This document shows, piece by piece, positions 1-64,000 of a stretch of 64,000 bases of DNA. Source of the DNA: Clostridia bacterium (GTDB lineage Bacteria > Bacillota > Clostridia > Christensenellales > CAG-917). How positions within the stretch are numbered: position 1 is the first letter of the stretch; every line of letters starts with the position of its first letter. The stretch is from the NCBI GenBank assembly GCA_017461985.1, contig JAFTSA010000007.1, forward strand, positions 68,431 through 132,430, in the 5' to 3' direction. A program made the position numbers and the translations under genes. The notes under the pieces are model-generated. The model worked only from the letters and a program-made list of their open reading frames with translations, did not search any database and was not told the DNA's origin.

Positions 1-89
1 AGTCTGGAACGGTCTAAATAATGAGACTCATAAGATGAGAGGCAAATTGCCCACTTGTCCTATGGGTTTTTTTAATATATGGAGGTAAA

Positions 90-2807
90 ATGAAACACTA
101 TCTTTTTGACGGCAACGCCGTCCTTGAAGAAGTAAAGTCCTGCGAAAACGGCTTGTCACAAGCCGAAGCAGAAGCCCGTCTTGAACAGAACGGCAAAAAC
201 AAGTTGGCTGAGGGCAAAAAGGTTTCTCTCATCAAGAGATTCTTCTTGCAACTTGCCAACCCTATGATCATCGTTTTGATCATCGCCGCTGTCATCAGTC
301 TTATCACCACTCTTATCCCCGTGATGACAGGTGAAGGACACTTTGACACGACTGAACTTGCAGAGTTCTTCATCATCATAGGCGTCGTGCTTTTGAATGC
401 TATCCTCGGTGTCGTCCAAGAAGGACGCGCAGAGAAAGCCATTGAAGCACTGAAAGAGATGACCGCTTCAACTTGTAAGGTTATCCGTGACGGCGTGCTC
501 AGACAAATAAGAAACGAGGACCTTGTCATCGGTGACGTGGTCGTCCTTGAAGCAGGTGACTCAGTGCCCGCAGACTGCCGTCTTCTTGAATCCGCTTCAT
601 TGAAAGCAGAAGAAGCAGCCCTGACCGGTGAATCCGTCCCCTCTGAAAAATTTGTGGACGCTCTCACCGCAGAGGACGGAAAGGACGTACCTCTTGGTGA
701 CAGAAAGAATATGGTCTATATGGGTAGCACCATTGTTTACGGCAGAGCAAAGGCTGTTGTCGTTGCAACTGGTATGCAAACCGAAATGGGCAAAATCGCA
801 GACGTCCTTGCTCAAACCAAGGAAGAAACAACACCTCTCCAAAAGAAACTTGACAAGCTTTCAAAGATTTTGAGCTTTGCAGTCCTTGGCATTTGCGTGT
901 TCATCTTTGCATTCAAGCTTATTATGGAACGCAACAACCTTGTGGGAGGCGACACCCTCGAAATCGTCCTTGACAGCTTCATCATCGCAGTGTCTCTTGC
1001 AGTTGCTGCAATCCCCGAAGGTCTTGCAACAGTTGTCACAATCGTCCTTTCAATGGGCATGACAAAGATGGCAAAGAAGCAAGCCGTTGTCAAACGACTT
1101 ACCGCCGTTGAAACTCTTGGCTGTACACAAATCATTTGCTCAGACAAGACAGGCACTCTCACCCAAAACAAGATGACTGTTGTTGACACCTACGGTGACG
1201 ATGTTGCCCTCATCGCAAGAGCAATGGCACAAGCAAGTGACGCAGTCCTTGACCCCGAAAAACTTGAAGCAGTTGGTGAGCCCACAGAGTGTGCTCTTGT
1301 CAACTTTGCCTACAAGCAAGAACTGAACAAAACAGACCTTGAAGCCAAATTTCCTCGTGTGGCAGAAGCACCCTTTGACAGCATGCGCAAGATGATGTCC
1401 ACCATACACGACAATGGTGACGGCGCATTTATCCAATTCACAAAGGGCGCACCTGACGAAATCTTGAAGTGTTGCACCCACGCACGTATCAATGGTGAAG
1501 TGGTGGCTCTCACTGAGGAAATCAAGGCAGATATCCTCGGCGCAAACAAAGCTATGGCAAACGAAGCACTCCGTGTGCTCGCAGTTGCCTACAAGGACCT
1601 TGACAGCGTGCCCGAAGACGTCAGCCCCGAAAATATTGAAAACAACCTTGTCTTCATCGGCCTCACTGGCATGATCGATCCTATCCGTCCCGAAGTCAAG
1701 GACGCAATCGCAGAGTGCAAGGGCGCAGGCATCCGTGCAGTTATGATCACTGGTGACCATATCGACACCGCAATCGCAATTGCAAAGCAACTTGGCATCA
1801 TCACTGATGCATCTCAAGCAATCACCGGCGCAGAAATGGCAGAAATGAGTGACGAGGAATTTTATGAAAGAATCGTTGAGTTCTCAGTGTACGCCAGAGT
1901 GCAACCCGAACACAAAGTCCGCATTGTCAACACTTGGAAGAAACGTGGTATGATCACCGCAATGACAGGTGACGGCGTCAATGACGCACCCTCAATCAAG
2001 TCCGCAGACATCGGCATCGGCATGGGCATCACAGGCACAGACGTCACAAAGGGCGCAGCAGATATGGTGCTCCAAGACGACAACTTTGCAACACTCGTCT
2101 CAGCAGTAGGCGAAGGCAGACGCATCTATGACAACATAAGAAAGGCAATCCAATTCCTTCTTGCATCAAACCTTGCAGAAGTGGTGGCAGTGTTCATCGC
2201 AACAATGTGTGGTTTCACCCTCTTGAAGCCTATGCACCTCCTTTGGATCAACCTTATCACCGACACGTTCCCCGCACTTGCTCTTGGCACAGAAGAGGCA
2301 GAAGCAGACCTTATGCGCCGTGCTCCCAGAAGTGAAAAGGAAGGCATCTTTGCAGGCGGTGTTGGCGTCAACATCATCATTCAAGGCGTGTTCATCGGTC
2401 TTCTCACGTTGCTCTCATACTTTGTTGGTCACTTCTTTGAAACAGGCACTTGGTCAATTGAAGGTGTGTCCGCAGACGGAATGACAATGGCATTCTTGAC
2501 CTTGTCAATGACAGAAATGTTCCACGCATTCAATGCAAGAAGCATCAACCACTCAATCTTCAGCAAGAGTATGCTCAAAAAGCAAAATCTGTTTATGCTT
2601 GGCGCATTTGCATTCTCATTGCTCACAACAATCCTTGTCATCTACACTCCCGGCCTCAACACAGCATTTGAGTTTGCACCTATCCACGCAGACGAATTCT
2701 TCATCGCAATGGCTCTTGGTGTGTCAGTGATACCTTTCGTTGAACTTTCAAAGGTCATCACAAGATTTGCAGTGAAAAAGAGAGCAGAGAAGAAACTTGC
2801 AAAGTAA
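90..2807 (+). CDS. P-type Ca2+-transporting ATPase (P2 type, PMCA/SERCA-like)
   Basis: 905-aa ORF with GGAGG at 82-86 before ATG 90. Carries the CSDKTGTLT phosphorylation motif, TGDGVNDAP hinge, PEGL in TM4 and many hydrophobic segments. Confidence 0.9.
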   Translation: MKHYLFDGNAVLEEVKSCENGLSQAEAEARLEQNGKNKLAEGKKVSLIKRFFLQLANPMIIVLIIAAVISLITTLIPVMTGEGHFDTTELAEFFIIIGVVLLNAILGVVQEGRAEKAIEALKEMTASTCKVIRDGVLRQIRNEDLVIGDVVVLEAGDSVPADCRLLESASLKAEEAALTGESVPSEKFVDALTAEDGKDVPLGDRKNMVYMGSTIVYGRAKAVVVATGMQTEMGKIADVLAQTKEETTPLQKKLDKLSKILSFAVLGICVFIFAFKLIMERNNLVGGDTLEIVLDSFIIAVSLAVAAIPEGLATVVTIVLSMGMTKMAKKQAVVKRLTAVETLGCTQIICSDKTGTLTQNKMTVVDTYGDDVALIARAMAQASDAVLDPEKLEAVGEPTECALVNFAYKQELNKTDLEAKFPRVAEAPFDSMRKMMSTIHDNGDGAFIQFTKGAPDEILKCCTHARINGEVVALTEEIKADILGANKAMANEALRVLAVAYKDLDSVPEDVSPENIENNLVFIGLTGMIDPIRPEVKDAIAECKGAGIRAVMITGDHIDTAIAIAKQLGIITDASQAITGAEMAEMSDEEFYERIVEFSVYARVQPEHKVRIVNTWKKRGMITAMTGDGVNDAPSIKSADIGIGMGITGTDVTKGAADMVLQDDNFATLVSAVGEGRRIYDNIRKAIQFLLASNLAEVVAVFIATMCGFTLLKPMHLLWINLITDTFPALALGTEEAEADLMRRAPRSEKEGIFAGGVGVNIIIQGVFIGLLTLLSYFVGHFFETGTWSIEGVSADGMTMAFLTLSMTEMFHAFNARSINHSIFSKSMLKKQNLFMLGAFAFSLLTTILVIYTPGLNTAFEFAPIHADEFFIAMALGVSVIPFVELSKVITRFAVKKRAEKKLAK

Positions 2808-2822
2808 ATCTTATTGCTAAAT

Positions 2823-2852
2823 AAAAAGGCGCTCAAACGAGTGCCTTTTTTA
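2823..2852. terminator. Bidirectional intrinsic terminator between the ATPase and the convergent LysM gene
   Basis: Stem AGGCGCTC-aaac-GAGTGCCT (2827-2846) with an A-run before and a T-run after. A near-identical hairpin recurs at 42556-42587. Confidence 0.75.
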
Positions 2853-2917
2853 TTTGTTATATTTTGCTTTGCAAAGTTATATTCACTTTGTGAGTTATAT
2901 GCACTTGTGAAAGAATA

Positions 2918-4381
2918 TCACTTTGTAATGCGTCTAAAATAGATTATTTTGTCACCATATTTTAGAGGGTAGGTGATATTTGGATTTTGTGCCAAAATTT
3001 GCTCAGGGGTGGCGGTGAGGGCTTTACAAACGTCCCAAGGGGTGTCACTTTCATTTGCCACGTAGATGCTGAGACCTGAGCGGTTGATCTCTCTTTCTTC
3101 ACCCAGCTCAACTGCGCTGATATAGTTGATTTGGCTAGACGCGTAGCACTTTGTGTTGAAAGCGATTGTGAGGGTGATTTCCGCCTTGTCACCTTTGATT
3201 TTGACCGATGAATCAATGACGGTTGCACGGGCTTTCACTGTGTCACTGAAGTTGCCGTCAAGGCGGACTGAGTAGGGGATTTCCGCCCTTGCTGAATACA
3301 GGTCGTCACCAGATGAATAGATGATTTCAGTGGTGGCAACTCCCTCAACCGTGAGGCCGTCGTCACACAAGGTTTTTGCAATGAAAACCGTGGTGGCAGG
3401 CACGCCAACGAGAGCGGTATCATCACCCCTAGGAAGGGTGGTTTCACCCTGTATTTTTTCGGTGTAGTAGCCACTGTCCACAAAGTAAGTCAAAGTGTTG
3501 CTTTCAGTGGTTGTTGTTGTGTGATGAGTCAGTGAGAAAAGGTCTTTTACTGCCTCAATTTCTTCAAGTCTTGTCACGTCAACATTGACACCGATTTCCC
3601 CTTCAAACCGCAGTATGTTTTCACCAGTCACACCGTGGAGTACAATCCGCCCTGACTTGACGTAAGGGGTGACTTTCACTCTGTCGCCTTCACACAAATC
3701 ATCTATGGACACACTTTCAGCCGAAGCCACGTTGAAGGTTGCGGTGCGGATGATTCCGTCCTCTACGTAGGTGACGATTGCCACCGTGTCAACTGACAAA
3801 TCAAGGACTTTATCCGTCACTTTTGCACTTGTCAAACTGCATTTTGTGTCAAGTGACAAAACTTTTTGCACTTCGTGGACGGTGGTTTCTTCGTCAACAG
3901 GGAAGGAGTAAGAAGTGGTTGCAACGTGGGTTGGAATTGTAAGGATATCCGTTGTGACAAAACTGTCCTCTGCGCCAGTGAGTATGTTGAGAGGCATTGT
4001 TTTTGTCACGTTTCCGTCCACTTTTACAACTGCAGAAAGGGTGAGGGTGTCGCTTGATGACACGCTCCACTCAAACACTTTTAGACAAACGTTTACTTTG
4101 TCTTCTTTTGTCACGTCACCGTCAAGACGGACAGAGAAATCCGCGTTGTAGTTTGCCGAGCAAACTGCGCCGTCTAGGTCAAGATATATGAGCTTGAATT
4201 CCGCTCGTCCATTTACGTCAACAAAGCCATCGTTTACGGCGTGAGAAAGGGCCTTGCCGTCCACAGACAACGACAGCACTCTCATCACTCCGTCCACTCC
4301 CCGTGGGATAAACTCCACCACTCTTTCTATGGGGGAAAGGAAGGTGGTTGAAATTGCATTTTTTTGGTCAAATTTGAACAT
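2918..4381 (-). CDS. SipL-like sporulation protein candidate: repeated beta-rich region (DUF3794/SPOCS-like) plus C-terminal LysM domain
   Basis: 487-aa ORF with GGAGG (4385-4391 on the minus strand) before ATG 4381. The C-terminal ~50 aa (SGLSIYVANESDTPWDVCKALTATPEQILAQNPNITYPLKYGDKIIYF) fits the LysM pattern. It is divergent from ispE, as I recall for C. difficile sipL. The product name is an inference. Confidence 0.55.
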   Translation of the reverse strand: MFKFDQKNAISTTFLSPIERVVEFIPRGVDGVMRVLSLSVDGKALSHAVNDGFVDVNGRAEFKLIYLDLDGAVCSANYNADFSVRLDGDVTKEDKVNVCLKVFEWSVSSSDTLTLSAVVKVDGNVTKTMPLNILTGAEDSFVTTDILTIPTHVATTSYSFPVDEETTVHEVQKVLSLDTKCSLTSAKVTDKVLDLSVDTVAIVTYVEDGIIRTATFNVASAESVSIDDLCEGDRVKVTPYVKSGRIVLHGVTGENILRFEGEIGVNVDVTRLEEIEAVKDLFSLTHHTTTTTESNTLTYFVDSGYYTEKIQGETTLPRGDDTALVGVPATTVFIAKTLCDDGLTVEGVATTEIIYSSGDDLYSARAEIPYSVRLDGNFSDTVKARATVIDSSVKIKGDKAEITLTIAFNTKCYASSQINYISAVELGEEREINRSGLSIYVANESDTPWDVCKALTATPEQILAQNPNITYPLKYGDKIIYFRRITK

Positions 4382-4400
4382 AATCGCCTCCGTTTTGTAA

Positions 4401-4429
4401 ATTGTATGACGAGGAAAAACAGGTTATGA
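4401..4429 (-). promoter_or_regulatory. Sigma-E-type (mother-cell) promoter candidate for the LysM gene
   Basis: The minus strand reads TCATAAC-14 nt-CATACAAT. The Bacillus sigma-E consensus is (T/G)(A/C)ATA(A/T)(A/T)-14-CATACA(A/C)T, so there is one mismatch. Confidence 0.4.
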
Positions 4430-4495
4430 CAAAACAAAAGAAATGGAAAAATAAAAAGGTTTGAAAAATCCTCTACAATATGATATATTTGACCT

Positions 4496-5278
4496 ATGGA
4501 AAAAAATCACGGCAAGTTGAATATCCCTGCAAAAATCAACCTTTCTCTTGCAATAACTGGAGTGAATGGGGCTTTGCACACCCTTGATATGGAAACGGTT
4601 GCCGTTGATTTATGTGATACAGTCACTTACAACAAAACCGAAAGTGGTGGCATTGCAATTGACTATACCTCGTCACTTGCTGACTTTGACAAAGAAAGAT
4701 TCCGTCCTGTGGTTGAAAATGCGGTGAGCAAATTTGTGGCAGAATACGGCGACACAGATTGCCATATTTTGATTGAGAAAAACCTGCCTTTGGGTGCAGG
4801 AATAGGTGGCTCGTCAACGGCAGTTGTTGGGGTTTTGAAAGCCCTTGAAGATTTGAAAAATATCCGTTTAGATAACCGCTTTTTGCTGACAATCGGCAGT
4901 GATATTCCTGTTGTATATAAGGGCGGACACAATCGTGTGACGGGCGTTGGTGACGTGGTTGAGGCACTTGAACCCATTTTCAAGCATTTTGTCATACTTG
5001 TAAAGGGTGGAGTTGACAGCGGAAAGGCATACAAACTCTATGACGAGATAGGCGCAGAGTGTTTTGGCCCTCGCAGAAACGACCTTGAAAAGGCGGCAAG
5101 AGAAATCAACCCTGCCGTGAAAGAGGCTCGTGAAATCCTTGAAAATCTTGGGGCAAAAGACGTAGTTATGAGTGGCAGTGGCAGTGCCGTTGTGGCAATT
5201 TTTGACGATGAGGCCGGTGCAAAATCAGTTTTTGACAGAATTGACGGTTTCAATAAATTTTTGACAAAAACTTTTTAA
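4496..5278 (+). CDS. ispE: 4-diphosphocytidyl-2-C-methyl-D-erythritol kinase
   Basis: 260-aa ORF with the GHMP-kinase motif PLGAGIGGSSTAVVG and an N-terminal KINLSL pattern typical of IspE. Confidence 0.85.
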   Translation: MEKNHGKLNIPAKINLSLAITGVNGALHTLDMETVAVDLCDTVTYNKTESGGIAIDYTSSLADFDKERFRPVVENAVSKFVAEYGDTDCHILIEKNLPLGAGIGGSSTAVVGVLKALEDLKNIRLDNRFLLTIGSDIPVVYKGGHNRVTGVGDVVEALEPIFKHFVILVKGGVDSGKAYKLYDEIGAECFGPRRNDLEKAAREINPAVKEAREILENLGAKDVVMSGSGSAVVAIFDDEAGAKSVFDRIDGFNKFLTKTF

Positions 5279-5319
5279 ATCCCATTTTTGTAAAGAAAAA
5301 GCCAAAAACCTTACAAAAA

Positions 5320-5348
5320 CCGCAAAAGTTTGCAAATTGCGGATTTTT
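5320..5348 (+). terminator. Intrinsic terminator after ispE
   Basis: CCGCAA (5320-5325) pairs with TTGCGG (5337-5342), followed by ATTTTT. Confidence 0.6.
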
Positions 5349-5425
5349 GCCTTTCGTTTTTAACAAATTTTCAAATTTTGACAGAAAAATTCTACAAAAA
5401 ATGCAAAAAAACTTGAATTTTGCTA

Positions 5426-5454
5426 TTGTTATATATATTTATTTTTGTTATAAT
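5426..5454 (+). promoter_or_regulatory. Sigma-A promoter of the glycogen operon
   Basis: TTGTTA (5426-5431), 17-nt spacer ending in TGt, then TATAAT (5449-5454). AGGAGG at 5471-5476 precedes ATG 5482. Confidence 0.6.
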
Positions 5455-5481
5455 GCATATATAAAGCCTAAGGAGGCAACC

Positions 5482-7374
5482 ATGTCAAGAACAAAAGACG
5501 GTTTTGCAACCTACCTTTTCCACGAAGGAACCAACTATGAAGCATACAAAATGTTCTGCCCTTATCCCGACACTCAAGACGGCGTTGAGGGTTGGAGTTT
5601 TGCCGTTTGGGCACCAAACGCAAAGAGCGTGTCCGTGGTTGGTGATTTCAATGAGTGGCAACCTGACGCCACCCATATGGTGAAGGAATACGACGGTGTA
5701 TGGCGCACCTTTATCCCCGACCTTGAGCAGTATGCAAACTACAAGTTTGCCGTCACCGACCAAAACGGCAACACTGTTTTCAAGTGCGACCCTTACGCCG
5801 TGCACTGCGAAACACCACCTGCAACTGCATCAAAGTTGTATGACGTCGGCAAATATCACTGGAAAGACAACAAGTGGATGAAAAACCGTGCTAATTACAA
5901 TCCTTACGGCTCACCAATGAACATTTACGAAGTCCACGCAGGCAGTTGGAAGCGTTATCCTGACGGAAACTATTATTCCTACAAAGCCCTTGCGGATGAA
6001 CTTATCCCTTACGTGAAAAAGATGGGTTACACCCACATTGAATTTATGCCCTTGACAGAGCACCCCTTTGACGGAAGCTGGGGTTATCAATGCACAGGCA
6101 TGTTTGCGCCTACGTCAAGATTTGGCACTCCCGACGACCTTATGGAATTTATTGACCGCTGTCACCGAGCAGGAATCGGCGTGATTCTTGACTGGGTGCT
6201 TGCTCATTTCCCCAAAGACGAGCACGGTCTTGCAAGATTTGACGGCACACCCCTCTACGAATATGCAGACCCCAGAAAGGGCGAGCATAAGGAGTGGGGC
6301 ACTTTGGTCTATGACTTTGGCAAAAACGAAGTCAAGAGTTTTTTGATTTCAGCGGCAATGTTCTGGTTTGACGTATACCACATTGACGGAATCCGTTGTG
6401 ACGCCGTTGCCAGCATGCTCTATCTTGACTATGGTAGAAAGGACGGCGACTGGGTGCCCAACAAGTATGGCGGAAACTACAACCTTGAAGCCAAGGAATT
6501 TTTGCAAAACTTGAACACTGCAATCCTTTCAAAACACCACGGCGCAATCACCATCGCAGAGGAATCAACTGCATATCCTATGGTGACAAAGCCCCCTTAT
6601 ACTGGTGGCCTTGGATTCAACTTCAAGTGGAATATGGGTTGGATGAACGATAGCCTCCGCTATCTCCAACTTGATCCTTTCTTCAGAAAGGACAACCACA
6701 ACTGCATCACCTTCGGTTTGACCTATGCTTACAGTGAAAACTATATCCTGCCCATTTCCCACGACGAAGTGGTCCACGGCAAATATAGTATGATCAACAA
6801 AGCCCCCGGTGAATATGATCAAAAGTTTGAAGGTCTCAAAGCATTTTACGGCTATATGATGACACACCCCGGCAAGAAGTTGTCCTTTATGGGCAACGAG
6901 TTTGCTCAGTTCATTGAGTGGAACTACAATCAAGAACTTGATTGGTTCTTGCTGGACTATCCTAGACACAACTCATTTAGGAAGTTTGTCAAGGATATGA
7001 ACCACTTCTATCTTGAACACAAGGAGCTTTGGCAACTTGACTCAACCTATGACGGATTCAAGTGGATTGTGGTTGACGACAAAGAAAACAATATCGCCTC
7101 ATATATTCGCTCGTCCGCAGACGGCAAGTACGTCATAGTGGTGGTCAACTTCTCACCCGTTGAACGCAACAAGTACGTCATGGGCGTCCCCGAAAAGAAG
7201 GCGTATAGGGCGGAACTTTATTCTGCTCTCAAAAAATACGGCGGTGAAGAGGAGCGTCGTCCCACATTTAGAGCAGTGGGCAGACCCGCTCACGGACACC
7301 CCTATTCAATCAAGGTAAATATACCTAAAAACGCGGTTATGATTTTGATACCCGAGGATAAGGAGGGAAAATAA
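5482..7374 (+). CDS. glgB: 1,4-alpha-glucan branching enzyme (GH13)
   Basis: GH13 catalytic motifs [10 protein letters not shown] and ITIAEES. Start moved from the TTG at 5347 to ATG 5482, which follows AGGAGG; the upstream extension is AT-rich promoter sequence. Confidence 0.93.
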
Positions 7375-8579
7375 TGAGCATTAACAGCAAAAAGAAGGAG
7401 TGTCTTGCGATGCTTCTTGCAGGTGGTCAAGGCACACGTCTTGGTGTGTTGACCAACGAGGTGGCAAAGCCTGCAGTGCCTTTTGGTGCAAAATATCGCA
7501 TCATAGACTTTCCTTTGTCCAACTGCGTCAACAGTGGCATTGACACCATAGGTGTCTTGACACAATATCGTCCTTTTGAGTTGCACCAATACATAGGCAA
7601 CGGTCAACCTTGGGACCTTGACAGACTCAACGGCGGCATCTACATTTTGCCTCCCTTTATGAGAGCATCGTCAGGTGAGTGGTACAAGGGCACGGCAAAC
7701 GCAATCTATCAAAACATCGACTTCATCGACAACTATGACCCTGAATACGTTGTTTTGCTGTCCGGTGACCACATCTACAAAATGGACTACGCCGATATGC
7801 TTCGTGAACACAAGGCAAATAGAGCAGACTGCACAATCGCAGTCCTTGAAGTGCCTATGGAAGAAGCAAGCCGTTTTGGCATTTTGAACTTGAAAGGCAA
7901 CACAAACCAAATCGTAGAGTTTGAAGAAAAGCCCAAAAACCCCAAGAGCAACAAGGCATCAATGGGCATCTATATCTTCACTTGGGAAGTGCTCCGCAGA
8001 TATCTCATCGCAGACGAAGCAAATCCCGCCAGTGAAAACGACTTTGGCAAGAATATAATCCCCAATATGCTTAACGACAAGCAAAGGATGTTTGCATACA
8101 AATTCCAAGGCTACTGGAAGGACGTGGGAACAATCTCCTCCCTTTGGGAAGCCAACATGGACATCCTCAACAATCGTGAAAGCGGTTTGAATCTTGACGA
8201 TGACAAGTGGAAGATTTATGCAAGAAATATGGCAGAGCCCCCTCACTACGTGTCACCCACAGGCAAGGTGCAACACTCCCTCATCAGTGAAGGTACTGTT
8301 GTCCACGGCACTGTCAAAGACAGTGTGATTTCACACTCAGTGACAATCGGCAAGGGCGCATACGTTGAAGGCTCAATCATCATGCCCGGCGCAGTCATTG
8401 AAGAAGGGGCAGATGTAAGATACTCCATCATCGGTTGGGGCGCAAAGATTGGCAAAAACGCAATGGTGGGCGAAACCCTTGATCAGTGCAGACCCGGTGA
8501 GTGGAAGATAAGCGTCATCGCACCCAAGTACGAACTCACCGAAGGCGCAACCGTGGGCGCAAATGAAATGATAGGTTAG
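7374..8579 (+). CDS. glgC: Glucose-1-phosphate adenylyltransferase, catalytic subunit
   Basis: N-terminal [14 protein letters not shown]...[19 protein letters not shown] signature. The ATG overlaps the glgB stop (TAATG). Confidence 0.93.
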
Positions 8580-8590
8580 GAGGAGAAATT

Positions 8591-9706
8591 ATGAAAAACA
8601 ACACCATGGCAATCCTTTTTGCAGCGGATGCAGAAAATCACCTCAATGACCTGACAATCCATCGCACAACCGCATCTCTGCCTTTTGGTGGAAGATATCG
8701 TCTTATCGACTTTGCTCTGTCAAACCTTGTCAGCGCAAACATCACCAAAATCGGCATCATCACCAAAAACAACTACAACTCATTGATGGACCATATCCGT
8801 CAAGGTAGAGATTGGGATTTGAACAGAAAAAACGGCGGTATCTCCGTCTATCCTCCTTACGTTTTCAACAGCTCACACGACGTGTACAAGGGCAAGATTG
8901 AAGCACTCTACACAACCCGTGGATTTATGCTTGAAGCCAGTGAGGAATACGTGGTCATCGCCAACACAAACATTGCATTCAACATTGACTTTGACGAAGT
9001 TGAAAAGTTCCACATTGAAAAGGGAGCAGACGTCACCGTCCTCACCTACAAAGTGGAAGACCCCATCGTGAGAAAGGTTGTTGTCAGCGCAGACAAAAAC
9101 AACCGCATCACGGATATGCGTCTTGCAGTTGATGCAGACAAGGGCGCACAACTTTGCACCCTCAACATCTACTTCATCAAGAAAGACCTTCTCATCTCCT
9201 TGGTGGACACAGCATACGCTTACGGCTACGACGACTTTGAAAGAGATATTCTCCAAAAGAGCCTTGACAGCCTGTACGTCATGAACTACGAAGTCAAGGA
9301 CTACGTGGCAGTCATCGACCGCATTCCTTCCTATTTCAAACATAGTATGGAACTTCTTGATCCCAAAGTGAGAGAGAGTTTGTTCTACAAGCACTCCACA
9401 ATCCTCACAAAGGTCAAGGACAGCGTCCCTGCAAGATACGGCGTTGATTCATCGGTGAAAAACAGCATCATCGCAGACGGCTGTGTCATCGAAGGCACTG
9501 TTGAAAACAGCATTCTCTTTAGAAGCGTAAAGGTGGGCAAGGGAGCAGTGGTCCGCAACTCCATCGTTATGGAAGACGGCATCATCATGGAAAACGCAAC
9601 CCTTGACTATACAATCACAGACAAGGACGTCATCATCAAGGACGGACGTCACCTCAGCGGTCACGAGTCCTATCCTATGGTTGTGGTCAAAGGTAAAGTA
9701 ATCTAA
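8591..9706 (+). CDS. glgD: Glucose-1-phosphate adenylyltransferase, GlgD regulatory subunit
   Basis: Paralogue of GlgC (PFGGRYRLIDFALSN) lacking the GxGxR loop. Its position between glgC and glgA matches the Firmicute glgBCDAP order. Confidence 0.85.
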   Translation: MKNNTMAILFAADAENHLNDLTIHRTTASLPFGGRYRLIDFALSNLVSANITKIGIITKNNYNSLMDHIRQGRDWDLNRKNGGISVYPPYVFNSSHDVYKGKIEALYTTRGFMLEASEEYVVIANTNIAFNIDFDEVEKFHIEKGADVTVLTYKVEDPIVRKVVVSADKNNRITDMRLAVDADKGAQLCTLNIYFIKKDLLISLVDTAYAYGYDDFERDILQKSLDSLYVMNYEVKDYVAVIDRIPSYFKHSMELLDPKVRESLFYKHSTILTKVKDSVPARYGVDSSVKNSIIADGCVIEGTVENSILFRSVKVGKGAVVRNSIVMEDGIIMENATLDYTITDKDVIIKDGRHLSGHESYPMVVVKGKVI

Positions 9707-9730
9707 TCAATAGACCAAAAAGGAGTGATT

Positions 9731-11158
9731 ATGAATATCTTATTCGTCACATCAGAAGCAATGCCCTTCATAAGAACAGGCGGTCTTGGAGACGTTGCAG
9801 GCGCACTGCCCAAGTCATTCAAAAACTTGGGACACCAGTGCAGAGTCATCCTTCCTTTTTACAAGGATGAAATCAAACCTGCCTTCAAAGACAGTTTCCG
9901 TTTTGTGGGTGCAACACAAGTGGAACTTGGTTGGAGAAAACAATATTGTGGGGTTTACGAGTCAGTTTTTGATGGTATAACCTACTATTTTGTTGACAAC
10001 GAGTATTATTTCAAGCGCAAAGGTCTTTACGGTCACTTTGATGATTATGAAAGATTTGCCTTCTTCTCAAAGGCAGTCCTTGAAGCATTGAAACTGGTTG
10101 ACTACTATCCCGACATCCTTCACACCAACGACTGGCACACCGCATTGACACCTGTTTTCCTTGACGTGTTCTACCGCAACGATGATAGATACAAGGGCAT
10201 CAAGACAGTGTTTACAATCCACAACATTGAGTTCCAAGGCAGATACGGCACGGATATTATTCCCGACGTTTTGGGTCTTCCTGAATGGGCAAACAATTTG
10301 GTCATCAACAGCGACTGCGTCAACTATATGAAAGGCGGTATCGAGGCAAGCAACGTTGTGACAACTGTCAGCGAAACCTACGCAACCGAAATCCTTGACC
10401 CCTTCTATAGTTATGGTCTTGAAGGCATTTTGTCTGAAAGAAGATTCAAACTTCACGGCGTGGTCAACGGCATCGACACCAAACTATATGACCCTATGAC
10501 CGACAAGGCACTCTTTGTCAATTTTGACAAGGAAACAGTGGCAGAAAAGAAGAAGGAAAACAAGAAAGCACTCTGCCAAATGCTCAATCTGTCCTATGAC
10601 GAAAACAGACCTATGATTGCAATGGTCACTCGCCTCACCGAGCAAAAGGGTCTTGACCTTGTGGCACAAGTCATTGACGAAATTATGAGAGCAGACGTGC
10701 AAGTGGTTGTCCTCGGCACTGGAGACTGGAAATATGAAAACCTTGTGAAGAGAGTTGAAAGCGACTATCCCAACAAGTTTAGAGGCATACTCCAATTCAG
10801 CAGTGACATAGCATCAAAACTTTACGGCGCAAGTGATATCTTCCTTATGCCCTCAAAGTTTGAGCCTTGCGGACTGAGTCAAATGATTGCAATGACTTAC
10901 GGCAGCATTCCTATCGTAAGAGAAACAGGCGGTCTTAAAGACACCGTTGAAGCCTACAACCCTGAAACAAAGACGGGCAGAGGTTTCACCTTTAAGACTT
11001 ACAACTGCTACGATATGCTTGACGCAGTGTGGAGAACGTACGCAACCTATCACGACAAAGACAACTGGACAGCCGTCACTGAAAACGCTATGAGCGGTGA
11101 CTACGGCTGGGATAGAAGCGCAAGAAAATATCTTGCAATCTACGAAAATATCAAATAA
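9731..11158 (+). CDS. glgA: Glycogen synthase (ADP-glucose type, GT5)
   Basis: MNILFVTSEAMPFIRTGGLGDVAGALP N-terminal motif. ATG 9731 lies 7 nt after AAAGGAG; the GTG at 9725 is less likely. Confidence 0.93.
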   Translation: MNILFVTSEAMPFIRTGGLGDVAGALPKSFKNLGHQCRVILPFYKDEIKPAFKDSFRFVGATQVELGWRKQYCGVYESVFDGITYYFVDNEYYFKRKGLYGHFDDYERFAFFSKAVLEALKLVDYYPDILHTNDWHTALTPVFLDVFYRNDDRYKGIKTVFTIHNIEFQGRYGTDIIPDVLGLPEWANNLVINSDCVNYMKGGIEASNVVTTVSETYATEILDPFYSYGLEGILSERRFKLHGVVNGIDTKLYDPMTDKALFVNFDKETVAEKKKENKKALCQMLNLSYDENRPMIAMVTRLTEQKGLDLVAQVIDEIMRADVQVVVLGTGDWKYENLVKRVESDYPNKFRGILQFSSDIASKLYGASDIFLMPSKFEPCGLSQMIAMTYGSIPIVRETGGLKDTVEAYNPETKTGRGFTFKTYNCYDMLDAVWRTYATYHDKDNWTAVTENAMSGDYGWDRSARKYLAIYENIK

Positions 11159-11242
11159 TAAACTCTTCACCAAAAGGTGACAAAATAAAATTTCACAACA
11201 CTTTTTTCTCGTCGGGGGAAGCGAGAGAAGAAAGGAAAGGTT

Positions 11243-13678
11243 ATGACACAAAATTATCTTGAAAAGAGCAAAGATTTCTCAAAGCAAATCGCAGAAGTAA
11301 TGGCACGCAACTTTGGCATCAAGCCCGAAGATGCAACCAAGGCACAAATATACAGAGCCACCTGCACAGTCATCCGTGACATACTTACATCAACACGTAT
11401 CGACTTCAAAAAGGTCGTCCGTGAAAGAAATGAAAAGCAAGTGTATTATATGTCAATGGAATTCCTTCTTGGCAGAAGTTTGAAAAACCACCTCTTCAAT
11501 ATGGGCATCACTGACGTGGTTGAAAAAGCAGTTGGTGAACTGGGTATGACCCTTGAAGAACTCTATGAGTTCGAGCCCGATGCAGGTCTTGGCAACGGCG
11601 GTCTTGGAAGACTGGCGGCGGCATATATGGATGCTCTCACATCCTGCGACTATGCAGCAAGCGGTTTCTCAATCATGTATGACTACGGTCTTTTCAAACA
11701 AGTCATCGCAGACGGTTGGCAACTGGAGCAACCCGATGAATGGCTCAAAATGGGCGGTGTCTGGATGGCACCCCGTATGGAAGAAATCTACGAAATCAAA
11801 TTTGGCGGACGCGTCGAACAAAGATGGGAAAACGGCAGACTTATGGTTGAACAAAAGGACCATACAACCGTCCTCGCAGTGCCTTATGATATGAACATCT
11901 CTGGCTACAACACCGACACAGTCAACCGTATACGTTTCTGGTCATCAAAAGCACCTGTTGACTTTGACATCAACGTCTTCTCAAAGGGTGATTACGTCAA
12001 AGCAATGAGTGCAAAGGCAATGGCAGAAAGCATTTCAAAGGTGCTGTATCCTGCCGACGACCACATTGAAGGCAAGTCACTTAGACTCAAACAACAATAT
12101 TTCTTTGTTTCAGCATCAATCCAAAGCATCATCAAGCGTCATTTCAAGACGAATCCTTCTCTTGACAACCTTGCAGACTGTGTGGCAATTCACATCAACG
12201 ACACACACCCCACTCTCTGCATCCCCGAACTTATGCGCATCCTTCTTGACGACTATGGTTATAGCTGGGAAAAGGCATGGGACATCGTCACCCACACCGT
12301 CAGCTACACCAACCACACCGTCATGGCAGAAGCACTTGAAAAGTGGCCTCAGGACCTCTTCCAAAGCTTGCTCCCCAGAGTGTATCAAATCGTCCAAGAA
12401 ATCAACCAAAGATTCTGCGGTGAACTGTGGAACGTCTATCCCAACAACTGGGAAACAGTCAACCACAACGCAGTCCTTGGTGACGGTCAAGTCCGCATGG
12501 CAAACCTTTGCCTTGCAACTTCACACACCATCAACGGCGTCAGTGCATTGCACAGCGACATCTTGAAGAAGGACGTCTTCAGTGACTACTACAAGATGCA
12601 TCCTGAAAAGTTCACCAACGTCACCAACGGTATCACCCATCGTAGATGGGTTTGCCAAGCCAACCCCGGCCTTTCAAAGCTTCTTGATGAACTTATCGGT
12701 GAGGGTTGGAAGAATGACGCAACTGAACTTAATAACCTCCTCCGCTATATGGGAGACAATCAAGTGCTTGATCGTCTTGCATCAATCAAGAGAGAAAACA
12801 AGGAACGCCTTGCAAAGTACATCCTTGAACACAACGGCGTCACCGTCAACCCCGACTCAATCTTTGACGTGCAAGTGAAACGTCTGCATGAATACAAGCG
12901 TCAACTTTTGAACGCACTGCATATCCTTGACCTCTATCTTAGACTGAAAGAGAACCCCAACCTTGACATCGTGCCTCGCACCTTCGTCTTTGGTGCAAAG
13001 GCTGCAAGTGCCTACTATATGGCAAAACAAATCATCCACTTCATCTGCACCCTCGGCAAGGTCATCAACAACGACCCCGACGTGAAAGACAAGCTCAAAG
13101 TTGTCTTCCTTGAAAACTACCGCGTCACCCTTGCAGAAATCATTATGCCCGCAGCAGAAGTCAGTGAACAAATCTCAATCGCAGGCAAGGAAGCAAGTGG
13201 CACAGGCAACATGAAGTTTATGATCAACGGCGCACTTACCCTTGGCACAATGGACGGCGCAAACGTGGAAATCCACGAAAACGTTGGCGAAGAAAATATG
13301 TTCCTCTTCGGTCTTCTTGCCCACGAAGTTGAAGAACTTTGGCGCAAGGGCTACAACCCCACATACCACTATCAAACCAACCCCACAATCAAGGCACTCA
13401 TCGACCAACTCCGCGAAGGCCTTGGCGGTGAAAGATTTGATGAAATCGCAGACAGCCTCACCATTGGCAGAGGCGGACAAGCAGACGGCTTTATGTGTCT
13501 TGAAGACTTTGAGTCCTACAAGAAAGCACAACAAAGAGTCAACGACACCTATCTTGACAAGCAAAAGTGGAACAGAATGTCCCTTGTCAACATTGCAAAA
13601 GCAGGCTTCTTTGCAGGGGATAGAGCAGTCCGTGAATACGCCAACAGAATTTGGGGGCTCAACCCTATCAAGAGGTAA
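11243..13678 (+). CDS. glgP: Glycogen/maltodextrin phosphorylase (GT35)
   Basis: 811 aa with the pyridoxal-phosphate site EASGTGNMKFMINGALT. Confidence 0.93.
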   Translation: MTQNYLEKSKDFSKQIAEVMARNFGIKPEDATKAQIYRATCTVIRDILTSTRIDFKKVVRERNEKQVYYMSMEFLLGRSLKNHLFNMGITDVVEKAVGELGMTLEELYEFEPDAGLGNGGLGRLAAAYMDALTSCDYAASGFSIMYDYGLFKQVIADGWQLEQPDEWLKMGGVWMAPRMEEIYEIKFGGRVEQRWENGRLMVEQKDHTTVLAVPYDMNISGYNTDTVNRIRFWSSKAPVDFDINVFSKGDYVKAMSAKAMAESISKVLYPADDHIEGKSLRLKQQYFFVSASIQSIIKRHFKTNPSLDNLADCVAIHINDTHPTLCIPELMRILLDDYGYSWEKAWDIVTHTVSYTNHTVMAEALEKWPQDLFQSLLPRVYQIVQEINQRFCGELWNVYPNNWETVNHNAVLGDGQVRMANLCLATSHTINGVSALHSDILKKDVFSDYYKMHPEKFTNVTNGITHRRWVCQANPGLSKLLDELIGEGWKNDATELNNLLRYMGDNQVLDRLASIKRENKERLAKYILEHNGVTVNPDSIFDVQVKRLHEYKRQLLNALHILDLYLRLKENPNLDIVPRTFVFGAKAASAYYMAKQIIHFICTLGKVINNDPDVKDKLKVVFLENYRVTLAEIIMPAAEVSEQISIAGKEASGTGNMKFMINGALTLGTMDGANVEIHENVGEENMFLFGLLAHEVEELWRKGYNPTYHYQTNPTIKALIDQLREGLGGERFDEIADSLTIGRGGQADGFMCLEDFESYKKAQQRVNDTYLDKQKWNRMSLVNIAKAGFFAGDRAVREYANRIWGLNPIKR

Positions 13679-13811
13679 AATCTTGACCGCGTGAGGGCGG
13701 AGTGGAAAATTCTGCCTCAAAAACGCAACAAACAAACACAATATTTCAAACAAAAAACCAAGTGAAGCAAGCCTCTTTTTTGGCTTGCTTCCCTCACGAA
13801 AAAGACAGAAA

Positions 13812-15557
13812 ATGTACAATCCTCTCATCCACAAAAAACCCTACGGCGGAGGGGTGGTAGGCAAAGAAATCGCCATCACTTTCCCCCTTGAAAAGCACTT
13901 CAACGTGAAGCGCGTTTTTGTGGTTTTGAGAAAGGACGAGGTGTCAAAACGCATCGAATTGCCATATTCTCACACCGCTGAAAATGTGGATTTTTTCGAG
14001 GCAAAATTTGTCATCGACACCTACGGCATCTGGCACTACCGCTTTGAAGGAGTGCTCCCTGACGGCACTCTTGTTTTCTTTGGACGTGACACAGACGGCA
14101 CTGCCATAAAAGGCGATTGGCTACCCGAATGGCAGTTGACAGTGTCAAAAGTGGACTATAAAACCCCTGTTCAAGCAAAACAAGGCGTAATCTATCAAAT
14201 CTTCCCAGATAGATTTTGCAAGGGTGAAAGCCGTCCTTTCTTAAAGAGTGGACGTTATCACACCAACTGGTATGACCGTCCCGATTTTGCAAAAGAGGGT
14301 GTGGATTATCAAGCCAACGACTTCTACGGTGGCAACGTGGAGGGTGTCATTTCAAAACTTGATTATCTCAAATCTCTCGGTGTCACTTGGATTTATTTTT
14401 GCCCCATTTTCAAGTCATCATCAAATCACCGCTATGACACTGGTGACTATCTTGAAATAGACGAACTTTTTGGTGACGAGGAGCAATTCAAAACCCTCAT
14501 CAAAAAGGCAGAGGAAAAGGGCATATCCATCATCTTGGACGGGGTGTTCAATCACACCGGATCAGACAGTGTCTACTTCAACAAAAAAGGAACGTACAAC
14601 TCTCTCGGCGCATATCAAAGCAAGGAGTCCCCTTACTACGACTGGTATTACTTTGACCAGTATCCAGACAAGTATGGTTGCTGGTGGGGCTCAACCGTTG
14701 TGCCCACAGTCAACAAATCCGCAAATGGTTATCGTGACCTCATCTTAGGTGAAAACGGCGTCATTGAAAAGTGGACGAAGATGGGTGTGAAAGGTTGGCG
14801 TCTTGACGTGGTTGATGAACTCCCCATTGACTTCACCACCGACCTTTGCAAGAAAATAAAATCCGTCAACCCCGATTGCTCAATAATTGGCGAAGTGTGG
14901 GAGGACGCATCAACAAAGGTGGCGTACAGTCAGTGGCGTCCTTACTTTATGGGTGAGCAACTTGACGGCGTGATGAATTATCCTTTCAAAGACAGCATCA
15001 TTTCCTTTGTGCTTGGTGGCAAAACTTATGATTTTGTTGGTAGAATAACCCGTATCCTTGAAAACTACCCGAAGGAAAGCCTTGACGTCAATATGAACCT
15101 GATCGGCTCACACGACACCGCCCGTATTCTCACCGTCCTTGCAGGTGTGCCCGCGCCCTACAAAAAGGAAGAAAGAGCAGTGGCAGTCCTTGAAGGAGAA
15201 CTTTATAACAAAGCAAAGAGCAGGTTGAAAGTGGCATCAACACTTCAATATATTCTTCCCGGTATGCCCTGTCTATATTATGGTGACGAGGCCGGTGCTT
15301 ATGGCTATGAAGACCCTCTCAACCGTGGCACTTATCCTTGGGGCAGAGAGGACCTTGATCTTGTCCGCCACTATCAAACCCTTGGTGAAATCCGCAGAAA
15401 ATATGCCGATTTCTTCCTTGGTGAAACCACTTTTGAAGATGTCACTGACAACGGATTCACCATTGTAAGAAAGTGCGAAAGAGGCGAACTTCGCCTTTCA
15501 GCAACTCACCAAAGTGCAATTCTCACAGTAAACGACGAGGAAGTCTTCAAAATCTAA
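13812..15557 (+). CDS. GH13 alpha-glycosidase (neopullulanase/cyclomaltodextrinase-like)
   Basis: GH13 regions DGVFNHTG, GWRLDVVDELP, IIGEVWED and GSHDTARI. The start is uncertain (ATG 13812 versus TTG 13785) and there is no clear SD. Confidence 0.8.
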   Translation: MYNPLIHKKPYGGGVVGKEIAITFPLEKHFNVKRVFVVLRKDEVSKRIELPYSHTAENVDFFEAKFVIDTYGIWHYRFEGVLPDGTLVFFGRDTDGTAIKGDWLPEWQLTVSKVDYKTPVQAKQGVIYQIFPDRFCKGESRPFLKSGRYHTNWYDRPDFAKEGVDYQANDFYGGNVEGVISKLDYLKSLGVTWIYFCPIFKSSSNHRYDTGDYLEIDELFGDEEQFKTLIKKAEEKGISIILDGVFNHTGSDSVYFNKKGTYNSLGAYQSKESPYYDWYYFDQYPDKYGCWWGSTVVPTVNKSANGYRDLILGENGVIEKWTKMGVKGWRLDVVDELPIDFTTDLCKKIKSVNPDCSIIGEVWEDASTKVAYSQWRPYFMGEQLDGVMNYPFKDSIISFVLGGKTYDFVGRITRILENYPKESLDVNMNLIGSHDTARILTVLAGVPAPYKKEERAVAVLEGELYNKAKSRLKVASTLQYILPGMPCLYYGDEAGAYGYEDPLNRGTYPWGREDLDLVRHYQTLGEIRRKYADFFLGETTFEDVTDNGFTIVRKCERGELRLSATHQSAILTVNDEEVFKI

Positions 15558-15639
15558 CCTCAAAAACCAAACATCAAAACCGATATTCTAAACGGGTGGA
15601 TTTGATTGGGAGTGAAAATTTGTACACAAATTTTTGACG

Positions 15640-15664
15640 AGTGCGTGGACACACGCACTTTTGT
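15640..15664 (+). terminator. Intrinsic terminator ending the glycogen operon
   Basis: AGTGCGTG-gaca-CACGCACT followed by TTTTGT. Confidence 0.7.
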
Positions 15665-15665
15665 A

Positions 15666-15694
15666 TTGCAATAAAATAGTTTTTAATATATAAT
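15666..15694 (+). promoter_or_regulatory. Sigma-A promoter placed for a leaderless or near-leaderless transcript
   Basis: TTGCAA (15666-15671), 17-nt spacer, TATAAT (15689-15694). ATG 15703 lies only 8 nt downstream with no SD. Confidence 0.5.
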
Positions 15695-15702
15695 ATTTTA
15701 TT

Positions 15703-16128
15703 ATGACAACAGCATTTTCCTTCCCCTGTCAAAAGGTCCTGCAAAAGTATGCAAAGGACCCCGATATCGCACCTATCATGAAAGATATTGCCAATGCGCA
15801 ACAAGGTGTGGTCACTTTTTCAAAAGACGTCAAAAAGTATATGCTCAAATTTATCCATGAGAGATATGACAACAACGAAGAAGTGAACACCCTCATTGAA
15901 ATCTTGAAGCACAGTGGCAAATATGAGTCTTTCAACTTCCTTGAAATCTTCCAACTTCAAGACGAAGCATATTTTTGGTATGACTTCCTCAACTGCTATG
16001 CTCTTTGGAAGATAATTGGAAAGACCTACGGCTTCATCGATAGTGATGACGCAATCCGCGTTTTGGTACGTCTTGTCAGAAATGATATGACCATCTTCAA
16101 CGACTATGCGGAATTGACCAAAAAGTGA
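15703..16128 (+). CDS. Hypothetical 141-aa cytoplasmic protein, translationally coupled to radC
   Basis: Clean ORF with no recognisable motif. Its stop TGA (16126-16128) overlaps the radC start (GTGATG). Confidence 0.5.
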   Translation: MTTAFSFPCQKVLQKYAKDPDIAPIMKDIANAQQGVVTFSKDVKKYMLKFIHERYDNNEEVNTLIEILKHSGKYESFNFLEIFQLQDEAYFWYDFLNCYALWKIIGKTYGFIDSDDAIRVLVRLVRNDMTIFNDYAELTKK

Positions 16129-16808
16129 TGGCAGTGCACGACGGACATAGAGATAGACTGCGTGAAAAGATTGTTTCCGCAGGGATTGAATCACTCCAAC
16201 CTCACGAGATTTTGGAGTTTTTGCTTTTTGCATTTATTCCGCGCAAGGACACAAACGCCATAGCCCACGAGCTCATCAACACTTTCGGCTCTTTTGCGGA
16301 CGTGCTCAGCACCGACGTGGATAGACTTATGGCGGTGAAGGGTATGACCAAAAACGCAGCGATTTTCTTAAACTCCCTTCCCGACGTCCTTCGTGTCTAT
16401 TCCAACGATAGAGCAAAGGAAAAGATAAGCCTTGCAGGCAGAGGTGTGGCAAGAGATTTTATGAAAGCCAAACTTTTCGGCAAGGAAATTGAGCAAGTGT
16501 ATATGGTGGCAGTTGACGCCAAGGACAACTTTATCCGTATGGAGAAGTTGGCAAGCGGTGACGGCGTTGCAGTCAGTGTGCCAGTTAGAGAAATTGCAGA
16601 TTTCGCACTCCGCACTGGTGCTTGTGGCATACTCCTTGCTCACAACCACCCCAGTGGCGATTTGTCACCTTCCGCTTACGACCTCGCCCTCACCTTGAAG
16701 ATAAGAGATATGCTGAAAAACATATCCGTCACCCTTCAAGACCACTTCATTTTTAGCGACAGAAAATACTATTCATTTGAGGAAAACGGACTTATTCCTC
16801 AAAAATAA
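16125..16808 (+). CDS. radC: RadC-family JAB/MPN domain protein
   Basis: N-terminal HhH-like GHRDRLREK...FGSFADVL and C-terminal JAMM motif LLAHNHPSGDLSPS. The start is GTG 16125 or ATG 16128. Confidence 0.85.
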   Translation: MMAVHDGHRDRLREKIVSAGIESLQPHEILEFLLFAFIPRKDTNAIAHELINTFGSFADVLSTDVDRLMAVKGMTKNAAIFLNSLPDVLRVYSNDRAKEKISLAGRGVARDFMKAKLFGKEIEQVYMVAVDAKDNFIRMEKLASGDGVAVSVPVREIADFALRTGACGILLAHNHPSGDLSPSAYDLALTLKIRDMLKNISVTLQDHFIFSDRKYYSFEENGLIPQK

Positions 16809-16818
16809 AGGATACATT

Positions 16819-18267
16819 ATGACAGTAAGAACAAGATTTGCCCCCTCACCTACGGGCTTTATGCACATCGGCAACCTTCGCACAGGTCTTTACACCTATC
16901 TTTATGCAAGAAAACATAAAGGCACTTTTATCCTTCGCATCGAAGACACCGACCAAGAAAGAAAGGTTGAAGGTGCAGTTGAAGCAATTTATCGCACACT
17001 GAACATTGCTGGTATGGACTACGATGAAGGTCCTGACAAAGACGGCGGATACGGCCCTTACGTCCAAACCGAGCGTATGGGACTTTACAAGGAATACGCC
17101 GAAAAACTTGTGGAACTTGGCGGAGCATATTACTGTTTCTGCGACAAGGAGCGTCTCCAATCAATCGTTGACGAAAACGGACTTCACACCTACGACAAAC
17201 ATTGCCGTAATATCCCTCTTGAAGAAGCAAAGGCAAGAGTTGCAGCAGGCGAGCCTTACGTCATAAGACAAAAGGTGCCCGAAGGCGTTGTGTCATCATA
17301 CACCGACCTTGTCTTTGGTGAAATCGCAGTGGCTAGTGCAGACATTGAAGACGGCGTCCTTCTCAAGAGTGACGGTCTCCCCACCTATAACTTTGCCAAC
17401 GTCATTGACGACCATCTTATGGGCATCACCCACGTTATGAGAGGTGTGGAGTATCTTTCATCAACCCCCAAATACAACCTTATGTACGACGCATTTGGTT
17501 GGGAAAGACCTACATACATTCACTTGTCACCCATCATGAAAGACGCACAACGCAAGCTGTCAAAGAGATATGGTGACGCCAACTTTGAGGACTTTGTGGC
17601 AAAGGGATATTTGCCTGAAGCAATCGTCAACTATATCGCACTTCTTGGCTGGTGTCCTAAGACCAACAAGGAGAAGATGACCATTGAAGAAATGATTGAA
17701 GAGTTTGACGTGGACGGCATTTCAAAGAGTCCTGCAATCTTTGACGAAGCAAAGATGCGCTGGCTCAATGGCGAGTATTTGAAGGCAATGACACCTGATG
17801 AATTCTACAAAGTTTCACTGCCTTATATCCTCAAGAGCAAAGCAGGCGGAAAGTTTAATGACTACGAAATCAGCCGTCTTATGCAAACCCGTGTTGACGT
17901 CCTTTCAGACATTCCTGAAAAGATTGACTTCCTTGTTGACTTTGATGAATACGACGTCAATATGTACGTGCATCAAAAGATGAAAGTGGACTTTAACGTT
18001 GCAAAACGTGCACTTAAAATTGCGTTTGATGCACTTGCAGGTCTTGATGACTGGGCAGAAGACGCCATCAAAGAGGCCATGAAATCATCTGCCGAAGCAA
18101 ACGGAATGAAGGGTGGTCAAGTTATGTTCAGTGTCCGTGTGGCACTGACAGGTCAACCCTCAACCCCCGGTGGCGCAGTGGAAATGGCAGTGGTCCTTGG
18201 CAAGGAAGAAAGCCTACGCAGACTGCAATTCTCAATGGACTATCTTGACAGAGTTGTCACCGAATAA
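16819..18267 (+). CDS. gltX: Glutamate--tRNA ligase
   Basis: RFAPSPTGFMHIGNLRT (HIGH) and KLSKR (KMSKS) motifs. Start set at ATG 16819 rather than the in-frame upstream start at 16777. Confidence 0.93.
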   Translation: MTVRTRFAPSPTGFMHIGNLRTGLYTYLYARKHKGTFILRIEDTDQERKVEGAVEAIYRTLNIAGMDYDEGPDKDGGYGPYVQTERMGLYKEYAEKLVELGGAYYCFCDKERLQSIVDENGLHTYDKHCRNIPLEEAKARVAAGEPYVIRQKVPEGVVSSYTDLVFGEIAVASADIEDGVLLKSDGLPTYNFANVIDDHLMGITHVMRGVEYLSSTPKYNLMYDAFGWERPTYIHLSPIMKDAQRKLSKRYGDANFEDFVAKGYLPEAIVNYIALLGWCPKTNKEKMTIEEMIEEFDVDGISKSPAIFDEAKMRWLNGEYLKAMTPDEFYKVSLPYILKSKAGGKFNDYEISRLMQTRVDVLSDIPEKIDFLVDFDEYDVNMYVHQKMKVDFNVAKRALKIAFDALAGLDDWAEDAIKEAMKSSAEANGMKGGQVMFSVRVALTGQPSTPGGAVEMAVVLGKEESLRRLQFSMDYLDRVVTE

Positions 18268-18350
18268 AGAGTAGTCAACGAATAATGTGAAAAGTGTTTG
18301 TCCGTGATATAGGTTAGAAAAATATACAACGGAAACACAACCAATCAGTT

Positions 18351-20192
18351 ATGAAAAGAAATTTCAAATTTATCCTCACCATAGCCCTTGTCCTTGCAGT
18401 CTTGGTCGCTGCTCTTATGCCTACTGGCGTGGCAATGGCAACCCAATACGGCAGTGTGTCTTCTGACAACGCTGATGTGTTTTGGTATTATGGTGAAAAC
18501 CACTTGAATATCTCTGCCATGAAGGAATCCGTGTCAAAGTGGATTCAAGGTGCAGACAAAAACAATCCCGTTGTCATCGGTGTCATCGACACAGGTGTCA
18601 ACTTTGCCCACGAAGTTTTCCAAAAGACAAACACCCTTTACAAGGTGGACGGAAAAGAGCAGGGCTATAACGCCTTTGTTGGAAGCGGTGTTGCAGGGGT
18701 CAAAAACCCCACCGCAGATGAGATTGCCAACGTTGTTGACAAAACCACCAACAGCCACGGCACTGCAGTTGCCAGCATAATGGCAATGATGATACACGAG
18801 TTGGGACTCAGCGATTATATCAAGATTTATCCCATCAAGGCATCTCGTGACGACACAACCGCTTTCCCCGATGCATCTGTGGCAAACGGCATAAAGTACG
18901 CCATGGACACCCAAGACACTTTGGGCATTGACGTCCTCAACCTTGCACTTTGTGGCTACGTTGCAAAGGACTACGAAAAGCACCAACAACTCTTCCTCAA
19001 CGCCTCAAGTGATATGGTGATCGTTGCAGCAGCAGGCAACGACAACTACGTTTCCTCATCAAAGGCAGGTTATCCCGCATCTCTTGACGGTGTGCTTTCC
19101 GTCATGGGCTATGACAAAAACGGCGTGAAGACAGACAGCAACTACGGCGACTATGACGTCACCGCCCCCGCAGACGGCATTTACGTCGCAAAGGGCGCAA
19201 GTGATTCATACACCACCTCAACAGGCACAAGCATGGCAACCGCCTTTGTGTCCGTTGTCAGCGCAGTGGTCACCCTCCGTGAGCAAACAACAGGAGGCGC
19301 AACCTCTTCAACGGTCATTGCAAGACACGTCATCACTTCATCAACCAAGAGTGAAATCCAATACAACGGCTACAGTCTCCCCAAATTTGAAGGCTACGCC
19401 AGTGTCAATGACCCTATCACCGACACCTATCTTGAGCCCACCGGCATCACAATGACCAACGATAAGGATTTGTCTGCAGACGCAACAATCTATCGTGGAC
19501 AACACGGCGTGGTCACTTTCACTGCCGACCTTGCACCCTTCGGCTCAACCAATCCCGCCCTTGCAAACAAGGTTGTGTGGACTTTGACTGAAATCTTGTC
19601 AAAACCTGTCCTCGACAAAGACGGCAAGGAAACAGGGGGGTTTGAGGAATATGACGGCGAAAGCAAAGAAATCGGCATGGGCAAGTCAATCGACTACACT
19701 CCCGACAGAAAGGGCACGTATCGTCTTACTGCCACTTACACAAATGATAGCACCTCTTTCAGTGCCTCAATAAGATTCTTGGTCAAGTACGTTTCCTACG
19801 ACTCAGTTGCAGGCCACGTCCAAGTGACACCTTCTCCTATTGAAGGCCGTGATATTGGTGAAAAGGCAGGCACAATCTTCACCGGAGACAGCCTCACTTT
19901 CAGCCTTTCAAATATGGAAGGAGTTGACCCTGAAAAGGAAATCAAGTGGTTTGTCAACGGCGAGCAAGTGTCAACAGGAGACACCTTTGACTTTGCACCT
20001 ACAAAGAGTGGTGAATACGTCATCACCGCTCAATATGGTGACTATCGTCAAGTGGAAAACGTCTACACCTTGACAGTGAAATCCGCCTTCTTCAAAACTG
20101 AAGTTTGGGCAAGTGTGCTAGGTGTTGGAGTTGCTCTCATCATAGGCGTGGTGCTGACGGTAGTTGTCCTGAAAAAGCAAAAGAAAGCATAA
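18351..20192 (+). CDS. Subtilisin-like S8 serine protease with signal peptide and C-terminal TM anchor
   Basis: Catalytic triad contexts VIDTGV (Asp), HGTAVASI (His) and GTSMATAF (Ser). Hydrophobic N-terminal leader ending VAMA. The C-terminus is WASVLGVGVALIIGVVLTVVVLKKQKK. Confidence 0.85.
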   Translation: MKRNFKFILTIALVLAVLVAALMPTGVAMATQYGSVSSDNADVFWYYGENHLNISAMKESVSKWIQGADKNNPVVIGVIDTGVNFAHEVFQKTNTLYKVDGKEQGYNAFVGSGVAGVKNPTADEIANVVDKTTNSHGTAVASIMAMMIHELGLSDYIKIYPIKASRDDTTAFPDASVANGIKYAMDTQDTLGIDVLNLALCGYVAKDYEKHQQLFLNASSDMVIVAAAGNDNYVSSSKAGYPASLDGVLSVMGYDKNGVKTDSNYGDYDVTAPADGIYVAKGASDSYTTSTGTSMATAFVSVVSAVVTLREQTTGGATSSTVIARHVITSSTKSEIQYNGYSLPKFEGYASVNDPITDTYLEPTGITMTNDKDLSADATIYRGQHGVVTFTADLAPFGSTNPALANKVVWTLTEILSKPVLDKDGKETGGFEEYDGESKEIGMGKSIDYTPDRKGTYRLTATYTNDSTSFSASIRFLVKYVSYDSVAGHVQVTPSPIEGRDIGEKAGTIFTGDSLTFSLSNMEGVDPEKEIKWFVNGEQVSTGDTFDFAPTKSGEYVITAQYGDYRQVENVYTLTVKSAFFKTEVWASVLGVGVALIIGVVLTVVVLKKQKKA

Positions 20193-20195
20193 ATG

Positions 20196-20221
20196 AAGCC
20201 CGTCAAATAGGCGGGCTTTTT
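20196..20221. terminator. Bidirectional terminator between the S8 protease and veg
   Basis: AAGCCCG (20196-20202) pairs with CGGGCTT (20212-20218), followed by a T-run. Confidence 0.7.
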
Positions 20222-20244
20222 GAATAACAAAGTGAAATCAAAGG

Positions 20245-20481
20245 TCAATCCTTAGGTTTTAAAAAGAGCACGTTGCCACTGTGGACGTCACTGTATGAAA
20301 AGGTTTTCACCTCACCAGAGTCTGTACGGATTGAAAACACCGCAGGGAAAACAGCCGTCACTTCACCGTGATACAAAGAGGACTTTCCTCGTCCTGACAT
20401 CACCTTTACAATGAGGGGCACGCCAACAAGACGGCGTATTCTTTCTTTGGTGATGAGGATTGAATCATTGACTGTGCGCAT
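20245..20481 (-). CDS. veg: Veg (DUF1021) small protein
   Basis: 78 aa. The GRGKSSLYHGEVTAVFPAVFSIRTDSGEVKTFSYSDV stretch parallels B. subtilis Veg ([26 protein letters not shown]...SYSYADI). Confidence 0.8.
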   Translation of the reverse strand: MRTVNDSILITKERIRRLVGVPLIVKVMSGRGKSSLYHGEVTAVFPAVFSIRTDSGEVKTFSYSDVHSGNVLFLKPKD

Positions 20482-20579
20482 AGTGAGATTATTGACAAAA
20501 CAGCAAAAAACATACTTAATCTAGCGGATTTTGACACATAAAACTGCCTTTTAGAAAACAAACGCAAAAAGGAAATGAT

Positions 20580-20876
20580 ATGGACGACAAGCAATTTGAA
20601 CAATATATTGCTGAAAGAAAACAGCAAGCAATCACTAAAATAAAGAAGAATATCAAAAAGCAATGGGGGCTTTCAGCAGTGCTCACTGCGGTGTCTCTTG
20701 CCATGTGTGGCGCAGGGATATATCTTCTTACAACAGGAGGATACGTCCTCGGCTCCGTGCTTTTGGCAGTGGGTGTTGGTGTCACCTCAGCAGTCATCGT
20801 CTTGCACGTGAGAGCGCTGAAAAAGTTGAACAAAGTCCTTGGTGAAGTCAACGCCATCGGAGAGGACAACAAATGA
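20580..20876 (+). CDS. Small two-TM membrane protein, hypothetical
   Basis: 98 aa with two hydrophobic helices. Its stop overlaps the next start (ATGA at 20873). Confidence 0.5.
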   Translation: MDDKQFEQYIAERKQQAITKIKKNIKKQWGLSAVLTAVSLAMCGAGIYLLTTGGYVLGSVLLAVGVGVTSAVIVLHVRALKKLNKVLGEVNAIGEDNK

Positions 20877-21421
20877 ACGCACTCTATATCGTCCACGAAG
20901 TTTTGAAAAAATATACCCCTCTCGGCGGAGTGGCAGTTGACGCTACAGCAGGCAGAGGTTATGACACTTCTTTCCTTTGCGACCTTGTTGGAAAGGAGGG
21001 AAAGGTGGTGGCTTTTGACATACAAGAAAGCGCAATCAATTCCACAAAAGAACTTCTTGAAAAAGAGGGCAAGACTGCAACCCTCGTCCTTGACAGCCAC
21101 GCAAATATAGATGAATACGTAGAGAAGAAAAGTGCAGACAGCATAGTCTTCAACCTGGGCTATCTTCCTCACGGCGACCACAGCATATACACCCATTTTG
21201 ACAGCACAAAGACCGCAATCCTCAAAGGGCTCGACTGCTTGAAGAGTGGCGGTGTCATGTGTGTCAGCATCTACTATGGCGGAGACAGTGGCTATGAAGA
21301 AAAAGACGCCCTCATCCCTTGGCTGAAAACCCTTGACGACAGCCGTTATCAAGTGCTAGTCACCTATTTCCATAATTGGAAGAAGGAACCGCCTATACCT
21401 GTCTTCATCTTCAAGCACTAA
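20873..21421 (+). CDS. mnmM: YtqB/MnmM-family class I SAM-dependent methyltransferase
   Basis: Collinear with B. subtilis YtqB: VDATAGRGYDTSFLCDLVGKEGKVVAFDIQESAI, FNLGYLP, and PPIPVFIFK at the C-terminus. Confidence 0.8.
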   Translation: MNALYIVHEVLKKYTPLGGVAVDATAGRGYDTSFLCDLVGKEGKVVAFDIQESAINSTKELLEKEGKTATLVLDSHANIDEYVEKKSADSIVFNLGYLPHGDHSIYTHFDSTKTAILKGLDCLKSGGVMCVSIYYGGDSGYEEKDALIPWLKTLDDSRYQVLVTYFHNWKKEPPIPVFIFKH

Positions 21422-21643
21422 AAAACGCGCTAAATCGCGAATAGCATTGTCAAAGCCCTGATATCCCACCCTTATGTACGCCAAGTACACAGCGGGACGC
21501 GATTGACTTCGTAGCAATCGCTATTACACGGTCTATCAGGGCTTTTTCGCACTCTTCATCGATTTATTGCGTTTTTTACAAAATTATAGGTTGCGGAGCG
21601 GTCACTTGCACCAAAGGTGCTGGGGTCCAGTCCTTTAAGCAAA

Positions 21644-21676
21644 ACAAAAAAACCTCTTCGTTTGAAGAGGTTTGTT
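21644..21676 (-). terminator. Intrinsic terminator immediately 3' of tRNA-Asn
   Basis: AACCTCTTC-gttt-GAAGAGGTT (21651-21672). On the minus strand it is followed by TTTTTTTGTTTT. Confidence 0.8.
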
Positions 21677-21752
21677 TGGCGCCTGTTGAGGGACTCGGAC
21701 CCCCGACACTGCGGTTAACAGCCGCATGCTCTACCGACTGAGCTAAACAGGC
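21677..21752 (-). tRNA. tRNA-Asn (anticodon GTT), CCA encoded
   Basis: Minus strand reads GCCTGTTTAGCTCAGTCGGTAGAGCATGCGGCTGTTAACCGCAGTGTCGGGGGTCCGAGTCCCTCAACAGGCGCCA. It folds as a cloverleaf with 7-bp acceptor, GCTC/GAGC D stem, TGCGG/CCGCA anticodon stem, loop CTGTTAA and a 5-bp T stem. Confidence 0.92.
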
Positions 21753-21949
21753 ATAAACTTGATTTTGACTGTTTTGACCGACAAATCAAAAACAGGCATA
21801 ATACGCATTTTATTGCTGAATGCTTGTTTATAATAATCTTATTAAAGCCGTTTGTCAACTGTTTTTTAAAAAACTTGCTTAAAGTGGCAAAATTTTTGTT
21901 ACTATTGAAACTTTCTTTTTGGTGTTGTATAATCTAAAAAAAGTATTTT

Positions 21950-22501
21950 ATGGCAATAAGACAACTTCAACCAAAAGACAAAGAGAATTGCAGGACAGTC
22001 TGTCATCAGACCGCAACCGCACCCAAGTATATCAAATCTAAAGATTTGGTGTGTCTTTTGTATTGCGACTATTACGTGGACAACGAGGCGGACAACTGCT
22101 TTGTTGTGACGGACGAGGACGACAATGCAATAGGATATATCCTCTGCGCAGAGAACCCAAAAAAGTTTGACAAAGGTGTCAAACCCTATCTTAAAAAGGC
22201 AAGAAAGATTGATTTCTTTGACGGACTTATGCCCATCCTTGAAAGCGTTGCTTTCAAAGGATTGTGCAAAAAGTATCCGGCGCACCTTCACATTGACATT
22301 TTGCCCGTAGGGCAAGGTCAAGGGCACGGCTCTAAGCTCCTCAAAGCCCTAGAAGAGCATTTGCGCGCAAAAGGCGTAAAAGGGGTTAGGCTTGGTGTTG
22401 GCGGTGATAATACGGGCGCACATCGCTTTTACGAACGCAACGGCTTTGTCCTGTTGAAAAATTTGGGCGGTATGGGCAGAATATACGGCAAGCAACTCTG
22501 A
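21950..22501 (+). CDS. GNAT-family N-acetyltransferase
   Basis: 183 aa with acetyl-CoA motif A (VGQGQGHGSKLL) and C-terminal RFYERNGF. Promoter TTGAAA (21905-21910)-17-TATAAT (21928-21933). Confidence 0.8.
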   Translation: MAIRQLQPKDKENCRTVCHQTATAPKYIKSKDLVCLLYCDYYVDNEADNCFVVTDEDDNAIGYILCAENPKKFDKGVKPYLKKARKIDFFDGLMPILESVAFKGLCKKYPAHLHIDILPVGQGQGHGSKLLKALEEHLRAKGVKGVRLGVGGDNTGAHRFYERNGFVLLKNLGGMGRIYGKQL

Positions 22502-22502
22502 T

Positions 22503-22571
22503 CCACAACTGCGAGCATAGTGAGCAATATCACTTGCCGTAGGCAAATATAACTGCGAAGCAATACAACTT
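22503..22571. repeat. Intergenic repeat, copy A (69 nt)
   Basis: CCACAACTGCGAGCATAGTGAGCAATATCACTTGCCGTAGGCAAATATAACTGCGAAGCAATACAACTT. It matches 33797-33883 with 3 mismatches plus an 18-nt internal duplication in copy B. Confidence 0.85.
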
Positions 22572-22623
22572 CTTTCAAGAAATATAACTTTGCAAAATAT
22601 TTATTTTGCAAAATAAAAAATCA

Positions 22624-22654
22624 CTCCACGAGGAGTGCTTTTTGTTTTGTTGTT
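22624..22654. terminator. Bidirectional terminator between the GNAT gene and the giant gene
   Basis: CACTCC-acga-GGAGTG flanked by an A-run (22625-22630) and CTTTTTGTTTT. Confidence 0.6.
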
Positions 22655-22659
22655 TGGCT

Positions 22660-25600
22660 TTAGCCTTCTGCGTTTTGGCGTTCGTAGATGTTGTCGTACA
22701 ACGTGACGATGTCAACGTGGATGTCGCCGTTTGCGTAGGACAGTGATGCGAAGAAGTCTTCAAGGGTTGCTTCACCGATGATTGACAACACTTCGTCGCT
22801 AAGGGTTGTGATGTTGCCCCAGTCGAGGATGTTTTGGATGGTCATATTCTTCAACTTGTTTTGGAAGACAGTGCCAAGGTCGTCGATGCTTGCGTTTTTG
22901 ATCTCCTCATCGTCAAACAAACTGTCGGGGGAAATGTTCATCATATCACTGATGGTGAATTCCTTGAGGGCAGTGTCAAGTGAATTGACTTTGACGTCGT
23001 GGACAGCAAATGCTTTGAGTGCCGGTGCAGATTGTTGTTGCACGTATGCCACTTTCTTGGTGCCTGCGTCCATAAGTTCGAGGAAAGCAAGGACTTCAGC
23101 ATTGTCGCCTTTGATTTCGACGATATAGCCGATTGTTTCCTTCACGTAGACTACGTCTTCTGCATCATCGGGCACTTCGTCTTTTGCGATGAGCTTCTTG
23201 TCGTAGAAGGCAAGGGTTGCGCTCGCTTCATCGGTTTCGATATAGGTGGTTGAAGCCATTTGTTTTGAGAAGGTGGGGATGACTTCACCACCGCCCACGG
23301 CGTCGTCATATTCGCTATCGAGAGGAGCGTAGTAGTAGAAATCCTTTCCGCCTGCACTATGTTTGACGGTGTTTTTGATGAAAGTGAGGCCTGCGTATTC
23401 GCTTGATTTGTCGGGTATGATGTCAGTGCCGTCTGCTTTGAGATAGTACTTATCTCTTGTGTCTGCGGTGCTGTCTTCAACAAGAGCGAAGCCGTCACTG
23501 AGGAGGAGATATTTGTCAAGGTCTGCATGAGAGGGGTTGGCTGAACTGTATTCAACGTAGTTGCCGAGCACCTTGACGTAGAGTATATTGTCGCCTTTAT
23601 ATGTGGGGTTGCTGTAAATGGGGAGAATTAAAGTTTCCCCAGTGTAACCAGATTCTGCCTTCTCACGCGTATACAGACGAGAATACAGGTCACTACGACC
23701 CGAAATTGCAATGTATGTGCAGAGTGCAGGATTATAGTGCATCTTGCCGGCTTCGTCTTTATAATATCCATGACCACCGGACTTGAAAAGGTCTGCCATG
23801 ACTTCAGGAAATGTGTCAGGATCATCAAGCAAGGCATCGGCTATCAAGCTGGCGTCGAAAAGCGAATACTTATACTTGACAGTGCCTGTCTCCAATGCGG
23901 CTGTTTGTGCTTCATTGAGGGCAAAATACATAGTATCGCGGAGATAATACTTGCCGTTTCCATCACGGATGAAAGAGAAGTAGTGAGCCTCGTCACCATC
24001 GTAGATGGTGTAGTCGTCATCGTAAGGCACAAGATATTCACCTTTAACGCCGTAGTTTGCGGTGTCATCTCTGATGACGTCAAACTCGTAGATGTCCATA
24101 AGGTCTTTGAGATAGAGGTCGTTGATGACGTCTTCCATACGGTTGCCAAGGTCGGTGACAGGCAGATATGCCATCTTCTTCATGACGACATGGCTTGTGC
24201 CGTATGAATCCACAACAAAGTAGCGATTTTTATCAGAGAGCGGGTGTTCGTCGATATAGTCACGAGATGCTTCAACATAGAGACCGTCATCATAGTAATA
24301 ATAAATCAAGTTCGTGTCGTCGGTGTTGTCCACTTTCTTGTAGATGTCTGCATCGATATCCATAACGTCTGAGAGGGCAAGCCCGTCAAGTGCGCTGGAG
24401 AAGTCACTTATCTTGACCCGTGCGAAACGTTGGAGCATAAGTGAGGAATAAGTTACTTTAACGTAGGCGTCACCGCTGCCCGTTGTTTCCATACGTTTTT
24501 CGGTGTCGTTCCAATAGTATTTGGTCACACTGCCGTCTGCGATTTCTTCTTCAGTTGCAAGGCGGTAAGTGACGTCACCATTTGTGACACGGACATATCT
24601 TGTGCTGTCTCCGTGGACTGAGGGGTTGTACAAAGTGTAATAGTTGCCACTGCTGACGTAGACGTATTTGGTCACACTGCCGTCTGCGAGTTCTTCTTCA
24701 GTTGCAAGGCGGTAAGTGAAGTCGGCATTTGTGACACGGATATATCTTGTGCTGTCTTTGTGGACTGCGGGATTGTACAAAGTGTAATAATTGCCACTGC
24801 TGACGTAGACGTATTTGCCATCTGCGTGAGGCATATAGAGGACGGGGTCAATGGTGATGACTTCGTCAAGACGCATTGTGTTGATTACGTCTTCCATACG
24901 GTTGCCAATATCTGCGATATTGAGGCGTGCCATCTTCTTCACGATTGCGTGGCTTGTGCCTTCTGCCACGATTTCGTAGTAGGTCTCGGTGGGATTTTCG
25001 GTGATATAGTCGCTGTCCACGTCAATGAAAAGACCATTGTCATAGCGGTAATAGGTCTTTGTGGTGTCGCTGGTGCTTGCCACTTTCTTGTAGACGTCGG
25101 CGTCAATGTCCATGACTTCGTCAAGGCGCATCGTGTCAATGAGGCTTTCCATTTCGCTGGACATATTGTCCACCTTGACAAGAGCAAGTTTCTTGAGAAT
25201 TGAGCTTGTTTCGCTCTTTTCAACAAGTTTGTAGACGGTTTTTGTGAGGAATGCTGTTTCGGGGTCGTCACAGATGCAATATTTGCTTCCGTCAAAGGTG
25301 TAGAATTCGTCATCAATTGATGCGGTGGAGAAGTAGTCCTCGTCCGTCACAACTTCGTAGGTGTCCATATCCACGTCAATGACGTCACCGAGGACGAGGT
25401 CGTTGAATGCGTCAGAGAAGTCACCGATTGAAATGCTTGCAAGACGTTGGAGAATCTTGCTTGATGCGCTGCCGATGACGTAGAGGTTTTCGCCTGCGGG
25501 AGTGCCACTGACCATAGTGTTGGTGGCTTCGTCAAGATAGAATTTTTGGATTGATGAATCGGCGATTTCTGCCTCTGTTGCAAGGATATAGTCGGGGTGA

Positions 25601-27237
25601 TTAGGGTCACCGCTTGCCATCTTGGTGTATCTTGTTTCACCGCTGTGGAGGGTGGGATTATACAAAGTATAATAGAAGTTGTCGCCGTCAACAATCTTCA
25701 CGTAGTCACCCTTTTCATCTTCTGCGTAAAGTGAATAGGTGATTTCAATGACGTCACCAAGGATGAGGTCGTCAATGCTGTCACTGAGTTTGTTGAGGGG
25801 CTTGTCCTTCAAGGTTTGAAGGATTGTTGCGCTGTCCTCGGTCACTTCGATGAGGTCGCCAAGTTTCAAGGACATAAGGGTGTCGGTGGCGTTGTTAAGT
25901 CCGCTGACTGTGGTGTATGCAATGACTTGGATTGCCACGTCAGATGAGCCTGCGTGCACTCTAACGTATCCGTCAAAGCCTTCATCAAGACGGCTATCCT
26001 TTGTTGCAGGTGCATATTCAGGATTAAGACCGAAAGTGGGTGCGATGACAAATGCGCCAAGGGTGTCGTCATAGACGTAAACGTTGCCAGTGACGGTCAC
26101 TTTGCCTTCATCGGTGGTGAAGGGAGAGCCACCCTCATTTTTTGCAAAACTTGAAAGGAGCACGTAGCCGTCTGTCGTAGGCACGTATTCACCGCCAATT
26201 TCCACAAAGTGGTTGCCGTATGCTTTGACGTAAAACTCACTTGTGGCAGGCATAGTGTCAGGGTCGTACGCTACAAACTCAATGAAACGATAGTACACTT
26301 TGTCGTTGTCTTCCGTTGCAGTATAGCAGGTGTTGTCTACTCTGTAGACAAGGTTGCCGTGTTCATCAACCACGTCAATGGTGTTGCCATCTTCGTCGGT
26401 TGTGGTTTTCTTCACAAAACGAAGTTCACGGACAAGGTTTTCATCTCCGCTTCTGCCGCAGACGTAGGTGGCTGCGCCGTCCTTAACAAGGTCGATTTCG
26501 TCACCCATAACTTCTTCATATCTGTCAACCTTGACGTAGATTTGGTTTTCACCAAGTTTTACAAACTTGTCGCAGTCTGCATCAATGATTTTGCCCACTT
26601 CAATGCCGTTGATGACGTCACCAAAGGTTGAGAGGGGAGTGTCCTTGATTTGGTTGAAGATTGCGTTTTCACCAAGAGTGATGCCAAAGTTGTCTTCAAT
26701 TTGACGGAGGGTGATGTTGTCCCCGTCAATGGATTTCAAAATTGCATCAAGAGCCTTTGTGACAGGGCTGTACAAGTTGTCTTCAAGGATAGGAAGACCA
26801 TATTCAGTGAAATCCATACCGGCAAACTCGCCGATATCGTTCAAAGTTATGTTGTCCACAATCACCCCTAGGTTGTCCTTCAACTGATTGATGGGCACGT
26901 CAAAGAGCGGGGAGATGTCAATGCCACTGATTTCGCCAAAGTTGTCGGTGTGTTTTGTAAGACCATACTTTTCGGCGATTTCGTTCAAGGACATATTGCC
27001 GATGTTTTGCACGTCAGCAATAAGGTCTTGACCAACCTCCCAGATGGTTTTGTTTGTGATTTCACTGCCTTCGTCAAAAATGGCTTTTTCACCGGTGAGG
27101 CCGACTTTTTCAGTGATATCACCGATGGTGAAAGAGGTGGCAACAGCATAAATTGTGCCAGCGATTGCACCAACAAAGAGCACTATGCCCATGATGATGC
27201 CGAGAACAAACGTGAGTGTACCTTTCAAAACTCTCAT
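22660..27237 (-). CDS. Giant (1525 aa) N-terminally membrane-anchored, highly acidic Asp/Tyr-rich repeat protein, function unknown
   Basis: Uninterrupted 4.6-kb ORF with AGGAG before ATG 27237. One N-terminal TM helix (LTFVLGIIMGIVLFVGAIAGTIYAV). At least 8 copies of a ~35-aa motif (e.g. ILKKLALVKVDNMSSEMESLIDTMRLDEVMDIDADVY) plus tandem 49-aa repeats. No sortase or other familiar domain recognised. Confidence 0.85.
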   Translation of the reverse strand: MRVLKGTLTFVLGIIMGIVLFVGAIAGTIYAVATSFTIGDITEKVGLTGEKAIFDEGSEITNKTIWEVGQDLIADVQNIGNMSLNEIAEKYGLTKHTDNFGEISGIDISPLFDVPINQLKDNLGVIVDNITLNDIGEFAGMDFTEYGLPILEDNLYSPVTKALDAILKSIDGDNITLRQIEDNFGITLGENAIFNQIKDTPLSTFGDVINGIEVGKIIDADCDKFVKLGENQIYVKVDRYEEVMGDEIDLVKDGAATYVCGRSGDENLVRELRFVKKTTTDEDGNTIDVVDEHGNLVYRVDNTCYTATEDNDKVYYRFIEFVAYDPDTMPATSEFYVKAYGNHFVEIGGEYVPTTDGYVLLSSFAKNEGGSPFTTDEGKVTVTGNVYVYDDTLGAFVIAPTFGLNPEYAPATKDSRLDEGFDGYVRVHAGSSDVAIQVIAYTTVSGLNNATDTLMSLKLGDLIEVTEDSATILQTLKDKPLNKLSDSIDDLILGDVIEITYSLYAEDEKGDYVKIVDGDNFYYTLYNPTLHSGETRYTKMASGDPNHPDYILATEAEIADSSIQKFYLDEATNTMVSGTPAGENLYVIGSASSKILQRLASISIGDFSDAFNDLVLGDVIDVDMDTYEVVTDEDYFSTASIDDEFYTFDGSKYCICDDPETAFLTKTVYKLVEKSETSSILKKLALVKVDNMSSEMESLIDTMRLDEVMDIDADVYKKVASTSDTTKTYYRYDNGLFIDVDSDYITENPTETYYEIVAEGTSHAIVKKMARLNIADIGNRMEDVINTMRLDEVITIDPVLYMPHADGKYVYVSSGNYYTLYNPAVHKDSTRYIRVTNADFTYRLATEEELADGSVTKYVYVSSGNYYTLYNPSVHGDSTRYVRVTNGDVTYRLATEEEIADGSVTKYYWNDTEKRMETTGSGDAYVKVTYSSLMLQRFARVKISDFSSALDGLALSDVMDIDADIYKKVDNTDDTNLIYYYYDDGLYVEASRDYIDEHPLSDKNRYFVVDSYGTSHVVMKKMAYLPVTDLGNRMEDVINDLYLKDLMDIYEFDVIRDDTANYGVKGEYLVPYDDDYTIYDGDEAHYFSFIRDGNGKYYLRDTMYFALNEAQTAALETGTVKYKYSLFDASLIADALLDDPDTFPEVMADLFKSGGHGYYKDEAGKMHYNPALCTYIAISGRSDLYSRLYTREKAESGYTGETLILPIYSNPTYKGDNILYVKVLGNYVEYSSANPSHADLDKYLLLSDGFALVEDSTADTRDKYYLKADGTDIIPDKSSEYAGLTFIKNTVKHSAGGKDFYYYAPLDSEYDDAVGGGEVIPTFSKQMASTTYIETDEASATLAFYDKKLIAKDEVPDDAEDVVYVKETIGYIVEIKGDNAEVLAFLELMDAGTKKVAYVQQQSAPALKAFAVHDVKVNSLDTALKEFTISDMMNISPDSLFDDEEIKNASIDDLGTVFQNKLKNMTIQNILDWGNITTLSDEVLSIIGEATLEDFFASLSYANGDIHVDIVTLYDNIYERQNAEG
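24518..24811 (-). repeat. Tandem 147-bp (49-codon) duplication inside the giant gene
   Basis: Units 24518-24664 and 24665-24811 differ at about 10 of 147 positions. They encode YVYVSSGNYYTLYNP(A/S)VH(K/G)DSTRY(I/V)RVTN(A/G)D(F/V)TYRLATEEE(L/I)ADGSVTK. Confidence 0.9.
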
Positions 27238-27248
27238 AGTTTACTCCT

Positions 27249-27283
27249 AAAATCCAAAAGGACTCTTTCATGCGAAAGAGCCC
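27249..27283 (-). terminator. Hairpin plus U-tract between cvpA and the giant gene (partial terminator/attenuator candidate)
   Basis: Minus strand reads GGGCTCTTTC-gcat-GAAAGAGTCC (one mismatch) followed by TTTTGGATTTT. Confidence 0.45.
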
Positions 27284-27289
27284 CGAGGT

Positions 27290-28033
27290 TTAACGTTTTG
27301 TGAAGATGTCTGCAAGCACGGTGCCTATGGGGTTCAGGTCATAGAAGAACTTGCACACAGTTGATTGGTTGATATAATCAACCACGATGGGGATTTTGTC
27401 CCCGACTGCTTTGATTATGGCAAGGACAACCATGATAAGCACCGCAGAGGTGACAAGACCAACCACACCGCCAAGGATTCTGTCGATGACGCGGACGGGT
27501 TTTGACTCGCTGTGGTGCATATTTTTTGTCATGCCTTTGATGATTGAACATATGATGCTGAGACCGATGCAACTGACAAGGAAGAGAGCAACGCAAACGA
27601 TGAGGCTGACCACGTTGTGCACGCACACTCCTGCAAGGGATTGTACGCCGTATTCTGCCATGAACAGACCTGCCAGCCAGTTGGCAATCATACCCTTGAT
27701 GCCCATATCTGCAAGGTTTTGTCTTGCGCCGTCAATGAGGATATATCTGACACCTTCGTCAGAGTAGACGACTTCGTTGAATTCAACGCCCCAACCTGAG
27801 GACGTACCGCCGATTGCACCTGCAAGACTTTGACCGAGAGAGGAGTCCATGACAGTCTTGTGGAGCAATCCCATGATAAGCAACGAAACAAGGATGATTG
27901 TGACGGTCATCACAAAACCCTTCATGGACTTGCCAAAACCTCTTGCCATACCCAAAAGTGTGAAGAGGACGAGGATTGCTATCAGTGCTACGTCTGCGTA
28001 CCAAGTGGTGGCAGACAGGGTGGTCATAAACAT
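27290..28033 (-). CDS. cvpA: CvpA-family integral membrane protein
   Basis: 247 aa with 4-5 TM helices. The N-terminal pattern DVALIAILVLFTLLGMARGFGKS is typical of the colicin V production protein family. Promoter TTGCAT-17-TATAAT on the minus strand at 28068-28096. Confidence 0.7.
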   Translation of the reverse strand: MFMTTLSATTWYADVALIAILVLFTLLGMARGFGKSMKGFVMTVTIILVSLLIMGLLHKTVMDSSLGQSLAGAIGGTSSGWGVEFNEVVYSDEGVRYILIDGARQNLADMGIKGMIANWLAGLFMAEYGVQSLAGVCVHNVVSLIVCVALFLVSCIGLSIICSIIKGMTKNMHHSESKPVRVIDRILGGVVGLVTSAVLIMVVLAIIKAVGDKIPIVVDYINQSTVCKFFYDLNPIGTVLADIFTKR

Positions 28034-28237
28034 AATGAAACACTCTCTCTTGTCATTGTTAAATTATATTATAAACTCACGCGCGGGTTAATGCAAGAAA
28101 AATTTGTATTGAAATGAAAACGCGTATCGCACACGAGGGCGGAAAGTGAGTGATTTTGCCGACAAAAATCCCAAAAAACCAGCCATAAAACCCAAAAATC
28201 AAGGATATTGCAGGTGTTTTCAGGCAATAATTTCCTT

Positions 28238-28759
28238 ATGGAAAGTTTTGAAAATAAGTTGAAAAAAGGTGGGCAAATTGTGGTGGTATGCTTTGGCACA
28301 CCCACGGTAAACGGTGATTCATTTGGTCCTAGAGTGGGCAGTTTTTTGAAAGAAAACAACCTTCCTTGCTTTGTCTACGGCACTCTTGAAAACCCTGTGA
28401 CTGCAAGAAATATGGAGGAATATATCTCTTTTGTCAAGAGAGTGCACGAGGGTGACGTGATTTTGTCGGTGGATGCTTCACTTGGAAAGAGAGAGCGAGT
28501 TGGCAAAATTGCGGTGCGCACTGACGGGGTTTGCCCTGCCGGGATAAAGGGCGAAAAGAGGCGGTTTGGTGACGTTGGAGTGCTTGGTGTTGTTGGGGAC
28601 AAAGACACCGACCATATATCTGCACTTTTGACTGCAAACATAGATAAAGTGTCAAAAATGGCGGATAAAGTGGCTGTTATGATAAAAGATGCGGTTGAGC
28701 AGATCTTGACTTGCACCACAAAATCACAGCCAATATCCCCTGAAATCATCTTCAAATAA
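28238..28759 (+). CDS. yyaC: YyaC-family sporulation protein (DUF1256, GPR-like peptidase fold)
   Basis: VVCFGTPTVNGDSFGPRVGSFL and SVDASLGK parallel YyaC IVCIGTDRSTGDSLGPLVG / IDACLG. Start taken at ATG 28238 rather than TTG 28208. Confidence 0.7.
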   Translation: MESFENKLKKGGQIVVVCFGTPTVNGDSFGPRVGSFLKENNLPCFVYGTLENPVTARNMEEYISFVKRVHEGDVILSVDASLGKRERVGKIAVRTDGVCPAGIKGEKRRFGDVGVLGVVGDKDTDHISALLTANIDKVSKMADKVAVMIKDAVEQILTCTTKSQPISPEIIFK

Positions 28760-28851
28760 TCCTTAAAATTTCTCCTTGTTTTAAGACAATTTTAATGCAC
28801 TTGATTCATCATCAAAGTGCATCTTGCCATTGAAAAGTGTACGCACACTCG

Positions 28852-28880
28852 TTGACAATAGTGCGGTGCTATATTATAAT
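28852..28880 (+). promoter_or_regulatory. Strong sigma-A promoter for ftsH
   Basis: TTGACA (28852-28857), 17-nt spacer, TATAAT (28875-28880). An ~85-nt GC-rich leader precedes GGAGG and ATG 28971. Confidence 0.65.
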
Positions 28881-28970
28881 AATAGGACATATGCTTGTAT
28901 AACCCGCAGGCAGAGCGTGCGGAAGCGCGCGTGAAGACGTACAATCAGGGCCTTTGCCCTTGGAGGAATA

Positions 28971-30905
28971 ATGAAACCTACTACAAAAAGATTTTTGATT
29001 ATCGGCGCAGTGGTGGTGCTTGCAATCGTTGCAATCATCTTGGCGTTCAGTTTGACTGGACCCGAAGAAGTGCCGTACCTCAACAGCGACAAGACCAGCG
29101 CCACTCTTGAAGGTATGTACAAGAGTGGCAGGGTTGCCGCTTTCTCAGTTGAAGGAAATTACAAGGTCAAAATTCTGCTCGTCGGCGCAGAAGATTATGA
29201 CTACTATGCACATATCGCATCAAGAACAGCATTTGAACAAACCCTTGCAAAGTGGCAAGAAGAGGGTGCACCCAGTGTGACCGTTGTCTATGACGACCCC
29301 TCATCCAGTGCAAACCTCAGCACCTTTATCGTGCCTATCATTGTACTCATTGTGGGCGGACTTCTCCTTTTGTTCATTATGAAAAGAAGTGCCAACGTCA
29401 ACAACAAGGCAATGGATTTTGGCAAGACAAAGGCAAACAAAATCGCCAACAGCAAAGTGCGTTTCGTTGACGTGGCTGGTGCAGAAGAAGAAAAGCAAGA
29501 GCTCCAAGAGATTGTTGATTTCTTGAAGAATCACAAAAAGTTCACCGAAATCGGCGCAAGAATCCCCAAAGGTGTCCTTCTTGTCGGCCCTCCCGGAACA
29601 GGCAAAACCTTGTTTGCAAAGGCAGTGGCAGGGGAGGCAAACGTGCCTTTCTTCTCAATTTCAGGCTCAGACTTTGTTGAAATGTTCGTAGGTGTGGGCG
29701 CATCACGTGTCCGTGACCTCTTTGACCAAGCCAAAAAGAATATGCCTTGCATCGTCTTCATCGATGAAATCGATGCAGTGGGCCGTCAACGTGGCGCAGG
29801 TCTTGGCGGTGGCAACGATGAAAGAGAACAAACCTTGAACCAACTCCTCGTTCAAATGGACGGCTTTGAGTCAAGTGACAGCATCATCGTCATGGCTGCA
29901 ACCAACCGTGCAGACATCCTCGACCCCGCACTTATGCGTCCGGGCAGATTTGACAGACAAGTTTACGTCAACGTCCCCGACGTCAAGGGCAGAGAAGAAA
30001 TCATGAAGGTGCACTCACGCAATAAACCTCTTGCAAGCGACGTCAACTTCAAAAACGTTGCACGTCTTACAGCAGGCTTCACTGGTGCAGACATTGAAAA
30101 TATGCTCAACGAAGCAGCAATCCTTGCCGCTCGTGAGGATAGAAAGGCAATCAATATGCACGACATCAGTGAGGCAATCAACAAGGTCATCGCAGGCCCT
30201 GCAAAGAAGAGTCGTGTCATCACCGAAACAGACAAGCGCATCACTGCATATCATGAAAGTGGTCACGCAATCATTGCAAAGAGTGTGAAATATTGTGACA
30301 ATGTCCACGAAGTCAGCATCATTCCTCGCGGTCAAGCAGCAGGATACACAATCACCTTGCCCACCAATGATGACAACCATATGACCAAGCAAAAGCTTCT
30401 TGACAACATCACAATGCTGCTCGGTGGCAGAGCCGCAGAAGAAATCGTCATCAAGGATGTTTCAACAGGTGCAAGCAACGATATTCAACGTGCAAGCAAA
30501 CTGGCACGTAAGATGGTCACCGAATGGGGTATGAGTGAAACCCTCGGCACAATGTATCTTGGCGCAAGCGAAGAAGTTTTCCTTGGCAGAGATTATCAAA
30601 CTCAACTGAATTACAGTGACGCTGTTGCTGCAAAGATTGATGAGGAAGTCAAGCGCATCCTTGACGAGCAATATCAAAAGGCTCTTGAAATCCTCAAAGA
30701 GCACCGCAGAGTTATGGACGCAATGGTCAAACTTCTCTACGAGAAGGAAACCATCTACGAAGAAGAAATCGACCTTCTCTTTGATGACCCCGCAACTCCT
30801 GAAATTGAAAGACCTGTCCACCCTGCAATGCAAGAAGACACCCTTCCTGAATTGGCAGTTGAAGATGCAACCGAAGTTGCACCCACTTGCGACAAGGCAG
30901 AATAG
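28971..30905 (+). CDS. ftsH: ATP-dependent zinc metalloprotease FtsH
   Basis: Two N-terminal TM segments, Walker [12 protein letters not shown] region and HESGHAI zinc site. Confidence 0.95.
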
Positions 30906-30939
30906 TATATAAGGACGGCTCTGCCGTCCTTTCATAGTT

Positions 30940-31644
30940 ATGACAAAGGCGCAACTGAAAAAGAGTTATCTTGAAAAGGTTATGGAAAGTGACCCTGCCG
31001 CAACCAATCGTATTGCGGTGCGCCTTACTTATGCAGGCTACAAGGCACTATGCTCACACATCACCGCCCACAACCTTTGGGAAAAAGGACACAAAACCCT
31101 TGCGCGCATAGTGGCAAACACGTCACGCAGGCATACGGGCGTTGAAATACACCCGGGCGCAAAGATAGGCAAAAGCGTGATGATTGACCACGGTGCAGGT
31201 GTCGTCATAGGTGAAACCGCTGAGGTCGGCGACAACTGCATACTTTATCAAGGTGTCACTTTGGGTGGCACAGGCAAGGACGTAGGCAAGCGTCACCCCA
31301 CCCTTGAAGATGGCGTCATGGTGTCGGCAGGGGCAAAAGTCCTTGGACCTTTGACAATAGGCGCAGGAAGCAAAATCGGCGCAGGCAGTGTGGTGCTGAA
31401 ATCAGTGCCTCCTCACTCCACCGTTGTAGGTGTGCCGGGACGAGTGGTGAAGCAAGCAGGCAAGAGAGTTGCCGACATGGACCAAGTGCTTCTCCCCGAC
31501 CCTATTATGGAGGAATTCAAGCGACTTAATGACCGCATTTATGAGCTTGAAAAGAACGCAGGCATCCGCACTTGCAGATACTCTATAACCCTTGATGAAA
31601 ACAATGTTTCCGTCAATGCTGATGAGTGCAAAAAAGCCGATTAG
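30940..31644 (+). CDS. cysE: Serine O-acetyltransferase
   Basis: Hexapeptide-repeat core GVEIHPGAKIGKSVMIDHGAGVVIGETAEVGDNCILYQGVTLGG. Sits next to cysS as in Bacillus. Confidence 0.88.
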   Translation: MTKAQLKKSYLEKVMESDPAATNRIAVRLTYAGYKALCSHITAHNLWEKGHKTLARIVANTSRRHTGVEIHPGAKIGKSVMIDHGAGVVIGETAEVGDNCILYQGVTLGGTGKDVGKRHPTLEDGVMVSAGAKVLGPLTIGAGSKIGAGSVVLKSVPPHSTVVGVPGRVVKQAGKRVADMDQVLLPDPIMEEFKRLNDRIYELEKNAGIRTCRYSITLDENNVSVNADECKKAD

Positions 31645-31733
31645 AATCACGAAAACAAACAAAAAATACAAACCCGAAAAAGCAAAAGAGAGAGAAGTCA
31701 AGCCTTGCGCTTGACCGCTAAAAGAGGGATTTT

Positions 31734-33149
31734 ATGCTTAGAATTTACAACACAATGACAAGAAAGAAGGAGCAATTTGTTCCTCTAAACGAAGGCAAAG
31801 TGACAATGTACGCCTGCGGTATCACCGTCAGTGGCGAAGCACACATTGGACACGCCTATCAAGCACTGATTTACGACATCATCCGCAAGTATTTGGTGAT
31901 GAGTGGCTATGACGTCACTTACGCACGCAACTACACCGACGTGGACGACAAAATCATTGCCAAATCCCATGAAACAGGTATCCCTGCAGACAAGTATGCA
32001 GAGATGATGATTGCCAAGATTGACCACGAAATGAGAGCACTCCAAGTTGACGATCCCGACGTGTGGTTGAAAGCAACTTGCACTATGGACGGCATCATGG
32101 ACTTCATCGCAAAACTCATTGAAAAGGGACACGCCTACGCAACCAGTGAAGGCGACGTTTATTTTGCAGTTGAAAGTTTCTCTGGATATGGCAAGCTTAG
32201 TGGCAGAAAACTTGAAGACGCCTTTGAAAGTGTCCGCATAGAAAACGAAGACAACAAACAAAATCCTCTGGATTTTGCTTTGTGGAAATCCGCAAAAGAG
32301 GGCGAACCCTATTGGGAATCACCTTGGGGCAAAGGCCGTCCCGGTTGGCATATTGAATGCTCTGCAATGAATATGAAAGCCTTTGGTGAGCAAATCGATA
32401 TCCACGGCGGTGGACGAGACCTCATCTTCCCCCACCACGAAAACGAAATTGCACAAACCGAAGCCCTCACCGGCAAGACTTTTGCAAAATATTGGATTCA
32501 CAACGGACTCATCAAGGTCAACGGACAAAAGATGTCCAAGAGTCTTGGCAACAGCCTTGTGCTTCACGACCTTCTTGAAGCATACCACCCTGAAACCATC
32601 AAGTTTGCACTCCTTCAAACCAACTATCGTGGTGACATCAACGTGACCGACACCCTCTTCCCCGATGCAGAAAAGCATTTGACAGGCTTTTATAAGGTCA
32701 TTGAAAGCGTCTATGCAAAATTTGGCACAGACAATGGTGACACCGACAGTCAAGGCATTGAAGACAGCTTCAAACAATGTATGGACGATGACTTCAACAC
32801 CGCAAAAGCCCTTGCAAACCTCTTCGGCATTTTCAAGAAGATCAAGGCAAAGGTCAACGCCGGCGACAACACCGCAACAGACGACGTTGCAGTGCTGAAA
32901 AAGACCTATGGTCTTCTTGGTTTCTTCCGTGAAGACCCCAAAACATACATCGCAAGAGCAGAGGCAAAGAAGGTTGATGAAACCCCCTCAAACGACGCCC
33001 CCGCCGAAGTTATGGCACTTGTCAACGAAAGGGCAGAAGCCAAGGCAAACAAAAACTGGGCACTTGCCGATGAAATAAGAGCCAAAATCACCGCCCTCGG
33101 CTACTCCGTCAAGGACACCAAAGACGGCGCAGTGGTTGAAAAGCTTTAA
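31734..33149 (+). CDS. cysS: Cysteine--tRNA ligase
   Basis: [15 protein letters not shown] (HIGH) and KMSKSLGN (KMSKS) motifs. Confidence 0.95.
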
Positions 33150-33225
33150 TCAAAGGCGATGTCCTAACTTGCAAACACAAAATTGGCAAGATAAACATCA
33201 AACTCAAAAACGTAAAAAGGATAAA

Positions 33226-33256
33226 AGAAAAGAGCGACGTTGTCGCTCTTTTTTTG
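33226..33256. terminator. Bidirectional terminator shared by cysS and the convergent small gene
   Basis: AGAGCGAC (33231-33238) pairs with GTCGCTCT (33242-33249), with an A-run before and T7 after. Confidence 0.8.
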
Positions 33257-33260
33257 TAAG

Positions 33261-33401
33261 TTATCTTTCCTTACAGTCACAGCCCTTGCCACAATTCTTT
33301 GTGTTTGCTGTCTTGTTTTTGACGTTTGCTGTGTTCTTTGTTGTTGCCTTTTGGGCTTTGTTTGCATTGTTTGTTGTTTTGTTTTTGGTGTTATTTTCCA
33401 T
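33261..33401 (-). CDS. 46-aa basic Asn/Lys/Thr-rich protein with C-terminal CGKGCDC motif (candidate small spore protein)
   Basis: AAGGAG lies 6 nt before ATG 33401. Sequence: MENNTKNKTTNNANKAQKATTKNTANVKNKTANTKNCGKGCDCKER. A terminator follows directly. The longer 67-aa track ORF has no SD. Confidence 0.5.
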   Translation of the reverse strand: MENNTKNKTTNNANKAQKATTKNTANVKNKTANTKNCGKGCDCKER

Positions 33402-33432
33402 TTTTACTCCTTTGCCCATATTTGAGCAAGAG

Positions 33433-33462
33433 TAGTATTTGCAATCATTTACCATTTTATAC
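33433..33462 (-). promoter_or_regulatory. Forespore (sigma-G/F-like) promoter candidate for the 46-aa gene
   Basis: Minus strand reads GTATA-18 nt-AATACTA, compared with my recollection of the sigma-G consensus GnATR-18-CATnnTA. It sits about 30 nt upstream of the ATG. Confidence 0.3.
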
Positions 33463-33796
33463 ATAAAAACACGCTATTTAGCGCCTAGCAACCGCAAACA
33501 GGCAAAGTACGAACATATCAAGCATATGTCCCCCTTCCTCACGTGTTTCCCCCTTCTGCCATACGGCAGAGCCCTACGGGCAGGGCAACACTCGGCTCTC
33601 GCACATTAAGCGACGTCGCCTCATTATGCCACTCGTAGCGTTGGTGCAAAAAATCACAGCGCACCCGCAACTTCGTACTCTCGTCTGGTGCTCGGCGCTC
33701 CCTTCCTCGTCGCCGCTGCTCCTCGCGTTCCGTCTTCGAAAAAGTGAGTGCTAGTATAAGAACGCAACGAACAAGCAAAGTGCGTATGGCTTCTCA

Positions 33797-33883
33797 CCAC
33801 AACTGCGAACAAAGTGAGCAATATCACTTGCCGTAGGCAAATATAACTGGCGAAGCCAATATAACTGCGAAGCAATATAACTT
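33797..33883. repeat. Intergenic repeat, copy B (87 nt, carries an 18-nt internal duplication)
   Basis: See copy A at 22503-22571. Both copies lie just inside a bidirectional terminator between convergent genes. Confidence 0.85.
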
Positions 33884-33885
33884 AA

Positions 33886-33912
33886 AAAGCACTCCGTGTT
33901 GGAATGCTTTTT
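33886..33912 (-). terminator. Terminator of the ABC exporter gene
   Basis: GCACTCC-gtgtt-GGAATGC (one mismatch) flanked by A and T runs. Confidence 0.55.
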
Positions 33913-33913
33913 G

Positions 33914-35692
33914 TCAATTGCAATCAATCAGTCCGTCTAGGTTGCCGTCTTTGTATTGAGCGTCGTGGAGCTTTTTGTAGATTCCGTCAAGGGCAATGAG
34001 TTCATCGTGTGAGCCACTTTCTTCAATTCTGCCTTTGTTGATGACAACGATCTTGTCTGCGTTACGGATTGTTGACAAGCGGTGTGCAACCACAATTGTC
34101 GTCCTGCCCACGCAGAGGTCGGACAATGCGTTTTGGATGAGGGTTTCGGTTGCGTTGTCGAGGGCAGAGGTGGCTTCGTCAAGGATGAGGATTGAGGGGT
34201 TTTTGAGGAACACTCTTGCAATTGAAAGACGTTGCTTTTGTCCACCTGAAAGTTTGATGCCTCTCTCACCGATTTCGGTGTCGTAGCCCTTTTCAAGGCT
34301 GACGATATAGTCGTGGATATTTGCCTTTTTTGCAGCCTCAACAATTTGTTCCTCGGTGGCGTTGATGTCTCCGTATGCAATGTTGTCACGGAAGGTGCCA
34401 GTGAAGAGAAATACGTCTTGTTGGACGATGCCGATGTTTTGACGGAGTGAGCGGTTGGTGATGTCTTTTATGCTTGTGCCGTCAATTTTGATATCCCCGT
34501 TTTCAACAGGATAGAACTTGGGCACAAGGTGACAGAGTGTTGTCTTACCGCCACCGCTTGCGCCTACGAGAGCATAGGTTTTTCCCTTGGGGATTGTCAA
34601 AGAAATATCGTCAATGACCGTCCTTTCATCATAGCCAAAGGTGACGTTTTCAAAGGCGATTTCTCCCTCAAATCTTTCCACTTCAAGGGCGTCTTCTTTG
34701 TCCTCTTCAACGGGTGTCACCATGATGTCGTCAAAACGCTTAAATCCCGTAATCCCGTCTTGAAGTTGCTCAAAGAAGGTGATTAACGTTTGAATTGGTG
34801 AAATGAACAAATTTATTGACAACATAAATGCAACCAAATCAACGTAGTCAAAGTTGGCGCTGTCATAGATGCAGAAGAGGCCCCCTGCAAGGAGAACGAT
34901 GACGTTATAAACACTTGTCACAAGGTTCATGCTGCTGCTGAAAGTGCCCATTGCTTTGTAGGCTTTTGAGCGTGCTTTCACAAAGCCCATATTGCTCTTT
35001 TCAAAGCGTTCTTGTTCGTGCTCGGCGTTGGCGTATGCCTTTGTGACACGGATGCCTGCAATGCTGTTTTCAAGGCAAGCGTTTATGTTGCCAATTTCTT
35101 CACGGCTCTTTTGGAAAGCCTTTGTCATATTCTTTCTTGATGCCCAAGCAATGAGGATAAGCACGGGCAGGAAAGCGAAGATGATGAGGGCAAGTTTCCA
35201 ACTGATTGTGCAGAGATATATGAAAGCACTCACCGTCATAAATGAGGTGATGAAAAGGTTTTCAGGGCCGTGGTGAGCAAGTTCACTGACGTTGAAAAGG
35301 TCGTTGGTCATACGTGCCATAAGTTGACCTGTTTCGTTGTTGTCGTAGAAGGAATAGGGCAGTTTTTCAAGATGGCTGAAAAGGTCACTGCGCATCTTGG
35401 ACTGCATCTTCACACCCATGACGTGGCCGTAGTAGTTGATGTAATAGTTCATTCCGGCGCGGAGAAAATAGACCGCAAGAAGCACCGCGGACATTATGAG
35501 GATCTCCTTTATCATTCCGTTTGGGATGTAGACGTCAAGGATTTGAGTTGTCATCATAGGGTACAAAAGTCCCACCACAGAAAACACAAAGGAGCAAAGC
35601 ATATCAAGGGCAAAAGTCTTTTTGTGGGGCTTGTAGTACGCAATAAACTTTTTGAACAAACTTTGGTTTTTCTTGTCTAAATTCTTTTTCAT
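33914..35692 (-). CDS. ABC exporter, fused permease/ATPase (MsbA/MdlB type)
   Basis: 592 aa: six-TM N-terminal half, Walker A GASGGGKTT, signature LSGGQKQR, Walker B ILILDEATSALD. No C39 peptidase domain. Confidence 0.9.
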   Translation of the reverse strand: MKKNLDKKNQSLFKKFIAYYKPHKKTFALDMLCSFVFSVVGLLYPMMTTQILDVYIPNGMIKEILIMSAVLLAVYFLRAGMNYYINYYGHVMGVKMQSKMRSDLFSHLEKLPYSFYDNNETGQLMARMTNDLFNVSELAHHGPENLFITSFMTVSAFIYLCTISWKLALIIFAFLPVLILIAWASRKNMTKAFQKSREEIGNINACLENSIAGIRVTKAYANAEHEQERFEKSNMGFVKARSKAYKAMGTFSSSMNLVTSVYNVIVLLAGGLFCIYDSANFDYVDLVAFMLSINLFISPIQTLITFFEQLQDGITGFKRFDDIMVTPVEEDKEDALEVERFEGEIAFENVTFGYDERTVIDDISLTIPKGKTYALVGASGGGKTTLCHLVPKFYPVENGDIKIDGTSIKDITNRSLRQNIGIVQQDVFLFTGTFRDNIAYGDINATEEQIVEAAKKANIHDYIVSLEKGYDTEIGERGIKLSGGQKQRLSIARVFLKNPSILILDEATSALDNATETLIQNALSDLCVGRTTIVVAHRLSTIRNADKIVVINKGRIEESGSHDELIALDGIYKKLHDAQYKDGNLDGLIDCN

Positions 35693-35843
35693 AGTGTCAC
35701 CGCCAAAATTATATCACGGCGCAGTGAATTTTGCACTTGATTTAAGGGCAAAATAAGAGAAAAAAGCAAATAGGGAATTATTGTCAATCGACATATTTGG
35801 TGATATAATATATACACCAAACAGAAATTCCAAGGAGAAAACA

Positions 35844-36995
35844 ATGAAAATCTCAAACGATATTCTTTACGTCGGCGTAAACGACCACGAAATTGACCTT
35901 TTTGAAGGACAATACGTTGTGCCAAACGGCATGGCATACAATTCATACCTCATCGTTGACGAAAAAGTTGCAGTTATGGACTCCGTTGACGCAGGTTTCA
36001 CCGCAGAGTGGCTTGACAATATCGACAAAGCCCTTGACGGCAAAGCACCCGACTATCTCATCGTCCAACATATGGAGCCCGACCACTCAGGCAGTGTGGT
36101 GGCATTTATGGACAAATATCCTAATGCAACCATCGTGTCAAACTCAAAATCCTTTGTGATGATGAAGCAATTTTTCGGCACGGAATTTAGTGAAAGACGT
36201 ATGGCAGTGGGCGAAGGAGACACTCTCACCCTTGGCGCACACACTCTCACCTTTGTCACCGCACCTATGGTGCACTGGCCTGAAGTCATCGTCACTTACG
36301 ACAACAAAGATAAAGTTCTCTTTTCGGCAGACGCTTTTGGCAAATTTGGCGCACTGGACGTTGAAGAAGACTGGGCTTGCGAAGCAAGAAGATATTATTT
36401 CGGCATCGTGGGCAAGTACGGCGTGCAAGTGCAAGGCCTTTTGAAGAAGACTTCCGCCCTTGACGTTCAAACAATCTGCCCCCTCCACGGACCTGTCCTC
36501 ACTGAAAATCTTGAATATCATCTCAACCTCTACAACATCTGGTCATCATTTGGTGTTGAAGCAGAGGGCGTTTTCATCGCATACACCTCTGTCTACGGCA
36601 ACACAAAGAAAGCGGTTGAACTCCTTGCAAACAAGTTGAAGGAATTGGGTTGCCCCAAAGTGTCAACTTGCGACCTTGCAAGAGAAGATATGGCAGAAGC
36701 AGTTGAAGACGCATTCAAGTATGGCAAGCTTATCCTTGCAACCACCACCTACAATGGCGACATATTCCCCTTTATGCGCACATTCATCGATGCTCTCACC
36801 GAAAGAGGCTATCAAAACAGACAAATCGGCTTCATGGAAAACGGCACTTGGGCACCTATGGCAACAAAGATCATGAAGGGCATGCTTGAAGGTGGCAAGA
36901 ACTTGACCTTTGCTGAAACAAATGTCAAAATTAGATCCGCAGTGAACGAAGCAAATCTCACAGAAATTGAAGCACTTGCAAAGGAGTTTATTTGA
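35844..36995 (+). CDS. fprA: FprA-type flavodiiron protein (metallo-beta-lactamase plus flavodoxin domains)
   Basis: Diiron ligand motif [10 protein letters not shown] and a C-terminal flavodoxin-like half. AAGGAG at 35832-35837 before ATG 35844. Confidence 0.88.
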
Positions 36996-36996
36996 T

Positions 36997-37608
36997 ATGG
37001 CAACAGTTGACAACACAGCGCTTTTCAACATTGGCTACGGTCTTTACGTGGTCACCTCCAACGACGGCACAAAGGACAATGGTTTTGTGTGCAACACAGT
37101 GTGCCAAGTGACCAACACTCCAAATAGAGTGGCAGTCACCATCAACAAACAAAACTACTCCCACGACACCATTAAGGCTACTGGCAAGATGAACGTCAAC
37201 TGCCTTTCAACCGAAGCACCTTTCAAGGTGTTTGAGGTGTTTGGTTTCCAAAGTGGCAGAGACGTCAACAAGTTTGAAGGTTGCACCCCTCTCCGCACAG
37301 AAAACGGACTTGTGTGTCTCCCTAGGTACGTCAACGCAGTGATTTCACTTGAAGTGGATGAGTATATTGACCTTGACACCCACGGTATGTTCATCTCAGC
37401 AGTGACAGAAGCACAAAACCTGTCAAAGGTTGAAACAATGACCTACACCTACTATCAATCCAACGTGAAGCCTAAGCCTCAACCTGCCAAGAAAAAGGGT
37501 TGGGTGTGCAAGATTTGCGGATACGTCTATGAAGGCGACCCTATCCCCAGCGACTTCATCTGTCCTCTCTGCAAGCACCCTGCCAGCGACTTTGAGCCTT
37601 TGGATTAA
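36997..37608 (+). CDS. Flavin reductase domain fused to C-terminal rubredoxin (high-molecular-weight rubredoxin type)
   Basis: N-terminal flavin-reductase-like fold ([21 protein letters not shown]). C-terminal rubredoxin [12 protein letters not shown]...FICPLCKHP. The pairing with fprA matches what I recall for Moorella hrb-fprA. Confidence 0.8.
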
Positions 37609-37667
37609 ACTGAAAAGGAATATATTTTAATGAATAATATAAAACAATTTAAAATAATATAAACAAT

Positions 37668-37701
37668 ATAAAAAACCGACCACGCAGGTCGGTTTTGTTT
37701 T
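37668..37701. terminator. Bidirectional terminator
   Basis: AACCGACC-acgca-GGTCGGTT with an A-run before and TTTTGTTTT after. Confidence 0.8.
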
Positions 37702-37708
37702 AGATTTC

Positions 37709-38161
37709 TTAGAGGTCCTCGTCCTCGTCTTCTTCGTCTTCGTCGTAGTCGCCTTCTTTAAACTCAACGAAAGATTCATCAAAGTCAAGGTCGTCATTGT
37801 TTTCTTCTTCGTCATCGAAATCTTCTTCGATTTCTTCTTCTTGAAGAGCATTGAGTGAAAGTTCTTCCTCTTCGTCTTCAATGACGTCATCTTCAAAGTC
37901 CCAGTTGTCCTCAGCCTTTTCCTTTTCTTTTTGTTTTTCTCTTTCGTGTCTGCAAGCGGAGCAGATGTCTTCGCCGTCTTCAAGATAGTTTTCCTTGCAG
38001 ATAGGGCAAATGCGTTCACCCAAGATGTTTTCATCTTCGTCGTCTTCGATGAGATGAATCTTGCTTTCTCTGCCGAGTTCTGCTTTGCAGACTTCGCAAA
38101 GGTCTTCTTCAACAGGAATCCAGTTCAGCTCACAACGTTCACATTTTTTATATTTGGCCAT
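37709..38161 (-). CDS. 150-aa protein: N-terminal double CxxC zinc-ribbon pair plus hyper-acidic C-terminal tail
   Basis: ATG 38161 follows GAGGGA. Minus-strand promoter TTGACA (38215-38220)-17-TATTAT (38192-38197). Contains CERC...CEVC and CPIC...CSAC, then ~80 aa dominated by D/E. The upstream part of the 251-aa track ORF is AT-rich promoter sequence. Confidence 0.65.
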   Translation of the reverse strand: MAKYKKCERCELNWIPVEEDLCEVCKAELGRESKIHLIEDDEDENILGERICPICKENYLEDGEDICSACRHEREKQKEKEKAEDNWDFEDDVIEDEEEELSLNALQEEEIEEDFDDEEENNDDLDFDESFVEFKEGDYDEDEEDEDEDL

Positions 38162-38450
38162 AAGTCCCTCGTTTTTTGCAATTTTGCATATATAATATTT
38201 ATATGTTGCGTAGATGTCAACTGTTTTTTCACAAAAAAAACAATATTTATTGTTTATGCAAAAATTTTTCTTAAAACCACCTTCAAAAAAGAAAAAAATA
38301 AATGAAATAAGGGGCGTATTCAGTGAAATAGCAGGATTTACTACGGGAAGAAATGAGCGGAAAATATATTTATTCCCCGACTTTTCACCAATTATTTTGT
38401 TGTGCGAAAAATTGTTGAAAAAAATTATTGAAAATATATGGTGAAAAGGT

Positions 38451-38478
38451 TGAAAATCTATCAAAAAAATGTTAAAAT
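38451..38478 (+). promoter_or_regulatory. Sigma-A-type promoter candidate for spo0A
   Basis: TTGAAA (38451-38456), 16-nt spacer with TG, TAAAAT (38473-38478). This would give a ~150-nt leader. Confidence 0.4.
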
Positions 38479-38632
38479 TTCGTCATTGAAGTTGCTAAAC
38501 TGAATTTTCAAATTGAAATACCCCAAAATACTACAAATTTAGACAAAGAACACGGATTTCCCCCCTTTTCTTTATTTTTTCGCGCGCAAAAAAGGTGATA
38601 TTATGAGTGCACTACCTTTTTCGGAGGATTTT

Positions 38633-39367
38633 ATGAAAAGAATCGTTATTGCTGACGACAACGCAGGCTTGACTTTGAGCCTGAAAGAATATTTTGTTTC
38701 AAGCGACAAGTACGAAGTTGTGGGCATCGCATCAAACGGCGTAGAGGCTCTCGCACTTGTGGAGAAATTCAACCCCGATTTTCTTCTTTTGGATATCGTT
38801 ATGCCTGAGCTTGACGGCTTTGGTGTGTTGACCGCCCTTGGTGTCAAGCGTCCTACCGTCATTATGATGTCCCAGTTGGCAACGGACGGCTTTGTGCAGA
38901 AGGCTCTTCGCTACGGCGCAAGTTATTTCCTTGCAAAACCTTTCAGCCTTGAAGCGTTGAGGGCAACCCTTGACGACTTTTCCTCTCCTCAACAGACAGA
39001 AAAGAGAAGTGCAAAACACCACACTCTTGATGAAAAGATAGCCAATCTTTTCATCTCCGTAGGCATACCTGCCCACATAAAGGGCTATCAATTCCTTCGT
39101 GAAGCCATAAAGATGACTGTGGAAAGCCCCGAAATCATTGGCAGCATAACAAAGAAACTCTATCCCACCATAGCCGAGCACTTTGACACCTCACCTTCAA
39201 AGGTTGAAAGGGCAATCCGCCATGCAATAGAGGTGGCGTGGAGCAGAGGCAAGATTGAAAACATAAATCAAATCTTCGGCATCAAGGTTTATTCACCCAA
39301 CGAAAAGCCTACAAACGGAGAGTTTATCGCCCTCATCGCAGACAAAATGCTCCTTGAAGGCGCATAA
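38633..39367 (+). CDS. spo0A: Sporulation master regulator Spo0A
   Basis: Receiver domain (IADDN...LLLDIVMPELDG) plus the Spo0A-specific C-terminal domain with GIPAHIKGYQFLREAI and SKVERAIRHAIEVAW. GGAGG at 38623-38627 before ATG 38633. Confidence 0.92.
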   Translation: MKRIVIADDNAGLTLSLKEYFVSSDKYEVVGIASNGVEALALVEKFNPDFLLLDIVMPELDGFGVLTALGVKRPTVIMMSQLATDGFVQKALRYGASYFLAKPFSLEALRATLDDFSSPQQTEKRSAKHHTLDEKIANLFISVGIPAHIKGYQFLREAIKMTVESPEIIGSITKKLYPTIAEHFDTSPSKVERAIRHAIEVAWSRGKIENINQIFGIKVYSPNEKPTNGEFIALIADKMLLEGA

Positions 39368-39431
39368 TCGCATAAAAATGCGGTGTAAAGTGCCGATTTT
39401 TGCAATTTTGCATAATTCGACAAAAAATCAG

Positions 39432-39460
39432 TTGACATATCTCACTTTCGGGGTGATAAT
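39432..39460 (+). promoter_or_regulatory. Sigma-A promoter of the ABC importer operon
   Basis: TTGACA (39432-39437), 17-nt spacer, GATAAT (39455-39460). Confidence 0.6.
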
Positions 39461-39486
39461 TTAGTCATCAAAGAAACGGAGCAACT

Positions 39487-39540
39487 ATGAGAACTTTCGC
39501 ATTCTACGGCTATTATTATTACGATAATCTTAGTAAATAG
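39487..39540 (+). CDS. Candidate 17-codon Tyr-rich leader peptide MRTFAFYGYYYYDNLSK
   Basis: GGAG (39478-39481) lies 5 nt before ATG 39487. Four consecutive Tyr codons at 39511-39522. Stop TAG at 39538-39540. It sits between a promoter and a leader terminator. Confidence 0.4.
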   Translation: MRTFAFYGYYYYDNLSK

Positions 39541-39578
39541 ACTACGATAGTTTTTGTACACATTTTTATGAATAACGG

Positions 39579-39608
39579 GGACTTATCGTAGAGGTAAGTT
39601 CCTTTTTT
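39579..39608 (+). terminator. Leader (attenuator) terminator upstream of the ABC importer
   Basis: GGACTTA (39579-39585) pairs with TAAGTTCC (39595-39602, one bulge), followed by T6 (39603-39608). It lies 43 nt before the SBP start codon. Confidence 0.5.
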
Positions 39609-39650
39609 ATTAACACGACAAAAAAACAAATGACATATAGGAGAAGAGTC

Positions 39651-40619
39651 ATGAAAAAATCATTTAAACTCATCGCAATCGTCCTTGCAGTGGCAGCACT
39701 GGCAACAATCGGTTTTACCGCTTGTGACAAGACTGAAGCAGACTTCACGGTGGGCATCCTTCAACCCGTGGCGCACGACGCTCTCGGCGCAGCCAACAGA
39801 GGTTTCCAAGAAGAACTCACCCGCCTTATGAACGCCGCAGGCAAGACAGTTGCTTTTGACGACCAAAACGCACAAGGCAATGAAGAAACAATGACCACCA
39901 TCGTCAGCACGTTTGTGTCAAAGGGTGTTGACCTTATGCTCACCATCGGCACCGGCGCAACCCAAGTTGCATCAGGTCTTGACAGAACAACCCCCATCCT
40001 GTTCACAGCAGTCACCGACCCCGCAGGTGCAGGCCTCGTTTCATCAAACGGCGCAGACAGAGCATCAAACAATGTCAGCGGAACTTCTGATATGAACCCC
40101 GTTGCTCTCCAAATGCAACTCTGCAAAGATCTCGGCATGACCAAAGTGGCTCTCCTTTACACCTCAAGCGAAGACAACAGCCGTATCCAAATCGACATGG
40201 CAAAAGCAGCCTGCGACAGCATCGGCCTCAATTACGTTGTGAAGACAGTGTCAGGCATGGATGACATCATGACAGTGATGAACGACATCGGCGCAGACAC
40301 CACAATCGACGGCATCTACATCCCCACCGACAACAACCTTGCAGCAAACGCAGCAACAGTCCACGCACAAAACAAGGCAGGACGTTGCCTCCCCGTCGTC
40401 TGCGGTGAAGAAAGCATGAACAATCTCTGTGGCGTTGCAACCTACTCAATCGACTACTACGAACTTGGCAAGCAAACCGCAAAGATGGCATTTGACATCC
40501 TTATGGGCAACAAGAAAGTTGGCGAAATGCCCGTTGAATATCAATCAGGCACACCCGCACTTTCAAAGAACGAAACAGTGGCAAACGACCTCGGCTTTGA
40601 CCTTTCAGTGCTTGACTGA
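39651..40619 (+). CDS. ABC transporter substrate-binding lipoprotein (ABC_sub_bind / COG2984 family)
   Basis: Lipobox LATIGFTAC. Family-typical VGILQPVAHDALGAANRGF, FTAVTDPAGAGLV, NVSGTSD and VALLYTSSEDNS. AGGAG at 39639-39643 before ATG 39651. Confidence 0.88.
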   Translation: MKKSFKLIAIVLAVAALATIGFTACDKTEADFTVGILQPVAHDALGAANRGFQEELTRLMNAAGKTVAFDDQNAQGNEETMTTIVSTFVSKGVDLMLTIGTGATQVASGLDRTTPILFTAVTDPAGAGLVSSNGADRASNNVSGTSDMNPVALQMQLCKDLGMTKVALLYTSSEDNSRIQIDMAKAACDSIGLNYVVKTVSGMDDIMTVMNDIGADTTIDGIYIPTDNNLAANAATVHAQNKAGRCLPVVCGEESMNNLCGVATYSIDYYELGKQTAKMAFDILMGNKKVGEMPVEYQSGTPALSKNETVANDLGFDLSVLD

Positions 40620-40719
40620 TAAAAAGGCGTAAATCACTTAAAAATAAGTTTACAAACGCAAAATAATAAGATAAAATCTTAATTCAGCAACAAAAGTAAA
40701 ATAAAACAGGAAATCGTTT

Positions 40720-41664
40720 ATGGAAATTTCAGTTTTGACAGCACTCAATCAAGGACTTATGTGGGGCATCCTCGCAATAGGTGTGTTTGTGTCCTTCAAG
40801 GTTCTTGACTTTGCTGATATGACTTGCGAAGGCTCAATTGCTCTCGGTGGCGCAATCACAGCAGTCACCCTTCAAGCAGGGCTTCACCCCATCCTTGCAG
40901 TGTTGTTTGCACTTCTTGGTGGTGCAGGCGCAGGTCTTATCACAGGCCTTCTTCACACAAAGTTGAGGATTCCTCCTATCCTTTCTGGTATCCTCACAAT
41001 GACCGCCCTTTACTCAATAAACTTGCGCATCATGAAAGACAGGGCATCCATCACTATGCTCAACGTCAAGACTTTGACAAGTGGTCTCACAGATGCTCTT
41101 GTCAACAGCGGTTTGGCCTATAAGTATAGCGTGCAAATGTCAAATATGATCATCGCCCTCATCTTTGTGGCATTGGTCATCGGCGCAATCTACTGGTTCT
41201 TCGGCACAGAGTTTGGATGTACAATCCGTGCAACAGGCATGAACCCCAAGATGTGTCGCGCACAAGGCATCAACACCAACACCACAATCATCGTTGGCCT
41301 TATGATTTCAAACGCACTCATTGCTCTTGCAGGTTGCCTCATCAGCCAAATGCAATTCAACACAACCGTCAGCATGGGCACAGGTGCAATCGTCATCGGC
41401 CTTGCAAGCATCATCATAGGTGAGGCGTTGACGGGCAAGAAATTCAGTTTCTGGGCAAGGCTCATTATGCTCATTGTGGGCAGTATCCTCTACCGCCTTG
41501 TCATCACAATGGTGCTTATGATCCCCGGATTCAACACCAATGACTTGAAACTGTTGACGGCAATCGTGGTTGCAGTGGCTCTTGCAATCCCCGCAATCAA
41601 GGGCGGAGCAAAGCCTCTCATCCAAAAGTTTATTGGCAAGAAAGGAGGAAATGAAAATGCTTAA
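40720..41664 (+). CDS. ABC transporter permease (COG4120, BPD_transp_2 type)
   Basis: 314 aa with ~9 TM helices, adjacent to the COG2984 SBP and COG1101 ATPase. Confidence 0.88.
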   Translation: MEISVLTALNQGLMWGILAIGVFVSFKVLDFADMTCEGSIALGGAITAVTLQAGLHPILAVLFALLGGAGAGLITGLLHTKLRIPPILSGILTMTALYSINLRIMKDRASITMLNVKTLTSGLTDALVNSGLAYKYSVQMSNMIIALIFVALVIGAIYWFFGTEFGCTIRATGMNPKMCRAQGINTNTTIIVGLMISNALIALAGCLISQMQFNTTVSMGTGAIVIGLASIIIGEALTGKKFSFWARLIMLIVGSILYRLVITMVLMIPGFNTNDLKLLTAIVVAVALAIPAIKGGAKPLIQKFIGKKGGNENA

Positions 41665-42505
41665 AATCACAGGCATCAGCAAAACCTTCAACAAAGGCAC
41701 AATAAATGAAAAGTTGGCACTTGACGAACTGTCAATCACCATCAACGACGGCGACTTCATCACCGTCATCGGTGGCAACGGCGCAGGCAAATCTACACTC
41801 CTCAATGCAATCTGCGGAACAATCGCAGTTGAAAGCGGAAGTATCGAACTTGACGGCAAGGACATCACCCACCTCAAGGAAGCAAAGAGAGCAAAGTATC
41901 TGGGCAGAGTTTTCCAAGACCCTATGATGGGCACTTGCGCAGATATGAGCGTTGAAGAAAACCTTGCACTTGCTGTCCGCCGTGGCAAAACCCGTTCACT
42001 GAAATGGGGTATGCCCAAAAAGGATAGAGAAGTGTACGTGGAAGAACTTGCCAAACTCAACCTCGGTCTTGAAGAAAGACTGTCAAACAAAGTGGGCCTT
42101 CTCAGTGGCGGTCAAAGACAAGCAATCACCTTGCTTATGGCAACACTCAATCGTCCTGAACTTCTTCTCCTAGACGAACATACAGCCGCACTTGATCCCA
42201 AGACAGCAGAGAAGGTGCTTGCCCTCACCGAGCAAATCGTGGAAGGCAGTGGCATCACCACCCTTATGATAACCCACAATATGCAAGACGCCATAACCTA
42301 CGGCAATCGTCTTATCATGATGAACGCAGGCAAAGTCATCTATGACGTCAGCGGTGAAGAAAAGAAAAACCTGACAGTCAAATCACTTCTTGAAAAGTTT
42401 GAAGAGATTGCACCCAGCGTTGTTGCAAGCGACAAAATGGTGCTCTCCGCAGGCACAAAGACAGAGGACGCACAAGAGCCTCAAGACCAAGAGACAGCCG
42501 AATAG
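41657..42505 (+). CDS. ABC transporter ATP-binding protein (COG1101)
   Basis: Walker A GGNGAGKST, signature LSGGQRQA, Walker B LLLLDEHTAALD. ATG 41657 lies 8 nt after AAGGAGG and overlaps the permease end. Confidence 0.9.
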   Translation: MLKITGISKTFNKGTINEKLALDELSITINDGDFITVIGGNGAGKSTLLNAICGTIAVESGSIELDGKDITHLKEAKRAKYLGRVFQDPMMGTCADMSVEENLALAVRRGKTRSLKWGMPKKDREVYVEELAKLNLGLEERLSNKVGLLSGGQRQAITLLMATLNRPELLLLDEHTAALDPKTAEKVLALTEQIVEGSGITTLMITHNMQDAITYGNRLIMMNAGKVIYDVSGEEKKNLTVKSLLEKFEEIAPSVVASDKMVLSAGTKTEDAQEPQDQETAE

Positions 42506-42521
42506 AACACCAAAAACAATA

Positions 42522-42552
42522 AAAAAAGAGCGACGGAAACGTCGCTCTTTTA
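42522..42552 (+). terminator. Terminator of the ABC importer operon
   Basis: AGAGCGACG-gaaa-CGTCGCTCT followed by TTTT. Confidence 0.8.
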
Positions 42553-42555
42553 ATA

Positions 42556-42587
42556 TAAAAAAGGCACTCAAACGAGTGCCTTTTTTG
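42556..42587. terminator. Second, bidirectional terminator (serves the PFOR gene)
   Basis: AGGCACTC-aaac-GAGTGCCT flanked by A6 and T6. Nearly identical to the hairpin at 2827-2846. Confidence 0.8.
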
Positions 42588-42603
42588 TTGTGCTGAGATG
42601 AAA

Positions 42604-46167
<3,564 letters not shown>

Positions 46168-46340
46168 CTAAAAGCCCGTGCGGTAAATATTATAAACCTA
46201 TTGAACGCAATAGTCAATAAGAAAAAAACTGTGCACATCTTGAAAGTTGTTTTGAAAATAGACAGATTGGGAGATTAATCAAGTTATGTCGTCAGCAATC
46301 AGTTGATTTTTGACTTTCTCGGTGCTATAATGCAAGCATT

Positions 46341-47213
46341 ATGTCGTATATCGTCCTCAAAGGAGTAAACTATTCTTACTCATTAGGGGAGGGCCGCAGT
46401 CTAAAAGCCCTCAAAAACCTGTCTTTTTCCGTTGAGAAAGGCAGTTTTGTCGCGTTGGTCGGGATGAACGGCAGTGGCAAAAGCACACTGTCCAAACTGC
46501 TCAACGGTTTATTTTTGCCCACAAACAAATCAGGACAAGTGATAGTTGACGGCATCAACACCAAAGAAGTGGACGCTGGCAACCTGAAAGACGGTGACGG
46601 AAAGGAAATCACCGCTTTTGACGTACGCAAAAAAGTGGGCATCGTTTTCCAAAACCCCGACAACCAAACAGTGGCAACAATAGTTGAGGACGACGTGGCG
46701 TTTGGCCCTGAAAATATAGGACTTCCTCGTGAAGAAATTGTGGACAGAGTATATTCCGCCCTTGAAAGCGTGGGTATGATGGAATATGCAGAGCGTCCTG
46801 TCAGCAAGCTTAGTGGCGGACAAAAGCAACGTGTGGCAATTGCAGGAGTCCTTGCAATGCGCCCTGACGTCATCGTCTTTGACGAGTCAACCGCAATGCT
46901 TGACCCTCTTGGCAGACGTGAGATTATGTCCATCGCCAAGGACCTCAATGACCAAGGCATCACCGTCATCATGGTCACCCACAATATGGACGAGGCTGCC
47001 CTTGCGGACAGAATCATCGTCCTTGAAAAGGGACAAATCGTCCTTGACGGCACACCCAAAGAAGTGTTTTCACACGACGTGACAGTGTATGGTCTCACCC
47101 TGCCTCCTGCCACTGAAACCGCAAATAGACTTGTGGAGAAAGGCTTTGCCTTTGACACCACAATAACCAACGAAGATGAACTGGTGGAGGGCGTATGCAA
47201 GCAATTAAGATAA
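46341..47213 (+). CDS. ecfA1: ECF transporter ATPase component A1
   Basis: GMNGSGKST, LSGGQKQRVAIAGVLAMRP and VFDESTAMLD motifs. Confidence 0.9.
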   Translation: MSYIVLKGVNYSYSLGEGRSLKALKNLSFSVEKGSFVALVGMNGSGKSTLSKLLNGLFLPTNKSGQVIVDGINTKEVDAGNLKDGDGKEITAFDVRKKVGIVFQNPDNQTVATIVEDDVAFGPENIGLPREEIVDRVYSALESVGMMEYAERPVSKLSGGQKQRVAIAGVLAMRPDVIVFDESTAMLDPLGRREIMSIAKDLNDQGITVIMVTHNMDEAALADRIIVLEKGQIVLDGTPKEVFSHDVTVYGLTLPPATETANRLVEKGFAFDTTITNEDELVEGVCKQLR

Positions 47214-48067
47214 CCGACCTCACCTATATCTATTCAAAGAAGACACCTTCTGAAAAGGTGGCGCTTGCGGGGGTCAATCTTTCAATCAATGAAGGAGAGT
47301 TTGTCACCGTTGTTGGACACACCGGCAGTGGCAAGTCCACCCTTGTGCAACACCTCAACGGACTTATCAAGGCACAAACTGGCGTTGTTGAAATTTGCGG
47401 AATCCCCACCTCAAACAAGAAAAACTTGAAACAACTGCGCTTTGACGTGGGCATGGTTTTCCAATATCCTGAATATCAACTCTTTGAAGACACCGTGGCA
47501 AAGGACGTGGCCTTTGGTCCTAAAAATATGAAACTTTCAAAAGAGGAGATTGACAAGAGAGTGCGTAGAGCAATGGACCTTGTTGGCCTCCCCTATGAAA
47601 CCTTTGCAGAGCGCAGTCCTTTTGAACTTTCAGGCGGTGAAAAACGCCGTGCTGCAATCGCAGGTGTCATCGCAATGGAGCCCAAAATCCTTGTCCTTGA
47701 CGAGCCTTTTGCAGGTCTTGACCCTATCGGTGTCAAAGAGATAACTGAACTTGTCTTGAAACTTAAGAGGGAAATTTGCCCTACAGTTGTTATGGTCACC
47801 CACAATATGGATTCTGCCTGCGAGTTGGCAGACAGAATCGTGGCCCTTTGTGACGGCAAAATCGTGGCAGACGGCAGCCCCAAGGAAGTGTTTGGCGACA
47901 GAAACCTCATCAAAGAAATAGGTCTTGACGTGCCCTTTGTGGCAAGAGTTGTTGACCGCCTTGAAGAGGAAGGAATATCCCTTGACAAGACAATCCTCAC
48001 CATTGATGAATTGACCTCTGCTCTTGAGGAATACAAGAAGTTGAAAGGAGGGGACGGCAATGTTTAA
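47195..48067 (+). CDS. ecfA2: ECF transporter ATPase component A2
   Basis: GHTGSGKST and LSGGEKRRAAIAGVIAMEP motifs. GGAGG before ATG 47195; 19-nt overlap with ecfA1. Confidence 0.9.
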   Translation: MQAIKITDLTYIYSKKTPSEKVALAGVNLSINEGEFVTVVGHTGSGKSTLVQHLNGLIKAQTGVVEICGIPTSNKKNLKQLRFDVGMVFQYPEYQLFEDTVAKDVAFGPKNMKLSKEEIDKRVRRAMDLVGLPYETFAERSPFELSGGEKRRAAIAGVIAMEPKILVLDEPFAGLDPIGVKEITELVLKLKREICPTVVMVTHNMDSACELADRIVALCDGKIVADGSPKEVFGDRNLIKEIGLDVPFVARVVDRLEEEGISLDKTILTIDELTSALEEYKKLKGGDGNV

Positions 48068-48908
48068 AGACGTGTCCTTCGGTCAATATTATCCTGCAAA
48101 CTCACCAATACACCGTATGGATGCAAGGGTGAAACTCATTATCACTTTGATGTTTGTTGTGGGCATCTTTTTCATCAAGAGTTATTTTGGCTTTATGCTG
48201 ACTGCGGCACTTCTCATAACCATAGTGCTTGTGGCAAAACTGCCCATAGGCTCGGTGCTGAAATCAGTCCGTGGGGTGCTGTTTATCGTGGCGTTCACTG
48301 CGCTCATAAATCTGTTCCTTGGCGGTGAAAACGGCAGTGAGATTTTGTGGTCTTGGAAAAAGCTTGTAATCACCGTATCCTCAGTTCATACAACCATAAA
48401 GATGGTTTTAAGGCTGGTTTTGTTGATTACGGGCGCATCTTTGCTGTCACTGACAACCACTCCCGTTGCCCTTGCTGACGGGGTTGAAAGTTTGCTTTCA
48501 CCTCTCCGTCTTATCAAAGTGCCCGTCCGTGATATTGCAATGATAATGAGCATCGCACTCCGCTTCATACCTACCTTGTTTGAAGAAACTCACAAGATTA
48601 TCGCAGCACAAAAATCCCGTGGTGCAGCCTTTGACACAGGTGGCCCTCTCCAAAGAGCAAAAGCCCTTCTTCCCGTGCTTATTCCTCTCTTTGTCAACTC
48701 CTTTAGAAGAGCAGACGAACTTGCCTTTGCAATGGACAGCAGATGCTACAACGCCACCGACAACCGCACCAAAATGAAGGTGGCAAAGATAGGTCTTGCG
48801 GACTGCATTTCTTCTCTTGTTATGAGCGGATATTTTGTGGTCATTATGCTTGACAGATATTTCTGGTGTGGCCTTGTGGACACCCTTATGTTTGGGGGAC
48901 TGGTATGA
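48060..48908 (+). CDS. ecfT: ECF transporter transmembrane component T
   Basis: 282-aa polytopic protein with the conserved AQKSRGA coupling-helix motif. Gene order ecfA1-ecfA2-ecfT-truA as in Bacillus. Confidence 0.88.
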   Translation: MFKDVSFGQYYPANSPIHRMDARVKLIITLMFVVGIFFIKSYFGFMLTAALLITIVLVAKLPIGSVLKSVRGVLFIVAFTALINLFLGGENGSEILWSWKKLVITVSSVHTTIKMVLRLVLLITGASLLSLTTTPVALADGVESLLSPLRLIKVPVRDIAMIMSIALRFIPTLFEETHKIIAAQKSRGAAFDTGGPLQRAKALLPVLIPLFVNSFRRADELAFAMDSRCYNATDNRTKMKVAKIGLADCISSLVMSGYFVVIMLDRYFWCGLVDTLMFGGLV

Positions 48909-49675
48909 GATATAGGGCAGTGATTTCTTATGACGGAGCAAACTACGTCGGTTGGCAAAGACAACTGAACGGTATTTCCGTGCAAGAAAAAACTGAGATT
49001 GCTCTCACCAAAATCTTTGGCACACCCACCTCATGCACCGCAAGCGGACGCACTGACTCAGGAGTCCACGCCGAAGGTCAAGTGATTCATTTTGACGCAA
49101 TCACCTCAATCCCCACCGACAAAATCCCCTATGCAGTCAACACTGAACTCCCCGATGACATCAGCATGCTTCAATGTGAGGAAACAAGTGACGACTTCAA
49201 TGCAAGATTTTCTGCAAAAAGAAAGACTTATCGTTATAGTTTGTACAGCGCACCTCACCGCATTGCAACCCTCAATCGCAACCACACTCACATCATCAGC
49301 CCATTGAACGTGGACGATATGAAAAAAGCGGCGGAATATATTGTAGGGGAGCACGATTTCAAGTGCTTTGAAGCCAGTGGCTCAGTGGTAAAATCCACGG
49401 TTAGAACCGTGTTTTCCATTGATATTGCCGTGACACAACTGACCGCAATCAAGGGCGGAGCATTTGCCCCTGTCAAGATGGATATTTCCGTCACAGGCAA
49501 CGGATTTTTGTACAATATGGTGCGCATTATTGCAGGCACTCTCGTCTACGTGGGCATGGGCAAACTGACACCTGAAGATGTGAAGGAAATCATCGACTCC
49601 CGTGACAGGACAAGAGCAGGCAAAACCCTCCCTCCCGAAGGACTTACTCTTGTCAGTGTGGAATACGAGGACTGA
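48905..49675 (+). CDS. truA: tRNA pseudouridine(38-40) synthase
   Basis: SYDGANYVGWQRQ and the catalytic GRTDSGVHA motif. ATG 48905 overlaps the ecfT stop. Confidence 0.92.
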   Translation: MRYRAVISYDGANYVGWQRQLNGISVQEKTEIALTKIFGTPTSCTASGRTDSGVHAEGQVIHFDAITSIPTDKIPYAVNTELPDDISMLQCEETSDDFNARFSAKRKTYRYSLYSAPHRIATLNRNHTHIISPLNVDDMKKAAEYIVGEHDFKCFEASGSVVKSTVRTVFSIDIAVTQLTAIKGGAFAPVKMDISVTGNGFLYNMVRIIAGTLVYVGMGKLTPEDVKEIIDSRDRTRAGKTLPPEGLTLVSVEYED

Positions 49676-49745
49676 AAAGAGCAAAAAACAAAAAAATAGC
49701 CCTAAAAGTAGGGCAGAAAACCCTAGAAAATATGATGATAAGGAA

Positions 49746-49771
49746 GCGGACGCGTGTCGTCCGTTTTTTTG
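49746..49771 (+). terminator. Terminator after truA
   Basis: CGGACG-cgtgt-CGTCCG followed by T7. Confidence 0.75.
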
Positions 49772-49922
49772 TTAATTTTTGGTTTTGGCAAGAAAATTTT
49801 TTAATATAAAAAATTATGCGGTTCATTAAATCCGTTTGGATAGAATTCACCTTTTTCATCAAATCCTCTCAAAAAATCCTCTTTTTCAAAGAGGGAGAGA
49901 GGAAAAGCGAAAATATTTATCA

Positions 49923-49951
49923 TTGACAAATGGCGCTATTAGTCGTAAAAT
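49923..49951 (+). promoter_or_regulatory. Sigma-A promoter placed for a near-leaderless transcript
   Basis: TTGACA (49923-49928), 17-nt spacer, TAAAAT (49946-49951). ATG 49961 lies 9 nt downstream with no SD. Confidence 0.5.
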
Positions 49952-49960
49952 TTATATACT

Positions 49961-50329
49961 ATGTTAACTCTCGCGTACGTGCAAGAAAAAGACGAACTGA
50001 AAAAGATATATTCGTCCATATCCCCTGATGAAACCGTTGACGGCGCAAACTTCATCTTTCTTGACGAAGGCAACCCTGTTGGATATATGCGTGTCAAGGT
50101 GGACGGAAGCATACTTGTTGATGCTGTCCGATTCCTCCCGAAGGTGGAAATAGGAGACAGACTTTTCTTCATCCACGCCATGTTCTTCAAGTTCGGTTTG
50201 GGAGCACCCACCGAAATCAAATTCAAGGGAGAACACAAGGAACTTGTCCTTTACGGTTTCACCTACGAGGACGGCTATATGCGAGCAATCACCACAGAAA
50301 TCAATCTACACGGATATTGTAAAGGATAA
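49961..50329 (+). CDS. Hypothetical 122-aa protein immediately upstream of glnS
   Basis: Clean ORF; its stop lies 3 nt before the glnS ATG. Faint GNAT-like strand pattern (FLDEGNPVGYMRVKVDG) but no acetyl-CoA motif. Confidence 0.5.
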   Translation: MLTLAYVQEKDELKKIYSSISPDETVDGANFIFLDEGNPVGYMRVKVDGSILVDAVRFLPKVEIGDRLFFIHAMFFKFGLGAPTEIKFKGEHKELVLYGFTYEDGYMRAITTEINLHGYCKG

Positions 50330-50332
50330 AAA

Positions 50333-51952
50333 ATGGACGTTTCAAGAAACTTTATCGAAGAAATCATCGACGACGAGCTTGCCAGCGGTAAAGTGTCGAA
50401 AATCATCACCAGATTCCCCCCTGAGCCCAACGGCTATCTGCACATCGGCCATGCAAAGGCTTTGTGCATCAACTTTGGCATGAAAGAAAAGTATCAAGGG
50501 GAGTGCAACCTCCGCTTTGACGACACCAATCCTGCCAAGGAAGACGTGGAATATATGGAGTCCATCAAGGAAGACATCAAGTGGCTTGGCTTTGACTGGG
50601 ACAGAGTGCTCAACGCCAGTGACTACTTTGACAAAATGTATGAGTGTGCCGTCAAACTCATCAAAGACGGCAAGGCATACGTCTGCGATTTGACCGCAGA
50701 TGAAATCCGCGCAACAAGAGGCAGTTTTGAAGTGCCCGGCACTGAAAGCCCTTATCGCAACCGCTCAGTTGAAGAAAGCCTTGACCTCTTTGAAAGAATG
50801 AGAGCAGGTGAATTTGCTGACGGCGAAAGAGTGCTCCGTGCAAAGATAGATATGGCATCACCCAACATCAACATGCGTGACCCCGTCATCTATCGCATTT
50901 GCCACGCAGAGCATCCTCACACCGGTGCAAAATGGGTGATTTATCCTATGTATGACTTTGCTCATCCTCTTGAGGATGCAATCGAAGGCATCACACACTC
51001 ACTTTGCTCACTTGAGTTTGAAAACCATCGTCCTCTCTATGACTGGGTGACGGAAAACTGCGGATTCCCCGCACCTCGTCCTCGTCAAATTGAGTTTGCA
51101 AGACTTAATCTTACACACACCGTTATGAGCAAGCGTTTCATCAAGCGTCTTGTTGACGAAGGTGTTGTATGGGGCTGGAACGACCCTCGTCTTTCAACCC
51201 TCAGCGGTATTAGAGAAAGAGGATACCCCCCTGAAGCAATAAGAGATTTCTGCTCACGTATAGGAGTAGCCAAGGCAGACAGCGAAGTTGACATTGCAAT
51301 CCTTGAACACTGCGTGAGAGAAAACCTCAACCAAAACGCAACAAGAGCAATGGTTGTCACCAAGCCTCTTAAACTCATCGTTGACAACTATCCCGAAGGA
51401 AAGAGTGAGGATTGTTTCATTGAAAACAACCCCAACACAGATGAAAAGCACGTTTGCACTTTCTCAAGAGAACTCTACATTGAGGAAAGCGACTTTGCCC
51501 TCAATCCCCCCTCAAAATTCTTCCGTTTGAAGCCTGATGGCATGGTGAGATTGAAGGGAGCATACGTGGTGAAGTATGCCGGTGTTGAACAAGACGCCGA
51601 CGGCAACGTCACATGCGTACACGTTGAACTTCTTGAAGGCACAAAGAGTGGTGAAGAAGGCGCAAACATCAAGGTGAAGGGCACAATCCACTGGGTAAAT
51701 GCCAATGACTCAGTTGACGTCCGCCTGAATATGTTTGACTATCTCATCAACGATGGTGACGGCGACTATATGGACAGAGTCAACCCCAACTCACTGACAG
51801 TTCTCAACGGCAAGGCAGAAAAGTTCCTTGCATCGGCAAAGCCCGGCGACAGATTCCAATTCCTCCGTCAAGGATATTTCATCAAGCGCAATGTTGATGG
51901 AGAGGAATACAACAGCATCGTTGGACTGAAAGACAGTTTCAAAGCAAAATAA
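50333..51952 (+). CDS. glnS: Glutamine--tRNA ligase
   Basis: [17 protein letters not shown] (HIGH) and VMSKR (KMSKS) motifs, with a GlnRS-type C-terminal anticodon-binding region. Confidence 0.95.
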
Positions 51953-51988
51953 ACAACATAAAGAGCAATAAATCAAGGGAGATAGGAT

Positions 51989-53143
51989 ATGTTCACTTGC
52001 AAAGTTTGTGGAAGCGCAGTTGAAGCAGGTCAAGCATTCTGCACAAAGTGCGGTGCTGACGTTGCCGAAAGCTACGAATGCGAATGCCCCTCTTGTGGCA
52101 CTAAAAACACAGCAGGCAACCGTTATTGCGCAAAATGCGGCAATATTCTCGGCGTACTTGCAAAACCCGTCTGCGTCATTTGCGGAAGCAAAAATCTGCC
52201 CGGCGCAAAGTTTTGCGTGTCCTGTGGTGCACCCCTGCCCAGAAATGAGGAAACACACGACAGTCTTGATGTCATCGAAATGCGCAAGACAAAGATGAAG
52301 CTTGACCTCCTCGTCAAGGAAAGAATGAAGGGCATCGACAAGGAAATCAACGACAAGCGCGCAAAGATGCTTGACGACAAAGCCAAGAGCATGAAGGAGA
52401 TTGAGGACTACCGCACAAAGACCAATGCGGAACTTGCAAAGCAAGCCCAAATGCTTGACGCTTACAGAGAAAAGGTCAATGAAATGGGCTCAGAGGATGT
52501 TGCAAAACTCCGCAAGATCACCTCAGGTCTTAAAGACCTGGTTGGTTATTACTCCGACCCCTATTCAGAAATTGATGAAGACCTCATCGAAGGCGAAACT
52601 TACGTCTGTCCTTCTTGCGGTGCAATCAATCCTTTGACCGTCACCGCTTGCTTGCATTGTGGCAGAAGCCGTGCAAGAGCAACCCTTCTTCTTGCAAAGG
52701 GCAAAATCAAGCAATCACCTCCCGTCCGCAGAAAGATGAAGCAACTCCCCGTCAAGGAAGTGGATTTGGATTCACCCAAGACACCCACTTTTGACGAATT
52801 TGCTGGTGAAGAATTTGAAAAATCCCAAAACAAGACTATTGAGGTTGAAAAGCCCGATGAGACCGCAAACTTCTCATCACACCCCGCCGCACCTTACGGC
52901 GCATATCCTTATCCTCCTCAATATGCACCTTATCCCCCTCAACAACCCTACGGCGGATATCCTTATCCCTATCCCCCTCAACCCCAACAATATGCCCCCA
53001 CTCACTACAACAGTGAAACAGGTGAGCCCTATCAAATGCCCCCTATCGTCCAACCCGTGGCATTTGTCCCCTACGTGACACAAGAGCAACCTCTCATGCA
53101 ATATACACCTGCTGACATCCCCGGCAGACCTCAAAACAAATAG
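51989..53143 (+). CDS. Soluble multi-zinc-ribbon protein with central coiled coil and Pro/Tyr/Gln-rich C-terminus
   Basis: Four CxxC...CxxC ribbons (CKVC/CTKC, CPSC/CAKC, CVIC/CVSC, CPSC/CLHC), a K/E/D-rich helical middle, and the tail PYGAYPYPPQYAPYPPQQPYGGYPYPYPPQPQQY. No TM segment. Confidence 0.7.
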   Translation: MFTCKVCGSAVEAGQAFCTKCGADVAESYECECPSCGTKNTAGNRYCAKCGNILGVLAKPVCVICGSKNLPGAKFCVSCGAPLPRNEETHDSLDVIEMRKTKMKLDLLVKERMKGIDKEINDKRAKMLDDKAKSMKEIEDYRTKTNAELAKQAQMLDAYREKVNEMGSEDVAKLRKITSGLKDLVGYYSDPYSEIDEDLIEGETYVCPSCGAINPLTVTACLHCGRSRARATLLLAKGKIKQSPPVRRKMKQLPVKEVDLDSPKTPTFDEFAGEEFEKSQNKTIEVEKPDETANFSSHPAAPYGAYPYPPQYAPYPPQQPYGGYPYPYPPQPQQYAPTHYNSETGEPYQMPPIVQPVAFVPYVTQEQPLMQYTPADIPGRPQNK

Positions 53144-53151
53144 TAAGAGTT

Positions 53152-53919
53152 ATGGCAATCAACGACAAAAACAGAGTAGATGACATGGGCATAAGAAAAG
53201 CCCCCGTGCCACTTTACGGAAATTCTGTCAAACAACTTCCCGCTGTTAGACAGGACTTTGTCTTGCACCCCTCTCTTGAAATTGACAGTCAAGACCCTGA
53301 AAGTCTTGTTGAGCCCTCAACCGCAAAGGACTATCAACCCAAAATAAAAGACGTCAGCAAGAGATGGAAACGCACCAAGCGCACAAAGAATTTCTTCAGT
53401 GGTCTGATTATGCTCCTTGCAACGGCAGTGACCTTGTTGCCTTTCATCTTCGCCTATTTCCAAATCAAAGTGGATTTCTTGCCCATTGCATACGTGCCTG
53501 AAAAATACAACGTCATCAGCAACATCATCTGGGCAATCCAAGGCGAGGCAGGCACGGTGTGGGAGGCAGGCTTCCAAGAGAACTGGAAGTTGGTCATCCC
53601 CGACTTCATCCTTGCAGTGGGCATCATTTTCGCCCTTTTCAACTTGGTCAAAGCCCTCATCTGTATGTGCGGCACAATCAAGGTGCGCAGATTCACTTTC
53701 TGCAGTCTTATGTTTATAGGCACAGTCCTCATCGTGCTGGTGATGAACGTCATCGGTTTTGGAAGTCTTGGCATTGAAAAGATGGACTTTATGAAGGACT
53801 TTGTTCAAGGTTGGCAAACCAATGAACTCGTTGCTCTGCTCATGGCAGGTGCAGTAGGATTTATCGGTTCACTTTTGGTGAAGTTGATCAACTCCGAAAA
53901 ATATGGATATTTGAGATAA
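53152..53919 (+). CDS. Polytopic membrane protein, paralogue of the next gene
   Basis: 255 aa: ~75-aa soluble N-terminus, basic patch KRWKRTKRTKNFF, then ~5 TM helices. Confidence 0.65.
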   Translation: MAINDKNRVDDMGIRKAPVPLYGNSVKQLPAVRQDFVLHPSLEIDSQDPESLVEPSTAKDYQPKIKDVSKRWKRTKRTKNFFSGLIMLLATAVTLLPFIFAYFQIKVDFLPIAYVPEKYNVISNIIWAIQGEAGTVWEAGFQENWKLVIPDFILAVGIIFALFNLVKALICMCGTIKVRRFTFCSLMFIGTVLIVLVMNVIGFGSLGIEKMDFMKDFVQGWQTNELVALLMAGAVGFIGSLLVKLINSEKYGYLR

Positions 53920-53947
53920 CCTACGTCCAAGGACAAAGGAGATATTT

Positions 53948-54811
53948 ATGGCAAAGAAAGACAAAGATAAGATTCAAAATTTTGTCCCCGATCAAGAAGT
54001 CGTCGCCCCTCAAGAAGAACCCATCTTCGAGGCAGAAGCATACGGCAATCCCCAACCTGATGCAGGCATGGAAACAACAGTCATGAAGCCCGTTGGCATG
54101 GGTGGTCCTGTTCCTATTGTTGCTCCCAAGCACAATACAATCCAACTCCAACCCATCATCGTGCCTCTTGCAGTTGTGCCTTATATGAGCCAAGACAGTG
54201 ACGTCCTCCGCACAGACGGCGAAGCACGCCAAGGCGAATATGACCAAGCAACAGGTTTCAGCAAGGTGGAAGCAGAAAAGGAAGCCAAGAAAAAGAAGAG
54301 ATCACAAAAAGCAGGCACAAGAGCAGGCGCATTCTTCACCTTCTTGTTGTCCGCAGTGGCTGTCGTCATCTATCTCCTTGCTTACTTTATGCCTGAACTT
54401 TACATCTTCGACTTCAAGCCCTTCAACGTGGTCGGCACAATCATTGATTGGATCCGCGGCATCGCTCCTCAAAATATGGCAGTGGCGCTCCTCCACATCG
54501 TGTCCGCAGGTTTCAGCGCAATCGCAGTGCTCACCTCACTTGTCTGTTTCTTTGTTGGCAAGATGCCCACAGGCTTTGTGACAGTGCTCACCTTCATCGC
54601 TGCTGCAACCGTTGATGCTGCACTCATCTACACCGCAGTGACAGCAACTGAAAAGGGCGTGGCATTTGTCTTTATGGACTATCTTGAATACATAATCCTC
54701 GCAGGAGTCGCAACACTTTCCTTCATCGTCAGCGTCATCGTGCTTCTGGCTGTTGGCAGAAAGAAAGACCCCTACGGAGATGATCAAGCAAAAGCACAAA
54801 ACGTAATCTAA
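53948..54811 (+). CDS. Polytopic membrane protein, paralogue of the previous gene
   Basis: 287 aa: ~115-aa soluble N-terminus, basic patch KKKKRSQKAGTRAGAFF, then ~5 TM helices. Shared segments with the previous protein include ...AYF and NV(I/V)xxII(W/D)xI(Q/R)G. Confidence 0.65.
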   Translation: MAKKDKDKIQNFVPDQEVVAPQEEPIFEAEAYGNPQPDAGMETTVMKPVGMGGPVPIVAPKHNTIQLQPIIVPLAVVPYMSQDSDVLRTDGEARQGEYDQATGFSKVEAEKEAKKKKRSQKAGTRAGAFFTFLLSAVAVVIYLLAYFMPELYIFDFKPFNVVGTIIDWIRGIAPQNMAVALLHIVSAGFSAIAVLTSLVCFFVGKMPTGFVTVLTFIAAATVDAALIYTAVTATEKGVAFVFMDYLEYIILAGVATLSFIVSVIVLLAVGRKKDPYGDDQAKAQNVI

Positions 54812-54815
54812 ACAG

Positions 54816-54840
54816 AGCGGGGCTGAAAAGCCCCGTTTTC
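54816..54840 (+). terminator. Terminator closing the glnS/zinc-ribbon/membrane-protein unit
   Basis: CGGGGC-tgaaaa-GCCCCG followed by TTTTC. Confidence 0.75.
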
Positions 54841-54855
54841 ATATTGTATTAATAT

Positions 54856-55638
54856 ATGTCACTGAAACTCATATCACTGGCCAGCGGCAGCAAAGGAAAC
54901 TGCGCCCTTATATATTCTGACACCACGGCAATACTTTGTGATGCTGGCATTTCATACACCCGCATCGTCAAGAGCCTTCGTCAGGTGGGGTTTAGCCTAT
55001 GTGATTTGAGTGGAGTTGTCATCACCCACGAGCACAGTGACCATATTTGCGCTCTCCCCAAAATCACTCCTACAGTGCCTGTATATGCCCACCCTATGAC
55101 CGCAAAGGCAATATATGAAAGGCAAGGGGTGCTCTTGAACTACAAGTCGCAGGACTTTTATGAAAACGGATTTATGATAGGGGATATAGCGGTCACCCCC
55201 TTCCGCATCCCTCACGATGCGGAATATCCTCTTGGATACACCTTTCAGTGTGAGGGCAGTCGTGTCAGCATAGCAACTGATATGGGCTATCCCACCAACG
55301 GCGTATTCAACAACATCAAGGACAGTCAAGTGGTGCTTTTGGAGTCAAACCACGACGTTGAAATGCTTGTGACAGGCAACTATGCCCCTAGGCTCAAACA
55401 ACGTATTCTGTCCAAAAACGGCCATCTCAGCAACGATATGGCGGCGGTCATCGCAGAAAGACTCACCGAGGGCAAAACCCACACCCTTATCCTTGGACAC
55501 TTGAGTGAAAACAACAATATGCCCGGTCTTGCCCTTGATGTAGTGGCAGGTCGTCTCAGCAAAATGGGAAGCGACATAAAAGTGACCGTGGCACTTCAAC
55601 ACGAAATCAGTGAGGTTTTTGAAGCCTATGAGAAATAG
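54856..55638 (+). CDS. MBL-fold metallo-hydrolase, YycJ/WalJ-like
   Basis: VITHEHSDHI zinc motif, ~260 aa. Proximity to rlmH mirrors B. subtilis walJ...rlmH. Confidence 0.85.
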   Translation: MSLKLISLASGSKGNCALIYSDTTAILCDAGISYTRIVKSLRQVGFSLCDLSGVVITHEHSDHICALPKITPTVPVYAHPMTAKAIYERQGVLLNYKSQDFYENGFMIGDIAVTPFRIPHDAEYPLGYTFQCEGSRVSIATDMGYPTNGVFNNIKDSQVVLLESNHDVEMLVTGNYAPRLKQRILSKNGHLSNDMAAVIAERLTEGKTHTLILGHLSENNNMPGLALDVVAGRLSKMGSDIKVTVALQHEISEVFEAYEK

Positions 55639-56722
55639 AATTGTCGCCAATGAAGGCGCATCAACTTATATCTTTTGTCTTTGCGGAGCGTCCTTAGTGG
55701 GCAACGTTTTTGCCATGCTTATGTCGGGCAGAATGGGTGCTTTTGCAGGTATGTCCATTGCCAACTGGGTGTCCTACGCCATAATGCAACTGGCCTTTAT
55801 CGGCGTTGTGTTTATTATGGGTGTATGGCGCAAGTTTGACCCTCTCAAAGTGGCAAGGATAAGACCTTCTAGAAACTGGAAACATTACGTCCTTCTTCCT
55901 TTCATAGCTCTCTTCACAATCCTTGCGTTTTATCCGTTGTCATTGCTGTTTTTGAAATTCCTCTCAGTGATTGGCTATCACGGCGGGGGAGTGGCAGTGC
56001 CTCAATTTGAATCAGTTGGAGTCTATTTCCTTGCAATCCTTGTCATAGCCGTCCTGCCTGCAATAGGTGAGGAACTTATGTGCCGTGGCATTTTGTGCAG
56101 TGGACTTTCAACAAGAAGCGTGCCTTTCGGCATTTTGATTTCCGCTTTCCTTTTCAGCTTTATGCACGCAAATCCCTTGCAGACCGTCCATCAATTTGGT
56201 CTTGGAGTGGTGTCCGCAATTTTGTTTATACTGTCTGGCTCACTTTTGCCCAGCATAATCCTGCACTTCCTCAACAACTTCTACACCTTGACAATCACCG
56301 CTTATATCCCCGAAGTGGATATGCTGATATATCACCTCGGCAACTGGAATTATCTCACCGGCGCGGTCAGTGTGGTGGTTGGACTCGTAGGTCTAGCAGT
56401 GCTTTTGTATCTCTACCACAGAGCAGGTCAAAAGAAAAAAGCCCCCGCTTTCAAGGTGTTTGAAAACAGCGGAGTCTTTGAGGAATACACCATCATTGCC
56501 ACCATGGATGAGGAGGGCAAGAAGACAAACGTCTTCCTTGACACCTTCCGTTTTGTGGGCTCATTGTTCACAAAGAGCGGATGGCAAGAGGTGCGCAGAG
56601 TGCTGACAAACAGCGCAGACGTGCCTATGATTGGCAACGCACAACCTATGATGAGCGTGTGGATTGCCATCGGTTTCGCCGCATTCTATTGGGTGGTCAA
56701 TTTCGTGTTGGGTATGATATGA
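55628..56722 (+). CDS. CPBP-family intramembrane glutamic endopeptidase (CAAX protease type) with extended C-terminus
   Basis: Motifs EELMCRG, FSFMH and HFLNN in a polytopic context. ATG 55628 overlaps the MBL gene end. Confidence 0.8.
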   Translation: MRNRIVANEGASTYIFCLCGASLVGNVFAMLMSGRMGAFAGMSIANWVSYAIMQLAFIGVVFIMGVWRKFDPLKVARIRPSRNWKHYVLLPFIALFTILAFYPLSLLFLKFLSVIGYHGGGVAVPQFESVGVYFLAILVIAVLPAIGEELMCRGILCSGLSTRSVPFGILISAFLFSFMHANPLQTVHQFGLGVVSAILFILSGSLLPSIILHFLNNFYTLTITAYIPEVDMLIYHLGNWNYLTGAVSVVVGLVGLAVLLYLYHRAGQKKKAPAFKVFENSGVFEEYTIIATMDEEGKKTNVFLDTFRFVGSLFTKSGWQEVRRVLTNSADVPMIGNAQPMMSVWIAIGFAAFYWVVNFVLGMI

Positions 56723-57684
56723 GCATAAGACTGAAGACAGGCATATCCTATTTTGTCATCATTGTTGCAACCCTTCTTTTGCGCATTTCCGTAAGTGAAG
56801 GGCTTGGTGATTTTGAGGGCTTTTCTCTTGACTATTATTTCACCATAATGGCGCAAATAGTATGTTTCCTTCTTCTTCCAGTTGCACTTTATTTTATCTT
56901 CCGTGAAAAGGACAGAAAACTCACAATCCGCACTTTAACTGCCGATTTTGGTTTCAAAAAGGTTGGATTACGCAATTCACTGCGCACACTTGTCATAGGA
57001 ATATGTATGGTGTATATGGCAACGGTTGTGTCCTTTGTGTGGAGCAATATGCTTTCACTTTTTGGCTACACCCACACCAGTTCACAAACGGAATATCCAA
57101 ACGTGGGCTATCTGTTTTTGGAGCTGTTGATGACTGCCGTACTCCCCGGTTTTTGCGAGGAGTTTGTCCACAGAGGGTTGCTTTTCCACGGATACCGCGA
57201 CAGCGGTTTCAAGGTGGTGGTTGTGTCCGCATTGTTGTTTGCTCTTATGCACCAAAACATTCGTCAAACAGGCTACACCTTCTTTGACGGAGTTGTGCTG
57301 GCACTCCTTTGTTATTATACAGGCTCAATATGGCCGGGTATATTTGTCCACTTCTTCAACAATGCCATTTCAGTCCTTTGGGACTACGGCGACTATGCAG
57401 GGGGTTGGCTTTCATTTATGGACACCGCATCTGACTGGCTCTATGGCTCGTTGGTGGGCTACATTGTGGGGGCAATCATCTTTGTCATTGCAGGGGTGGC
57501 TATGGTGTTTATGTTCAAGCGTATGCGTGACGACAGCGTCAAAGCAGGGATTATCCCCGAAAAACCCTTTGCCAAAAATGGTGAGGGTGCACTGCCTCTT
57601 CACAAAGACGTTATGCTTTATGCGACAATAATCATCGGCGTTGCAACCACAATATTCACGTTGGTGTGGGGTATTTTGAGATGA
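56719..57684 (+). CDS. CPBP-family intramembrane glutamic endopeptidase, second copy
   Basis: Motifs EEFVHRG, FALMH and HFFNN. ATGA overlap with the previous gene. Confidence 0.8.
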   Translation: MSIRLKTGISYFVIIVATLLLRISVSEGLGDFEGFSLDYYFTIMAQIVCFLLLPVALYFIFREKDRKLTIRTLTADFGFKKVGLRNSLRTLVIGICMVYMATVVSFVWSNMLSLFGYTHTSSQTEYPNVGYLFLELLMTAVLPGFCEEFVHRGLLFHGYRDSGFKVVVVSALLFALMHQNIRQTGYTFFDGVVLALLCYYTGSIWPGIFVHFFNNAISVLWDYGDYAGGWLSFMDTASDWLYGSLVGYIVGAIIFVIAGVAMVFMFKRMRDDSVKAGIIPEKPFAKNGEGALPLHKDVMLYATIIIGVATTIFTLVWGILR

Positions 57685-58139
57685 AAATCAATCTTATCGC
57701 CATTGGCAAAATCAAAGAACAATATATAGTTGACGGCATCAAGGAATATCAAAAGCGTATTTCTCGTTTTGCCGAGTTCAATCTTATCGAATTGCCCGAT
57801 GCACCTCAGGGCAAAACTCCCGAGGAGCAAGCAGACATAGAGGGCAAGCGTCTTCTTGAAAAGGCAAAGGGCACAATCATAATCCTTGACGGCAAGGGCA
57901 AAACCTTGTCAAGCGAAGGGATTGCATCTTACATAGACAAAAAATGCACTGAAGGCTCGGGGGAGTTTTCCTTCCTCATAGGTGGCAGTCACGGTCACAA
58001 TGCTGACACAAAATCCCACGCCGACCTGCTTTTATCTTTCGGCCCTATGACTTTCCCCCATCAACTCTTCCGTATGATGCTGACAGAACAAATATATAGA
58101 GCATTAACTATCAACAATAATCTTCCTTATCATAAATAA
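57681..58139 (+). CDS. rlmH: 23S rRNA (pseudouridine1915-N3)-methyltransferase
   Basis: SPOUT-family protein of ~152 aa: KINLIAIGKIKE..., FLIGGSHG and a C-terminal PYHK. ATGA overlap with the preceding gene. Confidence 0.9.
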   Translation: MKINLIAIGKIKEQYIVDGIKEYQKRISRFAEFNLIELPDAPQGKTPEEQADIEGKRLLEKAKGTIIILDGKGKTLSSEGIASYIDKKCTEGSGEFSFLIGGSHGHNADTKSHADLLLSFGPMTFPHQLFRMMLTEQIYRALTINNNLPYHK

Positions 58140-58206
58140 AAACGCGCTATTTGGCGGTTATACATCAACAATCAAAAACAAAAAACCATATAAACAGATT
58201 AACGCT

Positions 58207-58677
58207 ATGACACACGAACAATTTATGCTTAGGGCCATCGAGCTTGCCAAGGAATGTGCCACTTTTGACGAAGTGCCTGTTGGGGCAGTTGTGGTCAAGG
58301 ATGGCAAAATCATTGCCGAAAGTGGCAACCGAAAGGAGCGTGACAACTCCGCCATATCCCACGCAGAGATTTTGGCATTGAAGAAGGCAAGTGAAGATGT
58401 GGGCAACTGGTGGCTTGAGGACTGTGACGTCTACGTCACCCTTGAGCCTTGCGCTATGTGTGCCACCGCCATGATACACTCTCGCATCCGCAACCTGTAT
58501 TTTGGCGCGTACGACGAAAAGACGGGGGCGGCAGGAAGCAAAGTGAATATGTTTGAAAAGGGGCTTTTCAACCACGACGTAGAAGTGGTGGGGGGCATAA
58601 TGAAGGAAGAGTGCGGAGCGCTGCTCACCGCTTTCTTCAAAAACAAGCGTCTCCAAAACAAAGAGAAGAACAAATAG
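58207..58677 (+). CDS. tadA: tRNA adenosine(34) deaminase
   Basis: CDA zinc motifs HAEILAL and TLEPCAMCATAM. Confidence 0.92.
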   Translation: MTHEQFMLRAIELAKECATFDEVPVGAVVVKDGKIIAESGNRKERDNSAISHAEILALKKASEDVGNWWLEDCDVYVTLEPCAMCATAMIHSRIRNLYFGAYDEKTGAAGSKVNMFEKGLFNHDVEVVGGIMKEECGALLTAFFKNKRLQNKEKNK

Positions 58678-58779
58678 TTGGCACATAGTCTTGATTTTTG
58701 GGATGGTGAGATGATAGCATAATCTCAGCCACAACAATGCTGTCTCGTGCGGGGCAAATAATCGTAAAGGAGACAGACT

Positions 58780-58944
58780 ATGAGCAAAAAGAAACTGATT
58801 TCAATCATCATTTCAGCCATTTTCACCATAGTGGCAGCCGTCCTCGGTTGCGTGTATGGGATTGAGGTAGATTTCTCAGGGATTGACGTTGCGGAGGATC
58901 AAACCGCAGTCATCTGTGTCATGAAGACGCACGAACAGCCCTGA
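58780..58944 (+). CDS. Candidate 54-aa single-TM peptide (below the ORF-track length cut-off)
   Basis: AAAGGAG lies 7 nt before ATG 58780. Sequence: MSKKKLISIIISAIFTIVAAVLGCVYGIEVDFSGIDVAEDQTAVICVMKTHEQP. TGA at 58942-58944 is followed by a strong terminator. Confidence 0.45.
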   Translation: MSKKKLISIIISAIFTIVAAVLGCVYGIEVDFSGIDVAEDQTAVICVMKTHEQP

Positions 58945-58956
58945 ATCTTGTGGCAG

Positions 58957-58992
58957 AAAAGAAGGCGACCATTTGGTCGCCTTCTTTCTTTG
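58957..58992. terminator. Bidirectional terminator
   Basis: GAAGGCGACC-attt-GGTCGCCTTC, a 10-bp perfect stem, flanked by A and T runs. Confidence 0.85.
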
Positions 58993-59010
58993 TTAAGTCC
59001 AAAAACCTCA

Positions 59011-59598
59011 TTACTTTTGGGGCAAATATTGGTCAAGGTTGTGCAGCCAAGTCACGTAGCCCACCTTGCGAGTGCGTTTGTACTCATTGATAAAATCCGT
59101 TGTACCCTTCAAAAATTTGACTTTTGACAAGATTTCAAAGGCGTCTCCTTTGCCGTCTGCGTGGATGACCACGCTTGCAATGGTGCCCAAAAGGTTTTTT
59201 AGAGTGCCAGTGACGTCGTGATGTTTGCCGTCAACTTGCAAAAAGTACTCCTCTGCATAACAAGCGCAACCGACAATGAGAGGCACTCCTGCCTGGTTGA
59301 CACAGTAGTCGGGGGCAAAGTTTTTCACTTTTTCGGGGTCAACTTCAATGCCCGTCACTTTTTTGATGACTTTGGCCTCTGCCGTTGTAAACTTGTCGTC
59401 TGCATTTGCCAAATGAATCATAGTTTGACAACAAGCCACAAGGAGAGCGTCCTTTGGTGCGCCATCGTCAAAGGGGAATTGATTCATAATCACCTTTTCC
59501 ACCCGTTTGTTTGAAAAAAACTTGTACAAAGCGTTGTACAACTCTACTGCGTAAGATTCAAGTTCTTTTTGTATGTTGTGTGATTTGATTGTGCTCAT
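59011..59598 (-). CDS. Hypothetical 195-aa cytoplasmic protein
   Basis: ORF with GGAG before ATG 59598. No motif I can name with confidence. Confidence 0.6.
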   Translation of the reverse strand: MSTIKSHNIQKELESYAVELYNALYKFFSNKRVEKVIMNQFPFDDGAPKDALLVACCQTMIHLANADDKFTTAEAKVIKKVTGIEVDPEKVKNFAPDYCVNQAGVPLIVGCACYAEEYFLQVDGKHHDVTGTLKNLLGTIASVVIHADGKGDAFEILSKVKFLKGTTDFINEYKRTRKVGYVTWLHNLDQYLPQK

Positions 59599-59698
59599 AA
59601 ACACTCCAAAAGTTAGATGCCTACATTGTATCACAGGGTGCAGCCTTTGTAAAGGTGAGTTTTGGTGCTAAACAGCATCTTGACGCATATATTGATAT

Positions 59699-60706
59699 AT
59701 GCAAAAATTCAAGTTGTATTTGGTGAAAGGTGAGTTTTCAGAGCAAAAAGTCCTAGGAAGACAATCCAAGGACTATCTTTTTCAAGAGTTTGAGGATTAT
59801 GAATACATAATCGTTGATGACTTAAACGAAGTTGACAAGGAGGCTTTCCCTCGTGCGGTCATATCCCTGGATATGCCCCTTGTCAGGGCAAAAGACCTTG
59901 ATAGAACCCTTGTTTCTATGCAAAAATCCGCCGTGTCAAGGGTTGTGTTTGGAGGTGAGGGCAGTCCTTTTGGGGTTTGGCTTGACAAAGGCAAGGACAT
60001 CTATTTCGTCTATGATGACGCCTTTTTGAAACTTGGGGGTGCAAAAAACGATAATATGGTGTATAATACAATGAGAAGGCGGATAATCGACCATCTTTTA
60101 GATGGTGGAGTCCGCATATTTGGTGACGATTTTCACATTGACAGCACTGTCAAAGTTGAAAGGGGAGCAACCCTCAAATCCCCCTTGACTCTTTCAGGTG
60201 ACACCTTTGTTGAAAGGGGTGCTTACATTGAAAACAGCATTGTCACCGACAGCATTGTGTCAAGAGGCGCAACGGTGACCTCATCACATATCACGGCATC
60301 ACAGGTGGGTGAAAACTCGTCGGTGGGCCCTTTTGCACGCCTTCGAGGGGCAAACGTTGGTGCAAATTGTCGCATAGGTGACTTTGTTGAGGTGAAAGGC
60401 TCCACCCTCAGTGACGGAGTCAAGTGCGCTCACCTCTCATACATCGGTGATGCTGACGTCGGAGAAAAGACAAACGTGGGCTGTGGCACTGTGTTTTGCA
60501 ACTATGACGGCAAAAACAAGCACCACACCTCAGTGGGCAAAAAGGTGTTTATCGGGGCAAACGTCAATCTGGTTGCACCCATCACCATAGGTGACAACGC
60601 CTTTCTTGCCGCAGGCACAACCGTGACAAAATCCGTTGAAGACAGTGGGTTTGTTATAGGCAGAGTGCGAGCGGAAAAACTGACGAAAACCAAACAAGAG
60701 GGCTAA
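59699..60706 (+). CDS. GlmU-like protein: intact left-handed beta-helix acetyltransferase domain, shortened and degenerate N-terminal nucleotidyltransferase domain
   Basis: Residues ~120-335 align with the GlmU C-terminal half (AHLSYIGDADVGEKTNVGCGTVFCNYDGKNKHHTSVGKKVFIGANVNLVAPITIGDNAFLAAGTTVTK). Only ~120 aa precede it and there is no LAAGxGTRM loop. The glmU-(prs)-pth-mfd position is conserved. Confidence 0.75.
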   Translation: MQKFKLYLVKGEFSEQKVLGRQSKDYLFQEFEDYEYIIVDDLNEVDKEAFPRAVISLDMPLVRAKDLDRTLVSMQKSAVSRVVFGGEGSPFGVWLDKGKDIYFVYDDAFLKLGGAKNDNMVYNTMRRRIIDHLLDGGVRIFGDDFHIDSTVKVERGATLKSPLTLSGDTFVERGAYIENSIVTDSIVSRGATVTSSHITASQVGENSSVGPFARLRGANVGANCRIGDFVEVKGSTLSDGVKCAHLSYIGDADVGEKTNVGCGTVFCNYDGKNKHHTSVGKKVFIGANVNLVAPITIGDNAFLAAGTTVTKSVEDSGFVIGRVRAEKLTKTKQEG

Positions 60707-60761
60707 TCCAACTGAAAAAATAAAAGAAAAGTCCAAAGGACAAACCATAGAGGAAGAAACT

Positions 60762-61346
60762 ATGTATCTCATCGTAGGTCTGGGAAACCCCGGAATCAAG
60801 TACAAAAGCACATATCACAACATCGGCTTTATGACGGTGGACAAGGTGGCAAAGGATTTGCGCCTTAAATTCGTCAAGCAAAAAAACACCGATTCACACG
60901 TGGCGGAAGGGGAATATCAAGGAGTCAAATTTGTCCTTGCCAAGCCCGACACCTTTATGAATTTGTCAGGCAACGCGGTGAAAGCCCTTGTCAAAAAATA
61001 TCGTGTGGACGTCCGTGACGAGTTGGTTGTCATATACGATGACGCCGACCTTCCCCTTGGTAAAACCCGTATGAGAGAGGAAGGCAGTGCTGGCTCTCAC
61101 AACGGAATGCGCAACATTGTGGGCATGCTTGAACGCACTGATTTCAAGCGCATCCGTGTTGGCATCAAAAACACTCAACTTGCAGAAAAAGACGTTAAAC
61201 TCATCGATATGGTGCTTTCAAAGGTGGATTATGACGATAAACCCCTTCTCACAGAAAGTATAAACGCAAGCGCAGAAGCAGTGAAAGACCTGATTGCAGG
61301 CAAAGATATTCAACGCATTGAAGAAGTGCTCAACAGAAGAAAATGA
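60762..61346 (+). CDS. pth: Peptidyl-tRNA hydrolase
   Basis: MYLIVGLGNPGIKYKSTYHNIGF N-terminus; also contains GSHNGMRNI. Confidence 0.93.
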   Translation: MYLIVGLGNPGIKYKSTYHNIGFMTVDKVAKDLRLKFVKQKNTDSHVAEGEYQGVKFVLAKPDTFMNLSGNAVKALVKKYRVDVRDELVVIYDDADLPLGKTRMREEGSAGSHNGMRNIVGMLERTDFKRIRVGIKNTQLAEKDVKLIDMVLSKVDYDDKPLLTESINASAEAVKDLIAGKDIQRIEEVLNRRK

Positions 61347-64000
61347 TCCCTTCCTTTCTTAGACCAATACACCTTGGCGAAAAGTTTGCAAAACTAGACC
61401 GCCTTGGAGACAAGCATCTCGCCGACAGCCGTTTGTCGGCGATTTCCGTATTGCGTTTGAGTGAAGGAGCAAAGGCACACCTTGGCTACACCGTGCCTGC
61501 CCACAAACTGTATATCACCGCAGACCCGTTGCAAGCAAAGTCCGTCACCAAAAAACTCAACTCCTATGAAAAGGGTTGCGCGGTCTATCTCCCTCACAGA
61601 GATGACTCACTTGTATATCGCGGTGGCACGGGCAAGATTGTTGAAAGGCAGCGTCTTTCTGCTCTCACCTCATATCTTAAAGGGGAGCACCAAATTCTGG
61701 TTGTGTCTGCCGATGCGGTGGTTGAAAAATTCTCCCGCCCCGACGTATTTGAAAGTTATGCTTGCTCAATCTACACCGAGCAAATCATAGAGCCTCAAGT
61801 CTTTGCAGACAAGTTGGCAAAGGCAGGGTACACAAGAGTTGACGCCATAAGCGAAATTGGTGATTTTGCCCTTCGTGGTGATGTCCTTGACGTCTATTCC
61901 ACAGACGGAAAGGCCTATCGCATTGACTTTTTTGACGAACTTGTTGAAGAAATCAAGGAAATCAACGTGGAAGAAATGGTGGCAGTCCGCAGACTTAACG
62001 GACTGACAATCCCTCCCAACGGAGAAATCGTCCTAGACAGCGACAGCGCAACACTTTTGAAGGAAAAGTTGACCGCTCTCGGCGAAAAATCAAAGATAAA
62101 TCCTGAAAGAGCGGTTGAAGGTGTCCTTGAAGGGGATATGCTTTGGGCAATTCCTCTCATACCCGACTCCTTTGTGACGGTGTTTGACCTTGTAGACTAC
62201 GTGGCCTCTAAGAGGGGAGAGCAAAGTGTTGTAGTCATAGACGAGCCAAAACCCTGCCACGAAAAGTTGAACATTTTGGGCAAGGAATTCCAAGGCAGAT
62301 TGAAGCACCTCATAGAAGACGGTGCAGTTTTGCCTTTCCACAAAGACGCAGTCATTGACCTCAACGAAGTCAAACGTCAACTGCTTTTAAGACGAAAACT
62401 CAGTTTCACCGCTCTTGCATTATCAAACCCCATGTTTGACCCCAAGACAATAATTGAGCCTAGATGCCGCCCCGTCAGCAAATATTATCTTGATGCCGGA
62501 AGCATATTTAGGGATATGCTGGAGTTTAGGAAATACGGATACAGAGTCCTTCTTGCCTGTGGCAGTGAAGAGAAGGCAAAGTCAGTGACAAGAAGCCTTC
62601 TCGGTGGTGACGTCTATGCCACATACAGCATAACGGGAGAGTCCTCCGGTGAAGACGGTGAAGGTGTCATCGTCACTCCTCTCACCATTGAAAACGGCTT
62701 CTGCTATCCTGACCTCAAAGTCATAGTTGTTGGTGTCAGCGAGTGTGTAGGCAAACAACGCACAGAAACCGCATTTTCACCGAAAACGCAGTTTATCGCA
62801 CCAAAACAAGGGGATTATGTGGTGCATCGTGTCCACGGCGTTGGTGTGTGCCACGGCACGACAATCCTCAAAGTCGGTGAGTTTGAAAAGGAATTCATCG
62901 TCCTGAAATATCGTGACGGAGACACCCTTTACGTTGCCAGTGACCAAACTGACAACCTGCAAAAGTTTGTCGGTCAAGAACACCCGCGCCTTAACAAGCT
63001 GGGTGGAAAAGAGTTTGAAAGAGAAAAGGAAAAAGTCCGCTCATCTGTGAAAAAGTTGGCGGTCAATCTCTTGAAACTCTACGCAAAACGTGAAAAACAA
63101 GAGGGCTTCAAATACGCCGAAGACACCGTATGGCAAAAGGAATTTGAGGACGCCTTCCCCTATGAGGAAACCCCCGACCAACTGAAAGCCATTGACGATA
63201 TCAAAAAGGATATGGAAAGTGGCAGAATTATGGACAGACTTCTTGTTGGTGACGTTGGTTTTGGCAAAACCGAGGTTGCTTTCAGGGCAATGTTCAAGAC
63301 AGTCCTTGACGGAAAACAAGCGGTGCTTCTTGCCCCTACGACAATTCTTGCAAGACAACACTATGAAAACTTGAAGCCTCGTCTTGAAGAGTTTGGCATT
63401 GACCTTGCCCTCATCACAAGACTGCAAACCGGTGCAGAAAACAGCGAATCAATACAGCGCCTTGCAGAGGGCACGTTGCACATGGCGGTTGCCACCCACA
63501 AAATTCTCAGTGACAAAATTCATTTCCACGACCTTGGACTTCTCGTCCTTGACGAGGAGCAACGTTTTGGCGTTGACCACAAGGAAAAACTGAAAGAGAA
63601 GTATCCAAAGATCAACGTGCTGACTCTGTCAGCAACACCCATACCTCGCACCTTGAATATGGCACTTTCTGGCATAAGGGATATATCTATGCTTGAAACC
63701 GCCCCTCAAGGCAGACTACCCGTGCAGACCTACGTCACCGCGTACAGCGATACCCTTGTGAAGGACGCCATCGTGAGAGAGTGCGCAAGAAAAGGACAAA
63801 CCCTAATTTTGCTCAACGACATAGACGGGCTGGACGTGTACGCCAGCAAACTCCGCAGTATGATTGACGGCGTGAGGATTGTGACGGCGCACGGACAAAT
63901 GAATCCCACCGAACTTGAAAAGAGGATGTCCGCCTTTTACGACAAGCAATATGACGTGCTCATTTCAACTACAATAATTGAAAACGGCATAGACTTGCCC
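61343..64000 (+). CDS. mfd: Transcription-repair coupling factor Mfd (3' end outside the window)
   Basis: Open frame from ATG 61343 (ATGA overlap with the pth stop) to the window end, absent from the ORF track because it has no stop. UvrB-homology N-terminus (RIDFFDELVEEI), CarD-like GDYVVHRVHGVG, and helicase motifs GDVGFGKTEVA, DEEQRFG and SATPIPRT. Confidence 0.93.
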   Translation, partial: MIPSFLRPIHLGEKFAKLDRLGDKHLADSRLSAISVLRLSEGAKAHLGYTVPAHKLYITADPLQAKSVTKKLNSYEKGCAVYLPHRDDSLVYRGGTGKIVERQRLSALTSYLKGEHQILVVSADAVVEKFSRPDVFESYACSIYTEQIIEPQVFADKLAKAGYTRVDAISEIGDFALRGDVLDVYSTDGKAYRIDFFDELVEEIKEINVEEMVAVRRLNGLTIPPNGEIVLDSDSATLLKEKLTALGEKSKINPERAVEGVLEGDMLWAIPLIPDSFVTVFDLVDYVASKRGEQSVVVIDEPKPCHEKLNILGKEFQGRLKHLIEDGAVLPFHKDAVIDLNEVKRQLLLRRKLSFTALALSNPMFDPKTIIEPRCRPVSKYYLDAGSIFRDMLEFRKYGYRVLLACGSEEKAKSVTRSLLGGDVYATYSITGESSGEDGEGVIVTPLTIENGFCYPDLKVIVVGVSECVGKQRTETAFSPKTQFIAPKQGDYVVHRVHGVGVCHGTTILKVGEFEKEFIVLKYRDGDTLYVASDQTDNLQKFVGQEHPRLNKLGGKEFEREKEKVRSSVKKLAVNLLKLYAKREKQEGFKYAEDTVWQKEFEDAFPYEETPDQLKAIDDIKKDMESGRIMDRLLVGDVGFGKTEVAFRAMFKTVLDGKQAVLLAPTTILARQHYENLKPRLEEFGIDLALITRLQTGAENSESIQRLAEGTLHMAVATHKILSDKIHFHDLGLLVLDEEQRFGVDHKEKLKEKYPKINVLTLSATPIPRTLNMALSGIRDISMLETAPQGRLPVQTYVTAYSDTLVKDAIVRECARKGQTLILLNDIDGLDVYASKLRSMIDGVRIVTAHGQMNPTELEKRMSAFYDKQYDVLISTTIIENGIDLP

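Follow-up and report, generated by a model that had tools for sequence, protein, structure and literature searches.

A candidate tyrosine-codon transcription attenuator preceding an ABC importer operon in gut Clostridia

The window analyzed here, a stretch of 64,000 nt of DNA from a Clostridia bacterium, contains a three-gene ABC importer operon on the forward strand. The operon consists of the genes for a substrate-binding lipoprotein (SBP; 39651 to 40619; PF04392, Pfam E = 8e-49; lipobox Cys25), a permease (40720 to 41664; BPD_transp_2, Pfam E = 3e-27) and an ATPase (41657 to 42505; Pfam ABC_tran, E = 5e-28), and is closed by a bidirectional terminator that a terminator scan placed at 42524-42551. 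The SBP gene starts with ATG 39651, which has a proper AGGAG, rather than at 39630 as in the mechanical ORF list, and the likely start of the ATPase gene is ATG 41657 (or 41651), after an AGGAGG. This gene order is identical in all orthologous loci. Directly upstream of the leader of the operon lies spo0A, which has its own terminator-like hairpin (39381-39395).

The leader region (39416-39650) was read directly, and the promoter, a GGAG motif, the short ORF MRTFAFYGYYYYDNLSK and a hairpin with a T6 tract were all found at the coordinates given in the original prediction, which had proposed a ribosome-mediated attenuator sensing tyrosine codons. The sigma-A type promoter TTGACA-17-GATAAT (39432 to 39460, forward strand) comprises TTGACA at 39432-39437, a 17 nt spacer and GATAAT at 39455-39460; it matches the consensus at 11 of 12 positions and obtained the top score of a promoter scan within 38.5-43 kb. 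All orthologous leaders have TTGACATAT and a (G/T)ATAAT −10 element in common. Transcription would start at about 39467. The GGAG Shine-Dalgarno motif of the ORF (39478 to 39481), located 5 nt 5′ of ATG 39487, is invariant in 12 of the 12 distinct leaders. The ORF itself (39487 to 39540, forward strand) has 17 codons plus a stop codon at 39538-39540, and all orthologs preserve its frame, its length and the stop. The intrinsic terminator ('3:4'; 39577 to 39608, forward strand; terminator scan) follows, with an 11-bp stem (39577-39587 with 39593-39603), the loop GUAGA and the T6 tract at 39603-39608, which ends 42 nt ahead of the SBP start codon. Hairpin and T tract had thus been recognized correctly, but the stem is longer than previously described. 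The fold of the leader RNA beats all but 1 of 200 shuffled sequences (z = −3.1).

The codons of the ORF are atg aga act ttc gca ttc tac ggc tat tat tat tac gat aat ctt agt aaa tag. The aromatic codons with a putative regulatory role, Phe4, Phe6, Tyr7 and Tyr9 to Tyr12, span 39496 to 39522 and include a YYYY run at 39511-39522. Among the orthologs the ORF is free of indels, and the peptide occurs in six variants of the form MRTFAFY[GAR]YYY[YF][DSL][NS]LSK. Tyr7 and Tyr9 to Tyr11 are invariant at the amino acid level, with TAT/TAC swaps, and Phe4 and Phe6 are also conserved, with synonymous TTC/TTT changes. Codon 12, which is unpaired in a hairpin loop, is only TAC, TAT, TTC or TTT, that is, always Tyr or Phe, and the hypervariable codons 8 and 13 directly adjoin conserved aromatic codons. 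Third codon positions account for 11 of the 17 variable columns (p = 0.008); when the hypervariable codons 8 and 13 are left aside, they account for 9 of the 11, all synonymous (p = 0.0014). In the 64-kb window, the leader ORF is the sole short ORF (8-45 aa, both strands) with at least four Tyr per five residues, and no convincing candidate for a leader with a run of another amino acid was detected in intergenic positions. A search of both strands of 624 kb of fetched DNA for the nucleotide pattern of YYY[YF] returned just 6 occurrences outside the leaders.

The leader was found in all 16 loci that were reached via the SBP alone (66-96% identity; L001-5 and L071-81), and Shine-Dalgarno motif, ATG, reading frame and stop position are conserved in every one of them. 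MAGs with the leader include CALABJ01 and GCA_965337155.1. The Tyr run, the mini-ORF, the element after the stop codon and the terminator are conserved in the alignment of orthologous leaders, a comparison that the original prediction had suggested as a check. Among the 12 distinct leaders, the constraint is focal: invariant columns make up 4/4 of the Shine-Dalgarno motif, 15/16 of segment 2 and 14/17 of segment 3 (both defined below) and 37/54 of the ORF, and only 2/11 of the 5′ UTR, 0/6 of the spacer between Shine-Dalgarno motif and ATG, and 3/19 of the linker. The leaders are confined to a single narrow clade and have a mean column identity of 87%, so that only few independent events underlie the covariation described below. 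When metagenome contigs were scanned for leaders ahead of other genes, with the ORF as anchor, only two matches were obtained, both additional leaders at the same SBP, and motif scans of the 624 kb of fetched loci revealed one leader copy per locus and none ahead of another gene. Support at the level of a regulon is therefore absent. Only a plain promoter, and no leader, precedes the homologs with 50-51% identity (L067, L068), and for the 57% homolog (L065, L066) the sequence ends too near the gene to judge whether a leader is present. A conserved short ORF upstream of Christensenella homologs, 'MFFERFFHIIH', was considered as a Phe/His leader and rejected, as it is the antisense of the N-terminus of a divergent gene.

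Single-sequence MFE folding and RNAalifold both predicted a hairpin, P1, that encloses the ORF (39486 to 39558, forward strand) and corresponds to an anti-antiterminator ('1:2'). It is built from the helices 39486-39499/39545-39558, 39503-39507/39537-39541 and 39513-39518/39531-39536, and in its outer part the start-codon region AUGAGAACUUUCG pairs with CGAUAGUUUUUGU. In the alignment, 99% of the P1 cells are paired, and the value for P1 and terminator together is likewise 99%. Changes on both sides of a P1 pair were observed at columns 21:93 (UA/CG/UG), 39:75 (Phe6 TTC/TTT with the stop codon TAG/TAA) and 42:72 of alignment A2. In P1 and the terminator together, four pairs are altered on both sides, the observed covariation score was reached by 0 of 500 shuffles, and slid controls contained 0-1 such pairs. 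The pairing within P1 largely accounts for the nucleotide conservation of the ORF, so that conservation of the peptide is weak evidence of translation.

Two further segments complete the set of helices. Segment 2 (B), CUACGAUAGUUUUUGU (39542 to 39557, forward strand), starts 1 nt past the stop codon and has either segment 1 (in P1) or segment 3 (in the antiterminator) as its partner; in all orthologs it lies 0-1 nt behind a TAG or TAA stop. Segment 3 (C), ACGGGGACUUAUCGUAG (39575 to 39591, forward strand), has two roles: it supplies the antiterminator with its 3′ strand and the terminator with its 5′ arm and loop. In the antiterminator, segment 2 pairs with ACGGGGAC-U-UAUCGUAG (39575-39591) over 16 bp with one bulge. 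In the 12 leaders, 95% of the antiterminator cells and 100% of the terminator cells are paired. The antiterminator lacks double changes, its columns being invariant, and the terminator has one compensatory pair, GC/AU at columns 115:139, as well as one-sided G-U/A-U changes in five pairs. No variation occurs in the 5′ arm of the terminator and its loop GUAG, but only 6/11 columns of the 3′ arm are invariant, as expected because segment 3 has two partners. The stabilities are alike in all 12 leaders, with −11 to −17 kcal/mol for P1, −13 to −15 kcal/mol for the antiterminator and −14 to −17 kcal/mol for the terminator. P1, antiterminator and terminator thus form the 1:2 / 2:3 / 3:4 layout known from trp.

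These helices modify the earlier view of the switch. The word TACGATA is indeed present twice, at 39520-39526 and 39543-39549, as is TTATCGTAG at 39583-39591, and the pairing of the TACGATA copy behind the stop with the terminator segment is part of the new model. The antiterminator had, however, been described as 8 bp that overlap the terminator stem by only 2 nt, and it had been cautioned that mutual exclusivity would need proper folding. As the 16-bp helix uses up the whole 5′ arm and the loop of the terminator, this concern is removed; upon folding, exclusivity holds, with P1 as a third element that had been missed. The first TACGATA copy, to which a role had also been assigned, is missing from most orthologs, which have TAT TCA AAT or TTT CTT AGT at this site, and is irrelevant.

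The influence of ribosome position was analyzed by masked folding. For a transcript that ends before the 3′ arm of the terminator, the antiterminator had a probability of about 0.91 when any of the codons 4-15 was occupied by the ribosome, and of 0.12 when the stop codon was occupied, in line with the proposal that a ribosome at the stop masks the element CTACGATA behind it. For the full leader with the ribosome at the stop, the probability of the terminator was 0.98. Equilibrium folding failed as a full account of read-through upon stalling: for the full-length leader with a stalled ribosome, it predicted clean antitermination for the sequence of the window, but not for most orthologs, in which the terminator outcompeted the antiterminator (mean probability of the terminator about 0.7, range 0-0.99). 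Read-through would therefore have to be kinetic, and it was recast in this way and tested on the truncated transcript. Also in the E. coli trp operon, read-through is kinetic. For the truncated transcript without a ribosome, equilibrium folding preferred the antiterminator over the outer P1 helix, so that superattenuation would also depend on the order of folding.

The leader has a short ORF with its own ribosome-binding site, a conserved cluster of aromatic codons, a terminator upstream of the structural genes, mutually exclusive helices and a stop codon that, as predicted by folding, is placed so that a terminating but not a stalled ribosome blocks the antiterminator. Taken together, we regard it as probable (roughly 80%) that the leader is a classical ribosome-mediated transcription attenuator of the trp/phe/his type, with Tyr (5-6) and Phe (2-3) as regulatory codons, which controls the three genes of an ABC importer whose most likely substrate is tyrosine. 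The proposed attenuator of the original prediction is thus supported by conservation, coding pattern, covariation and masked folding, that is, by all computational tests. In the proposed mechanism, a ribosome would load at the GGAG/AUG 39487 while RNA polymerase is still inside the leader. With ample charged tRNA-Tyr (and tRNA-Phe), it would reach the stop codon (39538-39540), and its footprint would cover CUACGAUAG, the first half of segment 2. Masked in this way, segment 2 could not pair with segment 3, and the terminator (39577-39603 plus T6) would form, so that transcription would end at about 39608 and release a leader RNA of about 140 nt. A ribosome stalled on the Phe/Tyr codons (39496-39522) would occupy segment 1 and leave segment 2 free. 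The emerging segment 3 would then be caught at once in the 16-bp antiterminator, ahead of the synthesis of the 3′ arm of the terminator, resulting in read-through into the importer genes. In the complete absence of translation, P1 (segment 1 with segment 2) would form first and the terminator thereafter, which equals superattenuation. Stalling would respond to the charging of tRNA-Tyr, but because Tyr and Phe codons are mixed, specificity for Tyr only is not established by the codons.

The sequence of the SBP bears on the substrate of the importer. Its best solved relatives by sequence are 3LFT (Trp), 6HNI-K CD0873 (Tyr) and 3LKV (Phe), and an AlphaFold model of the SBP (pLDDT 88) retrieved the same five chains at E values of 1e-23 to 1e-25, with the next matches at 1e-11. 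The C. difficile protein CD0873 (PDB 6HNI/6HNJ/6HNK) is specific for tyrosine owing to two residues, Glu263, which forms a hydrogen bond with the Tyr hydroxyl, and Tyr279, which excludes Trp (PMC6816091). Glu253 and Tyr269 of the SBP align with these residues without gaps, and their spacing of 16 residues is the same in all three structures; in alignment A1, the former is conserved to at least 90% and the latter invariant. According to the alignment and the residue roles in PMC6816091, the equivalent positions are Ala/Tyr in the Phe binder and Ala/Gln in the Trp binder, and Tyr269 of the SBP aligns with Gln284 of SP1069. Like the SBP, CD0873 is a lipoprotein; the two fall into one family (E = 1e-34 by sequence), share their fold (TM 0.78/0.85 to 6HNJ) and have Glu and Tyr at the specificity positions. 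Their identity is, however, just about 31-32%, and tyrosine binding by the SBP is predicted from these residues. These similarities suggest tyrosine as the substrate, via a tyrosine-type pocket with Glu253 and Tyr269, and agree with the initial assignment to a COG2984-type importer for tyrosine or aromatic amino acids.

The original prediction had also noted that transporters of this family were predicted from T-box regulons to import tryptophan (TrpXYZ). This link to T-box control is correct for Streptococcus (S. suis, S. pneumoniae), in which a 461-nt T-box RNA upstream of trpXYZ binds tRNA-Trp directly (PMC9382623), but it does not apply to the present SBP. It scored 218.2 bits with the TrpX equivalog model NF041285 of NCBIfam, compared with a cutoff of 390, and lacks the Gln at the indole-contacting position, having the tyrosine-type residues instead. 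The two systems have the importer family in common (PF04392 SBP, BPD_transp_2 permease, ATPase), and in both a termination/antitermination decision in the leader would report the charging of the cognate tRNA; the sensor proposed here, in contrast to the T-box, is a ribosome translating a 54-nt ORF. No leader peptide is described for CD0873, and the list of 25 T-box units of C. difficile (PMC11477304) does not contain this protein. Rfam returned no match ahead of homologous transporters in 19 loci. These results, together with the missing T-box core in 64 loci (see below), offer no support for a replacement of a Tyr T-box by the leader.

Could the RNA act without the ribosome? A protein, a small ligand or a tRNA might stabilize P1 or the antiterminator, with an ORF that is incidental and untranslated. 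The strong structure of the RNA and the covariation in P1 would suit such a switch, and T-boxes or RNA-binding proteins are usual for amino acid genes of Firmicutes (PMC2965389). However, a match to a known riboswitch or T-box, which would have spoken against the attenuator from the outset, was looked for with Rfam and not found. At the gathering threshold, Rfam identified only a tRNA in the whole window, and at E ≤10 it returned four matches in 39300-39750, all with E ≥3.8, far under the gathering scores and from no leader family. The leader thus matches neither the T-box nor the covariance models of Trp_leader, His_leader, Leu_leader, Thr_leader, the Phe leader or other Rfam amino acid leaders. 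In none of the 64 loci of the genome collection (L001-L064) do the 500 nt preceding the SBP contain the T-box core GGTGGNACCRCG, and a TRAP-like protein site was rejected because the leader has only three or four (G/U)AG triplets (UAG/GAG) with irregular spacing. Furthermore, a non-coding element would not need an invariant GGAG at the optimal distance from an invariant ATG, a kept frame, synonymous changes at third positions and a stop codon 0-1 nt before segment 2. We consider a switch of RNA alone improbable and infer that the leader ORF is translated.

Only marginally more probable, and still unlikely, is the possibility that the ribosome stalls for another reason, namely that MRTFAFYxYYY is an arrest peptide that responds to free tyrosine, another small molecule or a drug (cf. 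TnaC, ErmCL) instead of tRNA charging. The peptide sequence is near-invariant outside three positions, and any stall in codons 4-15 would be relayed to the antiterminator by the same RNA layout, as it would still free segment 2 and lead to read-through. The logic could then be induction by the substrate, which is sensible for an importer that feeds catabolism. Nearly all invariant codons sit in the P1 helices, however, which is sufficient to explain their conservation, and the unpaired positions vary freely (codons 8, 13 and 14) or stay merely aromatic (codon 12, Tyr/Phe). A run of identical codons is typical of attenuators that sense charging, unlike known arrest peptides, and no resemblance to described arrest peptides was noticed, although this comparison was not systematic. 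If true, this reading would add a TnaC-like sensor of free tyrosine in the ribosome tunnel, coupled to a three-helix switch that induces an importer by its substrate in a gut anaerobe. The least probable explanation is that the ORF arose by chance or encodes a functional small peptide, and that the hairpin simply terminates transcription behind spo0A or insulates the transporter from this gene. AT-rich leaders commonly hold short ORFs, and spo0A lies directly upstream. Yet spo0A has a hairpin of its own, and the leader hairpin is preceded by a strong, conserved promoter oriented towards the importer. In L075, the unit of promoter, leader and SBP is intact even though three genes lie between spo0A and the leader. 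Against chance also stand the conservation in all 16 SBP-anchored loci and the singularity of the Tyr-run ORF in the 64-kb window, and no genes for the maturation or export of a peptide product were found near the leader.

Leader-peptide attenuation is a textbook case of coupling between ribosome and RNA polymerase, and this known mechanism is unchanged by the present leader; its range is widened. That the leader extends classical attenuation to a tyrosine signal and an importer target in Firmicutes is well supported. A tyrosine-codon attenuator was sought in the literature without a relevant result, which, given the incomplete coverage, is absence of evidence only. The nearest described case is the aroR-aroF leader of C. 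glutamicum, which contains Phe-Tyr-Phe codons and is reported to respond to Phe, but not to Tyr (PMC11802643). In Firmicutes, in which T-boxes dominate, such attenuators are uncommon. Gram-positive His leaders have been described in the B. cereus group, Peptostreptococcaceae and Erysipelotrichales; they are lineage-restricted and apparently evolved independently, and some occupy the place of T-boxes or repressors in relatives (PMC2965389, PMC9413887). The present leader shares with these His leaders and with aroR the lineage-restricted distribution of a classical attenuator, but it differs in its run of 4-5 Tyr codons and in its transporter target, theirs being biosynthetic or hisS-type. It would represent a further instance of a short reading frame that evolved into a charging sensor within a narrow lineage, here of uncultured Clostridia from the ruminant and human gut. 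Leader codons and pocket residues of the SBP are two independent lines that predict a tyrosine function for a previously uncharacterized importer. If the leader works as proposed, its roughly 140 nt would make a compact switch responsive to tyrosine, which might be tested as a tool in Gram-positive hosts.

The organization closely resembles that of trpL, pheL and hisL of E. coli, with a promoter, a short ORF with its own Shine-Dalgarno motif, a run of the sensed codons, three exclusive helices, a terminator before the first structural gene and a stop codon set so that a terminating ribosome masks segment 2. In contrast to these leaders, the present one occurs in Clostridia, carries Tyr (and Phe) codons, lacks any similarity to them in sequence or Rfam model, precedes an uptake system instead of a biosynthetic operon or an aminoacyl-tRNA synthetase gene, and has the start-codon region as segment 1, so that the whole ORF is folded within P1. 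In trpL, the AUG is located at +27, the stop codon at about +70 and the termination site at about +140. The geometry of the present leader is close to this, with the AUG at about +21, the stop codon at about +72 and the end of the T tract at about +142, counted from the putative transcription start.

The promoter (TTGACA at 39432-37, a 17-nt spacer, GATAAT at 39455-60), which has 11 of 12 matches and is the best promoter-like site of the region, is followed by the Shine-Dalgarno motif GGAG (39478-81) and a 17-codon ORF (ATG 39487, TAG 39538-40) with the product MRTFAFYGYYYYDNLSK. These elements, the two TACGATA words (39520-26 and 39543-49), TTATCGTAG (39583-91), and a hairpin with T6 (39603-08) were all read from the sequence where the original prediction had placed them. 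Two details needed correction: the terminator stem comprises 11 bp (39577-87 with 39593-603, loop GUAGA), and the gene of the substrate-binding lipoprotein (SBP), which does lie downstream of the leader, starts at ATG 39651. The SBP (PF04392) belongs to a three-gene ABC importer together with a BPD_transp_2 permease and an ATPase. A strong bidirectional terminator (42524-51) closes these genes, and a pyruvate:ferredoxin oxidoreductase gene on the opposite strand is convergent with them. The SBP and permease genes are separated by a 100-nt AT-rich spacer (40620-40719) containing a promoter-like TTTACA-17-TAAAAT (40649-40677), which may act as an internal promoter or mark a site of differential expression. 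The gene upstream of the leader is spo0A (38603-39367), which is followed by a weak terminator-like hairpin of its own (39381-95).

Relatives of the SBP were searched for, and their loci were retrieved blind to the presence of a leader, from a one-genome-per-species scan (64 loci) and from look-ups of individual metagenomic proteins. The leader was found in all 16 loci in which the SBP is 66-96% identical (L001-5, L071-81), each with promoter, GGAG, and ATG. An alignment of orthologous leaders had been proposed as a check, and frame, post-stop element, and terminator are indeed kept in 16/16 of these SBP-anchored loci. Two further leaders, both upstream of the same SBP, came from a metagenome contig scan anchored on the ORF. 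In locus L075, spo0A and the leader are set apart by three unrelated genes, but promoter, leader, and SBP remain together as an intact unit, so that the leader goes with the importer and not with spo0A. The inserted genes (L075 5738-9688) encode 668, 288, and 290 aa, none with Pfam hits. This locus has MRTFAFYRYYYFLSLSK as its variant leader product, with CTACGAT following the stop codon directly.

On both strands of the 64-kb window, no short ORF other than that of the leader has 4 or more Tyr within 5 residues. Across 12 distinct aligned leaders, constraint is focal: invariant columns make up 4/4 of the Shine-Dalgarno motif, 37/54 of the ORF, 15/16 of segment 2 (39542-57), and 14/17 of segment 3 (39575-91), and 2/11 of the 5' UTR, 0/6 of the spacer between GGAG and ATG, and 3/19 of the linker. 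Amid this variable linker, between the antiterminator strands, TGAA(T) (39569-39573; alignment columns 105-110) is nearly invariant and may serve as a pause or loop element. No indels occur within the ORF in the 12 leaders, the sole 1-nt deletion (L075) being located just past the stop. Third codon positions account for 11 of the 17 variable ORF columns (p = 0.008) and, when the hypervariable codons 8 and 13 are set aside, for 9 of 11, all synonymous (p = 0.0014). The six peptide variants follow MRTFAFY[G/A/R]YYY[Y/F][D/S/L][N/S]LSK. Codon 12, which is unpaired in a hairpin loop and adjoins the freely varying codon 13, is only ever TAC, TAT, TTC, or TTT, indicative of selection for the aromatic identity of the codon and not for an RNA sequence.

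Only 1 of 200 shuffles folds at least as well as the leader RNA (z = -3.1). A long hairpin (P1, 39486-39558) that encloses the entire ORF is predicted both by RNAalifold and by single-sequence folding. Its outer part pairs the start-codon region, (U/C)AUGAGAACUUUCG, with CGAUAGUUUUUGU(A/G); inside it, two further helices join the codons of Phe6-Tyr7 to K17-stop and those of Tyr9-11 to L15-S16-K17. In the 12 leaders, P1 and the terminator are 99% paired, with two-sided changes in four pairs. Three of these fall where changes are synonymous or non-coding, namely the base 5' of AUG with the base 3' of GUUUUUGU (UA/CG/UG), the third bases of Phe6 and the stop codon (TTC with TAG, TTT with TAA), and the third bases of Tyr7 and Lys17; the fourth lies at the foot of the terminator stem (GC/AU). 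The observed covariation score was reached by none of 500 shuffles, and slid controls yielded 0-1 two-sided pairs. Masked folding revealed the antiterminator, CUACGAUAGUUUUUGU (39542-57) with ACGGGGAC-U-UAUCGUAG (39575-91). With 16 bp and one bulge, it is much larger than the 8 bp originally proposed and consumes the whole 5' arm and loop of the terminator; the TACGATA copy within the ORF proved irrelevant. The antiterminator is 95% paired in the 12 leaders, and since its columns are almost invariant, its compatible changes are all one-sided. The loop GUAG and the 5' arm of the terminator are invariant, whereas the 3' arm varies, the pattern expected of a strand with two obligatory partners. 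Segments 2 and 3 can thus pair with each other or with alternative partners, segment 2 with the start-codon region (segment 1) and segment 3 with the terminator 3' arm (segment 4), as in the 1:2 / 2:3 / 3:4 scheme of trp. In every ortholog, the three helices are of similar stability (P1 -11 to -17, antiterminator -13 to -15, terminator -14 to -17 kcal/mol).

The distance from the stop codon to segment 2 is 0-1 nt in all leaders. A ribosome was represented in the folding by keeping unpaired the stretch between 12 nt 5' and 15 nt 3' of the first P-site base. In a shortened transcript, which ends before the 3' arm of the terminator exists, the probability of the antiterminator is about 0.91 with the A site at any of codons 4-15 and 0.12 with the ribosome at the stop codon, in agreement with the proposal that a ribosome there blocks antitermination. 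For the full leader, the probability of the terminator is 0.98 with the ribosome at the stop codon and 0.95 without a ribosome. With a stalled ribosome, full-length equilibrium folding yields clear antitermination for the window sequence but not for most orthologs (mean terminator probability about 0.7). Because the terminator of most orthologs wins at equilibrium despite the stall, read-through in this model must depend on the antiterminator forming first. The situation is the same in E. coli trp, where 3:4 exceeds 2:3 in stability. Without a ribosome, the shortened transcript at equilibrium favours the antiterminator over the outer P1 helix, so that superattenuation would also be kinetic.

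The leader is predicted to be a classical leader-peptide attenuator in mechanism and anatomy, and it has all of the structural features that define this class. The finding is real and its original interpretation essentially right, with P1 to be added as anti-antiterminator; we put the probability of the attenuation mechanism at about 0.8. A match to a known riboswitch or T-box would have spoken against it, but an Rfam search of the whole window returned one tRNA only, nothing credible in the leader, and no T-box or other riboswitch. The leader is neither a T-box nor a member of any Rfam leader family. Two aminoacyl-tRNA synthetase genes of the window, cysS (31734-33149) and a Glu/Gln-tRNA synthetase gene (50333-51952), likewise come without an Rfam T-box. 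Rfam also detected no riboswitches or T-boxes in 19 loci of related Clostridia, and the lineage may be T-box-poor in general. Homologous importers of Streptococcus are under a Trp T-box (PMC9382623). Leader-peptide attenuators are known yet uncommon in Firmicutes; the B. cereus group, Peptostreptococcaceae, and Erysipelotrichales, for example, have His leaders (PMC2965389, PMC9413887). The nearest aromatic case that we found is C. glutamicum aroR-aroF, which carries Phe-Tyr-Phe and reportedly lacks a Tyr response (PMC11802643). No report of a tyrosine-codon attenuator was found in the literature searched, the coverage of which was incomplete, so that this is absence of evidence only. The leader adds a member to a well-known kind of regulator, one with a new signal amino acid, a transporter for target, and an uncultured Clostridia clade for host; it is a sound and tidy finding more than a surprising one.

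Among solved structures, sequence comparison relates the SBP only to 3LFT (S. pneumoniae, Trp-bound), 6HNI/J/K (C. difficile CD0873, Tyr-bound), and 3LKV (V. cholerae, Phe-bound). Its AlphaFold model (pLDDT 88) matches the same five chains (E 1e-23 to 1e-25; next matches 1e-11), with the top TM-score (0.78/0.85) to CD0873. Bradshaw et al. (PMC6816091) trace specificity to two positions. In CD0873 these are Glu263, which bonds the tyrosine hydroxyl (Ala in the Phe and Trp binders), and Tyr279, which excludes tryptophan (Gln in the Trp binder). Glu253 and Tyr269 of the window SBP align with them without gaps, likewise 16 residues apart, and both are invariant or nearly so in its relatives. The SBP scores 218 bits against the TrpX equivalog, well under the cutoff of 390. 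Tyrosine, over-represented in the leader, is thus also the amino acid indicated by the SBP, an independent line of evidence. With two to three Phe codons, and with Tyr and Phe exchanging at codon 12, the leader may respond to phenylalanine as well; we regard tyrosine as the sole signal and substrate as reasonably probable, though somewhat less so than the attenuation mechanism. Beyond the importer locus, the wider window contains no genes tied specifically to aromatic amino acids; it holds housekeeping genes (ftsH, cysE/cysS, ECF transporter genes, truA, Glu/Gln-tRNA synthetase). A large uncharacterised ORF of 1525 aa (22660-27237, minus strand) is without Pfam match at E up to 1e-5.

The leader is absent from loci with SBP identities of 51% or less, of which L067 and L068 carry plain promoters. 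At the single 57% homolog (L065), the contig end is too near the gene to assess a leader. A different strong intrinsic terminator (AACTCTGCGG...CCGCAGAGTTTTTTTT, L065 52-83) lies about 65 nt before its start, and the contig end 148 nt upstream of the gene limits the reading of this terminator as another kind of attenuator. A short ORF, 'MFFERFFHIIH...', conserved about 210-270 nt 5' of the SBP homolog in eight loci (L022, L025-L028, L030, L031, L063), resembled a Phe/His leader and was rejected as an artefact, being antisense to the N-terminus of a divergent gene (MDYMKESLKKHYEWKG...). In six Christensenella-like loci (L020, L021, L023, L024, L029, L033), a second, paralogous SBP gene lies directly 5' of the SBP homolog.
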